A stretch of DNA of 26,915 bases from Planctomycetota bacterium (GTDB lineage Bacteria > Planctomycetota > SZUA-567 > H5-PLA8): positions 1 through 26,915 of the forward strand of contig BTVV01000081.1 of assembly GCA_045863855.1 (NCBI GenBank). Reading direction: 5' to 3'. The notes below the pieces were generated by a model that had not been told where the DNA came from, ran no database searches, and saw nothing but the letters and a program-made list of their open reading frames with translations. A program made the translations under genes and the position numbers. Positions 1 through 26,915 of the stretch are shown here, piece after piece; positions within the stretch are counted from its first letter, which is position 1; each line of letters begins with the position of its first letter.

Positions 1-55
1 GTCAGCTTGTCCTGCTGACAAGCAGGCACGTTGTGTTCGCATTCTTGGTAAGCCT

Positions 56-1036
56 TCAGTTCACCTTATTTCGTTCGCGCCCCGCTTCGAAGGCTTTCAG
101 ATTCTCGAAGACGCCGTCGAGCAATCGCTGCCGCGATTCGAGCGTGCTCCAGGCGGTGTGCGGCGTCAGGATCAGATTATCGAGCTCCTGGGCCGCGCGC
201 AGAAGCGGGTGTTCGCGCGGCGGCGGCTCGACGGTGCAGACGTCGAAGCCCGCGCCGGCCAGGCGCTTCGACTTCAGCGCCGCGATCAGCGCCGTCTCTT
301 GCACGATCCCGCCGCGCGCGGTGTTGATCAAGAACGCGCTCGACTTCATCAAGCCCAGTTCGCGCGAGCCGATCAGATCCTTCGTCTCGGGTGTGAGCGG
401 ACAGTGCAAGCTCACCGCGTCGGACTTTCGCAGCACCTCGTCGAAGGGCGTGCGCCCCGCGGGCGCTTCGGCGGAACCTTTGCGTCCGGCGATCAGGATG
501 TTCATCCCGAAGCCGCGCGCGATCTGCTCCACGTTTCGCGCGATATCGCCGTACCCGATCAGGCCCAGCGTCTTGCCGGACAGCTCGACGCACGGATACG
601 TGAGCCGGCAGAAGAAGGGGCTCCCCGCCCACGCGGCTTCGCGGCGGTTGTCTTCGGCGTAGCGTCCGGCGTGGTTGCAGAGTTCCAGCAAGAGCGCGAA
701 GGCGTGCTGCGCGACGCCGGAGCCGCTGTAGCCGGCCACGTTGCAGACGGGGATCCCGCGCGCCTTCGCGGCGGCCAGATCGACGTTGTTCGTGCCCGTG
801 GCCGCGACGGCAATCACTTTCAGCGTCTCTTTCGCCGCGTCCATCGCCGCCGCGTCGATCAGGACTTTGTTCGAAATCACCGCCTCATGCCCGGCGAGCC
901 GCGCCGCCGTCTCGGCCGAATTCGTCACCCGATGAAACGTGCACGCATAGCGTTGCTCAAAGGCTGCGAACGAGACGTCCTCGCGGTCGAAGGTCGCCGC
1001 ATCGAGGAAGACCACTTTCCACGCGGACTCGGGCAT
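56..1036 (-). CDS. hprA: D-2-hydroxyacid dehydrogenase (glycerate dehydrogenase / hydroxypyruvate reductase-like)
   Basis: 326 aa. VAATGTNNVDL substrate-domain motif, LIGYGDIA Rossmann motif, LHCPLTPET, INTARGG, DV..EP and TPHTAW catalytic R/E/H residues. AAGGAG RBS upstream. Confidence 0.88.
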   Translation of the reverse strand: MPESAWKVVFLDAATFDREDVSFAAFEQRYACTFHRVTNSAETAARLAGHEAVISNKVLIDAAAMDAAKETLKVIAVAATGTNNVDLAAAKARGIPVCNVAGYSGSGVAQHAFALLLELCNHAGRYAEDNRREAAWAGSPFFCRLTYPCVELSGKTLGLIGYGDIARNVEQIARGFGMNILIAGRKGSAEAPAGRTPFDEVLRKSDAVSLHCPLTPETKDLIGSRELGLMKSSAFLINTARGGIVQETALIAALKSKRLAGAGFDVCTVEPPPREHPLLRAAQELDNLILTPHTAWSTLESRQRLLDGVFENLKAFEAGRERNKVN

Positions 1037-1258
1037 TCCGGCGCTCCTTATAGAAACGGCATCGAGCGGCTCAGTCTAGCGCGCGAGGCGGGTTCGTCCA
1101 AAGCCGGGTCATGCACCTTGTGTCTCCAAAAATGAAGCTGAACGTAACCCACCAGCTTGCGTCGACCAATTGAGGGACTTGCTCAAAGAGGTGCAGCAGA
1201 AGCACTCGGTCCTTGGTCTTTAAAGGTGGCTCATCAGGACCTGCAAGGGGGAAGCTCG

Positions 1259-2389
1259 ATGATTGCACGTGTGCTATGGGTGGCCGGGGTACTGGCGTTG
1301 CTCGGCGGAACGGGGCTCCACGCCGCTCAAACCGACGCCGCGCGCGTTCAGCAGCGCGTTGCCGGCGCGCGGAAGAACCTCGAATCGCTCACCCGCTTCC
1401 TCACCGAAAAGGCCAAGGTCGACCTGCTGACCAAGACCTTCGAAGAACATCACAAGCTCGCCGCCGACGCGCACGGCTTCCTGTTCGACAACACCAAGTA
1501 CGCGATTCCGGCCAAGGCCTTCAGCGGTTGGAACCCCTACAAGGACATCCAGCCCGGCCACGAAGACATGGAGAAGCTCGTCGAGCCCACGGTCGCGAAG
1601 TACGGCGAGTTGATGACGCTTCTCACGGCGGCAATGGGTACGCGGCCCGAGACGATCGGTTCGGCCAAAGGCAACAAGCAGGCCGCACACATCCGCTTCT
1701 ACACGCTCGCTTCCGCGCTGAGCACGTTCGAACAGTGGACGCCGCAGTTCAAGGTCAAGTACGAGGCCTACCAGAAGGCGCGCGAGGAACTGGCCAGCAC
1801 GCAGACGCCGGACACCGACGAGACGAAACTCACGGCGCTCCAGCAGGCGCTCGGCGAACTGGCCTCGGGCCGCTACGCCGAAGCGAAGTCGGCCGGCGCG
1901 GCGCTGAGCGGGCTCGAGAAGGAGTTCTTCCGCACGGTCTGCGAATACGAGGTGCTGCGCTGGAACCGCGTGAATCTGCACGGGCACGACGCGAACACGC
2001 AGAAAGGCATCGAAGTGATGAACCTGTACCGCATGTCGATCGATCTGCGCCCGCTGGCGCATCACCCCAAGCTGCGCGAGATGGCGCAGGACTTCGCGCA
2101 GGAGCAGAACACGAAGAAGTTCTTCGGGCACGTGCATCCGTCGGACCCGACGCGCAAGAACTTCGGCGACCGCGCCAAGCGCGTGGGCTACACGGCCGGG
2201 ACGAGCGAGAATTGCGCGAGCTTCGGCGGCGACTGCGTGAACTCGGTCTGGATGTGGCGGACCGACGCCGGGCACCACCGCGGGATGATCGGGAAAAGCT
2301 TCAACGAAGTGGGCCTGGGATCGGTCAGCACCGCGGTGCTTAACCCGGGGAACGGCAAGGAAAGCGAAGTGTTGAAGTTGTTTTTCTAA
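1259..2389 (+). CDS. Secreted protein with C-terminal CAP (SCP/Antigen 5/PR-1) domain
   Basis: Start moved to ATG 1259 (MIARVLWVAGVLALLGGTGLHA, signal-peptide-like, G-rich RBS). The C-terminus has NLYR...L.PL...KL..MAQ, FFGH, R.KRVGY, ENCA, W....GHHRGMI...EVGLG, which follows the bacterial CAP pattern. Confidence 0.75.
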   Translation: MIARVLWVAGVLALLGGTGLHAAQTDAARVQQRVAGARKNLESLTRFLTEKAKVDLLTKTFEEHHKLAADAHGFLFDNTKYAIPAKAFSGWNPYKDIQPGHEDMEKLVEPTVAKYGELMTLLTAAMGTRPETIGSAKGNKQAAHIRFYTLASALSTFEQWTPQFKVKYEAYQKAREELASTQTPDTDETKLTALQQALGELASGRYAEAKSAGAALSGLEKEFFRTVCEYEVLRWNRVNLHGHDANTQKGIEVMNLYRMSIDLRPLAHHPKLREMAQDFAQEQNTKKFFGHVHPSDPTRKNFGDRAKRVGYTAGTSENCASFGGDCVNSVWMWRTDAGHHRGMIGKSFNEVGLGSVSTAVLNPGNGKESEVLKLFF

Positions 2390-2421
2390 GTAGTTCACTC
2401 AATAGGAGCGGACAGGGGTTC

Positions 2422-3456
2422 TCATTTCTCCAAGTCAATTTCATCCACGGTTAGTTCATCCGTAAAAATTAACCACGGCGTTGCACTGGCAATGAGGTTA
2501 TTGGCATAGATCATGTGCCCCACATCCCCTGGATGCACTCCATCAACGAGGAATTCAGCGCACGGTGGAAGCAGGTCCTCCCAAGGGATGCAATGAGCAT
2601 TATCGAAATCGGCTACCACTTGCCTTAATTCGGCACGATATTGTGCGAGGGTCTGACCCGCCTTATTAGGCTTACCCTCCGGACCATCTGCTTGGGTTCG
2701 CCATAGCGGCTCAAGAACCGATAGGACGGCTTGTGGCCAGAGGCTCCGTACCCGTTCCAGGTACCTTTGAGCCAAGTCGCAAGGCAGTCCACCGGACCAG
2801 TCGTTCGTTCCATAGGCAATGACGATATTATTAACGTACTCGACCGGCGGTTCGGGAAGACTGTCTGCCGCAAACACGGCTCCCCCGATCCCGTAGTTAT
2901 AATGTCTTTGGCCAAGCCATTTGGATACTCTCATCGCGTACCCGAACGACGGATGCGTGGCATCCATGCCTTGCGTGATCGAATCGCCCAAGAACAACAT
3001 CTCGGCACCTCGAACCGGCGCCGGCTCGAAGCTCGCACCATCCGGCAGCGCCACTTCGTGAAGCACCGTCGGCCGCGCGTGCGGCAGCCAGAGTTCCACG
3101 CGGCGGCGTTCGCGCACGCCCGCCGGCCCGCACGGCAACTCGCCCTCCAGGCGCTCCGGCGCATCGGCCGCGCCCAGCGTCCCGGTAAAGACCCCGCCCG
3201 CGTACAGATCGAAGTAGCCGCACTTGCGCGCGCCGGGCAGCACGTCCGCGCGAACGCGCACGAAATCGGCGTCGGTGAAGAAGTCCAGCCGCACGCCCGC
3301 CGGGCAGCGCGAACGGACTTCCCAGCCGTCGCGCTGAGCGTAGTACTTCAAGGCCGCGTCGCCGAAGCGCAGGAACTGCAGCGCGCCGGCGGCCTCTCGA
3401 GTTTGCACGCAGCCGCGCGCGCATGCGCGCAGTTCGTCGGGTGTGAGTTTTCGCAT
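2422..3456 (-). CDS. SGNH/GDSL hydrolase with N-terminal beta-sandwich-like domain
   Basis: All four SGNH blocks present: FLGDSITQG, NYGIGG, AYGTND, DGVHP. Confidence 0.88.
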   Translation of the reverse strand: MRKLTPDELRACARGCVQTREAAGALQFLRFGDAALKYYAQRDGWEVRSRCPAGVRLDFFTDADFVRVRADVLPGARKCGYFDLYAGGVFTGTLGAADAPERLEGELPCGPAGVRERRRVELWLPHARPTVLHEVALPDGASFEPAPVRGAEMLFLGDSITQGMDATHPSFGYAMRVSKWLGQRHYNYGIGGAVFAADSLPEPPVEYVNNIVIAYGTNDWSGGLPCDLAQRYLERVRSLWPQAVLSVLEPLWRTQADGPEGKPNKAGQTLAQYRAELRQVVADFDNAHCIPWEDLLPPCAEFLVDGVHPGDVGHMIYANNLIASATPWLIFTDELTVDEIDLEK

Positions 3457-3591
3457 GCCCCCGCTTTTAGCTCATCGCTCCCGGCTGAAAAGAGCTTTCG
3501 GCGCACGCGCGCCAGCGGGCGAGTCTGGCAACTTCCATGCGCTGCCGGTAGGCTCTTTTGTCCGTAGCAATCAAAAGGAGCGCCGCCGACG

Positions 3592-4977
3592 ATGCCCAAG
3601 CCGAATTTCATCGTGTACCTCACCGACGATCAGGGCTATGGCGATCTTTCGTGCATGGGCGCGACGGATTTCGTGACGCCGCACCTCGACGCCTTGGCCG
3701 CTCGCGGTGCGCGCTGCGCCGATTGGTACAGCAACTCGCCCGTCAGCAGCCCGTCGCGCGCGTCGCTGCTCACCGGCCGCTATCCGGGCCACGCCGGCGT
3801 CCGCGCGATCCTGGCCGGACACCGTACGGCGACGGGCCTGCCCGCCAACGTCCCCGCGTTGCCCAAGGCGCTCAAGAAGCTCGGCTATCAGACTGCGCTC
3901 TTCGGCAAATGGCACCTGGGGACGCTCGAAGCCTGCCAGCCGCAGAGCCACGGCTTCGACACGTGGTACGGGCACCTCGCCGGATGCATCGATTATTACT
4001 CGCACATCTTTTACTGGGGCATGAACAAACCCGGCCCGGGCATCAACCCGACCCACGATCTCTGGGACAACGGGCGCGAGGTCTTCGAGAACGGCGCGTA
4101 CTTCACGGAACTGATCGTCGAGAAGGCCATCGCCTGGATCCGGCAGGCCGCGCGCGACGGGCGCCCGTTCTTCCTCTACCTGCCCTTTAACGCGCCGCAT
4201 TACCCGATGCACGCGCCGAAGAAGTACGTCGACCGCTTCGCGCACCTGGCGCCCGACCGGCGCATCATGGCCGCGATGATCTCCGCCGTCGACGACGCCG
4301 TCGGCGAGATCAACGCCGAACTCGTCCGGCTGGGCGTGCGCGAGAACACCTGCCAGTTCTTCATGGCCGACAACGGGCCGTCGCGCGAGACGCGCAACTG
4401 GCTCGACGGGCGCAGCGATCCGTACTACGGCGGCACGGCCGGCAAACTGAAAGGGCATAAGTTCAGCCTCTACGAAGGCGGGATGCGCGTGCCGGGGATC
4501 TGGTCCTGGCCGGCGCGGATTCCAGGCGGGCAGGTGCTCAGCGGATCGGCCGGCATCGGCGCGGCGATGGACGTCTTCCCCACGCTGCTGCGCGCAGCGG
4601 GCGGCGATCCGTCCGCCTACGAACTCGACGGCTCCGATCTTCTGCCCATGCTCGCCGATGGCCAGCCCTCGCCGCACGCGAATACCGACCTCTATTGGGA
4701 GATGAACGGGCAGACGGCCGTCCGGCGCGGCAAGTGGAAGCTGGTGCTCCACGGCCAGCTGGTCGAAGGTGCGCCGCCCGAAGACAGCGTGCACCTCAGC
4801 GATCTCGAAGCCGATATGGGCGAACGCACGAACTTGAAGGATAAACACCCCGAACTGGCCCGTGAACTGACCGCCGCGGCGGAGACCTGGCGCGCGGCGC
4901 TGGAGGCGCGCTGGAAGCGCGATTACGTGCCCGAAGCGCAAGGCATCACGGCGTTGGACGGGAAAGCCAAGGCGTAG
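3592..4977 (+). CDS. Formylglycine-dependent (S1) sulfatase, Ser-type signature, no signal peptide
   Basis: PNFIVYLTDDQGYGDL, SSPSRASLLTGRYP, GKWHLG, NAPHYP, ADNG, LKGHKFSLYEGGMRVP. AAGGAG RBS. Confidence 0.93.
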   Translation: MPKPNFIVYLTDDQGYGDLSCMGATDFVTPHLDALAARGARCADWYSNSPVSSPSRASLLTGRYPGHAGVRAILAGHRTATGLPANVPALPKALKKLGYQTALFGKWHLGTLEACQPQSHGFDTWYGHLAGCIDYYSHIFYWGMNKPGPGINPTHDLWDNGREVFENGAYFTELIVEKAIAWIRQAARDGRPFFLYLPFNAPHYPMHAPKKYVDRFAHLAPDRRIMAAMISAVDDAVGEINAELVRLGVRENTCQFFMADNGPSRETRNWLDGRSDPYYGGTAGKLKGHKFSLYEGGMRVPGIWSWPARIPGGQVLSGSAGIGAAMDVFPTLLRAAGGDPSAYELDGSDLLPMLADGQPSPHANTDLYWEMNGQTAVRRGKWKLVLHGQLVEGAPPEDSVHLSDLEADMGERTNLKDKHPELARELTAAAETWRAALEARWKRDYVPEAQGITALDGKAKA

Positions 4978-5004
4978 CGCTCAGAGCTACGGTAAAACCC
5001 TCGC

Positions 5005-5907
5005 GTGCCCGAATCTCCCGCTTCGCCCGCCGCTCTGCGCGCGGCCGCCGCGCGCGGCGTCCGCGCCACGCTGATCGGCATTGCCGTCAGTTCGCTCCTG
5101 GCCGCGGTTAAAATCGCCGCCGGCATCCTGGGCAACGCCTACGCGCTGATCGCCGACGGGCTCGAATCGATCCTCGATATCTTCTCCGCGCTGGCCGTCT
5201 GGCAGGGTCTGCGGATCGCCGCCGCGCCGCCGGACGAAGAACACCCCTTCGGGCACGGCAAAGCCGAAGCGCTCTCGGCGCTGGCCGCGGCCCTCGCGCT
5301 GCTGGGCGGCGCGATCCTGATCGGCGTGCAGAGCGTCCGCGAGATCCTGACGCCGCACCACGCCCCGGCTCCGTGGACCTTGCTGGTGCTCATCGCCGTC
5401 GTCGCCGCGAAGGAAGCGCTCTTTCGCTTCGGCGACCGCGTCGCCCGCGATGTCGGCAGCACCGCCGTTCGGAGCGACGCCTGGCACCACCGCAGCGACG
5501 CGCTCACCAGCCTCGCCGCGTTCGTGGGCATCGGGCTGGCCTGGTACCTCGGACCGGGCTACGAGGCCGCCGACGATTGGGCCGCGCTCCTGGCCTGCGG
5601 CGTGATCCTCTTCAACGGCGTGAAGCTCTTGCGCACCGCCGTGCGCGAGGTGATGGACACCGCGCCGCCGCCCGAGGTCGAAGCCGAAGTCCGCCGCCTC
5701 GCCGCGCAGGTCGAAGGCGTCCGCGCGCTCGACAAATGCAAGGTGCTCAAGTCGGGGCTGGCCTACTTCGTCGATTTGCAGATTCGAGTGAACGGCGACC
5801 TGAGCGTGCGCGAAGGGCACGCCATCGCGCACTGCGTCAAGGACGCGCTGATGCAGAGCGCGCTGGGCGTGCTGGACGTGGCCGTACACGTGGAGCCGAC
5901 GGAATAG
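5005..5907 (+). CDS. Cation diffusion facilitator (FieF-like) transporter
   Basis: ALIADGLESILD, PPDEEHPFGHGKAE, DAWHHRSD, six hydrophobic segments, C-terminal dimerisation domain ending VHVEP. GTG start. Confidence 0.92.
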   Translation: MPESPASPAALRAAAARGVRATLIGIAVSSLLAAVKIAAGILGNAYALIADGLESILDIFSALAVWQGLRIAAAPPDEEHPFGHGKAEALSALAAALALLGGAILIGVQSVREILTPHHAPAPWTLLVLIAVVAAKEALFRFGDRVARDVGSTAVRSDAWHHRSDALTSLAAFVGIGLAWYLGPGYEAADDWAALLACGVILFNGVKLLRTAVREVMDTAPPPEVEAEVRRLAAQVEGVRALDKCKVLKSGLAYFVDLQIRVNGDLSVREGHAIAHCVKDALMQSALGVLDVAVHVEPTE

Positions 5908-5928
5908 CGATCGGCGCGCAAGCGCGCC

Positions 5929-6591
5929 TCACTCCTTAGGCGGTTTGCGTTTGCGCGAACGCGGCGTGCGCTGACTGCGTCCGGCGGACTTGAAACCCGG
6001 CACCGGCGACGCGGGCGACTTCTCGCCCAGCAGCTTCACCAGCGCTTCGACGATCTCCGGAGGCTCGACCAAGCGCCCCGAGCCCGTCATCCCGCAGGCC
6101 AGATCGCCCTTCGACGGACCCAGCACACGATGCCCGAAGCCCACCAGCGTGCGGACGTTGCGCTGCGTCGCGGGGTGCTCCCACATCTGCACGTTCATCG
6201 CGGGGCAGATCAGGACCGGCGCGCGGACGCTGAGCATCAAGGTGGACAGGAGATCGTCGGCCAGTCCGTGCGCCAGACGCGCGATCAGGTTCGCCGTCGC
6301 CGGCGCCAAGACCACCAAGTCGGCCTCGCGCGCAGGGTCGATATGCGGATACGGCGTCCGTCCGGGCTCGAGCCGCCGGAACTGCCCGGTCAGGCAAGGG
6401 CGCCCGGTGAGCGCCTCGAAGGTGTAGGGCGTGACGAAACGCCGGGCGCTGCGCGTCAGTACGGCCGTGACCACGGCGCGCTCTTTGACCAGGCGGCTGG
6501 CGAGATCGCAGACTTTGTACGCGGCAATCCCGCCGCCCACGCCGAGCAGGATGCGCTTGCCTTCCAGTCGCGGCGGTTTGGCCTCGGTCAC
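5929..6591 (-). CDS. coaC: Phosphopantothenoylcysteine decarboxylase (stand-alone CoaC flavoprotein)
   Basis: GVGGGIAAYK, APATANLIARLAHGLADDLLST, PAMNVQMW, LACG..G.GRL. No fused CoaB domain. Lies in the conserved gmk-rpoZ-coaBC order. Confidence 0.9.
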   Translation of the reverse strand: MTEAKPPRLEGKRILLGVGGGIAAYKVCDLASRLVKERAVVTAVLTRSARRFVTPYTFEALTGRPCLTGQFRRLEPGRTPYPHIDPAREADLVVLAPATANLIARLAHGLADDLLSTLMLSVRAPVLICPAMNVQMWEHPATQRNVRTLVGFGHRVLGPSKGDLACGMTGSGRLVEPPEIVEALVKLLGEKSPASPVPGFKSAGRSQRTPRSRKRKPPKE

Positions 6592-6620
6592 GGTGCGGCC
6601 CTCGGCAGGATGCTGCGAGC

Positions 6621-6758
6621 GCTAAGCGGTCTTACCTAAGTCTTTTGACCTCGCCTTGGCCGTTTCCCCTCCATGCTAAGGAGGGGGTAGGGGAGGTGGA
6701 CTCCACTAGCCGCGCGAAGCGCGCCCCATAACGAAAAAGTTAAGCGAGACCGCTTAGC
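6621..6758. mobile_element. Putative MITE-like element with 25-bp imperfect terminal inverted repeats and an internal REP-like hairpin
   Basis: 6621-6645 and the reverse complement of 6734-6758 match at 20/25, with the outer 12 bp perfect (GCTAAGCGGTCT). Internal CCCCTCC-N7-GGAGGGG hairpin at 6666-6686. Confidence 0.55.
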
Positions 6759-6763
6759 CGGAC

Positions 6764-7102
6764 TTACTCGAGGCCCAGCGGCTTCTCGGGCGCGGGGGCT
6801 ACCGGAGCGGGCGCCGGCGCGGGAGCAGCCGCGGCTTCCTTCGGCAACTCGGCCTCTTCCTTCGCGGCCTGCTCGCGGCGGATCTTCTCGGCTTCTTCGC
6901 CGACGATCAGATCGACCTTGCCCTCGAGAATCTCGCGCGCGACGAGATCCCAGAGATCCTGTTCTTCCTCGATCTTGACGTCCAGCAGCGGCGGCAGCCC
7001 GCGCACGAGCTCGCGCATGCGGCGCTGGAACAGCACCACCGCCTTGTAGGTGCTCCCGCACTTCGCCAGAATCTTCGCCTGAGTGTCCGGAGTAATGGCC
7101 AC
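6764..7102 (-). CDS. rpoZ: RNA polymerase omega subunit with Ala/Pro-rich C-terminal tail
   Basis: GTG start at 7102 after a GAGGAG RBS, 112 aa. GSTYKAVVLFQRRMREL...PLL...VAREILEGKV omega pattern. Lies between gmk and coaC. Confidence 0.85.
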   Translation of the reverse strand: MAITPDTQAKILAKCGSTYKAVVLFQRRMRELVRGLPPLLDVKIEEEQDLWDLVAREILEGKVDLIVGEEAEKIRREQAAKEEAELPKEAAAAPAPAPAPVAPAPEKPLGLE

Positions 7103-7116
7103 GTTCGTCTCCTCTG

Positions 7117-7755
7117 CTACGTCCCGCTCTGAGCGGCCGGTTCCCAGTTCGCGCGAAAAGCGCGTTCGTCGCGCTCGCGCCGCAGGTGCTCGGCCCGCCG
7201 GATCGCCTGCAGGTCCGCCACCGCCCGATCGACGGTATCGTTGCGGACCAAGTACTCGTATTCGCCGATGCGCGCGACTTCCGCCCGCGCCGTCGCCAGC
7301 CGCCGGGCCACCGTCGCCGCGTCTTCCGTCCCGCGGTCTTTCAACCGCCGTTCCAGCTCCGCCGGCGTCGGAGGCGTCACGAAGATCGCCACCGTGCGCG
7401 GATACGGCCAAACCTTGCGCACCTGCGCGACGCCCTGCACGTCGATGTCCTTCACGACATCGATGCCCGCGTCCAGCTTCGCCTCGACTTGCGCGCGCAG
7501 CGTCCCGTAAAAATCGCGGCCGAACACCACCGCGTGCTCCAGGAACGCACCCGCCGCCAGTTCGCGCTCGAAACGCGCCCGGTCCCAAAAACGATACGCC
7601 ACGCCATCGGCCTCGCCCGGCCGCGGCGCGCGCGTAGTGACCGAAATGTCCTTCTCCAGCCGGGCCTCGGCTTCGAGCAACCGCTTCAGGAGCGTGGTCT
7701 TGCCCGCGCCGGAAGGGCCGGCCACCAGAAAGAAGATTCCGCCGGGGGCGCCCAT
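7117..7755 (-). CDS. gmk: Guanylate kinase
   Basis: GPSGAGKTT P-loop, SVTTRAPRPGEADGVAYRF, YGT, DIDVQG, IFVTPP, RLKDRGTE. Confidence 0.96.
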   Translation of the reverse strand: MGAPGGIFFLVAGPSGAGKTTLLKRLLEAEARLEKDISVTTRAPRPGEADGVAYRFWDRARFERELAAGAFLEHAVVFGRDFYGTLRAQVEAKLDAGIDVVKDIDVQGVAQVRKVWPYPRTVAIFVTPPTPAELERRLKDRGTEDAATVARRLATARAEVARIGEYEYLVRNDTVDRAVADLQAIRRAEHLRRERDERAFRANWEPAAQSGT

Positions 7756-7766
7756 GGAAGCGGACA

Positions 7767-7795
7767 GTTATACCCGGCCCGACGGGTCCGTGCCA
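7767..7795 (-). promoter_or_regulatory. Putative sigma70-type promoter of gmk-rpoZ-coaC
   Basis: Minus strand TGGCAC-N17-TATAAC, with 11 nt between the -10 box and the gmk ATG. Confidence 0.5.
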
Positions 7796-7825
7796 GTCCG
7801 TCGCGCCGAGGGCCTGACAGCCCCC

Positions 7826-7861
7826 AAAAGAAAACCGCTCCCTGGTGCGGTCAGGGAGCGG
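7826..7861 (-). terminator. Rho-independent terminator after the J-domain gene
   Basis: 10-bp stem CCGCTCCCTG/CAGGGAGCGG, 7-nt loop, followed by TTTTCTTTT on the minus strand. Confidence 0.85.
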
Positions 7862-7900
7862 CGGTCTGGGTCCCGTCGGGTTCGCCCACGGGGCTCAAAA

Positions 7901-8725
7901 CTAGCTGCGCATCGAGAGCTTTTCGCAGATCTTCTGCGCGCCCTTCAGCTTCGGCTCCAGTTCGAACGCGCGCTTGAGGTGCAGCCGCGCCTTCTTCTCC
8001 AGGCTCGCCTTGAAGTAGCTCTCCGCGATCTTCTTATGCAGGTACGCTTCGGTCTTTTTGCTCACGCCCATGCCCATCACCTTCTCGTACACCTTGACGG
8101 CGTCGAGCGGCTTGCAGCGGCGCGCGACCTTCTTGCAGTAGATGTCCCGAATGCGGTCCTTCACCTCTTCGAGGAAGAAGCGCATCGGGCTGTTGCGCTC
8201 TTCGTTGTACACGTTCTCGTAGAAGCGCAGCGCCGCCTGCCACTTCCCCTGGCGCTCGTACTCCTCGCCCAACAGGAATTCGCAGTCGAGATAGTCCTTA
8301 TGGTCCAGGAACTGCCAGACCTCGAAATTCTTGTCCTTCGCCCGCATCCGCTCGTAGATCTCGACGGCATCCTTCGGCGTATCGTTGAGCAGGCTGTAAA
8401 GCACCAGCCGGGCCTGAGCGGCCGGATCTTCGCAGCGCTTGGCCAGGTTTTCCTTGTAGGGATCGCGGCTCGCCTTGAGGTACGGGCGCAGGCGGTTGTC
8501 GTACTCCGTCCGCTCCGACGCGTTCATCAGCGTATCGTACGCGCGCAGCAGCACGCGCATTTTGGCTTCGGCCCACTTCGTATTACCGGAATTGTGATCG
8601 GGGTGGTACTTCTTGGCCAAGCGGCGGAACGAACGCTTAATTTCTTCAGCTTCCGCTTCGGGGCTGACCTCCAGCACCTCGTAGTAATTGATCATCTCGG
8701 TAAACGACTCGGTGAGCACGGTCAT
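7901..8725 (-). CDS. J-domain (DnaJ-like, class C) protein with C-terminal TPR-like repeats
   Basis: NYYEVLEVSPEA..EEIKRSFRRLAKKYHPD...AYDTL...ERTEYD. LLGEEYERQGKWQAALRFY and ARLHLKRAFELEPK are TPR-like. Start uncertain (8725, 8719 or 8695). Confidence 0.85.
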   Translation of the reverse strand: MTVLTESFTEMINYYEVLEVSPEAEAEEIKRSFRRLAKKYHPDHNSGNTKWAEAKMRVLLRAYDTLMNASERTEYDNRLRPYLKASRDPYKENLAKRCEDPAAQARLVLYSLLNDTPKDAVEIYERMRAKDKNFEVWQFLDHKDYLDCEFLLGEEYERQGKWQAALRFYENVYNEERNSPMRFFLEEVKDRIRDIYCKKVARRCKPLDAVKVYEKVMGMGVSKKTEAYLHKKIAESYFKASLEKKARLHLKRAFELEPKLKGAQKICEKLSMRS

Positions 8726-8951
8726 CCCCCCAATGCGTCCGCCCAAAGACTGCGGACCAACACCCTAAAACCTACCTCAAATGCCCGCGATCTCCTTGGC
8801 CCAAACCCCCAAACGGACGGTAAAGCCCCCTGCGGTCAGCGCCGTAAAGCGAGCCGCCGATGAACCATTCCGCGCTTGCGAATGAGGCCGCGTACGAACC
8901 GCACGGCGTGGCCAGCCATCAACTGACTTCTTCGATTTGCTGGCACGGGCT

Positions 8952-8979
8952 ATTCTAGAAAAACCACGTGCGAACGCAA
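8952..8979 (-). promoter_or_regulatory. Putative sigma70 promoter for the J-domain gene
   Basis: Minus strand TTGCGT-N16-TAGAAT. Would imply a ~220-nt 5' leader. Confidence 0.35.
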
Positions 8980-9519
8980 GAATTTCTTTTCCGGAAATGC
9001 GACATAAATTGCATCAACAACTCCCACGCGTTCGTCGCCGATCCGCTTTCGCGCATCGTTTCACGGCCCGCGCGCCAAACTTAGACCAACCGCATTAAGA
9101 GTCGTTTAACTATTTCATAATAAACAAGTTACACCATCATGCTCCACACGCGCCTTGGGCTCGTCGTGCGCTTTGTGCGCTCCGAAAAAAGTCCGCGCGC
9201 GAAGCCCGTTTCGTCCAGGAAGTACCTCGCACAGCGCCTTACTCAATTCATAGTCGAGCGTTCCCATGATGCTCGAATTTGCAAGCGCTCCGCGCAAAAA
9301 ATTCAGTGCATTTCGGTAATCTAATGCGCTTCCCCAGCGCTCGGCGCGCAGGCTTTCCTAAGCTTAAAAAACCCCAAGCTTGGCGCTGCTCTGCACTGCG
9401 GAAAGTCGCCCGCCTTTATACGAAACCTAACGAGACTCTCCCGTCTCGCTCGGCCTTCATGTTTAGTCCATACCAAGGTGAGGAATCAACCTTGCACGTA
9501 GTGCAAGCCGAGGCGGCGC

Positions 9520-10998
9520 CTACTTTCCAATACAGAATTGGGTAAAAATACGGTCCAGCAACGACTCGGTCAGTGCATCGTGGCGCAGGAAGACGCCATC
9601 GGCTTCCACTAAGGCGTGGACGGCTTCACGAAGTTCCACCGCCGCCGCATCTTCACCCAGCCCCGCCGCCAGCGCCTCGCCCGCTCGTTCCAGGGCCTCG
9701 GTCGCCGCCTGGAGCGCACGCCGGGCCGCCGCCGCCCCAGCCTGCCGCGCCGCGGCAACCCGCCCGTTCAGCGCGCGCTGCTGCTCGTACAACCACACCC
9801 GCAGCTCTTCTAACCCTAAGCCGGAATGCGCTGAGACGGCCAGCGCCGCCGCAAAGCGGTCGTCCATGCCGGTTTTGAGCCGGTGCTCGAGTTCCCGCGC
9901 CTCCGCGCTATCCGGACGCGGCGCGAGATCGGCTTTGCTCCAAAGAATCCGGCTCGCCGCGGGGCGTGCGTTCAGCGCCCGCGCATCGAGCGCTGCGCAA
10001 GCCTCGAGCGCCTCAGGTGCGTCGGCGGGGAACACCCAGAGCAGCAGATCGGCCGCGCGCGCGGCGCGCGCCGTGGCGTCCTGCGCGAGGGTGACGAGCG
10101 ACGCTCCGCCCTGAGCGGCCCCCAAGCCGGCGGTATCGACGAGCGTCAACGTGGAACCGTCCGCGCCGATGAGCGGCGCCTCGACGGGATCGCGGGTCGT
10201 ATGCGCCGCGGCATCCACCAGCGCCCGTTCGCGCCCCAGGAGCGCATTAAAGAGCGAACTTTTCCCCGCGTTGGCCGGCCCAACCAGGACCGCGCGCGGC
10301 GCACGCTGAGCGGCGGCGGCCGGTTCGCCCGCCTCGAGGTTCGCGGCTTGGCGCGCCCGAACGGCCAACCCGCGCACGCGGGCGAGCAACTCCGGCCGGT
10401 CCATGAAATGCGCGTCTTCTTGGCTGAAGTCGAGGCCCAGTTCGAGCAGCCCCAGCAGCGCCTCGAGATCCTCGCGCAACGCCTGGCGTTCGGAGCGTTC
10501 CTGACCGGCCGATCGGGCGGCTAAAGCGCGCGCGGAATTGGCGTCGGCGGCGGCAATCAGCGCGCCCACCGCTTCGGCCTGGGCCAGCGTCAGGCGGCCG
10601 TTGAGCAGCGCGCGGCGTGTAAACTCGCCCGGTTGCGCGGCGCGCGCGCCGGTGGCCAGGAGCGCGTCGAGGAGTTCGGCGACCAGAACAGGGAGTGCGG
10701 GCACGTGCAGTTCCACGACATCCTGTCGCGTATACGAGTGCGGCCCGGGCATGACCCAGGCCTGGGCGGAGATGCGCCGCCCCTGGAGCTTCAATTTTCC
10801 GGAGAGCCGCCGCCAGCCGCGCCCGGGCAGCGTGCAAAAGCCCGGGCCTGCACCTGGAATTTCAAGGACCGTTGCGGCGAGTTCCAGCGCTCGTGGCCCC
10901 GAGAGGCGCACGATGGCCCGATAGGCTTCCCCCGGCCGCGCGGCCGTCGGCAGGGTGCTCGAAAGCGCCACAATAGTGTCGGTTAAACGCGGATCCAT
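9520..10998 (-). CDS. mnmE: tRNA modification GTPase MnmE/TrmE
   Basis: Start moved to ATG 10998 (MDPRLTDTIVALSS). IVRLSGP, PHSYTRQDVVELH, PGEFTRRALLNGR, GPANAGKSSLFN, TTRD, DTAG, terminal FCIGK. Confidence 0.95.
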   Translation of the reverse strand: MDPRLTDTIVALSSTLPTAARPGEAYRAIVRLSGPRALELAATVLEIPGAGPGFCTLPGRGWRRLSGKLKLQGRRISAQAWVMPGPHSYTRQDVVELHVPALPVLVAELLDALLATGARAAQPGEFTRRALLNGRLTLAQAEAVGALIAAADANSARALAARSAGQERSERQALREDLEALLGLLELGLDFSQEDAHFMDRPELLARVRGLAVRARQAANLEAGEPAAAAQRAPRAVLVGPANAGKSSLFNALLGRERALVDAAAHTTRDPVEAPLIGADGSTLTLVDTAGLGAAQGGASLVTLAQDATARAARAADLLLWVFPADAPEALEACAALDARALNARPAASRILWSKADLAPRPDSAEARELEHRLKTGMDDRFAAALAVSAHSGLGLEELRVWLYEQQRALNGRVAAARQAGAAAARRALQAATEALERAGEALAAGLGEDAAAVELREAVHALVEADGVFLRHDALTESLLDRIFTQFCIGK

Positions 10999-11004
10999 GG
11001 GGCC

Positions 11005-11013
11005 ATGGTAGCA
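11005..11013 (-). promoter_or_regulatory. Extended -10 element, probable leaderless mnmE promoter
   Basis: Minus strand TG-C-TACCAT, then 6 nt, then ATG. No Shine-Dalgarno. Confidence 0.5.
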
Positions 11014-11088
11014 TCTGGCGTGCGTTTGCGTTTTGAGATTTGGAACAGGCCGCGATCGGAGCAGCAAGCGTCTTAGCACGATCGCAGA

Positions 11089-11134
11089 AGTGGAGACCGC
11101 GGCCGGACTCGAACCGGCGAATATCGGTTTTGCA
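11089..11134 (-). repeat. Displaced 3' half of tRNA-Cys (att site, direct repeat of 17294-17339)
   Basis: AGTGGAGACCGCGGCCGGACTCGAACCGGCGAATATCGGTTTTGCA matches 17294-17339 at 44/46. Identity stops in the anticodon loop. Confidence 0.95.
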
Positions 11135-11460
11135 TGGCCCCGGAATTTCATACGACTATTCAAAAAGAAGTTCGGGCGCTTTTCGAAAGGCCTTGGCGCT
11201 CCGCTTGTTTGGCGGACCAAATCGTGGCTCCCAAGCCTCTACATTTGCGACGACAGTTGGGGACTTTGCTTATGTGACCTGCCTCCGATTTTCCTTCCTA
11301 CCTCCAGTTCAGCGCCAAAAGTGCAACAGTTACGTGGTTAGTGAAAAGCCTTTGGCGAGCTTCCAGGTGTAGATATTTCCGGACGCGTTGTTCGCTTGTC
11401 CTCCGTGTGACTGGATCTGCATGACCTGTCGGCGTTTCGGACTCCGGCCAAGGAGGCTTC

Positions 11461-14400
11461 ATGTCCACTAGTAAATGTGCTTTCGGCATTTCCTTCGTCC
11501 TCTCACTGGCAGCAGCGAGTACTGGCCTTCTCGGGTCGGAAGACGCGATGAGTACACGCGCAGACCGGTTGGCCTCGTACGCCCATGCGCCCGCAGGCGT
11601 ATGCTGCGTCGTGAATTCGGGGGATGGCGTGCTCGCCGCCGCGCTGGCGCGCCGCACCGGCATGATCGTCTTCGCCACGGAGGATCGTGCCGACAAGCTT
11701 GCGCTCACCCGCGAAACCGCGCGCGCATCGGGCTTGCTCGGAACCCGGTTCTTCGCCGATGAAGGCTCGCCCTCCCGCATTCCCCTTTCGAACGACTATG
11801 CCGACCTGGTCATCATGGCTGAGCTTGAGGACGGCGCGCTGGCGACGGTGCCGCTGGACGAGATCAAGCGCGTGCTTGCGCCCAAGATCGGCCGCGCGCT
11901 GATTGGCCGGGGCGCATGGGCAGGCGGGGACAAGAAACTGACTCGCACGGCGTTGGAAGCGTGGGCCAACAAGGCAGAGGGTGTCTCGGTTCGCGAAGAT
12001 GCCGACGGACTCTGGGCCGTCGTGGAAAAACCCGCCAAGAATGGCGCGGATAACTGGAGCTACTGGAACCATGGCGCGGACAACAACCCCGCGAGTCTTG
12101 ATACGGCGTACGGCGGCCCCGAATCCATTCAGTGGATCGGGCGTCCGTTTCAGACCGGCATGTCGGTCCTGTATTTGTCGGCGGGTGGGCGGGTATTTCT
12201 AGCCTACAGCGGCGACCGGTTCTCGGGCAATGTGGGCTGGCCGCGCTACGGTCCTGAAGACGCCATCGAGACCAAGGAACGCCAGATTCACGCCCTGGAA
12301 GGTTACAACGGTCGGCTGCTCTGGTCGCGCAAGCTGCCTTCAACACCCTGGTTCAGCTACCACGCCTTTGCGTATTCCATCTGGGTGGCGACGGACGAGG
12401 CGTTCTACTACGGCGAAACCGAGGATATTGTCACGCTTGACGCCCGGTCCGGCGTGGAAACCGGCCGCATCAAGGCCACGGACAAGGGTCAAACCATCTA
12501 CTGGCTGGCGGTCGAAAATTGCACCGCGTACGTGCTTACCGGCGAAGGCAAAAAGGGGGGCGTCTACTCGGGGCAGCGCCTGGCCGCGTACAAGCTCGCC
12601 ACCCAGGAACGCCTGTGGGAGCACCTGGAACCGACGGCCATCGACGCGCACGCCGTCGCCATGTCCGGCGGGCGTGTGAACTTCTTCGCGGGCGAAAAGC
12701 GCGCCGCGGCTCTGGACGCCGCCACCGGCCGCGAAGTGTGGAGCAACGAGAAGCTCGACCAGCCCGCCGCCAAAGCGGTGAAGTGGAGCCCGGTCACCTC
12801 GCGAATGATCTGCTTCGACGACCGCGTAGCGATCCTGAACGTGACCCGCGGCCTGATAGTGCTCTCGGGCAAGGATGGCAGTGAGCTCTGGCGCAAGGAA
12901 CGCGGCCTTTCGCGCGCGTTCGGCAACGGCGCGATGGCCGAGACGGGCGAAGTGTTGCTCACGAACTTGATCCCAAAGCTGGCCTCGATGAAATCCGAGA
13001 CCGGCGAAAAGGTCGCGGGCATGTTCGGGTTCTCCGGTTGCGGCCGGCTGATCTGCACCCCCCGCTACGCCATCGGGCAGCTCGGCAATGTTGTAGACAT
13101 GGAAGAGAAGAAGCCGGTCGCGCGCCAGTACATGAAGCCCGCGTGCGCGGTGGGCAACATTGTGGCGAACGGCCTCCGTTACAGCGCGCCGCATTGGTGC
13201 CGCTGCCTGAATCCATTCCGCGGCCTTCTGGCCTGGGGCCGCGGACCTGAAGCGGCCAAGCCCGCTTTCCCGCTCGAAGCCGGGGCACCCGCCCAACCGG
13301 CCGCGTTGGACGCAACGGCGGAAGACTGGACGCAGTACCGCCGGGACGGCGCGCATACCGGCGCATCGCCCGTCTCGGTGGGGTCGACCGCGCCCGTCGA
13401 ACAATGGCGGTTTGCACCGCCCACGGCATCGTTGCCCACGCCGGTTATCAGCGTCGGCGGATCGATATTTGCCGGCGGCGAGGACGGCATCGTCCGCGGC
13501 ATCGACGCGAAGACCGGGAAAGGCCTCTGGGAGTTCCCTACGGCCGGCAAAGTTTACTTTCCGCCCACGTATTCGGACGGAAGGGTGTACGTGGGCAGTT
13601 CCGACGGCCGCGTGTACTGCCTGGCGGCGGACACGGGCATGGCGCAGTGGCGTTTCCGCGCCGCGCCCGAGGATCGGCGCATGCTGGTGTACGACCGGCT
13701 AACCAGCCGTTGGCCCGTCAACTCCAACCTGGTCGTCGATAACGGCACCGTCTTCGCCTGCGCAGGCTTGGTGGACACCGAAGGCGTGTACGTGCACGCG
13801 CTGGACGCCCGGACCGGAAACGTGAAGTGGACCAACGATGCCCTCGGCAAGAGCGGCCACGGCATGGTGCCGATGGGCGCGATGGCCATGGCCAACGGGC
13901 GCCTGTGGTTGCGTACGGACCGCGGCCATCCCTCCTTCGATCCTGAAACAGGAGCGCTCGCCAAACTTCCGGCCGACGGCGGCGATTCCGCCGACGACGG
14001 CCCCGATGAGCCGGCGCCCAAAGCCGAAGATAAGAACGTCCCGGCGAACCTCACGCCGGAACCGCCCTCCCGGGAGCGGACCGGTATGGGCAAGGACATG
14101 GGCTTCTTCGCGGGCAAATACCTGATCGACGGAGGTCGCCGTCTGTATTCCGAGCAGTGCGACCGGGTCCAGTCGCGCTGCGACGCATTCGCACAGGCTC
14201 TGGATGCCTCCGGAACAGCGCTTTACCCGCGTTACATGCTCGCACGGCGAGGCGCGCCGATGTTCCTGATGCCCGCCTGGGACGACGAACTGCTGGTCTC
14301 GACGCTCGGCCACAAGCTGAGCGCGGTGCTGGTGAAGGAACAGCTCCGCTGCTTGGATGCGACGCGCGCCATGGACAAGGGCGTGCGCGCGGTGCTGCAA

Positions 14401-14697
14401 GCGCCGCCTGCCGCCCGGTGGACCGTGGCGTCGCCGCACCTCAACGCGCTGGCGCTGGCGCAAGATGCCGTGCTGATCCTGCAAGGCGTGGCGAAGGAGA
14501 TCAGCCCGGGGCTCTCCTCGCAGAAAACGGTCATGACCTCCTGGCGTCTGGCGGCGTTGAACCGCGAGGACGGCAAGGAATTGTGGAGCCTGACGGTGCC
14601 TTCGGAGCCGGTCTTCGACGGTCTGACCATCGACAGGAACGGGCGCATTCTGGTCGCGCTGGCGAACGGCACCATCGTCTGCTACGGGCAAAAATAA
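11461..14697 (+). CDS. Large secreted protein: class I methyltransferase-like N-domain plus two PQQ-like (BamB-type) beta-propellers
   Basis: AAGGAGG RBS and signal-peptide-like N-terminus. Degenerate MTase-like segment (VVNSGDGVLAAALA...IPLSNDYADLVI). Repeated LDA.TG...W propeller blades. WSYWNHGADNN and WTQYRRDGAHTG propeller lead-in motifs. Confidence 0.8.
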   Translation: MSTSKCAFGISFVLSLAAASTGLLGSEDAMSTRADRLASYAHAPAGVCCVVNSGDGVLAAALARRTGMIVFATEDRADKLALTRETARASGLLGTRFFADEGSPSRIPLSNDYADLVIMAELEDGALATVPLDEIKRVLAPKIGRALIGRGAWAGGDKKLTRTALEAWANKAEGVSVREDADGLWAVVEKPAKNGADNWSYWNHGADNNPASLDTAYGGPESIQWIGRPFQTGMSVLYLSAGGRVFLAYSGDRFSGNVGWPRYGPEDAIETKERQIHALEGYNGRLLWSRKLPSTPWFSYHAFAYSIWVATDEAFYYGETEDIVTLDARSGVETGRIKATDKGQTIYWLAVENCTAYVLTGEGKKGGVYSGQRLAAYKLATQERLWEHLEPTAIDAHAVAMSGGRVNFFAGEKRAAALDAATGREVWSNEKLDQPAAKAVKWSPVTSRMICFDDRVAILNVTRGLIVLSGKDGSELWRKERGLSRAFGNGAMAETGEVLLTNLIPKLASMKSETGEKVAGMFGFSGCGRLICTPRYAIGQLGNVVDMEEKKPVARQYMKPACAVGNIVANGLRYSAPHWCRCLNPFRGLLAWGRGPEAAKPAFPLEAGAPAQPAALDATAEDWTQYRRDGAHTGASPVSVGSTAPVEQWRFAPPTASLPTPVISVGGSIFAGGEDGIVRGIDAKTGKGLWEFPTAGKVYFPPTYSDGRVYVGSSDGRVYCLAADTGMAQWRFRAAPEDRRMLVYDRLTSRWPVNSNLVVDNGTVFACAGLVDTEGVYVHALDARTGNVKWTNDALGKSGHGMVPMGAMAMANGRLWLRTDRGHPSFDPETGALAKLPADGGDSADDGPDEPAPKAEDKNVPANLTPEPPSRERTGMGKDMGFFAGKYLIDGGRRLYSEQCDRVQSRCDAFAQALDASGTALYPRYMLARRGAPMFLMPAWDDELLVSTLGHKLSAVLVKEQLRCLDATRAMDKGVRAVLQAPPAARWTVASPHLNALALAQDAVLILQGVAKEISPGLSSQKTVMTSWRLAALNREDGKELWSLTVPSEPVFDGLTIDRNGRILVALANGTIVCYGQK

Positions 14698-14717
14698 GAG
14701 CCATGCCCGGCGAATCG

Positions 14718-15608
14718 TCAGCTCTGAATGGACTGGTCCCGGAATTCGGTGGGAGTCATCTGGAAATGTTTCCTGAATTGGCGACAGAAGAAATGCTGCG
14801 ATGAAAAGCCGCACTTCTGGCTGACTTCCTTGATCGAAGGCAATTCCTCTCCGGGGCGCAGGCGAAGCATCGAAAAGGCGCGTTCGAAGCGCGCGCGGAT
14901 CACGAGCTGTTTGACGCTGCGCCCGGTAAGCCGGCGCGCAAGCATGTTGAGCCGATCGGTAGACAGGCCGACGCCGCGCGCGAGTTCAGTGACGGTCCAG
15001 CCGCGCTGTGGATCGGCGTGGATCTGCTGCAGGACATGCGAAAGGCGCGTATCCTGAACCGGCGGCGCACCGGCAGGCACGGGGCGGCCCTTCCCGCTGG
15101 TCCAAGCGAAGAATTTCAGGGCGCCCACCAGTTGCAGCAGCGCGGACTCGTACTGCCACGGCACCGCGGGCGCGTCAAAGCGCAGTGCCGCGATCCGCTC
15201 GTATGCTTCTCGAACGCCCGGAGCCTGCTTCGCGCTGAAGACGGCGGGGACGTGGACCTCGGGCACTGGACCAAGGTAATCCTGCTGCATACGAATCGAG
15301 TAATGCTCGGGTGTCATACGAAATCCGAAGTGGCAGAACCAATAGGAGAGCGGACCGGCCAGGAGTTCCACCCGTACCAGCACCAGCGGCGGGATCAGTC
15401 CAAACTCGTCCGGCTTAAGGACGCTGCGTCGGCCGTCCGGCCAGACAAAGGCCATGCGCCCGGTGCGGATAAAGAAGATGTCGTAATCGGGAAAGAGCAT
15501 CCTGCGGAAAGGAATCTTGGTGGACCAATGATAGAGGTCGCAGGCTCCCGTGCAGGTCGGAATGCCTTTGGTCAGTCGGACGTACCGGGGTTCGTCCGCA
15601 ATGCGCAT
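14718..15608 (-). CDS. AraC-family transcriptional regulator
   Basis: N-terminal cupin-like sensor. C-terminal WTVTELARGVGLS...SIKEVSQKCGFSSQHFFCRQFRKHFQMTPTEFR. Confidence 0.93.
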   Translation of the reverse strand: MRIADEPRYVRLTKGIPTCTGACDLYHWSTKIPFRRMLFPDYDIFFIRTGRMAFVWPDGRRSVLKPDEFGLIPPLVLVRVELLAGPLSYWFCHFGFRMTPEHYSIRMQQDYLGPVPEVHVPAVFSAKQAPGVREAYERIAALRFDAPAVPWQYESALLQLVGALKFFAWTSGKGRPVPAGAPPVQDTRLSHVLQQIHADPQRGWTVTELARGVGLSTDRLNMLARRLTGRSVKQLVIRARFERAFSMLRLRPGEELPSIKEVSQKCGFSSQHFFCRQFRKHFQMTPTEFRDQSIQS

Positions 15609-15614
15609 ACGGCC

Positions 15615-15701
15615 ATTCTACCGGCCGTGCGATTCGTAAAAAGTGCAAATCAATGCTCTCCATGAAGAAGCATACTTCTACTCCAAATGTGCAAATGATG
15701 C
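15615..15701. promoter_or_regulatory. Divergent promoter region with candidate AraC direct-repeat sites
   Basis: Minus-strand TAGAAT (15615-15620) lies 6 nt before the AraC ATG. Direct repeats GTGCAAATCAATGC (15643) and GTGCAAATGATGC (15689). Confidence 0.45.
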
Positions 15702-15773
15702 GGTATAGGTCCAAAGACTTCGCGCCTCCCCCAATGGTACCTTGCGAATAGACCAATTGTGGAGGACGCGCGC

Positions 15774-16982
15774 ATGGTTTGGTCCAACGACGGCGGGCTG
15801 GCCTTACCCAGTGAAATCAAGGCGAAGGCTCGGGAAGGCTTGAGCCTAGTCGCCCACTGGGCCGCGCGGAATCAGGTGCGGCACCGCTGGCCGCACTGGT
15901 CGGCCAATACCGGGCGATTTCCGTACCACGTTCACCTGCCAAGCGGCGATCACTTCTGGTCCACTTCGTGGAATACGGCGCGCATGGTCCAGGGGCTCAT
16001 TTCCGCGTACTTGATCTTGAAGGAACCCGAGTTCCTCTACGCGGTGGAGTGCGGCATCGAATACATCAAGTCCATCCAGTTCTTTGGCCCGGAAGCGCCC
16101 GAGGCGCGGGGGTACTTCCTCGCGGAAACGCCGGTTTCCGAGCACGCGGGATCGCGGGACAGCATCGAGTGCGTTCAGGCGCTGCTCGCCCACTACTACC
16201 TCAGCAAAGACCCCGTTTCCCTTCAGCGCGCCCAAGCCTACCTGGACACCTTCGTGGCCAATCTGGATAACGGCACGTGGCCGGAAGGCCCCATGGTGGT
16301 CCTTCCACGGCTAAAGCCGTCCCATTTCATCCCACTTCCACGGGCCAGGCGGACTCTGGTACAGCGGTGGTGCGACTTCGTCTGTGCCCAGCCGTTGCTC
16401 CAATTGGCCGCCATCACCGGCGACGTGAAGTACCTCAAAGCGGCCAACACACTCGGCGACTGCATCCTCACGCATCTCTGCAAACACGACGGCAGGATCT
16501 GCGCGAAGGACAGCGGGCACCATACTTCCAGTCCGGACGGAGCCCTGGACAACGACGACGGCATCGTGCTCGCGCTTCTGGCGCTCCATCGAGTGACGGG
16601 CCGGAATTGCTTCCTGGATGCTTCCGTCGCCAATGCCGAATGGTGGATGCGGCGCGAAACGCTTCCGCCAAACTTCACTACGCTTTCTGTTCTCATGATG
16701 ATCATGGCCGATCTCGCACGCACGTCGGGTGAGACCTCCTTCGCCGATTTCATAGCGAAGCGCGCCCCGGAGTTCTTCGCCTTGCAGGTTCGGCGGGAGG
16801 AACGGCCGCTTGTGGCCGGAGCGTTCCGCGGCGAAGACATGGCGCATCACTACAGGCAAGGTTCCTCGGCCGCCGATTTCATTTCCTTGCGCAGCACCTC
16901 CTATGGCGCCTTGGCCCTTGGCCGCCTGGCCTGCGACTGCGGCCGCGATTGGAATCCCGCGTACTCGGCGTTTGGTTGGTGA
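15774..16982 (+). CDS. Cytoplasmic alpha/alpha-toroid-like protein (six-hairpin glycosidase/epimerase superfamily candidate)
   Basis: ATG 15774 lies 8 nt after GGAGG. Repeated helical hairpin motifs: ALLAHYYLSKDPVSLQRA, LLQLAAITGDVKYLKAA, DNDDGIVLALLALHRVTGRNCFLDAS, ADLARTSGETSF. Confidence 0.65.
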   Translation: MVWSNDGGLALPSEIKAKAREGLSLVAHWAARNQVRHRWPHWSANTGRFPYHVHLPSGDHFWSTSWNTARMVQGLISAYLILKEPEFLYAVECGIEYIKSIQFFGPEAPEARGYFLAETPVSEHAGSRDSIECVQALLAHYYLSKDPVSLQRAQAYLDTFVANLDNGTWPEGPMVVLPRLKPSHFIPLPRARRTLVQRWCDFVCAQPLLQLAAITGDVKYLKAANTLGDCILTHLCKHDGRICAKDSGHHTSSPDGALDNDDGIVLALLALHRVTGRNCFLDASVANAEWWMRRETLPPNFTTLSVLMMIMADLARTSGETSFADFIAKRAPEFFALQVRREERPLVAGAFRGEDMAHHYRQGSSAADFISLRSTSYGALALGRLACDCGRDWNPAYSAFGW

Positions 16983-17295
16983 GAGGGCGGAGAAACCAGG
17001 ACCTTCCTGATCAAGACCTCCAGTCCCTGTAGCTCACCCTATGGACCCGCATGAACGATCGGGTGAGCGAAAGCCTTCGGCCAAGTATAAATCTGAGTGA
17101 TTTCGAGGTGGATCTTACGAGTTACTTATTGCATCTATGCGAGGCGACCGGGATGCCGCCGAAGGTTGGAGTTGGTTTGTATTGACTTAACTCTATACTG
17201 GGCCTAGAGAAGAACCCGTTTTAACTTGGCGCTTTGCTTGGCGTCGGGTTCTAGGCTACTCGGCGGACCGTTACGAACTGCTTTCCCTTTTAGAG

Positions 17296-17371
17296 TGGAG
17301 GCCGCGGCCGGACTCGAACCGGCGAATAACGGTTTTGCAAACCGTCCCCTTAGCCACTTGGGTACGCGGCC
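17296..17371 (-). tRNA. tRNA-Cys (GCA)
   Basis: 76-nt cloverleaf GGCCGCG-TA-CCCAAGTGGCTAAGGG-G-ACGGT TTGCAAA ACCGT-TATTC-GCCGG TTCGAGT CCGGC-CGCGGCC-T-CCA. U73 discriminator, encoded CCA. Confidence 0.98.
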
Positions 17372-17387
17372 TTCTAATGCGATCAGA

Positions 17388-17416
17388 AGGGTAAAGGGAG
17401 GCGCCCGGCCGGTCAA
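17388..17416 (-). promoter_or_regulatory. Putative sigma70 promoter of tRNA-Cys
   Basis: Minus strand TTGACC-N17-TACCCT, 16 nt upstream of the mature 5' end. Confidence 0.6.
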
Positions 17417-17486
17417 GCCGAGGCCGGATTCGCGTGCTCGGCCGGGAGTGGTGAAGTCCGGGGGCTCCGCTAGTCTGGAAGGATCT

Positions 17487-18197
17487 ATGCGCATGCATCG
17501 CTTGTGTTCGCTGGCGCTATGCTGGGGGTTGTCGGCCGCGGCCTTGGCGGGCGAATCCCAGCCGCCGCCGTCGCCCCCGGCGCCCGCCGAGAAGGAGAAG
17601 CCCGCTATGAATCTGGACGCGTTCGTCGTGGAGCAGTGGAATCCCGGCGAGGGCGCCGTGAAGCTGGAAGAGGGGCTCCTGCGCATCGACACCCAGGAAG
17701 GCCAGGACGGCGTCCACGTCTGGCTGAAGGAAGAATTGCCGCCCAATTTTACGCTCGAATACGACTTCACGCCTCTATCGCCGAGCGGCTTTTTCCTGCT
17801 TTTCTTCTGCCAAAAAGGGCTGAAGGGCGAGGACGTCCTCGCGCCGGAGCTACTCGCCGAGCGCAAGGAGTCGACGCTTTTCCGGACCTACACGCTGGGG
17901 CGCGCGGGGTATCACATCAGCTACCGGCGCAACGAGGCGGCGAACTGCAACCTGCGCAAGAACCCGGGCATGAATCTGGTCAAGCAGCAGCCGCTCGAAG
18001 ACGTGCTGCCCGCGAATAAGACGGTGCGCGTGAAACTGACCAAGCAAGGCGCGCGGATCACGCTCGAAGTGGACGGCAAGACCTTCATGGACTACACGGA
18101 CCCCGAGAAGCCGCACAGCGGCGGTCGGATCGCCTTCCGGCAGGTCTATCCGTCCTCGGCGCGTTACGGGAATATCGTGCTGAAAGAGCTGAAGTAG
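17487..18197 (+). CDS. Secreted DUF1961/YesU-like concanavalin-A-fold protein
   Basis: Signal peptide MRMHRLCSLALCWGLSAAALAGE. VWLKEELP.NF.LEYDF.P, YHISYRR...NLRKNPG..LV and GGRIAFRQ motifs. Confidence 0.72.
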   Translation: MRMHRLCSLALCWGLSAAALAGESQPPPSPPAPAEKEKPAMNLDAFVVEQWNPGEGAVKLEEGLLRIDTQEGQDGVHVWLKEELPPNFTLEYDFTPLSPSGFFLLFFCQKGLKGEDVLAPELLAERKESTLFRTYTLGRAGYHISYRRNEAANCNLRKNPGMNLVKQQPLEDVLPANKTVRVKLTKQGARITLEVDGKTFMDYTDPEKPHSGGRIAFRQVYPSSARYGNIVLKELK

Positions 18198-18214
18198 TAC
18201 TTCGTTAAATTGGC

Positions 18215-18478
18215 TTATTCAATACAGCCACACGCTTTACATTGAAATCGAATGCGCGGCCCCATCACGGCAAATGCGCTGAGTTGTTGGCATTGCAGGC
18301 ATTTTGCAGGAACTACCCTTTGGAAAAGCAACACCAGCGCCCAAGGAGCTAAGAATGCCGATATCGGTATCAAAGAAAGCAGTAGCCATGAACGATAGGT
18401 CACAGGCAACAGAATGGCGCTTAAAAACCCAGTAGCGGCCAACAAACCTTGAATCGTCAGATGTACCCTGCGGGACAT
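18215..18478 (-). CDS. Small membrane protein with C-terminal CxxC...CxxC zinc ribbon
   Basis: 87 aa, two hydrophobic segments, CLQC...CKAC. ATG 6 nt after the kinase stop. Fills the whole gap. Low GC. Confidence 0.6.
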   Translation of the reverse strand: MSRRVHLTIQGLLAATGFLSAILLPVTYRSWLLLSLIPISAFLAPWALVLLFQRVVPAKCLQCQQLSAFAVMGPRIRFQCKACGCIE

Positions 18479-18484
18479 AAGAAA

Positions 18485-21400
18485 TCATTTCCCCGGCACT
18501 TCGTACTTCGCGGCCAGCGCTTTGACTTCGTCGGGCGAGAGCGCGCGGCGGTAGTGCACCACTTCGTCGATCATCCCCACCAGCCCGCCGGCGCGGGGCA
18601 CGCCTTGACCGCCCATGCCGATGCGAACCACATGCTGGACGATATCCGAACCCAAGGTCGTATTGTTCTGGCGGCCGTCTTCCTGCCCGTCCACGTACAG
18701 GATCAGGTTGCGCGTGCTCCAGTCGTAAGTGGCGGCGACGTGATGCCATTGGCCGTCGGTGATCCGCGTGCGACCGCCGGGCCCGCCCCCATCCTCCCCT
18801 TCCCCGCCGCCCATGCTGCCGGTGAAGCGCAGGTTGCCGCGCGAAATGTAAAACGCTTTGCTGAACGCTTCGAAGTTCCCGCGCACCGAAGTCTTGGACA
18901 TGATCGCGCCGTCGCGCTCGGTCTTGACCCACGCGCCGATGGAGAAGCTGTTGCCGCCGAAGATGAGCGGGCGCGAATTGTTGATGCCGATGTGCGTCTT
19001 GCCGTCCAGTTTGACGCCAAAGCCGTCCCACTGGCTCTTTTCGTAAGGCACCGTACCGCCCAGGAAGACGCCATCGCTGCCGCGCTTCGCGCGGTCGATG
19101 GCTTGGGTGCCGCGTCCTTCGTCGAAGCTCAACCACATGGTCATTTCCAGCGTGGGCGTGAGCGGTTTACGCTCGGCGGCGGGCTCCTTTTTCTCGCCCG
19201 TGGCCGTAGCGGCATTGCCCGGCGCGGCAGCGGCCAGTTCGGGCGCCTTTTCGTCGCGCAGCCAGCGCCCCGCACCCGAGACCGGCGTGATCTCCGCGTG
19301 GTGGAAACGGATCGTGGTCTCGTAACAGCCCAGCGCCACGACGCCGTTGGCCGTCAGCTTCCATTCTTTGTCGAGCGTCACGTCGCTCCAGTCGCCCGCG
19401 TACCGCGCAATGGGGCGGCCGTCGAGCAGCGCTTCGACCCCGCTCTGACGCACGCGCAGCGATACCTTGTAACGCCGTCCCTTATGCAGCGGTTCGGGCA
19501 GCTCAACGCGGGTGCCGTTCTCGCGGGTGTCTTTGCCCCCGATGCGCATGAACCCGGTGATGCGCTGGTCGAAGCCATCGAGCAGGAACAGGATCGCGCG
19601 GTCCCGGAACGGAAGAATGAAGTCGATGCTCTTGGCGCCGTGCTCGCGCGTGAACTCCACCGTCAGGTCATACTCCTCGGGCGGCGCGTAGGGCAGCGCC
19701 ATGCAGGCATACGGCGCGTAGGGGCTCACGATATCCGCCCCGTCGCGCTTCCAGCCCGAAGCCGCGGAGTCTTTCTCTGGAACGCTGCGGGCCAGCAAAT
19801 CGATGCCCGCGCCCGCGGCCGGGGTCGAAGCGGGCGCCTGCGCCGCCGGAGCGGCCGGCGCGGGCGCTACGGCCGTCGTCGCCGCCGGTTTGGCCGCGGC
19901 ATCGCCGCGTGGCGGGCCGAAGTAGAAATCGTCGATCTCGAGCGCGCCTGCATCGTGCGCCACGGCCTCGAAGCCGATCCGCACCGGATTCACGGCCATC
20001 TGCCGGACCACCTCCTGCGGGATTTCGCCGGACGCGGCTTCCTGGCCGTCCACCCACACCGTCAGCCGATCGCCTTGGCGAACGTAACGGCAATCGTACG
20101 CGCGGCCGGAGTGGAAATTGCGTTTGGCTTCGTGGGAGAAACGCCAGAGGCCGGTATCGTTCGCAAACCCGTGGCGCTGGTGAACCGCGAAATCTCCAAA
20201 CAGGGTGCGTTGCGGACACGATTCCACGATGCGCATGGCGGTGGCATCGCCTTCGGACCAGTTGAAGATCAGCGCCGTCGAAGCTTCCCAATCGTTCTCG
20301 CCGCCGGGCTTGATATGCCGGAACTTATAGCGCACTTCCCAATCCCCTTCCCACGTGCGGCGCGGTATGCGGAACTCGAGCGGGTACACGTGCGGGGACC
20401 GCGGACCTTCGTTGCCCGAACGCTGGAAGCGCGCCAGCAGCTTGCCGTCCGTGTGCGCGATCGTGCCCTTGGTCCGGCCGGGACCGCGCGTAGAGGCTTC
20501 CTCATGTATCCGCATGCCTTCCTGGAAAGCCGCGAAGGAGGCCGGCGAATCGAAATCGAAGTAAAGCCCTTCGAGCTTGGCGAGTTCGTCCATGGCCCTG
20601 GCGAGCATCTTCTCGAGTTCGCCGGCGTTGGCCGTGCGCAGTTCGCTCTGGCCGTGCTGCTCGATGAACTTCAAACCCGCATCGCGCAGCTCTTTCCACT
20701 TTTGTTCGTCGTGCAGCCGTACCATGAGCTTCCAGGCGGCTCCGGCGCTGACTTCGGCGGCGCCGACCTCGGCGACCTCCACGAAGCGCGAAAGCAGCGC
20801 CGCCGCCGGCTCGGCCGCGCCGGCTTTGCGTGCGGCCTCGACCGCCGCGCGCGCATCGTCGGCGCTGGCGCTTTCGCCGCCCAAGCTCAGCACCTTACCC
20901 AACGCCGCCGCGAGTCGGTCGCCGGCCTCCGTGCCCAAGCCCTGTTCGGAGAGTTCCATCCGTGTCTGCGGGTGCAGCTTCGAAAAAGCCAGCGGTAATT
21001 CCATCCCTTGCTGCTTGATGTAAAGCTGTCCGTCCTTCACTTCGGCGACTTGCATCTCCACTTTTTTGCCCACGCGCATCGGGTTGCCGACGGCCAAGCG
21101 CAGCGTGAAGACATCCGCATCCTTCAATTTCTCGGCCCCAAGCGCCAAGGCCGCGTCGAGGGTCTGGAGCCACTTGAAGCTTTCGGAGGCCTGCGCCAGC
21201 GGTTCGGCCAGGGGCTTCAGCGCGCCGTCGGCCTGCGCCTGGGAAAGGACAACCTTGGCCTTATCGATCGCCCCGGCGCGCAGCGCCTCCAAAAAGTTCG
21301 CAGCGAAGCGGGCGAACGCCGCTTCGGCGGCGGCTTCGTCCACGCGCGGCGCAGGCGCGGCGGGCTCCGTGCCCGGCGCCGGTTCGGCCGGCGCTGCTTG

Positions 21401-22918
21401 CGCCGTGGCCGCCGCGGAGGCCGGCGCGGGTGCGGCCGCCGGATCGGCTTCTTCGACTCCGAGTTCGGCGAGCAACTGGCGCGCGCGGATCGCGACGTCC
21501 GTTTCGCCGTGCTGCGTCAAGAATTGCTGGATGCGCGCGGCGCGACCGGCTTTGTCGGCCGCGTCCAGGCCGTCGAAGCGCACGAGCTGCGCGAAGGCCT
21601 GCATCGGCGAGAGCGCTTCTTGTTCGGCGGGCTGCGCATCCGTCCCGGCCGCAGCGGTTTTGGCCGCTTCCGAAACTGTTGCCGGTTCGCTGCGCTTCAC
21701 GGGTTGCGGCGGGCGCACGGGCGAAGGCTGCTCGCGGCGGTCCTCCGAGGAGCCGCTGCGGCGCGCTTCGGTATCGGGCTTCGAACCGCCCTTGCCCATT
21801 AAGAGAAAAGCCATGCCGCCCAGGAGCACCGCCGCGGCGACGCCGCCGATGGCCAGCATCGAACCGCTGGCCGCGGGCTCGGCCCGGTCGCGTTCGCTTA
21901 CCGATGCCCGTGGGCCGGTGCCCGTTCCCTTGACCGGTACGCGCGGGCCGGTGGTCGTGCCCTTGATCGGAGCGCGGGGACCGGTTGTGCCTTTCGCGCC
22001 AATGGGCGCCAGTTTTCCCGTCGTCGCGCCTTTGGCGCCGCGCTTGCCCGCATGCGTGAAAAGAATCTTCTCGATCTGCCCGACCAGTTCGGCCGCCGAG
22101 CCCACGCGCTTGGCGGGTTCTTTTTCCATCAGGCGTGCCAAGAGCCGCCCCGTCGCTTCGCTGACCGATTTTTCTTCGCGGTGCGCCAGCGGCGGCTTCT
22201 CGGTCAGATGCTTGGACATGATCTCGGCCGAGGTGCTGCCTTGGAACGGCGGATGGCCGGTGAGCAAATGGAAGAGCGTCGCACCCAAGGCGTAGAGGTC
22301 GGTGCGCGTATCGATCTTGTCGTTGTGCCCGCGGACTTGTTCGGGCGCCATGTAGAAGGGCGTGCCAATGGCCTTGCCCGTCTGCGTCAGTCCGGCGTCT
22401 TCGCCATCGCTGTTCGTCTGCTTGGCCAATCCCAAGTCGGCCAGCTTGGGCGTCCCGTTGGCGGTCAGCAGGATGTTGTCCGGTTTGATGTCGCGGTGGA
22501 CGAGGCTGATCTTCTCCGCGGCTTCCAGCGCCTTAGCCACATCGAGCGCGATCTCGAGCACGCGGACTTCGTCGAGCTTGCCTTCGTCCTGCAACACCTG
22601 CTTCAGCGTCGGACCGTCCACCAGTTCCATCGCGAAGTAGTACAGGCCCGTTGCCGGATCCTGCCCAACGTCGATCCCCTGCACCGCGTTGGGATGGTTC
22701 AACTTCGCGCTGCTGCGCGCTTCGCGCATGAAGCGCTCGATAAACGTCTGGTCCTTCGCGATGCTGGGCGGGAGAATCTTCAAGGCCACGATGCGGTCGA
22801 GGGAGATTTGGCGCGCCTTGAAGACCGCGCCCATCGCGCCTTGACCGAGCTTGTCGAGGATCTCGAATCCGTTGATGACCTTGGGATTCGCACCCGTGCC
22901 TGCTTTTTCGCCCGCCAT
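18485..22918 (-). CDS. Membrane-anchored Hanks-type Ser/Thr kinase with large extracytoplasmic region ending in a LamG-like domain
   Basis: GQGAMGAV, VALK, HRDIKPDN, DLG, GTPFYMAPE, DLYALG. TM segment MLAIGGVAAAVLLGGMAFLLM. C-terminal SFSIGAWVK, DGQWHHVAATYD, LYVDG, IDEV..Y.RALS..EV. AGGGG RBS. Confidence 0.93.
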   Translation of the reverse strand: MAGEKAGTGANPKVINGFEILDKLGQGAMGAVFKARQISLDRIVALKILPPSIAKDQTFIERFMREARSSAKLNHPNAVQGIDVGQDPATGLYYFAMELVDGPTLKQVLQDEGKLDEVRVLEIALDVAKALEAAEKISLVHRDIKPDNILLTANGTPKLADLGLAKQTNSDGEDAGLTQTGKAIGTPFYMAPEQVRGHNDKIDTRTDLYALGATLFHLLTGHPPFQGSTSAEIMSKHLTEKPPLAHREEKSVSEATGRLLARLMEKEPAKRVGSAAELVGQIEKILFTHAGKRGAKGATTGKLAPIGAKGTTGPRAPIKGTTTGPRVPVKGTGTGPRASVSERDRAEPAASGSMLAIGGVAAAVLLGGMAFLLMGKGGSKPDTEARRSGSSEDRREQPSPVRPPQPVKRSEPATVSEAAKTAAAGTDAQPAEQEALSPMQAFAQLVRFDGLDAADKAGRAARIQQFLTQHGETDVAIRARQLLAELGVEEADPAAAPAPASAAATAQAAPAEPAPGTEPAAPAPRVDEAAAEAAFARFAANFLEALRAGAIDKAKVVLSQAQADGALKPLAEPLAQASESFKWLQTLDAALALGAEKLKDADVFTLRLAVGNPMRVGKKVEMQVAEVKDGQLYIKQQGMELPLAFSKLHPQTRMELSEQGLGTEAGDRLAAALGKVLSLGGESASADDARAAVEAARKAGAAEPAAALLSRFVEVAEVGAAEVSAGAAWKLMVRLHDEQKWKELRDAGLKFIEQHGQSELRTANAGELEKMLARAMDELAKLEGLYFDFDSPASFAAFQEGMRIHEEASTRGPGRTKGTIAHTDGKLLARFQRSGNEGPRSPHVYPLEFRIPRRTWEGDWEVRYKFRHIKPGGENDWEASTALIFNWSEGDATAMRIVESCPQRTLFGDFAVHQRHGFANDTGLWRFSHEAKRNFHSGRAYDCRYVRQGDRLTVWVDGQEAASGEIPQEVVRQMAVNPVRIGFEAVAHDAGALEIDDFYFGPPRGDAAAKPAATTAVAPAPAAPAAQAPASTPAAGAGIDLLARSVPEKDSAASGWKRDGADIVSPYAPYACMALPYAPPEEYDLTVEFTREHGAKSIDFILPFRDRAILFLLDGFDQRITGFMRIGGKDTRENGTRVELPEPLHKGRRYKVSLRVRQSGVEALLDGRPIARYAGDWSDVTLDKEWKLTANGVVALGCYETTIRFHHAEITPVSGAGRWLRDEKAPELAAAAPGNAATATGEKKEPAAERKPLTPTLEMTMWLSFDEGRGTQAIDRAKRGSDGVFLGGTVPYEKSQWDGFGVKLDGKTHIGINNSRPLIFGGNSFSIGAWVKTERDGAIMSKTSVRGNFEAFSKAFYISRGNLRFTGSMGGGEGEDGGGPGGRTRITDGQWHHVAATYDWSTRNLILYVDGQEDGRQNNTTLGSDIVQHVVRIGMGGQGVPRAGGLVGMIDEVVHYRRALSPDEVKALAAKYEVPGK

Positions 22919-23322
22919 AAACCAACCCCTTGATCCCCCTCGCCAGACTTAAGCGAGTCCCCGCCAGCTCTTGCGCCCCACGCGCAGAACCGTCATAGGC
23001 TCCGTCGTTCCGCGCGCGGCTTACCCCAAGCCGGCATGGAAGTCCGTCACGTTTGTATGCGCTAATATGCTCCGCGTCCTACAAAGGTGAGGACGCGAGT
23101 TTTTACCTCATTCCTGCACCGTTGACTTCATTAACTAGTTGAAATTTGAAGCACTTATAAGAGCGCACCGGTGCGGCAAGTCGGAGGTCTAGAGGACTCG
23201 AACGGCCTGTCCCGAGCCCCAATCCGAGGCCTACCAAACGGGCTCAAAGGTACCGTATGGCAAAGCGAATGGTCGAGGTTCCTTAGAAGCGTATCCAGAG
23301 CAAAGGGTTGCCGGTTCTAAAA

Positions 23323-23367
23323 TACATATACTTTCTTTTGAATCACATATATGTACTGGTGTATAAG
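23323..23367 (+). promoter_or_regulatory. Candidate operator/promoter of the downstream cluster
   Basis: Perfect IR TACATATA-N17-TATATGTA (23323-23355) overlapping TTGAAT-N18-TATAAG (23338-23367). Confidence 0.45.
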
Positions 23368-23424
23368 GTCTCGCGGGCGTACCTAACCGGCAGTGATGCA
23401 GATGCGAAAAGTGGGGGCGTGGCC

Positions 23425-24417
23425 ATGTGCGGCTATTCGAAACTGCTGCTGATCGGGGTTCTGGCTTGGAGCGGGCTACTCTGCGCCGGCGAGCCGAAGA
23501 CCGCGCTGGAGTTGGCCGCGGCAAGTCTGGCACCCGGCGTTTTCGCGGAGTTCAAGACCGAAGGCTACGAGTTCCAAACGCTGATGCGCGGCGAGGACAT
23601 TCTCGCGTACAGCGGCAAGGCCGGATACGACGCGCGCAATCGGCAGGTCCATCTGATCGGGCAAGTCCATCTCAAAGGGCCGCCGGTTCATATTCGCTAC
23701 GACCTCGCGACGAATGCGTGGACCCAGATGCCGACATCGGAATGGGCGAAGCCCTTGAAGTGGTTCCACGCGTACGAGAACAACGCCGCCGACAGCGAGG
23801 GCGGGTACTTCTTTCACAACGCAAGCGCGTCGGGGTGGGTGCATCGCTTCGAGGCCGCCAAGAACGAGTGGACAACGCTCCCCGAACTCAAGGCGCCCCA
23901 CGGGCACGGCATGGCGCTGGCGTACTTTCCGGAACGCCGCTCGCTGATTCGCTATTTGGGCAAAGAGGTTTGGGAACTCAATACGGCCGCCGGGCAGTGG
24001 GCGGCGCTGAGCAAAGAAGCCGCGGCCGGACCGTACCACAACCTGGCGTGCTACAGCGCCGGGTTCAAAACGGTCCTGCTGGGCGGCGGCAACGGGAGCG
24101 GACAGCTCTACCGGCTGGACGTTCAGGGCAAACTCAACGCGTCCAAGCCCGCGCCTTTCAACCTCGGCGTCGGAATGAGCCTCACCGAGTGCGATCCGGC
24201 GAGCGGCGAACTGGTGGCGGTCTCGAACGCGGGCAAGGTCGCGGCCTACCATCCGGGGCAGGACGTCTGGCGCGAGCTTGCGGCGGCGGCTCCGTTCAAA
24301 GGCGGGCATGGCGTCTCGGTCGCTCCGATCCGCGGAGCCGGCGTACTGTTCTATTTCAGCTCCGCGCCGCAGGGCATGAAAGTCTGGCTGTACAAGCACG
24401 CGGCGCAGGATAAGTAG
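23425..24417 (+). CDS. Secreted Kelch-like beta-propeller protein
   Basis: Signal peptide MCGYSKLLLIGVLAWSGLLCAGE. Repeated YD..TNAWT, FE..KNEWT, LN..AGQWA, YHP..DVWR blades and LLGGGNG. Confidence 0.7.
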   Translation: MCGYSKLLLIGVLAWSGLLCAGEPKTALELAAASLAPGVFAEFKTEGYEFQTLMRGEDILAYSGKAGYDARNRQVHLIGQVHLKGPPVHIRYDLATNAWTQMPTSEWAKPLKWFHAYENNAADSEGGYFFHNASASGWVHRFEAAKNEWTTLPELKAPHGHGMALAYFPERRSLIRYLGKEVWELNTAAGQWAALSKEAAAGPYHNLACYSAGFKTVLLGGGNGSGQLYRLDVQGKLNASKPAPFNLGVGMSLTECDPASGELVAVSNAGKVAAYHPGQDVWRELAAAAPFKGGHGVSVAPIRGAGVLFYFSSAPQGMKVWLYKHAAQDK

Positions 24418-24458
24418 CGCGGGTGCCGGACCGGCTTCAGGCGAGTAAGGGCAGGCGT

Positions 24459-25709
24459 ATGGATCTCAATCTCATCTCTTCTCCGCGCCACGCACCGGCC
24501 ACCAAGCACGAGCGTGTGCGCGAGTCGATCCGGCGCTTGATCCTCGACGGCACCTATGCGCCGGGTTCGCGGCTGCCGCCCGAGACGGATCTCCCGCGCC
24601 AGCTTCGCGCCAGCAAAATCACCATCGTCCGCGCGCTGAACGATCTGGCGCGCGAGGGGCTGATCGTGCGCCGCCGGGGGAGTGGGTCGTACGTGGCCGA
24701 CCCGGAGCAGCGCCCGCTGATGCCCGGCCGTTTCCTGCGCCTGGGCGTGCTGCTGCCGCATTCGTTCTTCTCCGATTTCCGCTACGGCGCGCAGCAAAAC
24801 GAGATTCTGCGCGGCGCGCTGGCCGCTTGGGGCCTGGAGCGACTGGCGGGCGAATTTCCCAGCGTGCCCGACCACGAGGCGACGCGCGGGCGCTGGGTCT
24901 CCGACCGCCGTGGTTGCTCCGTCGAAGTCCTGGGCGAAGAGCACGCGGCGCGCCACCGCCATCCGCCGCTGAGCGCCGTGCGCGAGGCGCGCTTCGACGG
25001 AATCCTGACGCTCAGCGTGGTCGAAGAAGAGTGGACCGCCGAACTGCTCGACCTGGGCATCCCGACGGTGCTGGTGGACTTTCCCAACGAGCGCTTCGCG
25101 ATGCGCGCCGATCAGGTGTTCTTCGATCCGTTTCCCGGCTACCGCGCGGCAGTGCGGGAGTTCACGGCGCGCGGCCTGCGGCGGATCTGGTTCCTCGGCT
25201 GCTGGATGCACCAGCCCTACGCGGAGTTCGCGGCGCTGCAGCGCGATCCCGATTTCTACGCGCCCGAGAAAGCCCGGCTCGATCCCGACAGCTTCGTGCG
25301 CCAGAGCGCTTGGCGGCAGGCGATGGCGGAGGCCGGACTGCGCGCGCCGGACGAATGGGTGCAAGCCACCTGGTCCGACGAGCCCCACGTTCGTACGCTC
25401 GCCGAAGCATGGGCCGGCCTTCCGGCCGCGGAGCGGCCCGAAGGCATCATCTGCCACTCGTACGGGCAGGCTCGAACCGTGGCGGCGGTCTTTGCCGAAC
25501 GCGGACTGGTCTGCGCGGCGGCCGGCGCCACCGACGCGCCCGTGCTCGGCGGCGCGCGCGCGATCTTGGCCGATAACGCGCAACTGGGCCGCACCGCCGC
25601 CGAACTGCTGCTCTGGAAGCTCCAGCAACCCAAGCGTCCCGGCCTGCGCGTAGGCGTTCCCATGTGGTTGTCCGATGCGCCTGCTTACGCGAGCCGCCCC
25701 ATCCCATGA
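24459..25709 (+). CDS. GntR-HTH / LacI-type periplasmic-binding-fold hybrid transcriptional regulator (AraR-like architecture)
   Basis: PGSRLPPETDL...SKITIVRALNDLAREGLIVRRRGSGSYV, then DGIL, GIPTVLVD, RGLRRIWFLG, RPEGIIC, LGRTAAELLL. Confidence 0.88.
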   Translation: MDLNLISSPRHAPATKHERVRESIRRLILDGTYAPGSRLPPETDLPRQLRASKITIVRALNDLAREGLIVRRRGSGSYVADPEQRPLMPGRFLRLGVLLPHSFFSDFRYGAQQNEILRGALAAWGLERLAGEFPSVPDHEATRGRWVSDRRGCSVEVLGEEHAARHRHPPLSAVREARFDGILTLSVVEEEWTAELLDLGIPTVLVDFPNERFAMRADQVFFDPFPGYRAAVREFTARGLRRIWFLGCWMHQPYAEFAALQRDPDFYAPEKARLDPDSFVRQSAWRQAMAEAGLRAPDEWVQATWSDEPHVRTLAEAWAGLPAAERPEGIICHSYGQARTVAAVFAERGLVCAAAGATDAPVLGGARAILADNAQLGRTAAELLLWKLQQPKRPGLRVGVPMWLSDAPAYASRPIP

Positions 25710-25728
25710 TCTGCGGAGGAGTATAGAG

Positions 25729-26915
25729 ATGCGAATCCACACGGTGCTTGGCCTCTGGACCTTGAGCGCCCTCGCGCTCGGCGCATTGCACGCCGGCGAA
25801 GCCGCTTTCTCGGCGCCGCCCGCGGCGAAGAAGCAGGGCGATAAGCTCCTGGTGAGCTTCGGCGTCGCGAAGAGCACCGATGTCGAAGTCGCGATCCTGA
25901 ACGCGAAGGGCGAGGCCGTGCGGCATCTGGCGGCGGGCGTGCTGGGCGGAGCAAAAGCGCCGCCGGAACCGCTCAAGCCGGGGCTGACCCAGACCCTCGA
26001 GTGGGACGGCAAGGACGATTTCGGCAAGCCGGCCGCGGGCGGGCCGTTCAAGGCGCGCGTACGTGCGGGAACTCGGGCCAAATTCGGGCGCATGATCGGC
26101 GAAGATCCCTACACCTTCGGTTCCGTGGACGGACTGGCCTGCGACGAAGAAGGCAACTTGTACATCAGTTCGTACCAAGGCACGCACAACCAGGGCGCGC
26201 GAACGGTGCGGGTCTACGACGGCCAGGGCCGTTACCTGCGCGAGATTGCGCCTTTCCCTTCCAAGCTGCTGCCCGATGCCATGAAGAACGTGGCGCGTTG
26301 GGACGCCGAAGCCAAGGTCTGGCGCCCGACAAACTATTCCTGTCTGAATCCGGATTTCTACGGCAGCCCCAGCGCCTCGCTGGTCGCAGCGTCGCAGTCG
26401 AATGGCGTATTCTTCGCCGATCAGCACGACGTCTACGCGCTCAACGCGGACGGCAGCGTCAAAGGCGCGGCATTCGGAACCAAGCAGAAGCCCTGGCCGG
26501 TCTTCGACGCCACCAACGGCGAGAAGAACCACTACGGGCATCCGTGGCATTATCACGAAGGCGTGGCCTGCTACGCGGCTTCGCCCGACGGCAAATGGCT
26601 GTACCTCACCGGCCCCGTGCCCAACAAGGACAAGCGCAAGACCGAAGACCCGCGCTTTCCGCTGGGCGGCGTCTACCGCATGCGCCTCGACGGGAAGGAC
26701 GAAATGAAGCTCTTTGTCTCGCTGCCGATCGGCTTCGACGGTTCGTGGTGGAAGGACGGCTTCAAAATCTATGGGCGCACGGGGCCGATTCATTTCGTCG
26801 GCTGCGATGCCAAGAACAACGTCTACGTGCCGGACCGGGACAAAAATCGCGTGGTCGTCTTCTCCGAAGTCGGCAAACAGATCGGTGAAGTGGCGGTTAC
26901 GAATCCGCATCAGAT
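25729..26915 (+). CDS. Secreted FlgD-Ig-like plus NHL-repeat protein (partial, runs off the window; absent from the ORF track)
   Basis: GGAGGAG RBS. Translates MRIHTVLGLWTLSALALGALHAGE...DVEVAILNAKGEAVRHLAAGVLG...LEWDGKDDFGKP...GLACDEEGNLYI...VRVYDGQGRYLREI...NNVYVPDRDKNRVVVF. Confidence 0.85.
   Translation, partial: MRIHTVLGLWTLSALALGALHAGEAAFSAPPAAKKQGDKLLVSFGVAKSTDVEVAILNAKGEAVRHLAAGVLGGAKAPPEPLKPGLTQTLEWDGKDDFGKPAAGGPFKARVRAGTRAKFGRMIGEDPYTFGSVDGLACDEEGNLYISSYQGTHNQGARTVRVYDGQGRYLREIAPFPSKLLPDAMKNVARWDAEAKVWRPTNYSCLNPDFYGSPSASLVAASQSNGVFFADQHDVYALNADGSVKGAAFGTKQKPWPVFDATNGEKNHYGHPWHYHEGVACYAASPDGKWLYLTGPVPNKDKRKTEDPRFPLGGVYRMRLDGKDEMKLFVSLPIGFDGSWWKDGFKIYGRTGPIHFVGCDAKNNVYVPDRDKNRVVVFSEVGKQIGEVAVTNPHQ

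Follow-up and report, generated by a model that had tools for sequence, protein, structure and literature searches.

An integrase-less island at tRNA-Cys

The window (the whole 26,915-nucleotide contig analysed, from the genome of an uncultured member of the Planctomycetota, here called G000) carries an intact tRNA-Cys(GCA) gene on the minus strand (17296-17371). With its copy of a 46-bp repeat, this gene forms one end of an island of about 6.2 kb (attL, 17294..17371, minus strand). At the other end lies a displaced 3' half of the same tRNA (attR, 11089..11134, minus strand), which starts at the second base of the anticodon loop and has two substitutions relative to the gene. The initial annotation had reported this repeat about 6.2 kb away, and both realignment and BLAST against the whole genome (E 1e-14) bore it out: 11089-11134 and 17294-17339 share 44 of their 46 bases and differ only at 11096 and 11124; BLAST found a single tRNA fragment at the locus. 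Identity ends within the anticodon loop, as had been noted, with six of its seven bases common to both copies and the first base different. In total three bases of the right att site depart from the tRNA sequence, one in the loop and two elsewhere, with the arms retained. Outside the island, Pfam and synteny with the congener G002 place mnmE past attR (9520..10998, minus strand) and a DUF1961 gene past attL (17487..18197, plus strand).

Assembly error as the source of the repeat, a possibility raised earlier, is excluded by contigs of run X3, from a separate study, which span both island junctions (11032-12619 and 15736-17861). Near-identical pieces of the island interior were present in all eight runs examined of the 24 listed; the small-share runs X14-X19 contain such pieces and are low-depth carriers, not empty-site strains. 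X17 and X18 are apparently one data set. There was no RNA run among those listed as carrying island sequence. A foreign base composition was considered and rejected, since island GC (0.628) is near the genome value (0.638) and codon use of the cargo falls inside the host range (GC3 percentiles 0.19-0.50). Apart from the tRNA, promoter and terminator scans and Rfam returned nothing above chance over the locus.

We found the predicted empty site, with tRNA-Cys beside mnmE, in G002, the nearest relative of G000. There the tRNA gene (C1:2921919-2922000) and the start of mnmE (2922091) are about 90 bp apart, the flanks align at 88% and 92% identity, and the breakpoints coincide exactly with the two repeat copies. 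Together, the repeat and this empty site identify the island as flanked by site-specific att sequences, and they support the anticodon-loop footprint of a tyrosine integrase originally proposed. The tRNA-Cys sequence is 100% identical in G001, G002 and G007. The content of the tRNA-Cys/mnmE interval varies across the family, and in G001, G007 and G012 it holds other genes and no tRNA fragment. The unpublished genome G017 underlies none of our conclusions. Flank dS to G002 is 0.10-0.30, against two changes in 46 repeat bases, too few to say more of the insertion's age than that it appears not to be brand new.

Cargo genes and their likely regulation

Three long genes lie between the repeat copies, and Pfam detected no recombinase, relaxase or phage family in any of them, in agreement with the initial annotation. 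The first, P1 (11461..14697, plus strand, 1078 aa), has a signal-peptide-like N-terminus, a degenerate class I methyltransferase-like domain matching 3dlc (E 5e-14), two PQQ/BamB-type beta-propeller regions and four invariant cysteines. It resembles BamB and the PQQ dehydrogenases (PF13360) in its PQQ-type repeats and propeller matches. It differs from them, however, in combining two propeller regions with the methyltransferase-like domain and the invariant cysteines, and it falls far under their curated cut-offs (74 against 285 for TIGR03300, and 56 against 480 for TIGR03075). Databases label the large propeller family of P1 as BamB or PQQ-binding. Among the literature matches listed, as represented by title and start of abstract, there was no paper on a propeller-methyltransferase family of the P1 type.

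P2 (14718..15608, minus strand, 296 aa) is an AraC-family regulator, convergent with P1 and divergent from P3. Its C-terminal double helix-turn-helix scores 61.2 bits against PF12833 (Pfam cut-off 33.6), and an orthologue is present in G005. A putative operator half-site to which the regulator may bind, AAA[AT]GTGCAA, lies upstream of P1 (11317..11326, plus strand). The spacer between araC and P3 contains a putative operator (15639..15694, plus strand) made of two direct copies (15639-15648 and 15685-15694), one of which is conserved in G005. The half-site upstream of P1 arose in 58 of 20000 shuffles. Because the motif is common to the upstream regions of both enzyme-like genes, it supports their co-regulation, and the AraC control of the cargo envisaged earlier is probably correct.

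P3 (15774..16982, plus strand, 402 aa) has no signal peptide and no Pfam match. Its structural model (pLDDT 89) has a six-hairpin (alpha/alpha)6 barrel fold, which aligned to six-hairpin structures over 295-340 residues (Z 25-31, rmsd 3.0-4.3), and profile matches to this superfamily reached E 5e-9. The comparators were GH88 unsaturated glucuronyl hydrolase (1vd5, 3wiw), cellobiose 2-epimerase (4z4j) and GH76 alpha-1,6-mannanase (4d4a, 6u4z); identity to them is just 9-17%, and none of these families stands out as the best match. Residues D129, N260-D261-D262-G263 and G353-E354-D355 are among those invariant in P3, and its HMMER alignment starts after R128-D129. The G005 orthologue matched GH127 at sub-threshold level only. 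P3 is a cytoplasmic-looking protein of glycosidase/epimerase fold, unassigned to a family, and P1 is a secreted-looking one, which supports the predicted split of the cargo between secreted and cytoplasmic enzymes.

Members of the P3 family occur in 15 of 400 other genomes of the phylum that were searched; P3 was not found in either congener of G000. We rejected the idea of a conserved three-gene module: none of 29 P3-family loci has an AraC, P1 or integrase match within 1.5 kb, and G005 has the AraC gene and P3 only. That pair also occurs elsewhere without a nearby tRNA. Its dN/dS against G005 is about 0.2-0.25, a value obtained near synonymous saturation that covers the entire divergence rather than selection after insertion. 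As a side observation, P0008 (63% to P3) and P0030 (58% to P1) have the same longest-contig figure, 40280 bases, a hint that they co-occur. The cargo is probably a small, sugar-related gene set, and its families are uncharacterised as far as our searches reach.

Integrase searches and the condition of the att site

Searching with 18 resident integrases and the G005 tRNA-Cys integrase, tblastn found no integrase remnant in the island. Profile HMMs built from 31 related integrases gave iE values of 0.5 or worse across the three island spacers; a known integrase remnant, used as a control, scored 3e-42. The island therefore has neither a tyrosine integrase ORF nor excision and integration genes of its own, and conjugation and mobilisation genes are likewise absent (by Pfam for the genes, and tblastn and HMMs for the spacers). 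The suggested genome search for a tyrosine integrase with a matching Cys core also found none in G000, where, at 93.9% completeness in 287 contigs, a Cys-specific integrase could be unassembled. The family does include integrases that target Cys: in G005, a 544-aa integrase-like ORF lies directly behind tRNA-Cys together with a 3' fragment from the same loop.

We compared 12 att sites. All nine accompanied by a whole or partial integrase have seven of seven loop bases intact, and the one mismatch at the integrase-bearing G005 site is outside the loop; the integrase-less att site of G049 also keeps an intact loop. A mismatch in the loop is expected to hinder strand exchange by tyrosine recombinases. 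Core symmetry was rejected as a sign of decay, since integrase-bearing sites too score 1-2 of 7. No joint between the att sites was seen in assembled Logan contigs (8 of 24 runs), which says nothing on excision because such contigs drop rare variants.

Other integrase-poor intervals occur in these genomes and show comparable decay. In G000, tRNA-Arg(CCT) has an island with a truncated integrase, and tRNA-Val a second integrase-less interval of 3 kb, common to G002 and missing at that site in G001. A 4-kb integrase-less interval lies at tRNA-Cys in G049, and G002 has a gene-less arm-plus-core unit of 111 bp.

Arm-like repeats and the search for related elements

At the right end (11193..11214, minus strand) and the left end (17226..17243, minus strand) of the island lie pairs of CGCCAA repeats that may be arm-type sites of an integrase. 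At each end, two copies fall within 120 bp of the core on the tRNA strand, a both-ends pairing seen in 0 of 20000 shuffles. Across G000, 6 of 19 matches to the tandem motif lay no farther than 300 bp from a tRNA or tRNA fragment, as against 0.69% of the genome; in the held-out G002 the count was 6 of 17 and in G001 0 of 10. The repeats appear arm-like and also mark other tRNA islands in the genus. Three intact-looking G000 integrases have CGCCAA arms (C83, C144 and C240); the cores they occupy are Leu(CAA), Gly-type and Arg(CCT) rather than Cys, and none of 30 family loci of their clade is at tRNA-Cys within 1.5-kb flanks. Three metagenome loci (L075, L082 and L086) have a near-identical motif, and with it a similar end, behind tRNA-Cys, with no integrase match across up to 3.7 kb.

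BLAST revealed no second element with the same ends in G000. The core-plus-arm pattern was absent from 400 other genomes of the phylum and, in two scans, from viral contigs; its three matches in GTDB were all at tRNA-Leu in other phyla. A tRNA-Cys pattern matched 16 metagenome loci, all intact genes, two of them with an integrase match on the upstream side.

Origin of the island

The initial annotation offered two readings, a decayed island whose cargo was kept or a cassette mobilised in trans, and we consider the former likely: a grounded, CIME-like remnant of a tyrosine-integrase element that has lost its integrase and transfer genes and retained a three-gene cargo. Decay is favoured by the damage to the att site, by the failure to find a Cys-linked integrase in G000, by the other integrase-poor islands of that genome, and by the occurrence of the AraC-P3 pair elsewhere without a tRNA. 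Against it, the recognisable arm pairs and lack of integrase debris also fit a streamlined cassette, the mismatch count, three bases, is small, the G005 and G049 att sites likewise speak against it, and G000 could have a Cys-specific integrase that escaped assembly. Such a cassette, still moved in trans, seems improbable to us; its helper would most plausibly be a CGCCAA-arm integrase (C83, C144 or C240) or an incoming Cys-specific element. The arm pairs near both cores, the tandem motif at other att sites in G000 and G002, the resident intact-looking integrases and the similar tRNA-Cys ends at L075, L082 and L086 all speak for it. However, those integrases occupy non-Cys cores, none of the 30 loci of their clade is at tRNA-Cys within 1.5-kb flanks, the loop mismatch should hinder strand exchange, the motif is generic (beside tRNA-Leu in other phyla, and 0 of 10 near a tRNA in G001), and neither BLAST in G000 nor the pattern search of 400 other genomes of the phylum turned up another element with such ends. 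It is similarly doubtful that CGCCAA-arm integrases form a planctomycete system shuttling integrase-less cargo among tRNA anticodon-loop sites, with this island as a streamlined AraC-regulon cassette; its cargo would then be a new family of six-hairpin glycan enzymes plus an exported propeller in one AraC regulon.

The element may instead never have been much larger, having arrived as a passenger, already without an integrase, beside a tandem helper that was later excised (accretion and cis-mobilisation), a route described for CIMEs (PMC7563491). Clean ends without debris and the tandem arm-plus-core units in the genus (C144, G002) are consistent with this origin, but we think it unlikely given one tRNA fragment at the locus and no helper found; by sequence alone, it looks the same as decay in place. 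Far less credible is that the genes are ancestral at the locus and were lost from G002 by recombination between the 46-bp repeats. Host-like codon use and the variable content of the interval would suit such a history, yet the repeat and arm-like ends still demand an integration event, G001, G007 and G012 hold other genes here with no fragment, and P3 was not found in either congener.

Under the favoured reading, decay in place, an element whose tyrosine integrase binds arm sites would have crossed over in the anticodon loop, rebuilding the tRNA. An internal deletion would then have taken out the mobility genes, sparing about 310-330 bp at either end; this step is inferred rather than observed, as the parent element was not found, and that parent could equally well have been a prophage or satellite as an ICE or IME. 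Because the displaced tRNA half would since have drifted, excision may by now happen seldom or not at all, except where a new element specific for Cys inserts next to it (accretion). The cargo would persist as a small regulon, probably sugar-responsive, in which the AraC regulator switches on cytoplasmic P3 and exported P1.

Relation to known elements and significance

As an element, the island does not appear to be the undescribed system first suggested, since it matches the CIME concept as outlined in PMC7563491 and PMC6323972. There, CIMEs are att-bounded, lack integrase and transfer genes, measure 1.2-13 kb, often carry carbohydrate-metabolism genes and have a known tRNA target, tRNA-Lys in S. 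agalactiae; the ICEberg definition specifies intact attL and attR, and an IME encodes its own excision and integration (PMC6323972). The island shares the att boundaries, the absence of integrase and transfer genes and, at 6.2 kb, the size class, besides a tRNA target and a cargo that is probably sugar-related. Unlike typical CIMEs in these sources, it stands alone rather than in tandem, has a planctomycete host and has a damaged right att site. Its ancestor may have been an ICE or IME, or else a prophage or satellite.

PMC4383910 describes Islander, which requires a tDNA and end fragment in correct orientation, 2-200 kb apart, with a tyrosine integrase ORF. Of its 3919 islands, 2083 use the anticodon-centred site A, the commonest class, and 3760 have a 3' fragment. 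Our island agrees in its tRNA, its 3' fragment from the anticodon loop, orientation and spacing, but fails the integrase filter, which deliberately keeps integrase-less tRNA islands out of that catalogue (PMC4383910). Integrase-less tRNA islands are an already described class, and the element is ordinary. Our literature search found no published report of planctomycete tRNA islands.

The island illustrates how acquired genes become fixed at tRNAs in these planctomycetes; trans-mobilisation, if true, would be a new route of cargo exchange in Planctomycetota. The cargo is more useful than the element, with P3 representing a conserved six-hairpin family without an assigned activity. The shared operator-like motif ties P3 to an exported propeller family, and so poses a testable question about the regulon and its substrate.

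Island boundaries and the empty site

The host assembly (6.93 Mb in 287 contigs, 93.9% complete; the window is its contig C81) carries an intact tRNA-Cys(GCA) gene on the minus strand at 17296-17371 and a repeat of its 3' half at 11089-11134. Names of homologues suggest that the host belongs to Planctomycetota. As the initial annotation had claimed, the copies (44 of 46 positions identical, 6205 bp apart) are separated by three genes: P1 (11461-14697; 1078 aa, PQQ_2 repeats), an AraC regulator (14718-15608) and P3 (15774-16982), for which a Pfam search gave no hit. The match starts in the anticodon loop, at its second base.

An empty site with tRNA-Cys directly upstream of mnmE had been predicted, and it is present in the congener G002 (94% complete), where an identical tRNA-Cys lies ~90 bp upstream of mnmE and MnmE is 90% identical to the host's. 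The window aligns with G002 up to 11134 (88%) and again from 17294 (92%), and G002 has no sequence between these breakpoints. Insertion of the island at tRNA-Cys is demonstrated. In a run from a separate study (X3), single contigs cover 11032-12619 and 15736-17861; both junctions therefore assemble independently, and the repeat is not the assembly artefact that could have undone the proposal. Near-identical pieces of the interior were found in all eight runs examined, of 24 listed.

We compared the mnmE regions of 14 relatives. tRNA-Cys adjoins mnmE in four, with an interval that is empty in G002 and contains a transporter gene in the congener G001 (presumably nhaA-like), one unknown gene in G007 and a cupin-like gene in G012; set against these four, only the host has a displaced tRNA-Cys fragment there. 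The interval is a hotspot. In G001 the two copies of a 115-bp direct duplication (88.7%) of the mnmE 5' end bracket the transporter gene (locus L033, about 15462-15576 and 17913-18027), an insertion footprint of another type at this hotspot.

Elsewhere in the window, 18485-22918 encodes a Ser/Thr kinase of 1477 aa that includes a LamG domain and has a counterpart in G002 (91% identity). The GDSL-lipase gene at 2422-3456, whose GC3 and codon adaptation are low (7th-9th percentile) and whose flanks have 55-58% GC, is possibly a separate small acquisition.

Cargo and regulation

The island cargo is uncharacterised but ordinary-looking. P3 is predicted to fold as a six-hairpin barrel (pLDDT 89), and its model matches cellobiose 2-epimerase, GH88 and GH76 (Z 25-31, 9-17% identity) with no family clearly leading; the nearest Atlas clusters, mostly from Planctomycetota, Verrucomicrobiota and Lentisphaerota, bear partial GH88 or GH127 labels. 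P3 lacks a hydrophobic N-terminus; P1 has one, as do the three homologues closest to it. In P1, a methyltransferase-like domain (profile match to 3dlc, E 5e-14), whose glycine-rich motif appears degenerate, precedes two propeller regions; the protein scored under both cut-offs against BamB and PQQ-dehydrogenase. Between the propeller regions, C527, C562, C580 and C582 are invariant across 25 homologues, possibly as disulfides or a metal site. Fold, regulator family and host suggest sugar use as a putative role of the cargo.

Of the 13 genomic copies of the motif AAA[AT]GTGCAA, three belong to the island: two are in the araC-P3 spacer and the third precedes P1, in an upstream region of which 58 of 20,000 shuffles contain the motif. 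The proposed AraC control of the island enzymes is plausible: the shared motif supports joint control of P1 and P3 but does not show it. One copy is conserved in the spacer of a related genome, G005, where AraC and P3 orthologues (P3 64% identical) have a pyruvate-dehydrogenase-type operon on one side and a repeat protein on the other. No tRNA lies near that pair over the 59 kb scanned, so the pairing of AraC with P3 is not restricted to tRNA islands.

Integrase search and putative arm repeats

The initial claim that the island holds no recombinase was upheld. None of the host's 18 PF00589 matches is on the window contig, tblastn of these 18 integrases and the G005 tRNA-Cys integrase gave no credible match to the island, and profiles from 31 related integrases reached only iE 0.5 or worse in its three spacers (control remnant, 3e-42). 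Cys-targeting integrases do exist in this family: G005 has a 544-aa integrase-like ORF immediately after tRNA-Cys, and another of its contigs carries a matching tRNA fragment. Its end repeats, however, differ from the island's, and its closest host relative (27% identity) is located at tRNA-Arg(TCT).

At both inner ends of the island, the tRNA strand carries a pair of CGCCAA copies no more than 120 bp from the core; none of 20,000 shuffles gave such a pair at both ends. The host genome has 19 tandem occurrences, six of them no farther than 300 bp from a tRNA or catalogued fragment, a zone that makes up 0.69% of the genome; two others mark a previously uncatalogued tRNA fragment (contig C13) and an integrase contig (C240). 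Because the motif was picked after some sites had been viewed, it was tested on held-out genomes, where 6 of 17 matches in G002 and 0 of 10 in G001 were at tRNAs or fragments. The motif goes with integrases whose cores are Leu(CAA), Gly-type and Arg(CCT); of 30 family loci of this clade, none was at tRNA-Cys within the flanks covered. Mobile tyrosine recombinases are known to have arm sites to which an N-terminal domain binds (PMC8138268), and the island repeats are putative integrase arm sites.

Several other tRNA loci were noted. G002 has a gene-less, microCIME-like 111-bp unit of arm repeat and tRNA-Arg(CCT) core in tandem (C2:1990567-1990694; L209, L210). The host's tRNA-Arg(TCT) (C46) and tRNA-Leu(CAA) (C83) each have 5' and 3' fragments elsewhere, which means that a single tRNA has elements to either side. 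At C1:23667-28178 the host has a single-strand array of 26 tRNA genes, among them a second, divergent tRNA-Cys; G006 has an array of 30 (L054). A related genome, G049, has an integrase-less 4-kb tRNA-Cys island (C332:9405-13471; L114) with a gene that reads as autotransporter-like in translation.

Origin of the island

Of the two origins first proposed, a decayed island with kept cargo is favoured over a cassette mobilised in trans. Most probably, a tyrosine-integrase element entered the anticodon loop of tRNA-Cys, an internal deletion stripped its mobility genes and grounded it, and the AraC regulon was retained. Against this reading, three changed bases are a small number, the arms can still be recognised easily with no integrase debris left, and the host assembly is incomplete. 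We regard it as unlikely that the island arrived as a passenger already lacking its integrase, and give similarly little credence to current mobilisation in trans.

Among 12 att sites compared, all seven loop bases are intact in the nine that go with an integrase, complete or partial; integrase-less sites have one loop mismatch (the island), three (Val) and none (G049). The tRNA-Cys gene is 100% identical across G001, G002 and G007, so the fragment's two changes outside the loop probably arose by drift once it had been displaced.

CIMEs, as described in PMC7563491 and PMC6323972, keep att sites, have lost recombination and transfer genes, span 1.2-13 kb and often carry sugar-metabolism cargo. 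The island, att-bounded and without such genes, would by analogy work like one; strict membership would need ICE or IME ancestry and att function. According to PMC4383910, Islander rejects candidates without an integrase, and the island's footprint is the commonest type there. This is a real, well-mapped island of known kind.

Related losses occur elsewhere in the host. In its tRNA-Arg(CCT) island (C173:7328-8764) the integrase ends after about 86-104 aa, and C13:57681-57778 carries a fragment and arms matching that island. A 3-kb tRNA-Val(CAC) island with ABC-transporter genes (C45:37907-41098) has no integrase; G002 has this interval too, but G001 lacks it at that position. From the truncated Arg(CCT) integrase and the integrase-less tRNA-Val interval, it follows that integrase loss at tRNA islands is common in this lineage.
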